DNA of 62,942 bases, filler included, from Ministeria vibrans ATCC 50519 (GCA_943704425.1; 5 parts of 5 records of this genome joined end to end with filler, not necessarily neighbours in it); one strand, 5' to 3'. Shown: positions 1 through 62,942, numbered from the whole stretch's first letter. Notes: generated by a model from the letters alone, not told the origin. Numbers and translations are program-made.

Positions 1-109
<109 letters not shown>

Positions 110-131
110 TTTACTTTTTGGGTGTTTGTAG

Positions 132-268
132 CGCTCTCTCAATCATCGCACAGTGGAATGTACACTGGCGGACAGTCGACTACCTGGCGCGAACCAAACG
201 TAGCCCATGATCCCGCCCTTGACATGCGTCTTAATGCCATTGCCGTCGACAACGCAACGGATGTATAG
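132..268 (+). CDS. Terminal exon of an upstream gene of unknown product (LSQSSHSGMYTGG...DNATDV*)
   Basis: Acceptor tttgtag at 131, open frame to TAG at 266-268, then AT-rich 3' sequence. Confidence 0.55.
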
Positions 269-334
269 AATCAATTTCAACTATTATTATTATAATTCAT
301 AACGAAGGAATAAAGGAAGCAAAAAGTTGTGTTT

Positions 335-2073
335 TTATTTCTTGCCCCATCCGCCCCAAAAGGAAAGCACATTGCCAAGAATGCCTGTCTTCTCCACACG
401 GTGCTCCACACTCGGCAGTTCCACATGATTCAGTGCCAAATCTGGAAAAAAAAAGAAAAAAAAAAGGAGGAAAAAAGGAACAAAGATAAGTAAATTAATA
501 TTAAATGCGTCGCTCAAGATTCAGTTCTTACCGAACAGCAATGGCTTTGCGTTGACGGGAACAAAGGCAGGTGGGAAGGCAATGAGGGAAGAATCATTAA
601 GATTGAGATTGGGTGGGTAGTCGTCAAGGGCCTCGGCGAGGGCTCGCGAAGGCCCATCGGCCACTGAGACAGCCGACGACACACCCGCCATGGCCGCCTC
701 AATCTCGCACCCAATCTAAATCAAAAAAAAAGAAGACAGTGTAAATGAGGGTCAAATAAATGTATTATAGATTGTGTGTGTTACCTTGGAGGAGCGAGCG
801 CCGTTTGCGACGGTGACCAGAGCAGTGCGTTCACGGGCAATGAGCGCCGGATCGCCACAGTCGTCGCACGCCGCAATGGCCTCAGCCGCATATGTCGCCG
901 TGCGGTCAAACAGCGAAAAGGCCTCAGTGAACTTTTGCGTGTCGGCAAACACCTCGGCGACATAGAGACAGCGGAAGGCCTTGAAGGTCGCCTCCTTGGC
1001 GGCGGCAAGCGCAATCTGCGCCCCAACCAGATGGCGCGTGTCGACTCGGTCGGCCGACAGCGACAGCGACTCGAGTTCGAGACGCAACGAGTGTGCACAC
1101 TGCATCAATGTGTCGTACAGCTTCACAAGTGCCTCGGGACGCACGCTCCCGTCGGGTGTCTCGGTCGCATGCGCTGCAGTCGCCTCACCACCATTTCCGT
1201 CCTTCTTGCCAGTCCGCTGTGCCTTCTGTGCCGCCTTGAGAGCTGTCCACGCCGACGCAAGCGACTCGGCCAAGTGCACATCGCGGTTCATGGTCTCAGT
1301 GTAACGCATGCACGTCGCATACGACACAAGCTCATTCAGCAGTCCCAGTGCCTTCCCCTTGTCCGCCACGCCAGTGCTCTATTAAAGCACAAAAAAAAAA
1401 TCAATATCACTTCCGCTACACGTGTCTCTTGCATACGGAATCGAGCGAGCGGCGCTCCTCCTTGACCGTCTGCAGCAGCTCCACAACAGCGGCAATGAGA
1501 TTGTCGCGCTCCGTCGCTTGCGCCGTCACGACCACTGCCGTCGTGGCGGCGGTCGTCTCACTCCCTTCATGTGCGACCACTTCGCCTCGCAACTCATTGA
1601 CCTTCACCAGTGCCATGCGCGTTTGCGCACTCCGGATGGGAATCTCACGGCCAATGTGCGTCACACTGCAAATACACAATGAGCGTGTGACAGTACAGGT
1701 GCGTGTGTTGTTACCTTGTCAGTGACTGTGCTTCGCGGGCGTGCGCCTCACGGAAGACCGACTCCAATTTGGTACTGAGCATCTCCAGCACTTGAGAAGA
1801 AGCCGCCCTGAACAAAACAAAATGAGTGCAAACTGCAAAAATGTGAACCTTTCATACTTTTGGCGCATTTCCAGGAGCTCCTTGACATCGCCCTTGCGAC
1901 TGAGCTTGTGAGCACAAAACTTGATGGACGGCTCAATGTCGGACAGACGCGCGTCATACGCATCGCGCACCCCTGCAGAGCCCGCCAGCGTGTCCAAGAG
2001 CGCCTTGGCCCGCTGGAAGTGCTCGAGCGCTTCTTTAAATCGGTCGTGGTCAAACGCCATTGTCCCTTGCATC
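335..2073 (-). CDS. SRP68: Signal recognition particle subunit SRP68, 3' exons
   Basis: Spliced peptides MQGTMAFDHDRFKEALEHFQRAK...IEPSIKFCAHKL, EATFKAFRCLYVAEVF...FTEAFSLFDR and C-terminal DLALNHVELPSVEHRVEKTGILGNVLSFWG match SRP68 motifs. Confidence 0.88.
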
Positions 2074-2084
2074 CTATTGTGTGT

Positions 2085-2088
<4 letters not shown>

Positions 2089-2174
<86 letters not shown>
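2089..2174. repeat. (GA)n microsatellite, left boundary of the block nested in SRP68
   Basis: About 40 GA units. Confidence 0.95.
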
Positions 2175-2177
<3 letters not shown>

Positions 2178-2214
2178 GCTGACGGCCAGACCAGTGACGT
2201 GATTGGATTCTTCG

Positions 2215-3259
2215 TCATACATTGCGAAGTCGCTTGGACTGCGCATGTGAGTCTGCGTCGTCACAGTCCCGACTTCGCTTTGCCCCAAGCACCATATCGG
2301 CCCCCTCATTGGCCAGTCTGTCGGCCATGGCATTTCCCTCTGAGCTCGAGTGGCCTTTGACCCACTCAAAGGTGGTGGAGTGCCCTGCGCGTGTGCGAGC
2401 CGTCATGGCGGCGTCCACTCTGCGCCACAGGTCTTGATTCGCCACGTCGCCCTGGTCTGCCCGCTTGAACCCCCTATTTTTCCAATTTTGAAGCCATTCT
2501 GTCGCCTATCATACAAGATGTAAGCAACGAAACCTATGACCATGGTGTTCCCTTACTCCTTTGACGACGTATGAGGAGTCGCAGTAGATTTTAGCGTCGC
2601 CTAGCGAAGGCGTCTCCATAGCTGCAATGATGCCCATGAGCTCGCCACGGCCATTGGTCATGCGTCCCGTCGGTACTGGCCCGGCTGCATTGCGCGCGTC
2701 ACCATGCCCAAAAAACACTCCGTAGCCAGCACGACGGTCGCTCGCGGGACCCTTGCAACTCCCATCCACATACACTGTCTGCTGCCCACCGCTTGCTGCT
2801 GCGCCGCCGCACTGTGGCGCTGTCCGCGTTGACCCGCTTCGAGAGGCGCTGCTGCGTTCGTGGCGCGCTCGGTCGTAGTCCGCAATGGCGAACGTGCGCG
2901 ACTGTGTCTGCGTCTCACACAAAGCGGACGCTTGAGACACAGACGGGCGTGGGGGCGGGCGGGGTCGAGGGGGCCCCCGGGCGGCGCACGGCAGCGGTTG
3001 CAGTCCATCTGACGATGCGCGGCACCCCACAAACGCCTCGGCGGCTGCACGGGTCGGGAAGCTCTTGAATCTAGCCCCCGGATACCCATGGACTTGGTCG
3101 CTGCACTCTTCCCTACAAACATCGACGAGGTCACATTCTGAACGTTCTTTTTTCACTTCCCTTATTCCCTAATCCAGCACCTTACCATGTCTGAAACACC
3201 CCTGTCAAGCGCCCATTTGCGACAGCGTAAAACTTTAGTTCTTTGCGGCTGCGGCCCAT
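2215..3259 (-). CDS. RNASEH1: Ribonuclease H1 (hybrid-binding domain + catalytic domain), 3 exons
   Basis: MGRSRKELKFYAVANGRLTGVFQTW/EECSDQVHGYPGARFKSF (HBD); VYVDGSC, TNGRGEL, IYCDSSYVVKG, NQDLW, WVKGH..GNAMADRLA give the D-E-D-D catalytic residues. Confidence 0.93.
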
Positions 3260-3502
3260 TGCAAGGAGAGCAGAGGAAATGATGACTGAAGGTCTAAATC
3301 ACTCTAAAGTCTAAACTCTAAAGTATTCGGAGCGAAAACTGAAATGAAAACGGAAAAGGAAAGTGAAAGTAGTGAACGACTGAAACTGTGAAACTGTCTG
3401 AAAGTAGTGAAGCTTTTTTTTTCGTTTTTCACACTCAGTCTGTCTCAGTGATCAGTTGTTCAGTAATCAGTCGACACTCGACAGTCGAACACACCTTTTG
3501 AG

Positions 3503-5862
3503 ATGATCACATGGCAGCTGGTTGCTGTTGTGCTGTGGCAACTGATTGCTGTTGCAAGCACTGTGGAGGCGGTTCCTATTCCGGCAGACTGGCAGAAGCG
3601 CGTCAACGAAGCCAAGATGATATTTTCTGCTTCGCCCGCCGATCCCGGCTACGCGCCATACGTTGGCAACGGGTATGTGGCGGCTGGACTTGATCTAGAC
3701 ACGTGTTACATGGCTGGCGTCTTCAATGGATATCGCAATGGTACAAAAGTGAGATAGAGAGTCAACAATGAATTAACATCAACAACAGTGACTCCCTCAC
3801 ACCGCGCCGCAATCCCGTCGCCAATGCGAGTCAGAATTCAGGGGCCTCCGTCAACTCCCATTGGTGGAGCCTTGGATGTAGAGCGCGCTATTTATTTCAA
3901 CAGATCGCGTTTGCACGACGGAAGGTTTGTTTGTTTGACAGTTGTGCAATCACAGTAATTCACACACACACACATTTTGTATCTCTATCTCGCTCCAGCG
4001 TCATTGAACAGCGGTGGTATGCGCATCAGACGAAACGATCGGTACTCGTGTACGAGGTGGGGGTGCTTGAGTTCGGCTCGGCCACTGAGGTGACGCTGCA
4101 AATGGATGCGACGCTGCCGCTGAACAACACCAGCACCAACGGGGACTTTACTCCGTCGCACAACGTGACCCACCAGTATGACAATGTGTACGTGTGGCAG
4201 GGCACGACACGAGAGGCAGAGACTGCGCAGAGCACCTCGCGGACGGTCGCCATGGCGTTCCAGGCGGTACCCTCACAAGTACTTCTGACGCGCAGTCTGA
4301 ACAACACGCGCTTTCTCAATGTGTTCTTCTCGGACCTTGACTCGAGTGCACCCGACAAAGACGCCTTAGCACTTCTTGCGCTACTTGCCTCGGTGTCTTC
4401 GGAGGCGCTTGTCGAGTCACACGAGCAGGCGTGGCGTATGTTGCACGACGAAGGTGGCATCGACTTGGTCGCCGCCAACGTCACCATTGCATCCACGGTG
4501 AACAGTTCGCTCTACTATCTGTATTCGTCTGCTCGCGCCGACTGGCCCTACGGTCTGAGTCCGTGCGGCCTGTCGGGGCCCAACTCGTGCTACCACTCAC
4601 ATTCATTCTGGGACACGGAGACATGGATGTACCCAAACTTTTTGCTGCTTCGTCCCTCGGTAAGCCCGTCGCTGCTCGAATACCGTGCGCGCCGTGTCGA
4701 CGAAGCCAAGGAGCGGGCACGTGTACGGGGCTGGGAAGGTGCCAACTGGCCGTGGGAATCAGCGTTTACGGGTGTGGACACAGTTGTTGCGCCCAATATT
4801 GAAGGGAAATACGAGCAGCACATTTCGGGCGACATTGTGCGTGCCTTTGCGCAGCAGTGGTACGCGACAGGTGATCGTCACTGGCTCAATCATACTGCCT
4901 GGCCTGTCATCGAGCCCACGTGTGCGTTTCTGGCGTGTCGCATGCAGCGCACAGAGCCCAGCAGTGTCGTCGATGCAGATGGGGATGGCGCAGCGTGTGG
5001 CGTCAAGACGGGCACTGGCAACTACACCATCCTCGATGTGCAGCCGCCCGACGAGCGTGCGGGCCTGGTCAATTCGTCGTGCTACACCAACGCCGTGGCT
5101 GCGAGCGCCTTGCTTTTCTGCGTGCGTGCCGGTGCGCTGCTGGACCGCCCTGTGCCAGCGCAGTGGACACATCTGGCGCGCAACGTGTACTTGCCCCTTT
5201 CGGCAACGCTGTGGCCGGGCCGCCTGGTCCATCCTGAGTACGCCGGCTATGCGGGCCAGCAGATCAACCAAGCGGACGTGACACTGCTGCAGTACCCGCT
5301 GCAGTGGCCCGTCCAGGCCGACATTGCGCACAACGATCTGTTGTACTACACTGCGCACACGGATCCCAACGGCTTTTTCACGGGCGACTCCGCCTACAGC
5401 ATTGCCTGGCTTGCCCTCGGCAACCGCACCGCCGCCGACACACAGTTTGCCAATGCCTTTGCGCACATGGACCTTGCTCACTTCAACGTGTGGCGCGAGC
5501 GCGCGCACACGGATGGCAAGCTCAACTTTATCACGGGCGCTGGAGGCTACCTGCAGAACTTTGTCTATGGCTATGCGGGCGTGCGGGTCACTGCCGACGC
5601 TCTGCGTGTGTCACCTACGCCCGTGCTCCCACCACAGACGACACGTGTCACTTTGCGTCTCAGCTACCTCACGCGTTCCATTGTGCTCACGTACGACACG
5701 GACAAGTGCTGTGTCGCCCTGCGGCCCCCCTCCTCCCATGCCCCCTCGTCCCTCCTTCCACTGCGTCTCGTCCAGGAGCAATCGCACCAGTCGTCGACCA
5801 TTTCCCTCTCTCCCGTGTGCTTTTTGTTGCCGCAGAGCTTTCACATTGAGCCCATCGCTTAA
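3503..5862 (+). CDS. Secreted glycoside hydrolase family 65 (acid trehalase-like / PGGHG-like)
   Basis: Signal peptide; VGNGYV, GLSPCGL, YHSHSFWDTETWMYP, WPWESAFTG, EQHISGDI, PPDE, INQADVTLLQYPL and NFITGAGGYLQ motifs; two short introns near the 5' end. Confidence 0.88.
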
Positions 5863-6007
5863 TCAGTCGTTTTTCATTGACGTACTCTTCATTGTATCAT
5901 ATTTTCTTGAACTCTTCGCAAACTTCTTTTCACTTCATTAATCAGAAGTCGGTTTCAACAAGGCACTCGTTTATGTATCAAACAAAAAGGGCTTCATTGT
6001 AACATGT

Positions 6008-6876
6008 TTACTTCTTGTTCTTTTGGATGAGCTGCGGCGGCAAAGACTGCTGGAGCTTCTCGGCCTTGGCCTTGTCGTCAAGCTACACAACAACAACAGT
6101 CAACACACACACACTTGTCTCTTTTTCTTTCTCCGCGCACTATCTCACACACATACTCTCTCTCTCTCTCCCTCTCTTTCGACATACCTTGAGTGTGTAC
6201 AGGTAGCGGCTGCAGCGAACCTTGAACTTGTACTTGTCCTTGGACTTACGCTTGTCCTTGGCCTTGCCAACACTGTTCTTGGCCTTAGCCTTCATGATCT
6301 GACACACACACACAAAAAGAAGAAAAAAAAATCAAAACATACACATCAAGAGCAGCAGCAGCAGAAACCATGCACGCACACGTCTTGACAACACAAAAGC
6401 AAAATGGTTTGTACCAAAAACCGTACAGAATCAAAGGCGCATCACATCACACACGCTCACTCACTCACACAAAAACCCACCTCACAACCAAACAAAAAGC
6501 ACACGTACACACATACACACATACATGCAATGAACTGCAAAGCCGACACAACTCACATGTACAACGACACACACACACACACACACACAAACGAACACAC
6601 TTGTGCTTTCCCTTTACCTTGACAAATTTGGCATCCTTGCTGTGTGCTCGCTGCAGGAATTCTTTGATCTCCTTCACCTCCTTCGGCTACGCGGGGAAAC
6701 AAAGGGGATGGACAGGGGGCAAGAGAGAGCCAGAGAGAGAGGGAGAGAGAGAGGAAAAGGGTAACGATGAAAAAAAAAAAAAAAAAAAGAAGAAGAAGAG
6801 GTAAAGAAGCAGAGACACGTGTCAGCGGAGGAGGCATAGACCTGGCTGAGACAACGCCAGTGTACATGCTTACCAT
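6008..6876 (-). CDS. RPL38: 60S ribosomal protein eL38, 4 coding exons (the first is ATG only)
   Basis: M/PKEVKEIKEFLQRAHSKDAKFVK/IMKAK...KFKVRCSRYLYTLK/LDDKAKAEKLQQSLPPQLIQKNKK*; GT-AG introns keep the frame. Confidence 0.93.
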
Positions 6877-6910
6877 GATGTTCTGCTTCTATGTTTCTGG
6901 AGTAAACCTG

Positions 6911-6947
<37 letters not shown>

Positions 6948-7597
6948 TGAGAATCGTGTGAACCATATAAATGACCAATACGGTCATCGGCCAGGGGCAA
7001 TGGCGACTAGACAAACCCAGAGAGGCCCCTCGCGCGAGGGGAATGGGCCTCAAACGCGCGTCGTGTGTTAGAAAAGGTCTTCGAAAACACAAATCGCCTC
7101 TGCACAACCCCGCTCGCGCGCTCTCTCAACGCCACGACACACACACATACACACACGCATCCTTAAGCATACCTGACAGAAGAAGTCAAAAAAAAAAGAT
7201 CGCTTTGAAGTCAATGAATTGTATTGTACATTCATCAATGACTTGCGTCTCCGCTCTCCTCCTGCGCTCCCTTCCGTGGCTTTTCGCACCCCCCACCCAC
7301 TCAGCCGTCACTACCTACTCATCGGGATGTCCTCGATAGCTAGGAATTGAACTTCATGACGGTCCAATTTTTCACCAAATTTTCCCGAAGCTTTTTTCAA
7401 AAGACCTTTTCGCCAAAAAAAATCCCATAATCCCATTTCATTTCTCTTCTTTCCGCCCCCAATAACCGGACGATAGTGCTTATAAACTATTAGTGCTACG
7501 ACAAGTGCGAATAAGCGTCGAGAAATATTTTATTTTTGCGTCTCAAAACTGTTTGTCGTCACCTTACTTCTTCCAGACATAGTCGACAGCGAGCGCC

Positions 7598-10500
7598 ATG
7601 GAGAACGTGCCAATCGTCACAGTCGATGCGCCTGCTGTTATTCGACCCCGTCGCTCGTCGACAAGCTCGCTGCTGTCCGATCGAGCTGGTACGGTCACCG
7701 GTTCGGTGTCCTCTTCGTCGCACGTCGAGCGTCCCTCACTCGACTCGCTCGCATGCGTATCGCCCTGGCGCAGCTCCGAAAATCTTACTGGGTCACCTAC
7801 ACACGCGCTAAGGGGAAAGCGGGAGTCTAGCCAGGCCTTCATCGACTCTTTCTCGTCGACGCACTCGTCAGTGCTGCCTCCCAACTCTATTTCGAGTCAG
7901 AACACCACCAACGATGGTGGAAGCGATCCGGCCGTTACCTTTCACCGTCTTTCACGTCTTGCTCGCTCTCTCACACACGAGTCGTCCGAACCCGAAGTGC
8001 CCGACAGCGCCTGTGCCATCTATGGACCGGGCACCGTCATGTCGGCGGAACACTCGCACCACAACCGCTCGGGTCCTCCCTGCGCCTGGGCCGACTTTGT
8101 CGAGCTTGCGCCTCGCGATACATCCAATTCTGGCGAAGAATATGCTGCTTTGCGTGCCATTGCCATTTTTGTATTCAGCGCCGCCTCTCAGAGCACTCTG
8201 TGTCCTCTCAAAGATCGCTGGCATCGCCTCCAAAAATACTCCCGCACCTGCACTGGCAAGGACCTCGTCAACTTGTTGGTCGTGTCAGGCGCGACCTGGA
8301 ATCGCGCCGAAGCCATCCACCTCACCATGGCTCTGCTAAATGCCTCGCTTCTCGGTCGCTGCGGCGGTGGCTCAAAGACCTTCAAAGACTCCTCCAGCAG
8401 TCTCTACCGTTTCACCTCCAGCAGTGTCGGACCTCGTCTCTCCAAACGTTCAAAATCCCACCGGTCCACCTCGAATGACCTCCTTGGCCTACATAATGGG
8501 TCGACAAGTGGGGGTGGGGCTGGGGGTGGCGGAGGTGGCGGTGCTGGTAGTGGTGTTGGCGGCACAGCTGCCTCTGCCACTGCGGCCGGTGGTGGTGGTA
8601 GTGGCCCAAGCACCAATGCTGCTGCCAGTGCCAGTGGTGGCTCCGGCAACGGCAGTGGCACGGGAAGCGGAATACGGCTTGCAGCCAGCGTGTCAATCAG
8701 CGCCATGAGCGATGGTGTTGGTGGTCCTGGCAGTGGCGCTGGTGGCAACTCTATGGGCGGCGGTGGAAGCGGCGATGATGATCGTGATGACGAAGGGGGA
8801 GGGACCGTCGACGACTCGGAAGACGAGGACGCCAATACCCCGCTGGTGGTGGACGCATCTGACGTAGTCACCCTTTCGCCTCACCTGCCCAGTCCTTCGA
8901 GTCGCTACAACAAACGGTCGCGTCGTCGACCCACCACCACCCATGAGAGTCCCATCACATCCACCAACCCCACAACTGTCTCAAGCACTCTCTTGGGTCT
9001 GCTGTCACCTCAATCGCTCAACAAGAACCGCGTCGCATCACCCTCGTCGTCCAGCTCCCAGGTCAACGCTGTCGCCGACATGAGCAAGTGGGAGTTTACG
9101 CTCCGTCTCATGTCAGGCGCCAAGGGTACGGCCAACTCGTCGTCGACTGACTTGGTATCATCTGATCAGCCCGACAGCAGCGACACGCCCACTGCGCCTG
9201 CGTCATCACAGCACGCAACTAAAACGTCCGTGATCTCACCTGCCGCTCCGGGAGTCTCCAGCACTGCCGCTATCACTCAGGCATCACGCACTGGCAGCAT
9301 CGTCAGCGAGAGCACGAGCTCCTCCTCTACCCCTAACAGCTCGATAGTGTTGCCGCGGCTGCGCCACTTTGGTGGTGCGAGTTTGCTGCTCACGAGCGAC
9401 ATGGACCTGCTACTTCCCAATGTGGTTTTGGATAATGCCAAAGCCGTTGTGAATCGCCGTCGTGCCCTGTCACTCACTGATGTGAGCTCTCCAGACGATA
9501 GCGCGACGACCATCACTTCTGCTGTGCCCTCCACGATCGCCCCGCACGACCCCGACGAAGTCTACTGGCAGGCGGACCCCGTTGCTAGTGGCATTGACCA
9601 GCTTCGGGAATGGGGCGTCTGTGTCAGCGATGGCTTTGTGCTCGAACACCTTGGTTCCGCCCACCTGCTCTACCGTCGTCACTTCTACGCTCGTGATCAT
9701 GCTGTCTTTTTCGCCGATGATGCCAATGGCGACCCGTGTGTGCTTACCGTGCGCGTCAGTGCCTCTCATGCCGATCGTTTTCTCATCATCCTACGCCATG
9801 CAGACGAAACGGTCAGCGTCACCGCCTCGCGCGACCTCCTCACCGTCGTCAACACCGAGCTCAAGCTCATCCGTGGCCGTGCCATCACTGCCTCCGGCAC
9901 TACCCTCAACCGTCGCTCTGCCATCACTGGAAGTAATAGCCACACTCCTGTTGCCTCTCCTCCTTCTACCTCTCTCAGCGCTGCCTCGTCGCGTGCAACT
10001 TCGCGTGCCACTTCGCCCAACAACAACGGCAAGAATGCCAAACACAAAAACTCCAACAACTCCAACGACAGCAATGCGGACAATGTGTCGCCTTCCTCCC
10101 AGCTGCAATCGGTCACCCGCGTGCGCTCCTTGCTCACCACCCCTTCCAACACAATGCCTGTGCTGTCCCTCGGCGGTCTCTCCGACAAGTCGCCGCCCAG
10201 TCCCCTGCCGAGTGCCCACAGTCAAGACAAGCTGCTGATAACGCTGTCGCCTCCCCCACAACATGGTCGCGCAACATCCCACGAACCGCCTTCCCTCCAG
10301 CTACAATCCCAACCCCGCCCTCACCACCACTACCAACAGCAACAGCAACAACAACAACAACTACAACATAATCATCATCGCCATCAAATCCAACCTCCAC
10401 ACGACTCCTGTCCCGTTTCTGACGATCCCGACTTTGACGAGCGTCTCTCGCTCGAGCACCCTCGTGCTCTGGTCACGGCTGCTCTCCACCTGACTGCCCC

Positions 10501-12190
10501 TCAACTCAACGTGCCCAAGATGCACCAATGCCCGAGCACTGCCGTTATGGACCAATTGCTTGAATTTGACGAAATGTCTCTTTCCCGCACCTACAAATTC
10601 GGTGTCATCTACGTTGGCAAGGGCCAGACAACCGAACGCGAGTGGCTCACCAACAAGCACCACTCGTCCACCTTTGACGACTTCCTTCACATGCTAGGCT
10701 CGCGTGTCTCCCTTGACTCCTTCAAGGGCTACCAGGGCGGCCTCCTCTCCACTGACGGCCCTTCGTCTGTCTACACCCGCTTTTGCCAGCGTGAGATCAT
10801 GTTCCACGTTAGTACGCTTCTCCCATTTGATCCCAACGATACTCAACAGGTCAGTTTGTTTTTATTTGTTTTTACTGGGTATTTTTACTTCTTGTCACCC
10901 GTTTTTGTTCTCTCTCACTCTACATTACTTGTTTCTTTCCTCTCTCTCTATCATTTTGTTTCTCTATCGCTTTGATTCTCTATCACTGTGATTCTCTATC
11001 ACTTTTTTTCTTTCTCCTTCCTCCCTCCTTCCTCCCTTCTTCCTCCCTCCTCTCTCTCTCTCTATCACTTTGTTTCTTTCTCCCTCCTTTCTCTCTCTCT
11101 CTATCACTTTGTTTCTTTCTCCCTCCTTTCTCTCTGTCTCTCTCGTCTTCTCATTTTTGTTTCCGCTTGATAGATCAACCGCAAGCGGCACATTGGCAAC
11201 GACGTGGTGTGCTTTGTGTATCTGGAGGACGACACGCCTTTCTCGCCGACCGAGGTGCGCTCCGGCTTTATCCACGCGTACATTGTCATCCGTGCCTTTC
11301 CGCAGTCGTCGGGCTCCCCTGCTCGCTACACGGTGACCACTCTGCGCCGCAACACGGTACCGCCGTCGGGCCCAGTTGCGCCCAAGACTGAATTTGACCA
11401 TGGTCAGTCGCTGCGCAACTACCTGCTGACCAAGGCCATCAATATGGAGCACGCCAGTCACATGTCCGTCAAGCTCAGTGAGCTCAAGACCCGTCGTCGT
11501 CGCCTTCTCTTGCGCATGCTCCTGCGTGGCTTCTCCTCCGCACGTCTCTCCACCGCCGAAATCCATCCGCTCTCGCAGAGCCCGTATTCTGCCAAAAACG
11601 TCGACTCGAGCCCCGTCAGTCCCTCGACTGGCAAGAAAAGGGTCACCCTCATGGACGCAACTACCTCTTCGCTCTCTGTCTCCCACAGCCAACTCAACAT
11701 TTCCCAATCACCCTCGCACGTTGACGCTGTTCGCCAGCAGCCTTTGAATGGCAAGGGCACTTCACCATGGAGCAGTGGCACTTCCATTCACCAAGTAGGT
11801 CGCCAGGGATCGCGCTCTTCTTCGGGCTTCACCTTGACCAGCGCCTCGAACATACCGTTGGATTCGATCGATCCCACTTTGCTCAAACCATCGGTGTCGC
11901 TTGATGCACTCGCCTCGGTTGGGGACACTTCTACTTCTGTTTCTACTTCTGTCCCACCACGTCGCATCACCATTGCGAATGTATCGTCGAGTTCCATCGA
12001 GGTCGAGACGTCCTCCGAGAACACAGATGACACAAATGGCGGCGAATCTGTCGTCAACGTCGCTACTCTCCTCACCCTGCCTTCCCCTGACCTTGTGCGC
12101 ATCATTCTTGACTTGCGGCAACAGGTGTGCAGGCTGAAACAGTCTCTATGTGAGCTCGAAGCAGCGAGCAATACATCAGACAGTCTGGTG

Positions 12191-12193
<3 letters not shown>
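7598..12193 (+). CDS. DEP-domain + RapGAP-domain protein with C-terminal coiled coil (paralog 1); intron 10850-11173
   Basis: DEP: LKDRWHRLQKYSRTCTGKDLV...FKDSSSSLYRF. RapGAP: YRRHFY, YKFGVIY, FDDFLHMLG, EIMFHVSTLLP, RKRHIGNDVV (Asn thumb), LLTKAINME. Confidence 0.9.

Positions 12194-12219
<26 letters not shown>
12192..12219. repeat. (GA)n microsatellite, right boundary of the nested block; starts inside the RapGAP TAG stop
   Basis: gtg tagagagag... run of about 14 units. Confidence 0.9.
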
Positions 12220-12221
<2 letters not shown>

Positions 12222-12252
12222 AATGATGACAAGATGGCACTTGCTATGGTAC

Positions 12253-12724
12253 CAAGCAGAGTAGGCAATGGCTTCGGCGACTGTTCGCTCCGACACACTC
12301 ACGCGCACCTCGGGCTTCTTCTCCTCCTCAAACGTCACGGTTGCCGCTGTTGTCGTCGTAGACGGACCGGCTTCTCCCGCGTCGCCAGTGTCATCATCAC
12401 CTGTCGCCGACGTTTCGCCTTCTGCCACGGTGGCTGTCTCGGGCTCGACCTGCTTCACACTCTCCTCTTCGCTGTTGGTCACCGACAACTTCTCACACAA
12501 CTCAACAAGTTGCTTCGAGTATGCGGCAGCCTAACATTAAAACAGCGTTACGAAACGAGACACACGACTGTTTTCAATGCAACCTTGCGCAAGCGCGACA
12601 GCGAATGGTGTCTCCTGCGCGGATGATCTTCGCTCTCCAGACGCAGCGCCATCGCATAGCTGTACGCTCGCTCCGCTTGCCACAGAAGATAATGCAGCTC
12701 ACGAGACTCGCCAATCATCTCAGG
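12253..12724 (-). CDS. SRP68: SRP68, internal exons of the RNA-binding domain (12584-12724 and 12253-12530)
   Basis: ELHYLLWQAERAYSYAMALRLESEDHPRRRHHSLSRLRK/AAAYSKQLVELCE...ERTVAEAIAYSA(W) matches the SRP68 AERAWSYAM...HLLSRLRKA...EAQAY region. Confidence 0.88.
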
Positions 12725-12871
12725 CTATGAAAAGATAAACACGTCAATAAAACAACGTTTCTCTCTGACTCTCTCTGTCAACCTCACTTCTCATTGACTC
12801 ATCCATGAACTTGAACTTCAATTCTAAAATAATTATTATTGTAATTTTGTTGTTGTTGTTGATTTTTGTAG

Positions 12872-14215
12872 ATTGCTGAAGTTGCTGTGCGAGCGGCAGC
12901 CGAGTCTATTTCGAGTTTGTTTAGCGAAGCGGAATTGGACCAGCTGGAGCGAGAGAAGCGGGAGCATGCGCTGGGCCACGCGGCGAGCATGAAGGCGGCC
13001 AAGCGAGCCATGCGTAACTCGGTGCGCGAGAGTTCGCAGCTGCTGGGTGTCAAACCTGAGGAGTTGGGCATTAACGATAGCATTTTGGAGGAGGCCGATG
13101 ACGACTCGGCGCCACCCCCGCTCGAGGACGACGACGATGACGATGAAGTGATTGCAACGGTGCCGGCCGAGGAAGAGTCCGACACAGTTGGCACTCTGAC
13201 ACCGTCGACCAGCTCGTTGCTCTCCGCTGGCGTCACTTCGACCGGCTCAATGACCAATGTCATCGATGCGAGTACTCCGTCGCGCTCTGACTCGCCCGCT
13301 GCCGCTGCTCCGCCTCCACGAGCGCCAACAGCGCGAACGCCTCGTCCTCCTCCGCCTCCAGCTCCTGGCATGCCTCCGTCGCGTGCCACCATGTACGGTA
13401 TTGGCACATCCGACGTGGCCGACGCGGCCATTCCGCCCGTACCCAGCCGTCCTAAGCGTCCCATCTCGTCGCTGTTGCGTCAAAACGTCCTCGACTTGGA
13501 GCCCACTTCCGACAGTCTTTCTTCTATTGTTGGCGAAGACAGCGTGCTCGACGAGAGCAGCATGACGAACGGCGATGGTGCTGGTAATGATGATGATGAT
13601 GACGACGCGCCTCCACCGCCCCCGCCAGTGCGTGGTCGCTCCACGTCAGTGCGACAGGTCTCCGAAGAGACCGAGGGAGGCGCTCCGTCGGGCCCACCAC
13701 CTGTGCTCCCACCAACGACACGCCGCGGCAACTCACGCGTGATGCAACTCAACGAAGAGGAGGGACGCAGCTCTTCACGTCCCGACGGAAATCTTCCGCC
13801 ACGTCCTCCCAAGCGAGTTCAATCGTGTTCGTCGTCGGATATGGCACTGCGCCAAGCCGCCATGCAAGCGTCAAGGGCAGTTGCAGCCGAGAATGCAGCA
13901 GCAGCATCTGCAGCAGCGTCCACGTCGCCACCCGCCGACGAACCCTCACGACCCACGCCGCCCCCGATTGCACCACGATTGTCGAACACGTCTTTGAGTC
14001 TGACCGGGATCGAGCCGTCAACTTCAACACCGCCCACGACACCCGGTGGCACCCCCAAACCCAAGAAGACGCCGCCCAACCCACCGCCGAAGCCGACTGC
14101 GCGCGCCTTCAGCGTCAAGGTCCCCATCAAACCCACCGAACCCAACGCGCGCCCCAATGTACCGCCCAGGCGGACACCCCAGAAGATGCCCCCCACGGAT
14201 GCGTCGGAGATTTGA
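12872..14215 (+). CDS. Terminal exon of an unknown gene: short helical segment, then an acidic and proline-rich tail with many PxxP motifs; 5' exons not found
   Basis: Acceptor tttgtag at 12871; about 447 open codons with coding-like composition. Confidence 0.7.
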   Translation: MAEVAVRAAAESISSLFSEAELDQLEREKREHALGHAASMKAAKRAMRNSVRESSQLLGVKPEELGINDSILEEADDDSAPPPLEDDDDDDEVIATVPAEEESDTVGTLTPSTSSLLSAGVTSTGSMTNVIDASTPSRSDSPAAAAPPPRAPTARTPRPPPPPAPGMPPSRATMYGIGTSDVADAAIPPVPSRPKRPISSLLRQNVLDLEPTSDSLSSIVGEDSVLDESSMTNGDGAGNDDDDDDAPPPPPPVRGRSTSVRQVSEETEGGAPSGPPPVLPPTTRRGNSRVMQLNEEEGRSSSRPDGNLPPRPPKRVQSCSSSDMALRQAAMQASRAVAAENAAAASAAASTSPPADEPSRPTPPPIAPRLSNTSLSLTGIEPSTSTPPTTPGGTPKPKKTPPNPPPKPTARAFSVKVPIKPTEPNARPNVPPRRTPQKMPPTDASEI

Positions 14216-14520
14216 ACCCAAGGCAGAGAGAGAGAGAGAGTTTGAAAGTTTGAGAGAGAGTTCGAGTTTGAGTTTGAGTTTGAGAGAGAGAGATAGAGAG
14301 AGAAGCAAAGAGGGAGACGAATTTTCCAAAGAAATAAAGAAGTAACCACATTTTATCCGAATAACAAGAATAATTATAATAATAATAAGTTAATAATAAT
14401 AATAATAATAATAAGATAATAATAATAATAATAGTATTACTATTATTATTATTATTATTCAGAGCTGTTTCAGTTTTTTTTTGTAAGTTTTGAAAAACAA
14501 GTACAATAAAAAATCACTGT

Positions 14521-16535
14521 TCATTTCTGATTTGCAGCGTCGTCGTTAAACTCATGCTGCTGTCGCCACATATCAGCATAGCGACCGTTGCGCGCTAGCA
14601 GCTCAAAGTGGCGTCCGCGCTCCACAATGCGTCCACTGTCCATCACGAAGATCTCGTCACAATCAACCACAGTACTCAAACGATGTGCAATCATGAGAGT
14701 GGTGCGTCCTTGCGAGATCTATTGGGTGCAAACGTGAGTAAGTGAATTTGTGGTGTGGAAGAATTGTTTTACTTTGCGAAGTGCTTGAAGAATGTTGGAC
14801 TCGGTTTGAGAGTCGAGACTCGACGTTGCCTCGTCGCACAGAAGAATCTACAAGAAAGACATTGAGACAAAGCAAAGCGCGGCTGAACAAAAAAGAGCAA
14901 GAGAAAAGCGTACCGAAGGGTTCTTGAGGACAGCGCGGGCAATCTTGTTCGAGAGAGAATAAAAAGATCGAGCGTTAGTAAAATAAGAGTGGCGATGCGG
15001 GTGTGATCAACTTACGGCGATGCGTTGCTTCTCGCCACCCGACACTTTAAGACCACGCTCGCCCACGAGGGTGTTGTAGCCGTTGGGCATGCGGAGAATG
15101 ACGTCGTGGATGTCGGCGATGCGGGCGGCGGCAAAGACGTCGTCGTCGGATGCGCCAATGCGACCGTAGCGGATGTTGTACATGATGGTCTCATTGAAGA
15201 GCATAGTGTCCTGCGGGATGACGCCGATGTGAGCGCGCAGCGACTCGACGGGTGCTGACTGAATGTCGCGGTTGTCAATGGTGATGCGGCCCTCGAGCGG
15301 GTCGTAGAAGCGGTAGAGGAGACGCAACAGCGTTGACTTGCCACAGCCCGAGGGCCCGACGACGGCGACGCGCGAGCCACTGGCGATAGCTAGGTCCAGC
15401 TGCTTGACAACGGTGTGACCGTCGGTGTAGCCAAAAGCAACGTCGTGGAAAACAATGGGCGCGCCCATGGCTGGCAGGGCAAGAGGCGGGGCGTCCGGGG
15501 GCGACACGATGGAGCTGTTGACGGCAAGAAGGCCGAACATGGCGTGCATGTCGATGAGCGACTGACGCACTTCACGGTACACGGTGCCAAGAAAGTTAAG
15601 TGGGAAGCTTAGCTGAAAGAGCAGACCATTGACCATGACCAGATCGCCGACGCTCATGGTCCCAGCGGCAATTTCGCGCGACGCCAGCACCATGATGCCC
15701 GCCAGTGACAGCGAGAACACCGCAGACTGGCCCCAGTTGAGGGCGGCAAGACTGTAGGTAGTGCGCAGTGTTGCACCCTCAAACTCAGCCAGTTTCTAAT
15801 TGAGAGTGAGTGAGAGTCGAGTCGATACAATGAAGAGTGTAGTCACCTCGTCGTAGCGCGCTGTCTCGAAGCGTTCGTTTCCAAAGTACTTGACTGTCTC
15901 GTAGTTGAGGAGCGAGTCGAGTGCGCGCGCACCCGCCGCATTGTCAGCCTTGTTCATTTCGGTGCGGATCTTGATGCGCCACTGCGTCACAGCAAGCGTA
16001 AAGACCGAGTAGGCAGCGACACAACCGACCGTCACCAATGCGTAGATGGACCCAAACTGGTAAGAGAGAATGCCGCTCACGAGCGACAGCTCAAAGATGG
16101 TCGGCACAATGTTGAAGATCATCGAGTTGAGCACAAAATTGATTCCGCTGCATACCGTGGCGTAGAGATATATACAAAAAAAAATAATAATAAAGCAAAG
16201 TAAATTTTTGTGCAACTTGAGGGTATAGCTAGCTCTGATTTTACCGTCCACCGCGATCAATTGCTTTGGAGAGGGCGCCTGTCTGGCGGTTCAGATGGAA
16301 GGGCAGGTCGAGTTGGTGGAGGTGGTAGAAGGTACGCCGAGAGAGTGAGCGGATGCCTGTCTGGGCGACCTTGGCAAAGACGACAGTGCGAAGTTCTTGG
16401 AAGAGCGACGAGCCAAGGCGAGCGGCGCCGTAGCCCACAAGAATGGCAAAGGCAGCCGCAGACACGGCCGCAATGTTCTCTTCGGTGATCGGCACATTGA
16501 GTGTATCCACAGCATACTTGAAGAGGATGGGAACC
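14521..16535 (-). CDS. ABCB7: Mitochondrial ABC half-transporter ABCB7/ATM1; 5' end lost at gap
   Basis: [50 protein letters not shown], Walker [10 protein letters not shown], signature VSGGEKQR, Walker [18 protein letters not shown]. Confidence 0.95.
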
Positions 16536-16610
16536 TAGAGGCAAGAGGGATGACACTGACGGCGGCGGCATGGACAGGATGGTCTTCTTGGTAGTCTTCG
16601 ATGTGCGCTG

Positions 16611-16710
16611 NNNNNNNNNNNNNNNNNNNNNNNNNNNNNNNNNNNNNNNNNNNNTTAATTAATTAANNNNNNNNNNNNNNNNNNNNNNNNNNNNNNNNNN
16701 NNNNNNNNNN
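16611..16710. other. Artificial scaffold spacer (N44-TTAATTAATTAA-N44)
   Basis: All-frame-stop linker; genes are truncated on both sides. Confidence 0.97.
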
Positions 16711-16754
<44 letters not shown>

Positions 16755-16859
16755 TGTGTGTGTGTGTGTGTGTGAGAGAGTGTGTGCATAAGTATATATA
16801 TATATATATATATATATTAAGTATATATGTGTGTGCGTCTCTCTGTGCTCTTTTTATAC

Positions 16860-17047
16860 GTTTGAGGTCACGATGGATGATTTCGTGTGCGTGAAGGTAG
16901 TGCAGCCCATTGATCATTTGCTTGACATAACATTTGATTTGTGGCTCAGACATGACTACATTCTCAAGCAAACCCGCCAAGTCATGATCCATAAACTCAA
17001 CCACAATGTACGTATCGCCTTTCAGTCGGTTCTGGTCAGAAGCTGCG

Positions 17048-17081
<34 letters not shown>

Positions 17082-17551
17082 GAAGAGTGAGCAAGTTCAA
17101 AGAATTGCTCATTGCGAACGACTGACCGCGTGAATAGCAGATCTCAAGGACGCAGAGGACGTTTTCATGCTTGAGTTGACTGAGAATCTTGATTTCGCGC
17201 AGGGAGGTCAAGGGGAACTGCGCGAGAGGAGCAAGGGAGAGAAAAGTGAGAACCGCCCAGAAAACGGAATGCGCTCCGCTTGCGCCTTTGCCACTATCAT
17301 ACCCCTTCCTTTTCGCGCTCCATCTTGAGCCGCTTTAATGCTACCGTCTTTTCCGTGGTCGGGCACACCGCTTTGAACACCTCGCTACGAGAAAAAGTCG
17401 ATTGAGAAGATGAAGAGCTGACGAAAAAAAAAAAAAAAGACGAAATTCGATTGTACCCAAAAGTGCCGTCGCCAACCTTGCTTCCCGTCCTGTACTTCGT
17501 GACATCCGCACAAAACAAGTAGGGACGCGTTGACGGAGAGTACGTCGACAT
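16860..17551 (-). CDS. Cyclin-dependent kinase, CDK9/Bur1-like; N-terminal half, rest lost at gap
   Basis: [56 protein letters not shown]. Confidence 0.85.
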
Positions 17552-17691
17552 TGCAAAAAGGATTAACATCACAACATCAATCAATCGATATTCGTCTCAG
17601 TCTCAGATCACAAATCAAGTCAAAAACTCAAGTCTCAAGACTCAAACTCAAAAGTCACAAATCAAAATATTTTCGTTGCTTTGGTACAAAC

Positions 17692-19269
17692 ATGTCGAGC
17701 ATTGGAACAGGCTACGATCTGTCGGCAACGACGTTTTCTCCGGACGGACGAGTCTTTCAAGTGGAATACGCAATGAAAGCAGTCGAAAACAGTGGGTACG
17801 TAGTGCATGGCCCGCTTGTGTGTGCCCATGGGCTCCTATTGTTGAGCTGGCACGGGGGCTGGGCGACGCGGCGATGCCAGAAAACTCTCTTTGTTTGAGA
17901 TCATTTTGAGGATTTTCTCAACGAATTGTTTCTCGTTGACAAAACCTGTGTGTCTATAAGCCACTGTTTGTATCCGTGTGCGTCGTCGGCGTGTGTCTGC
18001 ATGCTCTGGGTGCTTGAAAGGGTGGGGTTTCTCGTTGGCTATTGGGTTTGTTCGTTGTGTCCTGTCTCGTTCGTGAACAATGGCCTTCCTTTCCCTTTTG
18101 CCCTTCTCGCTCCTCCTTATGAGTTCCCTGGCGACCTCAATCAGTTGGAATGGACCCATTGCCGTCTATTGGTGCTGTAGGATTGGGGCGTGTGAATAGA
18201 GCAATTGCGAGTGATGAGACGATTTTCCTTCTTTGAAACTCAGATTATGATTTTTTTCTCTTCTGTTTCGGGTTTACAGCACTGCAGTGGGATTACGGTG
18301 CAAGGACGGGGTCGTGTTGGGCGTAGAAAAGCTCATCATGTCTAAGCTGTACGAAAAGGACAGCGGGCGACGGCTATTTACGGTGGATGGGCACGTTGGA
18401 ATGGCGTGCGCCGGATTCATCGCAGACGGCCGACAGATTGTGAACCGCGCCCGGTCCGAGGCATCAAATTATAAGACCAACTTTGGCGGACAGATCCCAG
18501 CGAAGGTAGGCATGTGTATGTGTATGTGTGTATATATATAATTATATATAATTATATATATAAATTATATATATTATTGTAATTAAATTATGTATATGTG
18601 TGTTGTGTGAGAGAACAAAGTGATAGAGAAAGAAACAAAGTAATGGGAAAAGAGAGACTCTAGTGAGAGGAAGAGATGATTTTGGGAGATCGAGGAGATC
18701 AATAAGAATACTTATGAAAAATTTTGCAGGTGTTGGCTAAACGAGTGTCAAGCTTTGTTCACCTGTACACTTTGTACTCGCAATTGCGTCCGTTTGGCAA
18801 CTGCATGTTGTTGGCAGCACACGAGAGTGACGGACCACAGCTGTTTATGGTTGAGCCATCTGGGATTTCATGGGTTAGAAAAAGGGAGAAAAGCAGCACA
18901 TCCAAACTTTTAATTATTATTATTCTTGATGACTGTAGGGGTACCGAGGATGTGCCGTGGGCAAGGGCAAGTCGAATGCCAAGACGGAGATTGAGAAGCT
19001 GAAGCTGGAGGAGATGACAGTGCAAGAGGGCGTGCGTGAGGTGGCGCGCATTATCCACTCGGTACAGTTCAGAGGGAGAGTTGCAAAGTGGAGCTCACGG
19101 TGACACAATTTAGGTTCACGATGATGTCAAGGACAAACCGTTTCGTCTGGAAATGTCGTGGGCGAGTGAGGCGACGCATGGGAAGCATGTCCCTGTGCCT
19201 GCGGCGGTCATTGCCGAGGCAGAGGAGTATGCCAAGGCGGCTCTGGAGAGCGATGATGAGGATGATTAA
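17692..19269 (+). CDS. PSMA3: 20S proteasome subunit alpha type 3 (alpha7/PRE10)
   Basis: [60 protein letters not shown], acidic C-terminus ESDDEDD*. Confidence 0.95.
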
Positions 19270-19743
19270 GTGTGATGTGCGAGAGAAAGAGAGACGGGGG
19301 GTTTTTTTTATTGAAATAGAACTTCGTATTGGATCATATCCTGAGCTTTGTAAGGGCAACATTGACCTGGTCCAGGTCTAAGGAGTGTCGAATGCGGGAA
19401 CGAGCGGTTATTGGTATATCAAGGAACGTGAGGCGGGTTAGGGTTAATTCGAAGAGGCTCACATACCTGCAAGACAGCCAGGTCAGCAGAACACCGAATC
19501 GCTTCATGAACGACGGTCATGGTCAGTGGGATAATATTTAAAGTACATTCTGTTTTACTTAATCCGCTCTGTTATGAGACTGCGTCCGGTTACCACACAC
19601 TCCTGTGGCACTCACGTCCCCTCTTCATCTTGCTTACTTTTCCGCCTCCTTCAGTTACACTCATGATTCTACAGCAATCAACACACCAGAGCTTGTTCAA
19701 ACAACCCTAAGGTATTCTGATGAAGAATAGCACGGACAAAGTT

Positions 19744-22452
19744 TTATTTGGGAATAATGCCTTGACGACGGGCCTCAGTCTCATACACGAGCAGACGCCA
19801 GAGGGACAGCACGAAGGCTTCTGCGTCATTCTCAAGCACCACTGCCACTTCTTTGATCATTGTGTCGGGCGTCGCTCGTTCCATAACCTGAGAGAGAGAA
19901 AAAAAAATAAAAAGAGAGATTTCGCGAAAGCGATATTGAGTGGCATCGGATTTAAAATCAGTTATTTTATTGTGATACCTTTTTGCAAATGTAATCGACC
20001 AACGTGCGTTCTTCCTCTCCCAAATACGAAATGAGCTTCTTGTTGATCCACGGCGACAGACGAGTCATAATGAACACCTGAGAGAAAAAAAAAACAAAAA
20101 AAGAAATGTTACTTTGTTGACTTTGCACTCTCGTTGACTGACTTTAAATCAATCTCTCTCACTCCCCCCTTCTCTCAATCTTTTTATCTTCACAAACTTA
20201 CCCTATCAACCAAAACCCATTCCATTGGAAACGCAAACAGTTTCTGCCGGTCGGTGGGAATAGTCGCGATGAGCTCCGCAATGCGCTTCTTTTTCTCCTG
20301 CGCCGCCTTGGCCTCCTGTTCGCGCGGGTCAATCCCCACTGCCCGCATTTCATCGTCCGTATACTGCAGTGGAATCAGTTTGCGTCGCTGCCACAAAACA
20401 AAATATTAGTAAAAGTGTAACTGATTTTTTTTCCTCCTCGTATTCTTCTTACCTTGGCTTCTGACTCTGCTGAGTCCTGATCCGCATCAAACGCACGCAC
20501 AACACCACCGCCACCCACAATCGCATTGCCGCTCCCAGTCACACTCGTACTATTACTATTGTTATTCGTCGTATGTTCTGCTGGTGTCGTCTCTTTCATC
20601 CGCAGTTGCTCGGATGCATTCTTGATCGACTGCGCAGCCTCCCGTTCGCGCTCTTCCCGCTCTCTCTGCTCTGCCTCAACCCGTTCGCGCTCTCTGCGCT
20701 GCGCCAACTGCTCCATTTCCTTACGCGCCTCTTCCTCTTGCTGTTCACGCAGTCGATCGCGTGCGTCACTCTCACTCTCCAGCTCAAATTGTCGCCTGCG
20801 ACGTGCCAGTGAGCTCGACGAGTAGTACCGCCCGTCGTCACGCTCATCATCGTATTCCTCTAGAAACACCCGCATGCGCTCCCGCTCCTTCTCCGTCTGC
20901 CGCTCCTCTTCCTCCTTCCGCGCCAAAAACCGCCCATAGTCCCTCTCCACATCCCGCTCGCGTCCCTCCCACTTGCGCTCCCGCACCTTCAACTCCCGAT
21001 CCAGTGCCTCGCGTGCCTTAGCCTCGTGCTCGGCCCGCGCACGCGCCGCCTTGCTCTCTCGCACCCCTTTGGGCTCGTACCGCGGCCGTTCACCAAGCAC
21101 CGCCGACGTCTCCTTGGCATTGCGGTCGCGAAAGTGTCGCAGTTGGTCAAAGATGACGGTTGCCTTGCTCTCCTCCAGCACCAGTCCTTCCTTCAACAAC
21201 TCCTCCGCATCCCGCTCCTGCTCACTCCCCACCGGTCCTAGAGCTGCTGCCCGTGCGGCCGCCGCCATCACCGCCGTGTCCATCTTGCGTGGCGCTGCAC
21301 TCTCCGCACTCTTTTGGGCGTCCAGTTCTTGCTGCTCCTCCTCCGTCGGCTCAATGTACTCCCCAAACTCTCCTGCAATGCGCGACTTCATCTCCGCCAC
21401 AAGATCCTCGTCGGGACGGATCTCGGTGCCGTCCGGGTGAACCTTGACCTAACACAAGAATACACCGGTCCGTTGAGCTTCTTTTCGTTTCGCTACTCTC
21501 CATCTCTCTCTCTCCACGACATGTGTACCTTCTCAATGTCTGGTTTCGCCTCTTCCTTCTCAAGGTATTCGTCGAGAGCCGTGCGGGTCTTGGCATCCAC
21601 CTTGAGTGTCATGGGTTTGCCGCCAAGACGGAGTCCGTTGATGAGGCGGAGCGCCCGTTGCGTGACATCGGGACTGTACAGTTCGGCAAAGCCAAAGGTC
21701 TTGTTAGCGCGCTTGAACGAGAGAATGACGCCGCAGAGCGCAAAGAGCGATCGGATCAGATGATCCGACGTGTCCGTATGCAGGTTTCCGACAAAGACGG
21801 TCATGGCTTGCGTCGGGGGCGGCAGACGGACGGGACCGCCTGGCGGACGCGGTGCAAATGTGGTCGGCATTGCTGTGACTGTCCCTGCGCCTGGAGGGCG
21901 CATCATGAGCGGCGGACGCGCGCCTGACATGGGTGGAGGAGGGAACGCCCCACCGGGCATGGGTGGTTGCATTGGCGGGGCGCCTAAGCGAGAGAGGGAG
22001 TGAGACAGAGACAGAGACAGAGAGAGAGTGTGTGTGTGTGTTAGAGAGTGTGTCGTGTGTGTGTGTGTGTCTGTGTGAGAGGAGATATGAAAAGAGACTG
22101 CATCGTGACAGGGACTTGTTGAGTCGCAAGGTAGGCGAGGACACGTGCATTGCCCAGGGTAGTACGGGGATTGAAATGCGAAAAGCACAAGAAACGTCGA
22201 AACGATCAAAATCAGATTTTTGCTTGAAAAAGCGACAAGTGACGCAAAGCAGGAGGAGGAGAGAGCAAGAAAGGGACTGAGAGTGTGCATGTGGGTGTGT
22301 GGAGGGCGACTGGGAGGGCGTGTGCGTGCGGGGAAGGGCGTACCGGGAAACGAAGGACGCATGAAGTGCGGAGGCGGCGGTGCGCCACCGGGAAAGCCTG
22401 GACGGGGCGGAAACCCACCAAACCCTGGGGGAGGTGGACCGTAATGAGACAT
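19744..22452 (-). CDS. RBM25: RBM25/Snu71-like splicing factor (Pro-rich, RRM, RE-rich, PWI)
   Basis: RRM TVFVGNL...FGFAE...RALRLINGL; FLEEYDDERDD; PWI IPTDRQKLFAFPMEW, PWINKKLISYLGEEE, FVLSLWRLLVYETEA. Confidence 0.9.
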
Positions 22453-22717
22453 GACAAATGTTTTATTTTTTATTTTTATATTATTATGTTCAATCTCAAA
22501 AAATTGATCGTTGGGATTTCAAGCAAATACACCACTCACTCGGAATCGAAGACGCTCGCCAATCCAGCCATAAGCCGGGTCTTAGAAGTCAGGAGTCAGG
22601 TCTACCGGGAGGACTGGGCCACAGGGAATCGAACGAGAGCAGAGAACTATATAGAACCGATCAGTCTTCAAATAATACAATAATACCAAAATACCAATAA
22701 TATTAATAAAAACAAAA

Positions 22718-23803
22718 ATGAGATTCTGTGTGATAATCTGTGCTGTTGCGATCGCGGGAGTGTGTGCATCGCCGTCTCGCTACAACCGCACGCCGTGCTA
22801 CACGCCGTCCAGCCCGCCCATTCCCAGCCACATCACCCAGCCACTCCCGCAGGACTATGTCAGCGCCGTCCCGCCCGCCTGGGACTGGCGTAACGTCAAC
22901 GGCACCAACTTTGCAACGACGACGCGAAACCAGTACGCACGAAGGACCTTTTGGTGTTGTTTTGTTTTTTGTTGTTATTGTTTGTTTGTTTTCAATGCTC
23001 TCTCCACAATCGTACAGGCACATTCCTCAGTACTGTGGCTCTTGCTGGGTAAGTTCATGGCCATGGCACCCTGGTGCACCCAATGAACACTCGTCTTCGT
23101 CGCGTGCAGGCGTGTGGTTCGACGTCGGCCGTTGCCGATCGCTTTGCCATCAAACACAACGCACAGTGGCCGCTGCCCTACCTCTCTGTCCAGCACGTCA
23201 TTGACTGTGCCGACGCTGGTAGCTGCCAGGGGGGAGACCACATGGCGGTGCTTAAGGTAACACTTTCTTTGACGAGCCTGATCTGTTAGTGTTGAGCCGC
23301 ACTACTCGACATAGTACGCTCACGACCACGGACTCGTGGACGAGACGTGCAACAACTACCAGGCCATCAACCAGGAGTGCAACACACAGAACCAATGCGG
23401 CACGTGTGAGCCGGGTGGCGCTTGTCACCCAGTCACCAACTACAAGCGGTACAAGATCGGCGACTACGGCCGCGTTCAAGGACGCGAGAACATGATGAAG
23501 GAAATTTACGCGCGTGGGCCCATCTCGTGCGGCATCGACGCAACCAGCGGTCTCGACGCCTTTGACGGCAATGGCATCTACAGCGAGTACAAACCGTCGC
23601 CCAGCATCAACCACATCATCTCGGTCGCGGGCTTTGGCGTTGAAAACTCAACCGAGTTCTGGATTGTGCGCAACTCGTGGGGCACTCCATATGCCAACTC
23701 GGGTTGGTTTAAGATTGTCACGTCCAAGGACAAGGGCGGCAAGGGAAGCGAATACAACCTGGGAATCGAGACCGACTGTGCCTTTGGAGTGCCCATTGAA
23801 TAA
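22718..23803 (+). CDS. CTSZ: Cathepsin Z/X (papain family C1A)
   Basis: Signal peptide and short propeptide; [19 protein letters not shown] (CTSZ-specific HIP mini-loop), [13 protein letters not shown]. Confidence 0.92.
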
Positions 23804-23865
23804 AGAAAAATTGGAAAGTGGAAACTGCAATACAGCAAAACAAATTGAAAGTGAAAGAATAGTGT

Positions 23866-24815
23866 TTAAATTGTTTGGACGCCATTGCCATCGCGGAAGA
23901 TGAGAATGTCACCCTCGTTCGTCTCGCGCGTCCAATCCACTCCAATTCGCCCCACCAGCATCGACTGGAACGTCTTCGTCTTGGCCGAGTCGAGCTTGAG
24001 CAGACGACGTGCCAGTTCAACGGCAGTGATAGCCGTCTCGCCAGGACGAAACACAGCCTTGGCGGGTCCCAGTGCCTGAAGCAGCAGCTCAGTGAGACGC
24101 GTGAGCGACCCATCCTGGCTCATGTACGCAAACGAGTCGTTCAAGGACGCAGTGAGCACTTGGCGCGCATAGCCATTGAGAACGGTGTTTGTGCGCACTC
24201 CCATGAGATCATGTTCGGGCGCCACCATCGCACCCGAATTGCAAAAATCGGCAACACACAGAACATTGCACCCGCGCCAGCCCGCATCGTCAAAAACAAG
24301 CCCCGCAAGAGTGATCATGCCCAATCGTGAGAGTCGATCAGACGCGTTGAGACGCGCATCGCTGAGAATGAGACCCCCTTCGCCGTCCATCACACCATGG
24401 CCCAGTAAGTGCACAATCAGCAATGAGTTCTTCCCCGCACTCAACCCCACATCCTCCTCCAACTTCACCAGCGCATCAGCAATCGCTGAGCGGGTCACCT
24501 TCTGACCCGGCAGAGCATCGGTCACGGTGCGCACTTTGCAATTACGACCAGTCCACATGGCCTGCAGCTGAGTGACACTTGCGCGCACGCCATCCAGGTC
24601 GGGGTACTGTGCGATGGACTGTGTGGCAGGGTTGCCGCCAGTGTGGGCGTAGCGACTCACTCCAACAATGAGAACGGCTGCATCGGAGTATGTGGGCAAA
24701 ACAGCAAGAGCTACGGCAAAATACAGTGAGATACAACAACACAAGGTCGAGACGTCCTTTACTTACGTGCCGCGGGAATCCACCACGTCTCGAGTTCCAC
24801 ATTGCACACACGCGT
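23866..24815 (-). CDS. Caspase-like protease (clan CD, peptidase C14, prokaryotic orthocaspase-like); N-terminus runs into the gap
   Basis: AVLIVGVSRY, LDGVRASV, TRSAI, LIVHLLGHG (His), VADFCNSG (Cys), RQVLTAS, LTELLLQAL, ITAVEL. Confidence 0.78.
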
Positions 24816-24819
24816 GTGA

Positions 24820-24919
24820 NNNNNNNNNNNNNNNNNNNNNNNNNNNNNNNNNNNNNNNNNNNNTTAATTAATTAANNNNNNNNNNNNNNNNNNNNNNNNN
24901 NNNNNNNNNNNNNNNNNNN
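24820..24919. other. Artificial scaffold spacer
   Basis: N44-TTAATTAATTAA-N44. Confidence 0.97.
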
Positions 24920-24974
<55 letters not shown>

Positions 24975-25139
24975 TGATAGAGAGAGAGAGAGAGAAACAA
25001 AGAGATAGAGAGAGACAAAGTGGTTGAGAGAGAGTGATTGAGAGAGGGAGAAAGAACAAAGTGATAGAGAGAGAGAGAAAATGAAAGTAAGTAACACTAG
25101 CTGACAAAAACAGAAAATCATAACATGAAGAGACACGTA

Positions 25140-25551
25140 CAGAGTGGTTGAACGGGGCTCGGCGGGTGGAAAACCAAGAACAGTCACTTTGAAGGACTCT
25201 CCATCATAATCACCCTATGAACAGAAGTTGTATGGAAAATAATAAATGGCTACGATCTCCCGATGGTATTCGTACCTCTGCCAAAGCAAAACAGCCCTCG
25301 GTGAACAGTCCCATCGCGGGAGTGGCGTGCGTCAGATCCAACGGCACTGCCGCATTGCCATCTTCAAGATAGTAGCGTCCTTCCTCAATTTGTGACACCT
25401 ACCCTCTTTCTCGTTAGCCACCACATACACAGACAGAAAAACAGACACTCACGCAGAAAGACAAACACACACATAAGAGAGATAGACACACGCATAGAGG
25501 GATAGACACACACTCACTCACTCACTCACTCTCACTCGCCCTCCCTCCCTC

Positions 25552-25610
<59 letters not shown>

Positions 25611-26530
25611 AAGTACCATTCCAAAGATACACATGTTGTGCTGGACTGTGCCGTCTTCGTGGCTGGCCAGTCGCTCGAGCGGAGTCAGTTTGTAGTACGT
25701 GTGCTCGTCGTCTTCGCCGCCGCCGCCGCCGCCGTCTTGCATGCTCCCACGCAACCCAGACCCGTGGCGCGTGCCCACGACTGGCGGTGTAAACAGCGGG
25801 TGGCGCTGGATGCGTTGGTTGAGCATCTCAAATCGTTCCACAAACAGCGCTGTCTTGTCTTCAGGCGTAGCAAACATCTATCGAGACCCACACTCATCAC
25901 CTCAGTGCCTTTTCTCACTTGCAACCCTTTTCTCCTTACCACTTTGGACGATGACTGATCCAACGTGAACGTCTTCCTGTCTCGCAAATACACATACTTG
26001 GCTTGCTCAAATGCATCGACGACCGTAATGTACTTTTTAGTCACAAGCAGTCCAACCTGCCAAGCGCGAAGGTTAATGTCTCAGCGCATTGCTCGCCTCT
26101 CTCAGACTCACCTCCTCCTCTTGCTCCTTGTGCTCTGCAGCAATGGCATCGATGCACTCCCGCAGCGTGTCAACGTCAATGCAAAGCGTCGTCAAACCCT
26201 GACAGAAGAAACGACAAAAAAAAAAACAGGAAAGCGCGCGCAAAGATGAATATCAAAACAAAAGTGGACGTTTGAGCGTACCTTGGTCACGCGCTCAATC
26301 GTCAAATCCAGCGCATCAGACACAGCATCGTCGGGAATCTACACGGCAGGGGGAGGCGGGGCGCGCTAAGCGGTCTGCACAAGCGCACAAAGAGCGGCGC
26401 ACCGTACCGATTCAAACTGGTCCATCAGAAAGTCCATGGCGTCCTTTTTGAGCTGCAGCCCATGCGGCCTGAATGCTTTTATACACATCCGTCTTAGCCT
26501 CGAACGCCTTGCGCTGTCGGAGGCCATCAT
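25140..26530 (-). CDS. POLE2: DNA polymerase epsilon subunit B, 5' portion; truncated at gap
   Basis: AFRPHGLQLKKDA, VVDAFEQAKYVY, KTALFVERFEMLNQRIQRHPLF, EEGRYYLED, GLFTEGCFALAE, LGFPPAEPR. Confidence 0.92.
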
Positions 26531-26753
26531 GATGAGGCTAGGAACGAAATAAGAAATTGAATGAATGTTTTTTATAGTCAGATCGTCTTTCACCGAATTG
26601 ATCGACAGGGCAATACACGCGACTTTCATTAGGGCTGCCATTCTTCAGACAGTGTCGTGGACTTTGAGTCTCGTCATTTCAAACACAATATTTTGTAATT
26701 TTTTTACACCGAGAGAGACGTGTCTCACTCACTTTCGCTCACTCTGTCTCGAC

Positions 26754-27949
26754 TCAGTCGTCATCGGAATCCGAATCCACAAGCGACAGATTGATTCGAG
26801 TAGCAACGGGCGTTGCAGCTTGAAAGGATGGCGGGAGAGATGGAAGCGTCTTGGGACGCACCAGCAGAGTCGCCTGAGACGCACCACCCTTTGTGGCTCT
26901 CTCCCTAACCCTCGTGTCCTCCTCTGCTTTCTCATCAGCCTCCTCCTCATATTCTGCCTCGTCCACCTCGGCCACATCTGTCTCTCCAGACCCTTCTAGG
27001 GCCACCGCGGCGGGTTCTGCTGCTGCAGCGGCTCTGCGTGCTGCGTCCGAGTACAATCGTCCGCCCCTTATAAGTAGTTCAGTCGGGTAAGGCATAGACG
27101 TCGAGCCCAGCGGCAGCCCTGCTTGCCACCCAAACGGAGCTGCACTTGTGTTGCTTGTAAACTCCGCATAGTGTGTCAGTGTTGATGGGAGTATTCTCGC
27201 TGTAAACAATGGGATCGGGAGCAAGAGTGAGTGAGTGAGAGTTAGAGAGTGTGTATGTGCATGATCAAAAACAATACGCTCTCCTTCCCTGACCTTTATC
27301 TGCGGTACGAGCTTTTTCAAGCTGTTCACGGCCCGACCTGACTGCTGTCTCCAGGCCCAACGCAACGTCTTCAAGTTGAGCGACCATCTGTGCGACTTGT
27401 CGGTCGTTGGCGTCGCATTTGTTGCGCGTCTGAGCAATCCGCTGCTTCAGCGCCACCTGCTCTTTCACTGGGGGGTCAAAGCGAGTGTGTGTGTGAGAAA
27501 GAGAGAAAGCATACATGTATACAGGGGGGTTGAGCGGGCAAGAAGGGGATCGGAAAGCACAGCACAGTCAGTTCGTACGTTCTTCCAGCGCCTGTTTGAA
27601 GTTGGCGTCTGAGTGCACAACCGATTCGACCGCTCTGCGCACAGACGCCGGCAACGCAACATCCTCGTCGCGCAGGCCCTTCAACGTATCTGGAAATGAG
27701 TCGTCTGCGCCGGCCGAGGGTGCCGGTGGCGCAGCGTTGGAGACAGTCTGGCAATTCCGATGTGAGCAGCGCACACGAAGACTCTCTCTCTCTCTCTCTC
27801 TCTCACTCTACCTTGAGCGCCTCCATCAATCGGACAACGCTCGCCTCATACTCGCGCAATACACCTAACAGAGACATGCATGAAGGCGCCAGGAGGGGCG
27901 GTCAGGGGCGGTAGGAGGGCAGAGGGGAAGACGTACTCTCCGCGTTCAT
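26754..27949 (-). CDS. MED4: Mediator subunit MED4-like, multi-exon
   Basis: Coiled-coil N-terminal half, then LTHYAEFTSNTSAAPFGWQAG...PYPTELLIRGGRL (MED4 motif) and an acidic C-terminus DSDSDDD*. Confidence 0.78.
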
Positions 27950-28150
27950 AACATATAACGATCAAGGTACAGACACAAGGCAAGTCCACAAAGGCCAAAA
28001 GACGTGTATTGACGCACGTTGGAAGGGGGCGAGTAAATATATTGAAAATAATTAAGTTTGAAAAATTAGAAGAAGAAGACATAATAATTATTATTATATT
28101 ATTAGAAGAAGAAGAAGACATTCCAATTTGTAATCAGTCACAAACAAACA

Positions 28151-28191
28151 GCGACAACACAAACAGCTCAGAACCACTTTCTAAGCTACAG
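28151..28191 (+). repeat. 41-bp dispersed repeat, copy A
   Basis: gcgacaacacaaacagctcagaaccactttctaagctacag; reverse complement at 32769-32809 with 3 mismatches. Confidence 0.9.
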
Positions 28192-28548
28192 AAGCGTCGA
28201 GAGGAAGCGGAGACGAATAATTTTTAAGTGAAGAATATAATTATTATGATTGATAATAAATTGGAAATTCTAGTATTAATATTATTATTAATACAATGCT
28301 TCCCCCATAGGCTAATTGGTAATTTATTACTACTTGTAAAGGGGGAGATTTGGAAAAACACTATGCAACTGGCAACTATGAATAAATGAAACATTTAATT
28401 ATGTTTTTCTTCTACTTCAATTCATTTCATCCTGTATGATAAACATGTCCAAAAACTACTGACAAAAACGACGCGCGAACAACAAATAAGAAGGAAAAGT
28501 GAAACACCCAGAAGCGAAATGAATAATTAATAGGTTTACAGACGATTT

Positions 28549-29076
28549 TTACACTCGCGGAATGTTCAGTGTGATATTTTTCGGATCAATTGACTGCCGT
28601 GGTGCCGTGTCGTGGAGAGCAGGGCACAGCGATGGGGGAAGAAACTGACCAAACTGCGCGAGAAACTGTTCACGAGCGGCATTTTCGGCGTTCCAAAGAG
28701 CGTCAAGACGCTCTTGCGCAGCGCGTGCTTCATTTTCGCGCATGGTCTCGTCGTGCAGTCGACGCTCGAGCTCGACGAGCAGATGAGCATAGGATCGCTC
28801 AAAGTTGACATACCACTCGGTGAGCTTGTCCAGTTCGCTCGTGACGTTCCAGGCGCGCAGGCGATGCATTGCAATGCGGCGCTCAAGGGCACTGAGGCGG
28901 GCTGCAAGCGAGCGGGTCTCGCCCAGCACTGCCACGGCCAGCTCAACGGTACGACGAACTTGGGCAATGTCAGAGCGTGTCTGAGCACAGCGGGCCTCTG
29001 TGCCCGCATGAAGACGACGCAGGCGCTGCAGACACCCCGACGCGGTGCGCAGGTCGACCATAATGCGTGAGTTGGA

Positions 29077-29108
<32 letters not shown>

Positions 29109-29886
29109 TCCCCTCCTCCTCCTCCGGAACATTCTTGTCAGTCAGAGCAATGTCGTTTATTGCCGCCATTGTGTCTTGAAGGCCGTCAGTGAGCTGGCGC
29201 TCAAGAAGCGCTTCGCGTTTCTCTTGTGCCAGTTCATAGTTGTTGGCAAAGAGTGATGTGAGCGCGCGCATTTCCACCTCTCGCTGCACGGCAAACCCTT
29301 CGGGAAGACGCCGTTCAAGCATACACAGCGATTCGGCTTGCGATGCGGCACGCAGCAATTCATCCACACGTTCTCGCAGTTGGTCGCATGACCCCGTCCA
29401 TTCAGCAGTGTCGGCGTCGATACGTTCGAGGGCCACGTCAAATGTCTGTCGCAGCAGCGCAACCGACGACTCGTCCACCGCGTCATAGAGCGTTCTTTCC
29501 GCAGCCGCCACTTCAGCACCCCCCTCGTCTGCGTTGACGCTGCTGCTCTTGGTCACGACAACAGCGCTGCTAGAGGCGCTGTCGTCCATGTGCAGGATGG
29601 CGTCAGCGCGAAAGGATTCAGGCAAGTGAACCTGCTTGAGTGTCGCGAGCGCCTCATCGACATCACGGTCGGCACGACCTCTGCTGCGACGCAACGTGGC
29701 TGCCGACTCGCTGACGAGAATGCCGCGTTCGTGAAGCATCCCAGCGGCGTGTACGGCGGCGCGACACTTGAATGCGAGGACTGGCAGCAGTGCCAATCGA
29801 AGTTGCGTCTCAACGCGCCCCAGCAGCAGCGATCGGTCGTGGGACTGACGAGCCAGCTGGTGGGCCTCATCGAGGATGCCTTCCAT
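28549..29886 (-). CDS. ATG17: Atg17-like autophagy scaffold (coiled coil)
   Basis: C-terminal ELDKLTEWYVNFERSYAHLLVELERR...ENAAREQFLAQFGQFLPPSLCPAL is the Atg17/Atg11-family signature. Start uncertain because of a 10-N gap at 29966-29975. Confidence 0.78.
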
Positions 29887-30478
29887 GGACACACACACAC
29901 ACACAGAGAGACAACAGGCACCTGATTGGCCGCTCCGGCATCCGCGCGCTCCACTCGACGGTCCCNNNNNNNNNNGATGGTGCGTGTCGTACGCGAGCGT
30001 GCACACGATGTGAGAGAGAGTGTGAGTGAGAGAGAGAGTGTGTGTTTGAGAGTGTGTGTGTGAGAGAGAGATTGTGTGCGTGTGTGAGTGTGTGTATCAA
30101 AGAAGGGTAAGTAAGGAGTATTTAGAAAGAAAGAGAAAAGACAAAGTATTAGAAGAAGAAGAAGAAGAAGACAAAAATAATTATAATACAACCCATTTAT
30201 TAATGATACAGTCAACAAAAATAATTATATTAAATACGAGGAGTTATGTGAAGAAGAAGAATAACTTCCAATTTATGTGGAATAATTGTGAATAAAGAAT
30301 GCAAATTGCAAAGACTGCTACTGGATAGACAGACGTGAGACGAGACTTACTCGACTGACTCGAGTGATCAGAAAATTGTGGCAAAACTGAAACATTGTCG
30401 TTTCACAGTGTTGACATAACAAATTTGATTTCTGTACGTTATACAAAGAAGTGATTATTTATTAATAAGTGTTTGAGT

Positions 30479-31924
30479 TCATGGTTGAAAAGGAAAGGGA
30501 TGAAAGGGAGTTGGCGGGATCCAGCGAGAGGAGGAAGGGGAGTTTAGGTGGCGCTGAGGCTGCCCGGCTGGGCTTGCTGAGTTGAAAATGTACATTTGGA
30601 AGATGTGAGGAGAGTCGGACGATAACGACGGGGAGTAAGTGGAAGGAGTAGTCGTTGTGGTGAAGGTCATCAGGGGGGAGGGGTGGGGGTAATGGTGAGG
30701 GACTGGAACGAAGGAATACGGTGGGACTGGGGCTGTTGCGACTGCCGCTGGTGGAGCGGGTGGTGGCAGAGAGGGCGACGGGGTGACCGATTGGAGCAGC
30801 TGGGGCGGTTGGGAGCGACGGGTGGTTGATGGGGTGGTGCTGGGCGCGCTTGGTTTGGCGGAGAGGAAGCGCGGAGCGGAGTCGGTCGAGTCGCGCGAGG
30901 GTCGTTTCGGACGATAGGTGAGGAGAAAGCGGGATTTGCGACGGCGCTTCTTGCGGGCGTTGCGACGGGAACGAGAGATGGTCCAGTTGTCGTCGTCGTC
31001 GTCGAGTGCTTCGTCGGCGGCGGCATCGATGAACTCCTCGTCGTCTTCGAGGTCGTCTTCGTCGCTGTCAACGAGCGCGGTCGGCAGCGCGTTGTCAACA
31101 GACACCGTCGTGTTTGCTGGTGTGGTGTTGGCCGTGTTGGGTGCGCCCAGCGAGGAGGGGCTGGCGCGGTGTTGGTGAAATCTTTGCGGTTGTGTCGATG
31201 GTGGGTTGCAGGAAGAAGAGATCTGCGGTAGTTCAGGTTGTGATGCGGGCGCCGTGGTGCGAAGAGCGGGAGCTGTGGGGAGATCCACGCCTAAGGCCTG
31301 GCCCAGTTCGAGGACGCGTTGGTGTCGTCGTTCGAGAGCGTTGATGTCGGCAGAATAGCGACGACGTTTGGTTGCACTTGGCGGAGCGCCCTTTGGTGTT
31401 GCTGCAGGCGGGGGCGTCGCAGGAGTCTCGAACGGATCACCCGGTGCTGGTAACGACTCGTGAGAGATCGAATGAGGTCGGGGGAGGTTGTCAGTGGCGA
31501 AAGCAGATCGGGTTGATATGGCGAAATTCGAATTTGCCGTTCGCCAGGGAAAGCCTATCGCTTCGAGTCGAAGCCGGTGGCGCGGACCCAGTTGTTGCGC
31601 ATGGTACAACTGTCGCTGGGCGGCGATCCACGAGGGCAGGCCTGAAGCGGACTCCTGTTCCGCTGCGAATTCCAAATTCCCAAAACGAGCTCGAAGAGCC
31701 AACAGCTCCACAAAACGCTCTCGCCATGCAAAATCCGACGCAGGTAGGTCCAGCAAGAGCGCCTCTTGGCCGGGCTCAAGGGGTGTGTTGGGAGATATCC
31801 TAAACGGCGGTTCCTCCAATTGTTTTCGCGCGCACAGAAAACCGTCTGTGCCGTCGCTCTCGCTTGCTGCACCGCCCCACGCGCCCGATTCCTCAGGAAC
31901 CTCTTCCAGCATGCCATGCGACAT
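30479..31924 (-). CDS. Intronless protein with one helicase-associated (HA) domain, acidic/basic patch and P/S-rich disorder
   Basis: WRERFVELLALRARFG...LPSWIAAQRQLYHAQQLGPRHRLRLEAIGFPW matches the HA repeat; NLS-like RKKRRRK. Confidence 0.75.
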   Translation of the reverse strand: MSHGMLEEVPEESGAWGGAASESDGTDGFLCARKQLEEPPFRISPNTPLEPGQEALLLDLPASDFAWRERFVELLALRARFGNLEFAAEQESASGLPSWIAAQRQLYHAQQLGPRHRLRLEAIGFPWRTANSNFAISTRSAFATDNLPRPHSISHESLPAPGDPFETPATPPPAATPKGAPPSATKRRRYSADINALERRHQRVLELGQALGVDLPTAPALRTTAPASQPELPQISSSCNPPSTQPQRFHQHRASPSSLGAPNTANTTPANTTVSVDNALPTALVDSDEDDLEDDEEFIDAAADEALDDDDDNWTISRSRRNARKKRRRKSRFLLTYRPKRPSRDSTDSAPRFLSAKPSAPSTTPSTTRRSQPPQLLQSVTPSPSLPPPAPPAAVATAPVPPYSFVPVPHHYPHPSPLMTFTTTTTPSTYSPSLSSDSPHIFQMYIFNSASPAGQPQRHLNSPSSSRWIPPTPFHPFPFQP

Positions 31925-32768
31925 GGTGAAAAGACAAGTGAGGCGCCTGGGAGCTTTCGATCCGCTTACGGTTCCTTTTTTTTTTCTTTTTTTCTCTCTC
32001 CTGCGGATTCCTTCACGCGCTGTTGCGAGTGATATGCGCAAGAATGTACCGTAGATAGGTCAGAGTCTAGAGGAGGAGGAAGGTAGGGAAGAGAGTGAGG
32101 CGCGATGGGCGATATTGGGGAAATGGGGTTTGAGCGGTTTCGATTCTTACGTGTCACACGGTGCAAATCCAATAAAGCGACTTTTACACTTTGGGGGCAG
32201 CAAAAGAGCGCTGAAAGACCAAGGAGCACGGGGAAGTCACGTCAAATCGCCAAGTGGTGATCTTGTGCAAGAAAGAGCCAGGAGACGTGGCGACGAACAG
32301 AGTGAGAGGTAATAATTATTGTAACTTTAGAAGTCAGAAGACCTTATCGCGTCTCAAAGCGTTGAGGTCGCTTTCTTGAAAAGGAGCTCAGAGATCAGAG
32401 TGTCAGACTGTCAGAAATGTGAAAAATCAAATGTCAAATGTCAGATCACAGGTGTTAGCTGCCAGATTCTCAGATTCAGAAATCAGACTTAGGTCGCACT
32501 GCGGTCCGTCGGGGGCTAGTTACAAATTCGTTACAAATTCGTTACAAAAAGTAAAACTGAAATAATTGTGATAATGTGATTGAACGTCCATTGGAGCTCG
32601 CGATCAAATGATACTATGTGTCTTCTCGTGGTGAGTGGTGACTGTATCATCTAATAAATGGGTTGTATTCTTTTTCTTCTTCAGATGATACTAATTAACT
32701 TGTCTGGCCGAAGTCAACCTGTCCGCGCTCCCTTGATTCTCCTGAGTCCAGACAGAGTCCTGTTTCTC

Positions 32769-32809
32769 CTGTAGCTTAGAAAGTGGTTCTCAGCTGATTG
32801 TGTTATCGC
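32769..32809 (-). repeat. 41-bp dispersed repeat, copy B (inverted relative to copy A)
   Basis: ctgtagcttagaaagtggttctcagctgattgtgttatcgc. Confidence 0.9.
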
Positions 32810-33421
32810 ACGCTTTTGAAGATAATTATGAATTATTATTGATCTATTTTTTATGATTAATTTATTGTACAATGCACCACTCAAATGGTGGGCTGCTCAG
32901 ACAACTGCCTGGTGCCCTGGTCATCTTGGGACGACTATCAGATAATACTATTAATTAATATTGCTTGTTATCCCAGCTGGGAGGTAAATATTCTGTATAT
33001 ATATATTATATATATATGGTCTTGTATATAAATTATAAAAATTAATATTATTATACTTGAAAACTAATTCCAACGTCATTCCGAATTGATCCGCATATAT
33101 TGGTTCGTGACCACTTGCTTGCACTTTAATGCAGATCCTCGTTGACTTTTAAAGCAGATTTTTCCGTAGAGAGAGAAATGTAGTGAAAGAGAGTACGAAA
33201 TAATAAAGAATAGTGATAGAGAGAGAGAGGGAAAAAAAGTAGTAGGAATGAAAACGAATTACAAAGCGATAGATAGTGATAGAAAAAGAGAGAGAGCGAG
33301 AGAGAGAGAGAGAAAGAGAGAAGCAAAGCGATAGTGAGTAGAAAACGTACGTCTTGTTCAAAAATAATATCAATACAACCCGACGTTTTTTATAGGACGA
33401 ATTAGGGAGGGGGTTGTTTGT

Positions 33422-35245
33422 TCAGCGCTCTGCCCAGTCTCGCGGGCTCAGCAGGACATCGAGCAGTTCGCGTTCGGGGGATCCAGCCGCGGGCTCGTGC
33501 ATGTACTCCCAGCGGGCAGTGAGGGGCAACGACATGAGCACGGATTCGATGCGAGCGCCGGGGGTGAGGAGGCCAAATTTGGTGCCTCGGTCGTGGACCA
33601 GGTTGAACTCGACGTAGCGACCGCGCCGGATCTGCTGCCACGCGTGCTGGTCGTTGGTAAAGGGGTCGTCGCGGTGTCTCTCGACAATAGGCACGTACGC
33701 AGGCAGGAAGCTGTCGAGGGAGTCACGGCAGACGGCGAGCAGGCGCAGCGGCGCGCGATCGCAGAGGTCGTCAAAGAAGACGCCGCCAATGCCCCGTCGC
33801 TCCCCATTGCGGTGTGTGTTAGTAAAGTAAGTGTCGCACCATTCTTTGAAGCGTGGGTAAAAAGCCCGGTCGTGCTTGTCGAGTGCCGCCGCTAGCACAC
33901 TGTGAAAATGTTTCTATGCAATACAGTGAAAATCATTGGGGTAATGTGTAAGCGAATGGTAATGGCTCTTACTGCATCGTCTTTGTCAAGGTACGCCGGC
34001 GTAAGGTCTGCTCCGCCACCAAACCACCATATCTTGGGACGCGATCCGTCTTCTGAGGCGGGAATCTCAAAGTAGCGGTAGTTAAAGTGGGTGGTGGGCA
34101 CAAACGGATTGTGTGCGTGCATGACAGCTGGAACAATACGTACATGTCACTTGAATGTCACTATCACTCTCACTCCCTCTGACTCTTACAACTAATTCCA
34201 CAGGCAAAGAAGGGCAGTGCCTCGTTCTCGGGCAGTGCCTTGTGGTGTGTACGCATAATTTTTACCGCCTGAGCCGGCAGAGTGCCCATCACAACACTCA
34301 CATTCACTCCGGCCTACACATACACTCTGTCAACCACCAATTATCTCCTCTCTCATATATTCGCTGTATGACAAGGTACCTTTTCAAAGACCTTCCCGCC
34401 TTGCAGGACACAACTGATGCCACCTCCGCCTTGTGTTCGTTGCCAGCGGTCCACTTGAAACGTGCCCTCGCCGTCAATTTCTTCAATACGATCGCATATC
34501 TTCCGCTGTCCTTCTAGAACCATGTCTTCCATCAACGCTTGCATGTCGACCATGCTGTCGTCTGCCTTGCCACCCCCTTGGCGTTTGTGCTCGACGCTTA
34601 GCCGTTGTGACAGATTTGGTGTGAGTGCCTCCGCCTTGTACCTTTGGTGTGAGCTGAGAAAAAAAAAAAGCATACAAAAGAGTTTACGATTCAAATCTAG
34701 TCCGACTAGTCAAAAGTGTGGAGAGTGAATTTGGCTGCCGTGGCATTGGCGTTCGGTCAGTCGGACTTCAACGATGACGGTGTCTGACACAGAACCGCTT
34801 CGCTCGCCTTGCGCTCACTTAACGATACATAACACCACCCACGGCGCAGAGATATATAAACATGAACACAGCATGGTATAAATGGAACAAACGAAATAGC
34901 TGCAAACACCGCTGGTGCAGTGTGCGAGATCGGCTTTAGGTGTCCAATGGGTTCTTCGCATCTTACGCAGACACTCGTCGACTCGAAGGGTTTCTCAGTT
35001 CGTAGAAGATGGCCGCGCCCGCGACAGCCACCGCTGCAACTGTAGCCCATCGTTCAGAGGGTGTGCGTGGCTGAGGAATGCGTCTGTGCGATGGGAAGAG
35101 AGTAAGCGAAATGTGTGCGAAGAATCGGATGACATTATGTGGCTCAGTACGTTGACATCGATCGAGAAGGCGCGCAAAGGGATCGCGGTGCCACGCGAGC
35201 GCATAGTCTCACGGAGCGTAAGCAAGCACTTGACGTTCGAAGCAT
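33422..35245 (-). CDS. CPOX: Oxygen-dependent coproporphyrinogen III oxidase with mitochondrial presequence and TM segment
   Basis: [73 protein letters not shown]. Inferred 5' exons [17 protein letters not shown]... and [16 protein letters not shown]. Confidence 0.93.
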
Positions 35246-35316
35246 TACAGAAGAAGAAAAAATTTAGTTTCATGTGAGTTGACTTGATTCAAATCACTTT
35301 CAATTTTTAACCATTA

Positions 35317-36342
35317 ATGGCGACACTCGTCATTGGCGGGGGGATCACCGGCGCCAATGTGTGTCGGTTGCTTCGAAAACAATCGCCAACGCGTATTGTG
35401 AACCTGTGGGAGTGTTCGGATCGAATTGGCGGACGATTTTGGTCGGAATCGGACGGAATCGATGTGGGCGCACAGTACATCACAAAAGGCGCCAGTAAGC
35501 CGCGACACGAGCCTGATCTGGAGTTATACGAGGAGCTGCTGGCACAGGGTCTTCTTGTGCGCCTTGCTGCAGAGGACATTGATGGGATTCAGCCGACTGA
35601 GGGTCAGCGGGAGCACTTTAGTGCGCCTCAAGGGCTCTCGTCGATTCCCCAAACACTCATCCAGTGCAACGCGACGTCGGTGAGCCTTGGACGCCGTCTG
35701 GTGGATCTTACGCGCGTCAATGCACAATGGCAAGCGACGAGTGCGTGTGGAGCTCGCGAGCTCTGTGCCACGGTGGTGCTCGCCCTGCCCGCCTGCGAGA
35801 TGCTCAACATCAACGGCGTCACCCAACTCCTGTCGACGTCGCTCCGTCAGCGCCTGGCACAAGTACAGTACTCTCAACGATATGCTCTTTCGTGTCACTT
35901 TGACGCGGTTGATCCTCTGACTCTTCCTCCGTGGCGCTGCTCATATGTCAAAGATGCTAGTGCGCTTCGCTACATATCGATTAAGAGTGTCTCATCCACG
36001 CTCCGTGTGGTGCTACACTCGTCCGTCCCCTTTGCACTCGACCACCCTCCCCTATCTCCTTCGAGTAACGCAGAGCAAACCAGCATCATCACCGACACTC
36101 TTCTGGCGGATCTGGCGCGCCACGTTCCTGCATTCGCCTCAGCGCCCACTCCAACTCACGCTCAGCTCTACCACTTCCCACTCTCGCAAGTTTCGCCTCC
36201 CTCTGACGATACATCGGCACAACCGTCTTCTGCTGCTGTGCATCTCTGTGACGGGCTCGTACTCGCAGGCGATTCCTTCACCGGAAGTAATTTCGACAAT
36301 TGTGTCTCATCTGCGCGGGCAGTAGTGCAATTGTTACAATGA
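35317..36342 (+). CDS. RNLS: Renalase-like FAD-dependent oxidoreductase, intronless
   Basis: VIGGGITG, RIGGR, DVGAQYIT, VQYSQRYAL, AGDSFTGSNFDNCVSSA. Confidence 0.85.
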   Translation: MATLVIGGGITGANVCRLLRKQSPTRIVNLWECSDRIGGRFWSESDGIDVGAQYITKGASKPRHEPDLELYEELLAQGLLVRLAAEDIDGIQPTEGQREHFSAPQGLSSIPQTLIQCNATSVSLGRRLVDLTRVNAQWQATSACGARELCATVVLALPACEMLNINGVTQLLSTSLRQRLAQVQYSQRYALSCHFDAVDPLTLPPWRCSYVKDASALRYISIKSVSSTLRVVLHSSVPFALDHPPLSPSSNAEQTSIITDTLLADLARHVPAFASAPTPTHAQLYHFPLSQVSPPSDDTSAQPSSAAVHLCDGLVLAGDSFTGSNFDNCVSSARAVVQLLQ

Positions 36343-36421
36343 ACCGACACCAATGTGTAACAGTAAAAAGAAAAGAAAAGAAAAGAAAAAGCAACGGCAC
36401 AACATAAAAGCGTTAGAGTGG

Positions 36422-38874
<2,453 letters not shown>

Positions 38875-38961
38875 CGTTATCTTCAATATTATAAATGATA
38901 ATAACGATTGATCAATGGAAATCAATGAATGATCATCATTCATTATTGTTATTTGTTTATC

Positions 38962-39899
38962 ATGTTCACAGGTATCGTCGAAAAAACGACCGTCTCTCGT
39001 GTTGTCGACTTGGTATGATCATGGCGATGTATGTGGCGTGATCGGGTCTGACAGGATTGCGCAGGAAGGCCTGAGACAGCTGACGGTGGTCCTTCCGGAC
39101 GCATCAAATCTCAAGGTACGCTTCCCCTTCGCTTTGACTCGCTCGCGTCGCGCTTGTCGTGTGCTGACGGCGATTTCCAACAGACTGGCGCAAGCATTGC
39201 CGTCAACGGAACCTGCTTGACTGTCGTGTACTTTGACGAGACCTCTGCGCGTTTCGATGTGATGGCGGAGACGCTGACTAAAACCAATCTGGGGCAACTG
39301 AAAGCGGGCGATACCGTCAACATTGAGCGCAGTCTGCGCGCCGGCGACGAGGTACGCGCACAGCACAAGTGACATGTGCACAATGTGCAGAAGCACACCG
39401 AGTGATCACTCAACTATCACCCAAATGTTACCTACTCAACTCAATCAAATGCCACTCATTCAACTCGCGTCCTCTATAGATCGGAGGACACCATGTCAGC
39501 GGTCATGTTGACATGGTTGCCCACGTTGATCACATCGTCCGCACTCCAAACAACCATACCGTCCACTTTGCCATTCACAACGTACAATTATTCCCCTCTC
39601 TGACTGGTTACCAGCATTGCATCCTTCTGATCTCTCCTTCTCTGCAGAATCGCTATCTGATTGAAAAGGGATTCATTGCGGTGGACGGCATCTCGCTGAC
39701 AGTGGTCGACGTCACTTCGTCGCTCTTCAGCGTCTCGCTTATTCCCGAGACTCTCGCGCGCACTACGCTCGGCGAGAAAGATCAAAAGGGTGACTGTGTC
39801 AACATTGAATTTGACAGCACCACGAAAACCATTGTCACCACCATGGAGAGACTACTGCCCGACACCCTCTCTCGTGTTCTTCAGCAACAACCAAAATAA
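38962..39899 (+). CDS. RIB5: Riboflavin synthase (alpha chain)
   Basis: MFTGIVE N-terminus, GASIAVNGTCLTV, VNIERSL, GGHHVSGHVD, KGFIAVDGISLTV, LIPETL. Confidence 0.93.
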
Positions 39900-40403
39900 A
39901 TCGTGTGTGTATTAAATAAGAAACAAGGACTATATTCTTCTATCAAGAGCAGCACAATACTGCCGCCGTAGACTTCAAGACGAGAATGTCCCGAAAGAAG
40001 CCCATAGACCCACTGATACACCCATGAGAAGAACGCCGGTGCACCATTGCGGTGGAAGTGATTAGCAAACAAACCAATTAGCAACCACTCTTTGTTGTTT
40101 GTATATGGTTCTTTCTTTCACACTTGGCGACGCGACATTGAGTGGGAATAGCACCCGCACCACCAAACCAACCTGTTTTTGGTGCACGTCTCATCCGACT
40201 CCGTGCCGCTCCAACTCCTGTTTCTCGTCAACTGAACGCATTTTAGCATTTTATTAGTTTTCCTTTTCACACCAACCAACCAAAAAGACGTAAATCGTAA
40301 AACTTTTTTTCTCACCTCCTCGTCACTCCGCTGGCACGCCGTGCACTGCCTTGGCACTGTCCAATCCCCGCAGCCCTTTGTATTGTCTCTCTTGGTGCGC
40401 CAC

Positions 40404-42527
40404 ATGGACCGCAGCTCAGAGTCGCTTGACGACCAACGCGACTTTGATGACGTCGACTACGACTCTGACTCAAGCGACGGCTTTGCTGCCGCCAACTTTC
40501 GACGACACTCACTTGCGGCGAGTACGGCAAGGATAGCGCACCAGCTGCCGCCAGCGTCCATCTCCGTCTCGAGTTTAGAAACGGTCGTCGGCCCAAATAA
40601 CTCAGCGCTCCAACTCAGCGCGAGCCGAAGCAGCGCCGCATCGGTCGCCGCGCATGCCTCCCCAAACGCCTCATCATCCCTCTCGATGGCCGAGCGGCGC
40701 CTGAGCTCTATCTCAACGTCGTCTCTCAAGCGTCGACGTTCTTCCATTGGCTCCATGAGCGAATTTTTCAGCAGCGATTTAAACGACTCGTCGTCCGTCT
40801 CCATGTCGACGCGCACTAGCCTCGTCGGCGGCTCAGTCTGTGCCACGGCCGGTTCTCAGACTGCACCGGGCTCGACGCTGCGTCGCGACCGCGTCTCCGC
40901 CGGCAAACAGCTGCCGCGTCTCACCGAACTCACATTTGTGCCGGTTGCCGAAGTGCCCAACTCTGGCTGTGCCGAGCTTGGTCCCGGCACAAACACCGTG
41001 CTGGGCGCCGACTTTGGTGGTGCGTCGATGCTCGAGAGCAGCGAAAACCTCGACGATCTTGTCAAACTCGGCGACTTCCTCCACTCGATGGCACTTCAGG
41101 GCACGCTCTGTCCCATTCGCGATCACTGGTACCACTTGCGTCAGTACAACCGCTGCTTTCCCGGTAGCGCCCTCTGCGATCTCATGGTGGTCACCGGAAC
41201 CGTCTGGTCGCGCACGGAAGCCACGCGCATTGGCCAGCTGCTCCTCGACGACGGCATCATCTTGCACGTTGCCGTGGGCGACAAGCACGCCTTCCACGAT
41301 CGCAACGTCTTCTATCGTTTTCGCACCGACCGTAACCGTCGAAACACTCGCCAGCTTAAACAACAACGTGACGACTCCGACGCACCCGAAGAACGTCTGC
41401 TCGTCTCTGCCATTGGCGCCACTCGCACCATCATCAATCCACACGACGACGCCGACGACGACATCGACGACGGCCTCTCGCGCTACCTCGAGGAAAAGAA
41501 AAAGCAGCAACAACAGTCGCAGTCGCAGTCGCAGTCGCAAGCGCAGCCGCAGTCACAAATGCAGTCCCAGCAACAGCAACAACAGTCGCACCACGACCAT
41601 TCGCGCAAAACGTCGTCGCAGAGCTCCGACGAAGTCTCTCTCTTGCGCTCGTCCCAGTCATCGTATGCCCTCTCAGGCACTCCCTCCTCCTCCAACTTGA
41701 GCTTTCCTCTGCCCAATGCTAAACATCTCACAGACCCCTTTGCGTCTGCGTTGTTCGTGTCCCCATCATCGTCCACTGCCACAATCGGCACTGGTGGGTC
41801 CACTGCCACAATCGGCAGTGGTGGCCTCGCTGGTCCCACAAGTACTGTTTCTGGGAGTGGTGCCAGTGGAAGTGGCAGTGGCAGCGGTTCTCCTGCCCCC
41901 AACGGTGGTAGTGTGCGCTCACCTAGCCGCTCTTGGCGCAAAAAGTCACAGGGGGATCTTTTTATTGGTGGCAGCGAGGATGCCAATGCCTCGCGACAGA
42001 TTGCTCGTGAAATGGCTCGTTGGGACAAGGCCATTCGACTTCATGCGCCCGAACAGCAACTCGCGCAGCAACAAGGCTCGCCACAACAGCCGTTGCAGCA
42101 GCAACACTCACAGCAGCAGAAACAACAAGGAAATCTGTCACTGGGCGGTGCCAATGCCATGAACGTCAGTGACATGCCTTCAGCCAGTGTGAGTGTTTCC
42201 TCTGGTGGTGTTGGCTCACACAATGCCTCCAATCTGTCTACATGCACGACTGCGGGCGGTATTGTGTCGACCAACAGCAGCGGGAGTGCTCTGGCGGCGG
42301 CGATCGTCGACGGCTCACTTGACGGGCCCTCACCCAATTATGTGTCGCCTCTATTGACTCACGGCCACATGCGCCACCCTTCCTCCCCTGGCATTGATCT
42401 GGGGGCCACAGAACGCACTCTACTCTCTCGCCACTCTCACTTGCGCACCTCTATCATCTCCAGTTCCCTCCCCGACATCCATTTGCCTCCGCCTGCCGTA
42501 GCAGCCGCAGCAGCCGCAGCCGCAGCC

Positions 42528-42561
<34 letters not shown>

Positions 42562-45287
42562 CCACCTCTCCCAACACATCTAGCTCGAACCTTGTCAGTG
42601 TCGGCAAGGAACCCGTGTCACCCTCCAGCGCAACCAGTAGAGCACAGTCCACGGGACCCGCGCGCGAGAGCCAAATCCTCGTTAGTGTTCCTATGCCTGA
42701 TTCTTTTGTCTCTCCCGACGACGACGACGACGCTCTTATGACCGAAATCTCGCGCAACATTGTCTTTGTCGCCGACGCGTCTCTTCCTCAAATCGTCCTT
42801 CCACCTCTCTCTGTGCCCGACGACAACTCTGGCAATGACACCGACCCCTCTGCACAGGCACTGGGAGGGACGCCAGAACTCAAGTGGACCGTCGATTTGT
42901 TTCCATCGGACGCAGTGCACATGAACGAGTGGCGCGAGGGACTGCGCGATGGATTCACCCTAGAGCATCTTGACCAGCACTCCTTCTCGTACCGCCGTCA
43001 CTTCTATGGACGACCCCACTCGATGTACTTTGTTGGAGATCGCGACCCTCACTCGGGTGGTCTCCCCGTCGTCGTGACCACCCGCTTGCTCGAGCCCTCC
43101 GGCGATCTCATGGTGATTGTGCGTGAGACGGAGACCACCATGGGCGTTCAGGTTCCGTCTTACACCTTCCAGAAGATCTGTGCGGTGCGCCGTCCCCCCT
43201 CACAGGCACTCCTCTCTCTCACTTCATCGTCATCGGCTCGCGGCTCCCTGTCCATCTCCGAGAACGAGCAGGTCGAGGCAGCCATCTACGCCGCCGCCCC
43301 GCACCTATCCCTCCCTCGCCTCCACTGCTGCGAGGCGCGTTCTATTGCCGACCAGGTGCTCGAATTTGACGAGGCGGCTGCCAGTCGCTCGTACAAGATG
43401 GGTGTGCTCTACGTTGCTCCGGGCCAGACACAGGAGCTTGAGCTGCTTGCCAATCGTACTCACTCGGTCGCCTTTGACGACTTCCTCAACATGCTGGGCG
43501 AACGTGTCCTCATCGGCGAACACAAAGGCTACCTGGGCGGTCTGCCCCAGACGCCGGACTTTGCGCGCGCCTCCTCTGTCTACACGCGCTTCTGCCAGCG
43601 CGAAATTATGTTCCACGTCTCGACGCTCCTTCCGTACTCCGCACACGACCGCCATCAGGTCGATCGCAAGAAGCACATTGGCAACGATGTGGTGTGCATT
43701 GTCTTTATTGAGGACGACACTCCCTTTGACCCCGAGTCAATCCGGTACATTGATCAGCTCAAATTCACAAGAAACAACGCCGCAATGCCACTGACCATAT
43801 TCCCCCTTTCTCTATCCTTGTATTTATGATATCAACGTAGGTCGCAGTTCCTCCACGTGTTTCTGGTGGTGCGCGCATTTCCGCAAGAGCATGGCCCCAC
43901 CCAGTACACAGTGTCGACTATCCGTCGTGCGTGTGTGGCCAGGTCGGGTCCTATGCCTCCCAAACTCGCCTTCTCCCATTCGGCGACCATGCGAAACTTT
44001 CTGCTCACCAAGGCACTCAATGCTGAGCATGCGGCTCACGCTGTGCCCAAGTTCACCGAGCTCAAGAAGAAGCGACGCACACTGCTACTAAAGATGCTTG
44101 CGCGTGGCATTGTCTCCGCCGGTCTCATTACCAACGCGATCACTCTCCCCTCCCATAACAATTCTTCTCCCCCAAACCCATCGCCCCCACAGCAGCAGCA
44201 GCAGCGACAAGCAGCTGCCGCCACCAAAGTGAACTCATTGGCCAAGAGCAAGTCCAAGGCCAACTCGGCATTCGACATGCGCTCGGTGGGCACCGACCAG
44301 TCGAGTATGGTCGCTAGCTTGACCCGCACTACCGCCAGCAAGTCGAAGCCTCATCGCAACCATCCGAGTGTGCTTCCATCTACGTCGAGTCCCTCGCTCG
44401 ACATCAACTGTGTGGGTGCATCTCCCTCCAGTCCACCGCCCTCCACTTCTTCAACGATCAACCACGCTCCACCTGTTGCGCCCGTTGCGGTTTCGGCTCC
44501 AAACACCCCGATGAAAGTTTTGTCGCGCCTCAAGAACCGTCGCACCTCAAACTCTTCACGTTCAGCTGCAATCAGTCGTGAAGCTGCGCAAATTGAAGCA
44601 GCAGCTGCTGCCGCCGCAGCAGCCGAAGCAGCCGCAGCAGCACAGGCAGAGGCACAGGCACAGGCGGCAGCAGCCGCAGCATCACAGGCATCTGTCTCTG
44701 CCGTTCGCCAGGCCGAGCACACATCTTCGCAGCCCCAGTCGACTCTGCGCTCGGACGTCTCCCAGTCCGCCACCAAGAGCACGCACCGTCGTTCGCTCGC
44801 GCACCTTCCTGGAAGCCAGACCTTCGAGGCGCGCAATGCAGCACCGCTCGTCCGCGCCGCCTCATCTATACCATCCACCACACCCTCAAGTGCGTTGCAG
44901 AGTGGCCCAGCTCGCTCAGCGACCCGTCGCTCAACCAAGATGAAGCGTGGCCCCATGCCCAATGCTGCGACCACGGCGTCGACGTCGCACTCTGAGCTTG
45001 CAAGTGGACGCAGCTCGACCACATCGTCCACAAACGACGACTTTGCAAACGTGTCCGACGTTGACTCGGCCAACAACAGCCCGCTGAGCCCGCTCGGCGA
45101 GACGGCCGTAGTCGACTACGTTGCTCCCCCTTCCAGCAGCTCATCGGCACGTCCATCTATCTCGCTCGAGTCGCGTGTCGAGCTCCTCGAACAGCAGCTC
45201 AGGGCCGCGCTGGCCATCAATGCCTCTCTTGTCGAGCGCCTTGCTCGCCTCGAACACACCACGCCCGTTTCACACACCAATGTTTAA
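40404..45287 (+). CDS. DEP-domain + RapGAP-domain protein with C-terminal coiled coil (paralog 2); intron 43745-43840
   Basis: DEP: IRDHWYHLRQYNRCFPGSAL...HAFHDRNVFYRF. RapGAP: YRRHFY, YKMGVLY, EIMFHVSTLLP, RKKHIGNDVV, FLLTKALNAE. Confidence 0.9.
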
Positions 45288-45650
45288 AAATTTTATTCTT
45301 ATAGTTATTATTATTATTATTATTATTATTATTGTTATTATTATTATTATAATTATTATTATTTTAATTTTATTAAAATTTTAATTCTATTATCATTATG
45401 ACTGTTTTTTTTCGTCAAACAAAATTAATGATAAGGAGTATCGTAGGGTCTTGGCCAAATCGAATTGTTTGGTAATGTACGTCAAGTAGTGTGTAATTAT
45501 AATACAAGACAAAAAAATATAGAAAAATAGAGTGGGGATGATATAAAATAATAATAATAATAATTTATAATGATAATAGTAATAATAAGCAATAGAAAGA
45601 ATAAAAATGATAATAAAAAATAAACTGATGATGATGATGACTGCAGTCGT

Positions 45651-48600
45651 TCAGGAGTGAGACTCGTTTGTAGCATTCTCAGAGGCAAGATCACAGAGGG
45701 CGACGAGGTCGGTGAGGGCGGCGTCCTCGGCGGCTCTGAGAGCGGCATGAAGGAAGGGGCGGGGGTGGGCCATCTGAAAGGGACTGCGCTGGAAGTGAAC
45801 AAGGGAGACAATGGTGCGCGTGGCCATGCGCAACTTGTCAAGGTTGATCAAGCTGGAGTGCACAATACTCTTGTTGCCATCGCCAATAAAGAGGACGTCT
45901 TTGAGAAAGATGGGTAGAAAGGGGATGAGCCCACGCTCGCCACGCGCCGCCTTTTGCATGCTCAGTCGCAGACGGCGCATGTTGTGCTGCTGGTCGAGCA
46001 GTCCGTTGATTTTCTGGCGCACCTTGAGAAGCGACTCGTCGACGCACAGCCAAGCCTCGCTCATGTTGCGAATGGGCCGCATGCGCAACGCAACCGAAAT
46101 GGCTACGGCCGTAAAAAAGTTGTTGAGCTCAAGACAGCGCGCAGCAGCGGTGAGGAACAGCGTAAGCATGTCGGCACGGGCACGCACGCCACGCGCCTGA
46201 CACACACAGGTCGCGACCCAGTATGACTCACGATCAAAGCGAGCAATAAACTGGTTGACGGCCGTGTCGCTGGCCGTTGAGGGCATCGGTGAGACGGGGG
46301 TGTGTTCGTCGGTCGACAATGGGGGGTTGCTCTCAAAGCCGAACGAGAAGCTGGCAGTGCGGAGCTCGTGCGGTTGGATCACAAATGCCTTCCAGGTGTG
46401 CGCAAGGAACTCGCGTGCGGGAATACGCGAGTAGAGCATTGAGTCGTACTCGGTGAGGGCCTCGGCGACACAGACGGGCTTGCGCAAGAGCTCAGCGTGG
46501 TGGATCGATTGGGCACGCGACAGAACAGCAGTTTGAAAGGCCGCGGGCGGAGGAACGATGATATCGGGGGAGGGGGGCAAGGCGACACCCACAGCGTGCT
46601 CGGGCGGGACCATGGCATTGCTTGATTCGGACGAGGGTGAGACATCGGGAAGGCACGTGGTCGATTGCGACAGGGGCATGTTGTAGCCGCGCGAGGCGGA
46701 CGCAGCCAGGTGCGCATGCCTAATGTTCTCTTGGACGTGTCGCATGAACTCGATGTGTGCCTTAAAGTAGCCCGCGGCCTTGATCTGGTCGATAAAGCTG
46801 AGAAGACGCGCTCGCAACGTCTCGTCTTCTTCAAAGTCGCTCCAGCACAGCGTAATCCACATTTTGAGGGTGACCATCACGTTGGTCTGGATGGGTCTCT
46901 TCCAGCGTCGGTAATGCTCAATGTCATCAGGATCCGTCAGCAGCTTGGGTACAATACAGAAGCGCGCCACGAGCATGTCTAGCAGAGTCAGGCTCGACAT
47001 GAATGCGCGGTGCATCACGACCATGGTGTTGACATATTCGTCGTCGAGGGGCTCCTCGCTTGCCAGTAGTTCCACCAACTTGTCGCGTCGTCCCGCCATA
47101 ATGGTCACATTCGATACCTTGGGGTGCTTCTGCACAATGAGCACGTCAACGCCTGCGTGTGAGATAACCATGGTCTGCGTTGTGCGTGCCGATACTTGTC
47201 CCAGTGACGCAGTGCTGCCGCTCATGGCACGCTGTAGGCGGTGGAAACGTCGCAGCGTACCGGTGCGTTTGTGGCGCGGAGCAGAGATGGTTTCAACTTC
47301 GCCCTCATCGTCGTCTTCATCCTCGTCGTCATGCTCGTCGTCGTCGTCGTCGTCGTCATCATCATCGCCCATGTCATCGCCATACTCGGATGATGCGTCT
47401 TCTTCGGGCACAATGCAGTCGAGTGCCGAAGGTGTGGGAACGCCACTTCCATTGATGCGACGCAGTTGTGGTGAGAGGGTGGGAGGGGCGGCCGTAGAGC
47501 GCGTTGCTGCGGACGACGCAGAGGGCGCACCCGAGCCAACAGCAGGGGTGGACGCAGGTGACGTAGCCGACACGGTCGTCGAATACGAGGACGAGGATGT
47601 TGCGGACGAGGTGGACGACATGGGAGGCGCAGTTGTGGACGATGGTGCCGAAACGGGTACAGACACACTCGCTAAAGATGAAACAGAGACACTTGTCGAG
47701 GCAACACCAGTTGCGCCTGTGGCACTGGCAAAGGCGGTAGAACTAGAGGTGGTGGTGGGAGCGGTGGCAGTAATGGTGGTGACGTTGGCAATCACTGACG
47801 ATTTGTTAGACGAGTTGGCGCTGTGCGTGACGGCCTGAAGAGTACGCATGGCCTCGGTTGCCGACGAAGTGCTGTTTGCACGTCCTCGACGACTGATACC
47901 GGCGACTTTGCGCACGGCCGTGTTCATTTTGGCGGAAACAGACTGACGTTCGGATGGCATAAAACGGTCGGGAAACGACTCGATATCATTGGTGACGACA
48001 CGTGCGGTTGTGTTCTGGGCCTTGGGATGGGTAAGCTGGGGAATGGCAAGGGCGGGAGGGAGGTCGGAGACGGAGACGGGGCGTTGGAAGAGTGCCTGAC
48101 GAACGGAGTCGGGGTGTTTCGCGGTGTGTGCTACCGCTACTTTCTTGGTCGATGACAGAACGTTGCTGTCGCGCGGGTGAGGGGTGTCGCAGTTGCCGGA
48201 GACGACGCGACGCACAGGGGTGAGGGACGAGGGATCTTCGGGAGTGTTGGCAATAGGAGAAAGACCCAATGCAATGTCGCCGACGCATTTGGACGAGCCC
48301 AGCAGTTGCTTGCTGGCGGAGATGGGTGAGCTCAAGCCCGAATCCGACTCGTGGTTGAGTATGTCCTCTTGGGAAGAGGAGAGACCCGACGAGACGTCGG
48401 GCAGGCTGTTGCTAAGAGACGAGCCCATGGACAACGCTGTGTACACATTGGAGGTGGACGCCGGACGAGTGTCGCGCGAGAGAGTGGGCGCGACGCGGTA
48501 GGAGTGTGTGGGACGCGAACGACTGAGCAGTTGCAACGCGGTTTTGCTGCCCTTGCGCGCGCGATTCGGATGTACATTTGAAGAGGATGAGGAGGGGTGT

Positions 48601-50370
48601 GGAGGTGACGAGATGGAGGCGGGCACAAGACCATGGTCAATGTCGTTGTCATCATCGAATTCGTCGCCGCGTGGGACATGTTGAAGGGGACCGCGCAAGG
48701 CCGCGGCTGTACCCGTCTCATCTTCGTCTTCGTCTTCAACATGGTCCTTGTGGTTGACGCTGGTGACCGAAGGAGTTGACCAAGCGGTCGCAGTGACACT
48801 CACACTCATGCTAGCGCAATTGGACGACGACGAGGTGGGACACGAAAGTGAGCTACCAATGTCAAGGGCAGGCGGAGCGGAGGCGAGACTCGCGAGTGAC
48901 CCACCGACAATGGTGCTGTTGCTGTTGTCGGGAGTGGAACGACGCCGCGAGACAACCTCCAATTCATCGTCACCATCATCGTTGTCGTCAACATGCATCG
49001 TGGTGGTGGTCTCCAAAAAGGACAGAGATGCAGTTGCGTCACTGGCTCTTCTTCTGCCACCGAGTGTGCCACCGAGTGTGCCGTCGGGTATGCGTGGAAG
49101 GAGTTTTGCCGGGCGCGATCTGAAAGTGGGTGGGCTGCTTGGAGGTGACGCAGGCAAGGAGGAAACAGGTGGAGAGAGAGCGTTGCGCGAGAGGACGGCG
49201 CGTCTTAGGACGCCGGGCGAGAGTGGAGGTGGGGACTGGGCTGGTGAGGTGCACGTGGAGATGGCGTCCCAGGCGGTCATGCGCGAGTCAACAGACATGT
49301 TGAGCGATGGAGATGTTTCCACTTGACGCATCACGGCAGGGGAGGCCGAGAGGGTGCGGGGCAGGGCTGGTTTGGCGCCGATGAACCTGGACATAACGGG
49401 CACGGATGGGAGTGACTTGCGACTGCGAGATGAAGGTGACATAGAGCGCCGTGACAGCAAAGAAGAAGAGGATTCTTCGACCGACACGTCGGGGGACGCA
49501 CTGGTGGGGGGCAGTGAGGAGAAGGAGGAGGAGGAGACCGCGTTGAAGGAATCGCTCGGTATGTTTGGCGACGAGACGGCACCGTCAAGCTTGGACATGA
49601 ACTTATCCTTGTCTTGCTGATCGAGACTGGGACCGGCCATGCCAAGATGCGACGAAGAAGGGAGGTTAGGCGACGAGCTGCACCCCTCGATGTTGTTGCT
49701 CGCCTGTGAGAGGCTGGTTGATTTTTTGCTGACAAAATCGGGTTCAGTGGGACGCGACGAGAGCTGCGGGTCCTGTAGAGAGCACTCATTCTCAAACTGC
49801 CGACGCCACGCACGCGAACCGTCGATAGCGCTGAGCCAGGAGACGGCGTCGGACTTGCTTGTGCACGTAAACTGCAGGCTCACGTCGCCAAAGAGAATGT
49901 CAAAACGACGCTGCGCGTTGCGGCCCACGGCATTTGAGGCGCCACTGCCCGGCAAGGAGACAATGTCGGCGACGGGAATGGGTGGGAGGAGAAGTTGTCC
50001 AGGGAGAAGGTTGTGCGCGGTGGAGGAGGAGGACAAAGAAGAAGGTGTGGCGCTCGATGAAGCACCAGTGTCTTGGCTGAACAAAGCAGCGTCGGTGGGC
50101 AGTGAACCTGGCTGTCGTGAGAGGGTAACTACCACATAGTCGACAAAGAGTAGAAGCATTGCGTTCTTGTAGCGAAAGTCGATCGAGTCTGGACTGGTAA
50201 GAGAGACGGTACGCGGGCGTGATGTGATTTCACACACGTGCTCTGTGACTTGGTACGGCTGAAGCTCTTCGAGGGCGTCGCTGCCATGCACTCTCAGCTT
50301 GAGTTCAGCAAGAACACCGTGGCGTAAAAGAACGGGCGAGTCCCCTAGCAATCTCCGGTTGGGGTCGTCC
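45651..50370 (-). CDS. Ras/Rap-family GEF: PH domain, long disordered linker, REM and CDC25 domains; 5' exon(s) unresolved near gap
   Basis: PH: LLLFVDYVVVT...SWLSAI. REM: AGRRDKLVELL...HRAFMSSLTLLDMLVARF. CDC25: RESYWVATCV, LNNFFTAVAI, IPFLPIFLKDVLFIGDGN, INLDKLRM. Confidence 0.88.
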
Positions 50371-50784
50371 TGGGGAGGTGAAGAGAAGGTGTGTAAGGGG
50401 TGGGAAAGAAGGGTGTGGGTGCCAGCAGCAGAGTGGAGAGGGATAATGATGATTGTTGAAAAGTGGAGAGTCGTGAGAGCAGAAAGACAGGCAGGAGGGG
50501 GTGCAAGGCAAGCGGCGAGTGTGATGCATGGATGGGGGCAAAGGGGCTCCGCTTGCGACAGGCCGGGGGTGCGCTCTGTGGCGAGTGAACTCCAGAGACG
50601 GCGCCACAAGAGCGGTTAACGCTCGTTTGTCGTGTTTGCCGAGACAGAATCAAAAAATTAAAAAAAGGGCGGCTCAAGCGACAATGCACTCTATCCGTGC
50701 GTCACGACAACAGAGGGGCCCATTGGGGCCGGCCCGCATCGTCGTTAGAAGGACGGGGAGTTGCAAAAAAAGAAGGAAAAAAAA

Positions 50785-50884
50785 NNNNNNNNNNNNNNNN
50801 NNNNNNNNNNNNNNNNNNNNNNNNNNNNTTAATTAATTAANNNNNNNNNNNNNNNNNNNNNNNNNNNNNNNNNNNNNNNNNNNN
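50785..50884. other. Artificial scaffold spacer
   Basis: N44-TTAATTAATTAA-N44. Confidence 0.97.
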
Positions 50885-50993
50885 ACACCTTTTGTACCAA
50901 CCTCATTTACAAGCCGAAAGCCAACAAACGGGACTATCAGCTGGGACTGGGGTCTCTACTTGTATATTATATGAAAAACAAATACGTGTAAAA
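50885..50993 (+). repeat. Exact copy of 55273-55381 (3' end and stop codon of the PC-esterase gene)
   Basis: 109 identical nt at offset 4388; the sequences diverge just after the stop codon. Confidence 0.93.
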
Positions 50994-51227
50994 TAAAATA
51001 AAATATTATTATTATTCTAATTATTATTATTAATTAATACAATAATTATCTGATATTAAAAGATGCTACATTAAAATATATTACAGACATGAATAATAAT
51101 AAAGTATTATTATTAATGCAAGAAAACAAACATGACGAAGAGTAAATAAAAATTATTTTTATTTATAATAGTAAACTGTTTGTACACACATCTTATTATT
51201 GTTATAATTATTTTTATTATTGTTATT

Positions 51228-53872
51228 TTATTCATCATACAATATCGACTCGCGACCGTTGAGTACAATACGCAGTCTGTCTACAGGTTGCCCCTCGCCT
51301 CGTCCCACAACGACATTGACTTCGGCCCGTGATTGGTTTTTGGCATGGGCTGTCCAATCGACAGTCACACTTTGAACGCTGTTAGCGGCGCTCACACTTT
51401 GAACACGAGACTCGATTGCAGTGACCATCAGAGCTTGTTTCGTGGCGAGTGTAGGCAGTGGGGGTGCGGACGTCAGCACAACCACTTGGGTCGGCAGTGG
51501 CTTCATTTGCTCATAGTATGTGACGCTCTTTTCAATATGACTCTTGATGAGCCTTGCGGTAGGGCCTGGAGAGAAGTCACGCAGGATCCACGAGCGAACG
51601 CCGTGCGCCGTGGAGCTACCCACTGTCTCTTCGTTGCAACCGTTGTTCTCAAACTCGTCGTTGTACAGAGGATTTTTCTTGGTCGCTTTCATCGTGAAGT
51701 CTCCATTGGCCATCTTTGTCACACCAATGGTTGTGTCAAAGTGGAAAAAGCGCAACCAATTTTCCGCCCGGCCTTTTTCGCGACTTACCCCTGCCCGAGC
51801 CGCCTCCTGACGCACCTCATTCAGAGAAGAGGTGGCGCCCGCCCAATACGGTCAATAGTTAGCAACAGATGACCTGGCAGTAGTAGAATAAGGCGATGTA
51901 CAGTGAAACCGAGGGCACTTAGCACGAAAGCGGGGTCTTCCGCCAAGTGTGCGTGCCAGCGCTTCCCCTTGGCCTGCGCTCGAACACCCGAGCCGAATGG
52001 TCTTCCCACAAGGAAGGTTCCCATATTGTGGCGAGGATTGGTACTGGCATAGTACGAAACGAAGGAGCGCAATGAAGTGGGCATCACAACGTTGTGGGAG
52101 TCCGCTCGTAATGTTGCTTGCATCTCCGCCGTCCCGTATGCATACGAATGTTTCCCTTGTTCCGCGAGCAACCGATGACATCCGTCATAGTACAGGAATC
52201 CAAGATGGTCATGGTGCCGATGCGTCTTGGAGTGGAAACCGCTTGCAAACGTTAGATGTGAGAAGCCCTGTGCAAAAAGATGAAAGAGAAAGGAAGAAAT
52301 TAACAATAATAATTATTATTATTTTTATTTTATCATTATTAATTTTACCGTTTCTAGTTTAGAGCAGGAGAACATATACCCCGTTTTCCACAGGGCAAGT
52401 ATGTTTCCTGGACACTCGTAGTTGTTGACGGCAATTTGGCTGCCAGGATTGGTGTCGCCCAGAACGGCCCACTTACTGTCCGGTTGGAAGAACCAGGCGA
52501 TGCGTTCTCGGGCACATGTTGCTGCTTTGTTGAAGAGAGCTGACGAATTGTCAAGAGCCAGCAGTGACTGGAATAACTCCAGGTACACTGCATGGTAGAC
52601 GGACGAGTGTTCACGAGAAACACACTCGTCAAAGTCATACACCAATCGAACGGTGTGCTCAAAGCGCTCGAGCGCCAACAGCGACCAGCCTTGCACCTGT
52701 TTGAGGAGCGCCGTCTTGTTGGCGTGAAAGGGAAATAATGTCGGCTTGGAATGGACATGGCGACGCACAAAGTGACAAATTGCCAGCAAGCCCAGGTCGG
52801 TAAAGAGGCCATGGTTATTTTGAAGATGTTTACGGACGACCATGCGCGCAAGGAAATCTCCATGCTGGAGAAGCATTTGGGCCAAACCGACGTGGTGCTT
52901 GCGAGGTACAATGCTCTTGAAGTGCGGTAGGTCCACCAGGAAGGTGAGGAAGCTTGACAGAGCGGAGGCACGCATTCCAACTGACATGTCCTGCCACCCG
53001 CCCTCAACGCCGTTCGACAAAAGAGGCACCAAAGGATCCAGCATGGGGTGCGTCTCGTTCCAGCGAATGATAAAGTCGAGTAGTTCGCCAACGACGAGCG
53101 AAGCATTTTGATAAATCGGTTGTCTCTTCAGGATGCGGCCAAATTTTTTGGGCACACACACAAGGGGAATGAGCGCACGCAAGTGTGGTCGAAAGGTTTG
53201 CAAGTCAAAGAGAATTTGACGATCGTACGACGTGAATTTGCCCCCTGCAGCCGCGTTGAACCGAGTAAAATCGTATGATTGCGCATCGCCAAGCTTGTAT
53301 GGCACCTACAAAAGCATAACAAGCATTAATAACTTCGCCAAGTGTGAGAATAATGAAATTAGCAAATGGTATATGACTGGAAAATCTCTATGAGAGCGCT
53401 AGAAAGGGAAAACATCGTTTTGGAAATGCATACGGGTTTTTCGCTGGCAATAAGATTGCCCTTGTTGACAAACTCAATGACCCCTTTGACAGACCAAAAC
53501 TCTTGCCTGTTGTACACTCCTAATACATGTTGCGGACAAAGGTCTTCTTCTTCGCCTGGTTGCAGAGCAGTTGGCGAAGATGCTTTCACTGCAGCTAACC
53601 CTCGCAAACCTAGCTGCGCCGCAGTTGGGGTAGCGACCGGCACAGCGCTGGAAGCATTTGGTGTGGATGAGAGGGTAGTGGGAGTGGATGGCAGTGACGT
53701 GGATGTGGAAAAGTGGGTCTTGGGAATGAGTGAGAGAGTTGTGAGGGACGAGGATGGGCGAGTTTGCAGTATCAGGTCGTGATGAGAGAGATCTCGAGGC
53801 TAAAAGGAGAGAAAGGAGAACAAGCAACGTGGCGCAAGCCAATGCTAAAAAGCGGCCCGCGCTCAGTCGCAT
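51228..53872 (-). CDS. Heparinase II/III-like polysaccharide lyase; N-terminal signal anchor and S/T stem, apparent frameshift near 53785
   Basis: WQDMSVGMRA, NNHGLFTDLGLL, REHSSVYH, PDSKWAVLGDT, HSKTHRHHDHLGF, QGKHSY, SHNVV and FFHF motifs of the Hepar_II_III family. Confidence 0.78.
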
Positions 53873-53984
53873 GGAGAAAAAAAAAGTACGATTATCGTTT
53901 CGCCTTCGATTCTCTATTTCTTCATAATTTTCTTTTCTTATCTAAAATTTTATTTGAAATTTTTCATCGACAATTGTAAGTATA

Positions 53985-55379
53985 ATGTCTCTCGTGACGA
54001 CCACGCCATGTCGATTGTTTCTTGCGTTTGGCGTCTTCGCCCTGGTGTTGTTTGGTATTAATATATTTTTATCAAGCTTATTGTAGTGCAACCCCTAACC
54101 CAAGCTCATTCTTTCAACCCTGAAATCATAGCGTATGTGGCCAACCTGAGTCTGATGGACACGGCTCCTAGCGCGGTAAAGAGCACATCTTTAGGAATTC
54201 ACGCATTGGAGTTCGAGACGTCCAACGCAAGCGTAAAAGGAATTCGCTCTGCACGCTGGTGCATAGAGCCTCAAGGAGAGCGCGTTGGGGACCTTTTCGT
54301 GTCACCTGAGTGTGACTACCACGTTTATACTCCTGAAGAAATGCAAGACACGTTTGCGAGTACGATTCCAAAGTAAAATTTGCTCGCCACACTCATCATC
54401 TTCTCTCTTCTCTCTCTCTCTCTTTTTTGTTTGTTTTTCACCAGATCAAGTTATAGTGTTTTTTGGTTCATCTTTCACAAGGAATACTTTTCGGTGTTTC
54501 GCGGATCTTTTGACCAATGGAACAAGTCGATCAATAGATCCACGCTGGCCGATTGACCGACGGCATGCTGGGATTCCTGATCTTTTGACGCTGGCCTGTG
54601 GCAATCAGTCACCCATTGCGCATATGGACAACCGAATATACTTTGCTTCGCGAAATATCACCCTCGAGTTTTATTGGGTCCCACTGGAAAACCCCGCTTT
54701 GGAGGGCATTAAACCTCCCTGCACAATGGAGAAGTGCATCATAAACGGCTATGGCACAAATAGCACTCTAACCAAAGCTCAGCTGGCACGAGGAAATGGT
54801 TGTGTCCTTGACCAAATCGGGTGTGCAACGAAACTGCGCGCGCGATACTGTGGCTACCGCGATCATCGAAAATTCATCTCACGGCTCCTCAAGTGGAAGC
54901 AACGAAAGGGTGTTCCTCCCGCAACGTTATACATCTACGACAGTCGCTTTATCGACACTCAATTCATTGAGTTACCGCCCAACATTCCCACGCTCAAGTA
55001 TACTCACAACAACATCAGGCAACCACCCGATGCGGAAGTCAAAATGCATTCCTTGTTTCGACTCAACGTCCTGCAGGATGCTTTTCATTCGCCGCGCCAT
55101 ATCAATCGACAAGCACTTCTCAACTTCATTTTCATCGTAGCCACCAAGCTTGACATTCTTCTTCAGCACAAGCGGAATCCTCACGCACCCTTTCGGTTCA
55201 AGACACCCAGCGTATCGTCACTTCTCGCCCGAAATTCTTCGTCCTTCGTCCAACTCTTTCCCTATGCGAACGACACCTTTTGTACCAACCTCATTTACAA
55301 GCCGAAAGCCAACAAACGGGACTATCAGCTGGGACTGGGGTCTCTACTTGTATATTATATGAAAAACAAATACGTGTAA
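53985..55379 (+). CDS. PC-esterase/SGNH-like (CASD1/NXPE/TBL-type) glycan acyltransferase or esterase with N-terminal hydrophobic anchor
   Basis: MSLVTTTPCRLFLAFGVFALVLF; spliced CDYHVYTPEEMQDTFA-N-QVIVFFGSSFTRNTF (GDS-like), ITLEFYW, C-terminal DAFH (DxxH). Confidence 0.6.
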
Positions 55380-56056
55380 AAATAAGAATAAAATGATCAT
55401 TTTTTTTTCAGAAAAGGCGTAGAAAAAGAGAATAGAGAGAGCTGTACACAATGTCAAAACAAGACAATCATTAAATTATTAATTGTACCGTTATTTTTGT
55501 TAATATTATTCATATGAAATTCATTTTTTTCTTTTCTTATCCTTCAACCAAATACAGTTATAACTGCTATTACCAAACAAGTACAGTGGTTGGGGTCTCT
55601 TTGCAGTGCAGTCACTGCAGTGGAGTGTGCAGATCAGGCAAAATAAGGGAAATCGAAGTGAATTTACTCTCTTTGCCGATAATTTGATTGCGTGAATAAA
55701 TATTCTCACATTCTGAGCGAAAGTGAATTTGCATTACATAGATATTCATTTACAACCCATTTTTTACATAGTAATCTGGATTCTGGAGCCTTATTATCAC
55801 TTATCACTTGTCACTTATCACTTATCAGTTATCAAACAGAAGTCACTCACAGACTGTACTCACTCACGCGATCCGCAATTCACTTCCCATTATTTTGATT
55901 CCAAATTCCAAAAGGCAAAACCCCAAATTGAAAAAATAATTTTCTTAAATTATTTACTCTCTCTGTGTCATCGACTGTTCCCACTGTCTTCCTGATTCGC
56001 ATTAATCTACAAAAAGCCTTGTATTTTCTGCGTGTGAGCCTCGTTGTAAAGTGAAT

Positions 56057-56509
56057 ATGAAGGCTGTCAGAAAGGTGAGTTCACTCGTAAAAGCCCCTTC
56101 CCGTGTCCGCAGCCGCGTTTCTCGCCTCCGATCTATCGCCCCTGGACGCGACGCATGCACGTGCGCCGTGTCTGCGTGTGTCTTGTCCTGTTGCTGCGCC
56201 GTTGCCGCCCCTTGAACAATTTCAGATCGAGAAAAATCAATCAAACGACCGCATTTTGCTGCGTCGCGCATGCCCATGGGGACCACTGGAACGTCTCCAT
56301 TGCCATCCGCCCGATCCAGCCCGACGCGAGCCCCGTCGCATTGCCTCCTGAAGTCCCTTTCGTTTGGCACTCCGGCGTTGCCTTCCGACGCCTCTCCCAC
56401 CTTACCCCGTTGCTTTTTTACACCGCTTGCGTCATCACTGCAAGAACTGTGTTACATCTGGCGCCCCTGTTGGCCTTTCAGGCAATCGACTTCGCCAAAA
56501 AGCTCAGAC

Positions 56510-56542
<33 letters not shown>

Positions 56543-57275
56543 TCTGTGTGTCCTCCCTTCAAACGGAGGAAATATGGTCTCTCACGGCGCCTGTTTGCTC
56601 TACCGGAGACCAACAAGTGTGTCCATGCCGCACCGCCCGCTGTGCGGCTCCTCCCAAGTCCCACTGAGACACTTGTCAAAAAAAAAAAAAAAAAAAAAAA
56701 GAGAGACTTTCCTGAGGTGTCGATTTGGGAGAGAAGCGCCACTCTGGGGCGTACGCGCTTGTATTTGGCTTGTCGCTGCGCCCACGGCGTCCGGGGCTGC
56801 TGTGGGCTTGTGATTGGTGTGTTGCTTGTGCCGGCAGAGCCTTTACCGGCGCGCCCTGGTCTTTTTATTTTTGTCCTTTTTTTCATTCTTTGGGTTTTTT
56901 TTTTGCAGACGCTTAGCAAAGGAAAGGGGGACAAGAAGGAGAAGGACAAGAAGGAGAAGGAGTCGCCCAAGGTACCAGCGCCCGCCTTGTTGGCTCTTGA
57001 GCATTCCAATTCTGACCCAAATCATCAATCATCTTTTTCTCTCTCTCTGTCTCTCTGCCTCTCTATCACTTTCTCTCTCTCTCTATCACTTTCTCTCTCT
57101 ATCACTTTGTCTCTCTATCACTTTGTCTCTCTATCACTGTGTCTCTCTATCACTGTGTCTCTCTATCACTGTGTCTCTCTATCACTGTGTCTCTCTATCA
57201 CTTTCTGTCTGTCTCTCTCTCTCTCTCTGTCTCTCTCTCTCTCTCTCTCTCAAACTCTCTCTCTCAAACTCTCAA

Positions 57276-57312
<37 letters not shown>

Positions 57313-57972
57313 GTCTCATTCACATTTCAGGATCAGAAGAAGAAAGACAAGGAAGACGTAAGCAAGGGTGTATCGGTGTTTTGATTGTGTTTGATGATGA
57401 AAGCAGTGCATTCGATTCGTTTGCCTTCCTCATTCTCGTTTTTGTTTCTTGTTCTGACTTTGACCTGTGACAGGCAAAGCGACCGGAAAAGCACCACCCT
57501 CCCCCGGAGCCTCCCAAGAGCGGAGTGATTGACAAGTTCAAGAAGCAAAAGGACGCCATTCCCGTGATCAAGGGCGGTTCAAAGCGTCAACACTCATCGC
57601 GATTTCGCGTCAACCAAAAGGTTGAGATTCAGAAGCTCCCTCTGTTCAAAGGTAAAATGCAAGAGCAACTGTGTGTGTATGCACGTATGCATGTGCGGTA
57701 ATATTTATTGTGTGATTTTCTTTTTCTGTTTAGATGTACCCGCAAGCGAGCGAGAGGACATTTTTGTGCGCAAACTTGACCAGTGCTGCGTTATGTTTGA
57801 CTTTGTCGACCCACTGTCAGACCTGAAAGGGAAGGAGATCAAGCGAGCGACTCTCAACGAACTGGTGGATCACGTGTCTACCAATCGCAATGTCATCACA
57901 GAGAAGGTCTACCCCGCCAGTGTCAACATGGTACGCGAGACCAATGATAGCTTTTTTCTAAAGTCTCACCCA

Positions 57973-58011
<39 letters not shown>

Positions 58012-58982
58012 GCGTCGAATCTGTTCCGCACCTTGCCCCCATCGTCCAACCCAACGGGCGATGCGTTTGACCCTGAGGAGGACGAGCCCGTCCTTGAGGC
58101 TGCTTGGCCCCATCTCCAGATTGTCTATGAATTCTTCTTGCGCTTTCTCGAATCTGCCGATTTTCAACCCAATATTGCAAAGAAGTTTATCGATCAGGTA
58201 ATTTTCATCTAATAATAATAATAATAATGTATCTCGACTTATTTTTTTTTTGGTATGTTTGTTTTTGTTTAAAAAGACGTTTGTGACCAATTTGCTTGAG
58301 CTGTTTGGCAGCGAGGACCCGCGCGAACGCGATTTTCTCAAGACTACCCTGCACCGTATCTACGGGAAATTTCTCACTCTGCGCGCTTTCATCCGCCGCT
58401 CCATCAACAACATCTTCTACAGCTTTATCTACGAAATGATCCATCACAATGGCGTCGCGGAACTCCTTGAGATTCTCGGCAGGTACATTTCACTTAGTTG
58501 ACTATTGATTAGGACTAACTAATAAAATAATGTGTGTGCTCACTGGGCGAATGTAGTATCATCAATGGGTTTGCACTGCCGCTGAAGGAAGAGCACAAGG
58601 TCTTCCTGATCCGAGTGCTGATTCCGCTGCACAAGGTCAAGGCGCTGACGCTCTACCATCCCCAACTCGCCTATTGTGTTGTCCAGTTTCTTGAGAAGGA
58701 CCCGTCCCTCACTGAGCCCGTACGTCTCACATCCGTCTTTTATTCTTCTTTTGATACTATAATACCGTCTAGACCTTTCTGGGAATGCTCAAATACTGGC
58801 CCAAGACAAACAGTCCTAAGGAAGTCATGTTCCTCAACGAAGTCGAAGAGATTCTCGATGTCATTGAGCCCCTTGAGTTCCAGCGCATCATGGACCCACT
58901 TTTCCGTCAGCTCGCCCGCTGTGTCGCCAGTCAGCACTTCCAGGTGTGAATAATAACAATAATAATGATAATAATAATAATA

Positions 58983-59039
<57 letters not shown>

Positions 59040-60307
59040 TATTATTATTATTATTATTTATTATTAATTATAAATTTATTATTATTATTATTGTGATTAT
59101 CATTATTTTTGTTGCGTTTGTTTGTGGTTTTGGGTGTGTGTGTGTCTTGTGTTCATTTTTTTGTCCGACGTATTATTCTTAGGTCGCTGAACGTGCGCTG
59201 TACTTTTGGAACAACGAATACATTATGAGCCTCATCAGCGAGAATGGCGATGTGATTCTCCCAATCATGTTCGCTTCACTCTACAAGAACTCAAAGACCC
59301 ACTGGAATCGGTACACACTCATCGGGCCCGTGCGGAATTTTTCACTTACTTTCTCCTTTCTGTCTCTGTAGGACCATTCATGGACTGGTGTACAACGCAC
59401 TGAAGATGTTTATGGACATGAACCCGAAACTGTTTGACGAGTGCACTCACAAGTACAAGGCGGAACGACAGAAGGAGAAAAAGAAGGTACACTCCATTTG
59501 CACTCGTGGTCAATATAGCATTGATGCTTCGCCTTTCCACAGTCGAAGGAACGTGAGGAGATGTGGCAGAAACTGGAGCAGTTGGCAAATGAGAAGCGCG
59601 GTGAGCCCGTCAAGCAGTCTGTCTTCCCGTCCGCTGCGTCTCTTCGGGTCAGTGCTAAAGCCGTGTCTCGTTTCTTCTTTCTTTATTTCTCTCTCTGTTA
59701 CCCCGTTTCTCCTTTACTGTGTTTTCCTATCACTCTGTCTCTCTGTTGTCTATCACTTTTCTCTCTTATCACTGTGTTACTCTCTCTCTCTCTTTACCAC
59801 TGTGTTTCCCTCTCTCTCTCTCAAACTCTCAAACTCTCAAACTATATAATAATTTATATTTTAATAATAATAATATCATTATATTATCACCTGTGTTAAC
59901 AAAGAACCCTTGTGTGTAGCCTGTGAGTTTGTTGGAGCGTCAAGACACTGATCTAGCGATGGACGTTGCAGGAGTACGCAATTGAACATGAACAACACGT
60001 CTTTTATTCGCGACTTATGCATGTTTCTTCGTTATAGCCGCTTCGTCAGGTAGATCAGCCAGAAAAGCTCAACCCACGACTGCGTCGCAAATCAGTGCTC
60101 CCACAAGATGCAGAGGTAAAAAAAACCCCACAAGCAATGGAAAAATAATTTACATCATAATTATTTTGTACACCTTACTCGCACCTCGCTCTGACATTCT
60201 GCGTCACTCATTGCCAATGTTCTCTCTTCTCTCTCCTATGTTAGGTCGTGAGTGCGCTAGACAAGCACATGTCGCTGGACGATGTCGTAGCCGACCACTC
60301 TAAGTAG
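56057..60307 (+). CDS. PPP2R5: PP2A regulatory subunit B56/B' (gamma/delta-like), many exons
   Basis: [96 protein letters not shown]. Confidence 0.95.
57050..57205 (+). repeat. Intronic 16-nt minisatellite (CTATCACTGTGTCTCT)n
   Basis: Several tandem copies; related units occur in other introns. Confidence 0.85.
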
Positions 60308-60562
60308 AGTTCCTTCCCTCTTTCACACAACACACTCTTCTATCTCTCTCACGCACTTGAACCTCTCCTCTCTCTCTTTCTCTTTTGTGTGTGTTGTGTT
60401 TTTTTGTCCGTGTGTGTTGTTGTTGCGTTTTGTTTTCCCCTCCTTTTCTTTATTCTTTTGTGGGGGGTTAGAGAGAGAGTGGGTGAGAGAAAGAAAAAAA
60501 CGAAAAAAGAGAGAATTTCAATGAACACACTCAAAAAAGAATACAGAAAATAGAAAGTGTTA

Positions 60563-61498
60563 TTAGAGGTCATCTCTGGAAGAGACTGGGCGGAGAGAGG
60601 GCCAAGAGGAGCGCTGACTGGCATTGCACTGGACATAGTGGGACCACAGAGAGCGAAAGCGGGCCTCGTCAAAGGTGCCCGAGGGCTCCTTGGCGGGCAG
60701 ACGGGGCCGCAAAGAGGTCGAGCGGACGTTGACGGAGCTGATGTGGATGTGGCGGCTCATTTGGCCGGCAAAGTTGCTGAACATGGACGAGCCGGAAACA
60801 AGAATGTCACAAGTAATAAAGTGGTGGAAGGTGACGAGTGCGTCAAGGCCCACATGAAGGTGTGCCGAGCACCCCTTGGCTTTCGTGCATTCTGTGAGCT
60901 TGGAACGGAAGTCGGTTTTAGCGCCCGTCTCGTCGACATAAACTGGATCGGGTCGCTTCTTGAGCTTGATTTCGTCGCGATTGACGCCTTTGCTGCCATC
61001 ACTGAAGACATGCACACGAATCGAGACGTCCTCCATAGTTTCAGTGACCATTGTCACGACACGGTTGACTATGTGTGCGTAAAACCCGTCGGCTTTCATT
61101 GCGCCGTGCATGTGGAAAGCATCACCGCGTCGAATGTGCACCGCAATGTTCACGTCACGCTTACGGTACAGCTCGTGGCCTTTCATGAGACGCGCCCGTG
61201 TGCTCTCCGCCTCCTCGTAGCGCGCGCGGTACCACGCTCCCGTCTGCGTGTACGTCCAATCCTGGTCGGGAAACACTCGCGCTGGCTCAATCTCAAAAAC
61301 AACATTCTCATCGGGCTCTGCCTCGACCGACGCGTGAAACGGCGCACTCCACGTATTGCTCAGCTTGCGGTATTTCTCGGCCACGTCGCCCGTGGGCCAA
61401 TTGATGACGCGAAGTTTTGGCAACGTTTTGCTCTTGCCCGCGACCGCCTCGTCCAGTTCCTTCACACCGACAAGGCCAACGCCAAAGCCAAAGAACAC
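60563..61498 (-). CDS. Fucosyltransferase-like glycosyltransferase (GT11/GT23-like), terminal exon
   Basis: NIAVHIRRGD, VHVFSDG, TFHHFITCDILVSGSSMFS (GDP-fucose-binding motifs I-III); 5' end lost at gap. Confidence 0.75.
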   Translation of the reverse strand: MFFGFGVGLVGVKELDEAVAGKSKTLPKLRVINWPTGDVAEKYRKLSNTWSAPFHASVEAEPDENVVFEIEPARVFPDQDWTYTQTGAWYRARYEEAESTRARLMKGHELYRKRDVNIAVHIRRGDAFHMHGAMKADGFYAHIVNRVVTMVTETMEDVSIRVHVFSDGSKGVNRDEIKLKKRPDPVYVDETGAKTDFRSKLTECTKAKGCSAHLHVGLDALVTFHHFITCDILVSGSSMFSNFAGQMSRHIHISSVNVRSTSLRPRLPAKEPSGTFDEARFRSLWSHYVQCNASQRSSWPSLRPVSSRDDL

Positions 61499-61689
61499 CT
61501 GCGAACAACATTCAGATTCGCACACACACACGTGCAGGCAGACACTAACCCTAACCCAAAAACAACACACACACACGACATACACACACTGAGATATACA
61601 AATACAGACAGATACTAACCCTAACGAGAGACAGACAGACACAAATCCACACATACACACACACACAAACAAACACACAAACACACACA

Positions 61690-61753
<64 letters not shown>

Positions 61754-61853
61754 NNNNNNNNNNNNNNNNNNNNNNNNNNNNNNNNNNNNNNNNNNNNTTA
61801 ATTAATTAANNNNNNNNNNNNNNNNNNNNNNNNNNNNNNNNNNNNNNNNNNNN
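61754..61853. other. Artificial scaffold spacer
   Basis: N44-TTAATTAATTAA-N44. Confidence 0.97.
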
Positions 61854-61854
61854 T

Positions 61855-62398
61855 TTGCTGGTGCACGAGTGCACCTTTGACGCACACTTGCACGAAAAGG
61901 CCATTGAAGGTACACCTACTCTTTGACGATCACGCGTCTCTCTCTATCACTCTTTCTATCACTCTCTCTATCACTTGTATTTTTTTTCTCTCTCTCACTT
62001 TGAGTTTGTCTCCGTCCTTTCTGACTCTGACACACACACTTTTTTTTTCACTCTTCCTTCTTTCACACACACACACACACTCTCTCTCTCTCTGCTGTTT
62101 TATCTATAAATGCTCTTCCGCCCTGTACTTTTTTTTAGGGGGGCACAGCACGAGTACTATGGCGGGGGCCTTTGCCGAACGCATTCGGGCGCGTCGTGTT
62201 GCACTCACGCACTTTAGTGGGCGTACTACCTGCGACAGTGACAAGATGACCCCCGACAGCGCGGTGGGTTGCGAGACTGGCACAGAGGCAACGGCAGCAG
62301 TACCGGGTTCGGTGGGTGAGCTTGTCGAACAGGCGAGAGCTGCTGGTCCTTCTCCTCACTATGTTGCTGCCTATGACTTTATGCAAATTAGAATATAA
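61855..62398 (+). CDS. tRNase Z (ELAC family), C-terminal exons
   Basis: LLVHECTF (HEAT motif), GHST, ALTHFSGR, AYDFMQI. Confidence 0.85.
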
Positions 62399-62677
62399 CT
62401 ATCGTACAAATTAAATTAACACTGATTGAACTCATTGACTGAATGACTGACTCCCTTCTCCTCCTTTCGCGAGGTCTAAGTGCCTCCTCTTTAGAAGCTG
62501 AGTGATGCCTTTGATGAGTCATGACTACGACAGGCTGTATCGACGGGCGTAGAACAGCCGCAATGTCATGGCAATTCGGCAACAAATTGGTTCAGTCACA
62601 CAACGTCGGATCTGAATTTTTAAAGCTTTATTATTTTTCTTGTATATACGGTTGGTAGCACGGCGACTCGTCACACA

Positions 62678-62892
62678 ATGAACTCGGGAGTACCGTCGGG
62701 TGCCCCGGGGGCAGAAGTGGCACGGATCGGCAATTATGTGTTGGGCCAGACCATTGGCGCTGGCTCGTCTGCATCGGTCCGTCTCGCGACCCACCGCAAG
62801 ACCAATGCCCAGGTCGCCGTCAAAATCATCTCAAAACGCGCTGCTGCAGACTCTCTCGTCAAAAAGATCGCCAGGGAAGCACCCATTATGCG
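62678..62892 (+). CDS. CAMK-like (SNF1/MARK/KIN1 group) Ser/Thr kinase, first exon
   Basis: IGNYVLGQTIGAGSSASVRLATHRKTNAQVAVKII...IAREAPIM, then GTATGT donor. Confidence 0.85.
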
Positions 62893-62942
62893 GTATGTGC
62901 ACATTTGTCTACTTCGTCGGTTTCTTTCTTTTTTTTTTTTTT

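Follow-up and report, generated by a model that had tools for sequence, protein, structure and literature searches.

A four-gene block separates exons 5 and 6 of SRP68 in the draft genome assembly of Ministeria vibrans ATCC 50519 (GCA_943704425.1). Judged from the sequence, this 10.2-kb block is probably the product of an assembly or scaffolding misjoin at (GA)n tracts (a probability of roughly 0.8) and most likely does not truly lie inside a SRP68 intron. We favor a misjoin because essential single-copy genes and domains of this assembly are cut at intronic microsatellites or homopolymers, with their partners found elsewhere or left dangling. An earlier note on this DNA had offered two readings, a repeat-induced misassembly, which it considered at least as likely, and the real, microsatellite-mediated insertion of a four-gene circle. 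Displaced SRP68 exons 1-3 and sibling cases elsewhere in the assembly favor the former, while the latter finds no support.

The DNA analyzed (the window; 62,942 nucleotides, filler included) is eukaryotic, with a GC content of 54% and short introns of ~50-90 nt, and its positions 1-16610 correspond to the entire scaffold C1783. The only N run in the window follows position 16610, and neither junction of the block contains N. The assembly is a draft of 29.7 Mb in 2860 scaffolds with small N gaps, which measure 6-10 nt on other scaffolds.

SRP68 exons 5 and 6 are contiguous across the block

SRP68 is encoded on the minus strand, with exons 4-11 in the window (Table 1; exon coordinates are approximate). 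Searches were run exon by exon, using the Pfam profile, solved chains and six-frame translations of the organism's own assembly. Exon-wise matches to PF16969 (curated cut-off 26.1 bits) extend over its N-terminal RNA-binding and C-terminal parts, at profile positions 1-41, 42-93, 128-304 and 310-558, with scores of 78 and 54 bits for the strongest pieces. Each part of the profile was found once in the six-frame search of the assembly, indicating a single-copy gene in three pieces: positions 1-41 on scaffold C2844, 42-93 at 12584-12724 and 128-558 at 533-2075. The last of these pieces, at 1-2084, is short and terminal and has simple repeats at both its ends.

These exons resemble canonical SRP68 (PF16969; solved mammalian chains such as 6frk_u and 4p3e_C) in that the profile regions occur once each, in the correct order and phase, and in that their alignments fall on chain residues 18-53, 60-104 and 136-208 as well as on the C-terminal part. 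They differ in a ~55-residue acidic, Thr-rich insert in exon 5 that has no counterpart in the solved chains, and because of this insert exon 5 alone yields no scored match to Pfam or PDB.

Exon 5 ends at 12253 with ...AEAIAYSA-TG and is followed on the minus strand by GTACCA from 12252. The acceptor AATAG ends at 2074 and exon 6 opens with G at 2073, giving TG+G, a tryptophan codon, and then MQGTMAF. As assembled, SRP68 intron 5 therefore runs from 2074 to 12252 (10,179 nt) with donor and acceptor intact and in phase. Residue 2 of exon 6 aligns to residue 137 of solved mammalian SRP68 chains, and the chain segment QAYTAYLSGMLRF (130-142) corresponds to AIAYSAW/MQGTMAF with zero residues missing, a match made by eye rather than a scored alignment. 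On this comparison exons 5 and 6 appear to encode adjacent residues, with no exon missing at 12253/2073. Because order, strand, phase and residue-level contiguity all agree at this junction, the fit is far more than chance. The tryptophan codon and the chain alignment thus bear out a previous proposal that the two ends join in phase as contiguous SRP68.

Table 1 Features of scaffold C1783 around the interrupted SRP68 gene (window positions)
Feature	Position	Strand	Remarks
(TAA)36	1-109		scaffold start
SRP68 exons 6-11 and stop	1858-2073, 1715-1807, 1437-1665, 785-1378, 532-715, 335-441	-	Pfam positions 128-558
Acceptor stub, SRP68 intron 5	2074-2084	-	ACTCACACACAATAG/G, tract edge included
(GA)45, (TC)45 in SRP68 sense	2085-2174		left boundary of block
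RNase H1	2215-3259	-	Cauli_VI N-terminal domain and RNase_H
GH65 glycoside hydrolase, PGGHG-like	3503-5862	+	signal-peptide-like N-terminus
RPL38 (ribosomal protein L38)	6008-6876	-	several short exons
DEP/Rap-GAP gene	7598-12193	+	exon 1 7598-10849, intron 10850-11173, exon 2 11174-12193
(AG)14, (TC)14 in SRP68 sense	12192-12219		right boundary of block
Donor stub, SRP68 intron 5	12220-12252	-	GTACCATAGCAAGTGCCATCTTGTCATCATTAAC
SRP68 exon 5	12253-12530	-	conserved ends flanking ~55-residue acidic insert
SRP68 exon 4	12584-12724	-	Pfam PF16969 positions 42-93; chain residues 60-104
J3	12725-12871		147 nt, 31% GC; expected site of SRP68 exons 1-3
Proline-rich open frame	12872-14215	+	opens exactly at acceptor-like TTTTTGTAG; first in-frame ATG 40 codons in

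The block carries four genes and is bounded by GA tracts

The description of a 10,179-nt intron holding four genes between (GA)n tracts agrees with our coordinates and gene calls, as does the placement of two of these genes, RNase H1 and RPL38, on the host strand. All four genes look complete from their sequences. The RNase H1 stop codon is 40 nt from the GA tract and 142 nt from exon 6, and at the opposite end the Rap-GAP stop codon TAG passes directly into the AG tract. The single Rap-GAP intron contains a CT-rich minisatellite. A complete gene thus has its 3' end at either edge of the block, and the tract has the same orientation at both edges. That the two ends fit each other as a convergent pair had been taken to indicate a circular intermediate, but this is a weak argument since any two 3' ends fit in this way. 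Nothing was found in support of such a circle, and when the whole scaffold was searched as DNA against the organism's genome, the matches were confined to simple repeats and CT satellite, with neither a second nor a permuted copy of the block among them.

Cutting the block out at its tracts leaves 33 nt, (TC)n and 11 nt, and what remains is, as had been noted, an ordinary intron comprising a donor, a branch-like TTAAC, a pyrimidine-rich (TC)n and an AG. TTAAC resembles a branch point and is found in the donor stub just before the pyrimidine tract, which is the normal order for a short intron and for this genome; CTAAC-type branch sites are visible at other introns of the assembly.

The same arrangement could represent a real nested-gene intron, in which the four-gene block was inserted in the (TC)n of intron 5 with duplication of the tract, perhaps when GA tracts recombined or an excised circle integrated, and SRP68 is cis-spliced across 10.2 kb. 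Nested genes are common in introns of Drosophila, and an intron of human NF1 contains OMG, EVI2A and EVI2B. Like these, the block presents complete genes on both strands between two in-phase host exons; its sequence is continuous and free of N, the donor and acceptor are intact and phase matched, the tract stands in the same sense at the two gene 3' ends, and the 28-nt (AG)14 tract would normally be spanned by reads. Unlike typical host introns, however, intron 5 would be more than 100 times the length of the other introns of this gene, which are ~50-90 nt in the window, would hold four genes, two of them on the host strand, and would be bounded by its own microsatellite. SRP68 transcription would be terminated inside such an intron by the two genes on its strand, RPL38 among them, which bring their own 3' ends, and the only good branch-like motif (TTAAC) would be 10 kb from the acceptor. 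The first SRP68 exons are, moreover, on another scaffold, so that the upstream exons are not in cis as assembled, and the sibling cases described below show truncated domains and N gaps. We therefore consider a nested-gene intron unlikely, and all other real events taken together similarly so. If the insertion did exist, an intron of 10 kb with four genes, sitting in an essential gene of a compact genome whose introns measure 50-90 nt, would be a striking instance of microsatellite-mediated gene-block mobility combined with long-range splicing.

SRP68 exons 1-3 are displaced to another scaffold

Exons 1-3 of SRP68 are absent from C1783 and are found instead on scaffold C2844, and for this reason SRP68 as assembled cannot be cis-spliced, however intron 5 is interpreted, and one or more of the joins around the gene must be wrong. 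Exon 3 (LKYGDYTAYRAYLTRRLRTIRHATPVLLHGKKKFQKRAIQ), at C2844:18444-18566(-), matches Pfam positions 1-39 (1-41 in the six-frame search) and residues 18-53 of the solved chains. Between exon 3, which extends to residue 53, and exon 4, which begins at residue 60, the six intervening residues are accounted for and no exon is missing.

On C2844, A37 and (CA)12 come after the exon 3 donor GTTGG and lead to the acceptor of an exon that belongs to a huge calcium-binding-EGF repeat gene. This EGF-repeat gene is split by a 2.8-kb unit that consists of SRP68 exons 1-3 and, on the other strand, a caspase/NB-ARC gene. The EGF exon on the other side of the unit ends ...NIDE/GTACC and is followed by A15 and an 8-nt N gap. 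The SRP68 5' unit thus occupies an EGF-gene intron with a poly(A) tract on each side, and beside one of these tracts is an N gap.

The site at which exons 1-3 would be expected, J3, contains no long repeat and only T5, and the two acceptors that border it, that of exon 4 on the minus strand and that of the plus-strand exon at 12872, stand back to back. The proline-rich frame that opens at 12872 probably stands here without its upstream exon or exons; searches returned neither a Pfam family nor a paralogue for it. One hypothesis is that the caspase/NB-ARC gene of C2844 continues into the 12872 exon, in which case moving the 2.8-kb unit to J3 would mend three genes. The phases of the two fit (0/0), and no family or paralogue evidence linking them was found.

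Pieces of one gene at separate loci, each with a canonical donor or acceptor end and with matching phases, and with exons 1-3 on another scaffold, could also be explained if each SRP68 piece were transcribed on its own and the RNAs were then joined by trans-splicing. The HSP90 and dynein heavy chain genes of Giardia are split and trans-spliced in this way, their intron halves pairing over long complementary stretches. SRP68 shares with them the separate loci and the splice sites at which each piece ends or starts, but its intron halves lack extended complementarity: the longest stretch of exact complementarity measures 7 nt in both intron 3 and intron 5, against a mean of 8.6 nt in random windows, and a duplex energy z of -3 rests on A-rich and U-rich low complexity. 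There is also no promoter space 5' of exon 6, given the RNase H1 stop codon close by, and one of the partner scaffolds in the sibling cases, C1031, simply ends inside a repeat. Trans-splicing of SRP68 is for these reasons highly improbable. Its variant by intron pairing was rejected, as intron-half complementarity is below that of random windows.

Other genes are interrupted at simple repeats

Simple repeats are frequent in introns and 3' flanks of the M. vibrans genome. A DNA search of the assembly placed (GA)n tracts like those at the block ends on dozens of scaffolds, several scaffolds start within GA or CT-satellite arrays, and the breakpoints of the block thus coincide with low-complexity repeats common to many loci. 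The assembly is nevertheless not chaotic, because most conserved genes that we checked are collinear, including one V-ATPase a paralogue, Ufd2, AlaRS, ~10 chaperonin genes and several class-I tRNA synthetases. Among ~22 conserved genes inspected, three are affected: SRP68, one V-ATPase a paralogue and one IleRS-type gene. The splits in another two synthetase pieces are ordinary breaks, at points where tiny contigs end.

In the affected V-ATPase a paralogue, on C2457, profile positions 14-688 are followed by positions 704-815 placed 4.9 kb away. A 4.5-kb block intervenes between (AG)52+N9+G9 and (AG)47, and the V-ATPase exons flanking it are in phase. At the end of this block is a BBE exon with profile positions 1-29 of 45 and a donor, its last exon being absent. 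The IleRS-type gene has its 5' half at the end of C1031, which stops inside (GA)n, and its 3' half internal to C1728, behind (GA)n(TA)7. Across this tract on C1728, head-to-head with the IleRS-type 3' half, is the Tudor-knot exon of a MYST-type gene, with only profile positions 32-53 of 55. The missing N-terminal half of this Tudor-knot is too short for a search to pick up.

A living cell is unlikely to tolerate such cuts. As read from the exon and domain profiles, the single-copy, mostly essential genes (SRP68, the IleRS-type gene, the MYST-type acetyltransferase) and the single domains (BBE and Tudor-knot) cut in this way show the pattern that chimeric chaining of contigs through common simple repeats would yield. 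The SRP68 intron 5 block has the anatomy of these sibling cases, and we therefore assign the same cause to it. In each of the three insertion-like cases (SRP68 intron 5, C2844 and C2457), the piece past the block reaches a scaffold end within 2-9 kb. The N8 and N9 gaps of C2844 and C2457 flank the sibling blocks, with the gap on the donor side and a gap-free join on the acceptor side in both.

A two-step misjoin may account for the block

In the organism, intron 5 would be short, running from the donor GTACCA through TTAAC and a (TC)n pyrimidine tract to CACACAATAG. Contigs of the draft would end or be chained at simple repeats, some of them to the wrong partner. The RNase H1-GH65-RPL38-RapGAP unit, itself bounded by GA tracts, may have been joined through the shared tract to one half of the SRP68 intron, and the other half then attached at the free end, with the GA stubs merged so that no gap is visible. 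We envision two steps, the first producing a chimeric contig of the block and the acceptor half and the second one in which the scaffolder hangs the true partner on the end. Such a process would fit the pattern of scaffold ends and gap sides described above.

The anomalous junctions are like known repeat-induced chimeras and scaffold misjoins in falling at (GA)n, (AG)n and poly(A) tracts, in the presence of scaffolds that start or end in the same repeats, in the N gaps beside two sibling junctions and in the gene and domain halves left dangling. They are unlike them in that the usual chimera is one-way, whereas here, in each of the three insertion-like cases, the path comes back 2.8-10 kb later to the intron that it left, an unusual signature; hanging the partner on the end would require a scaffolder that tolerates a large negative gap. 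Further points against a misjoin are that neither window junction contains N and that (AG)14 can be spanned by most reads, a false join there requiring a small k or weak read threading. Nor does simple repeat collapse explain the loss of exons 1-3 from J3, as it would leave a long T run rather than T5.

Some of these features would be expected of a real structural variant, present in one haplotype or in part of the culture, with an intact allele keeping the cell alive and a collapsed assembly reporting the rearranged path. Excision and reinsertion mediated by simple repeats would have placed the four-gene block in intron 5 and moved the unit with exons 1-3 from J3 into the EGF-gene intron. J3 does resemble a clean empty site with only T5, whereas A37 and A15 stand on either side of the displaced unit, a combination that k-mer collapse explains poorly, and the insertion-like cases all return to the host intron. 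Against this, none of the unique parts of the window has a second allele in the assembly, N gaps occur at the junctions, and several independent events would be needed around SRP68, with more at the IleRS-type, V-ATPase and MYST-type genes; we regard such a variant as very unlikely.

More generally, gene blocks of this organism might truly move in and out of microsatellite or homopolymer tracts, for instance as excised circles that recombine at a (GA)n or poly(A) tract, although this too we consider quite unlikely. It would leave essential genes, SRP68 among them, with giant gene-filled introns, or with pieces rescued by an intact allele or by trans-splicing.

With misjoining as the preferred reading, intronic tracts of (GA)n, (AG)n and poly(A) seem to be sites of chimeric joins in the draft. 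The value of this observation is a practical warning: gene models, synteny and calls of nested or split genes drawn from the draft need read-level checks.

Searches beyond the assembly

Outside the assembly, the unique donor flank had no match in a metagenome scan, an exact-protein look-up of the RapGAP exon returned no match, and a word search with the open reading frame crossing the (AG)14 junction likewise returned none. The RapGAP search identified only distant SIPA1L-like proteins, whose identity did not exceed 40% over 12% of the query. The RapGAP and GH65 of the window resemble animal SIPA1L and PGGHG proteins only distantly.

Displaced exons of SRP68 and other genes

SRP68 exons 2-3 lie not on the main SRP68 scaffold (CALSCP010001783.1) but on a different one, C2844, where they are followed by GTTGG-A37-(CA)12 and then by an EGF-repeat exon. 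The SRP68 exons and a caspase/NB-ARC gene make up a unit of 2.8 kb, by which a giant EGF-repeat gene is divided, and an N8 gap (C2844:21124-21131) adjoins this unit. The proline-rich frame of the window, which matched no Pfam family and had no paralogue in the M. vibrans genome, is a candidate for the 3' exon that the caspase/NB-ARC gene lacks on C2844; the phases fit.

Two further genes are broken up in the same assembly. On C2457, a block of 4.5 kb separates two parts of a V-ATPase a-subunit gene. This block lies between (AG)52+N9+G9, in which the poly-G run immediately follows the N gap, and (AG)47. At its end stands a BBE exon (profile positions 1-29 of 45), the last BBE exon being missing. 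An IleRS-type gene is found in two halves, the 5' half at the end of C1031, a scaffold that stops inside (GA)n, and the 3' half on C1728, behind (GA)n(TA)7 and head-to-head with a MYST-type exon that encodes only positions 32-53 of the Tudor-knot; the site of this junction is at about 2380-2500 of slice L020 (C1728:9500-18500). The scaffold end at 16610 cuts the ATM1/ABCB7-like transporter gene mid-exon, and no repeat was found at that end.

Features of the window and of other scaffolds (L004, slice of C2844; L018, slice of C2457)
Feature	Position	Strand	Remark
CT-rich minisatellite, 39-nt unit, TCTCTATCACTT motif	window 10904-11163		inside RapGAP intron
SRP68 exons 2-3	C2844:18447-18566; L004:1504-1623, 1697-1810	-	Pfam positions 1-39
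Proline-rich open frame, 447 codons	window 12872-14215	+	start exactly at acceptor-like site
ATM1/ABCB7-like half ABC transporter (ABC_membrane + ABC_tran)	window 14521-16610	-
Simple-repeat tracts at V-ATPase a-subunit gene	L018 (C2457:137400-147000) 1329-1423 and 5960-6063

Repeats, introns and the SRP68 insert

The RapGAP-intron minisatellite recurs at well over 100 places in the genome (74-95% identity), its copies often adjoining (GA)n arrays and lying at scaffold ends, and a similar array occupies an EGF-gene intron on C2844.

Introns of the window, L004, L018 and L019 (the C1031 end) are about 50-90 nt long, often start with GTAC(C/G)A or GTAAG/GTATG, and often have a microsatellite as their pyrimidine tract. 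In many of them a branch motif of yeast-like type, (A/T)CTAAC, is present 15-35 nt upstream of the AG.

In SRP68 exon 5 (window 12300-12460, minus strand), two conserved helices of the RNA-binding domain are separated by an insert of about 55 aa that is acidic and rich in Thr. Solved mammalian SRP68 lacks this insert.
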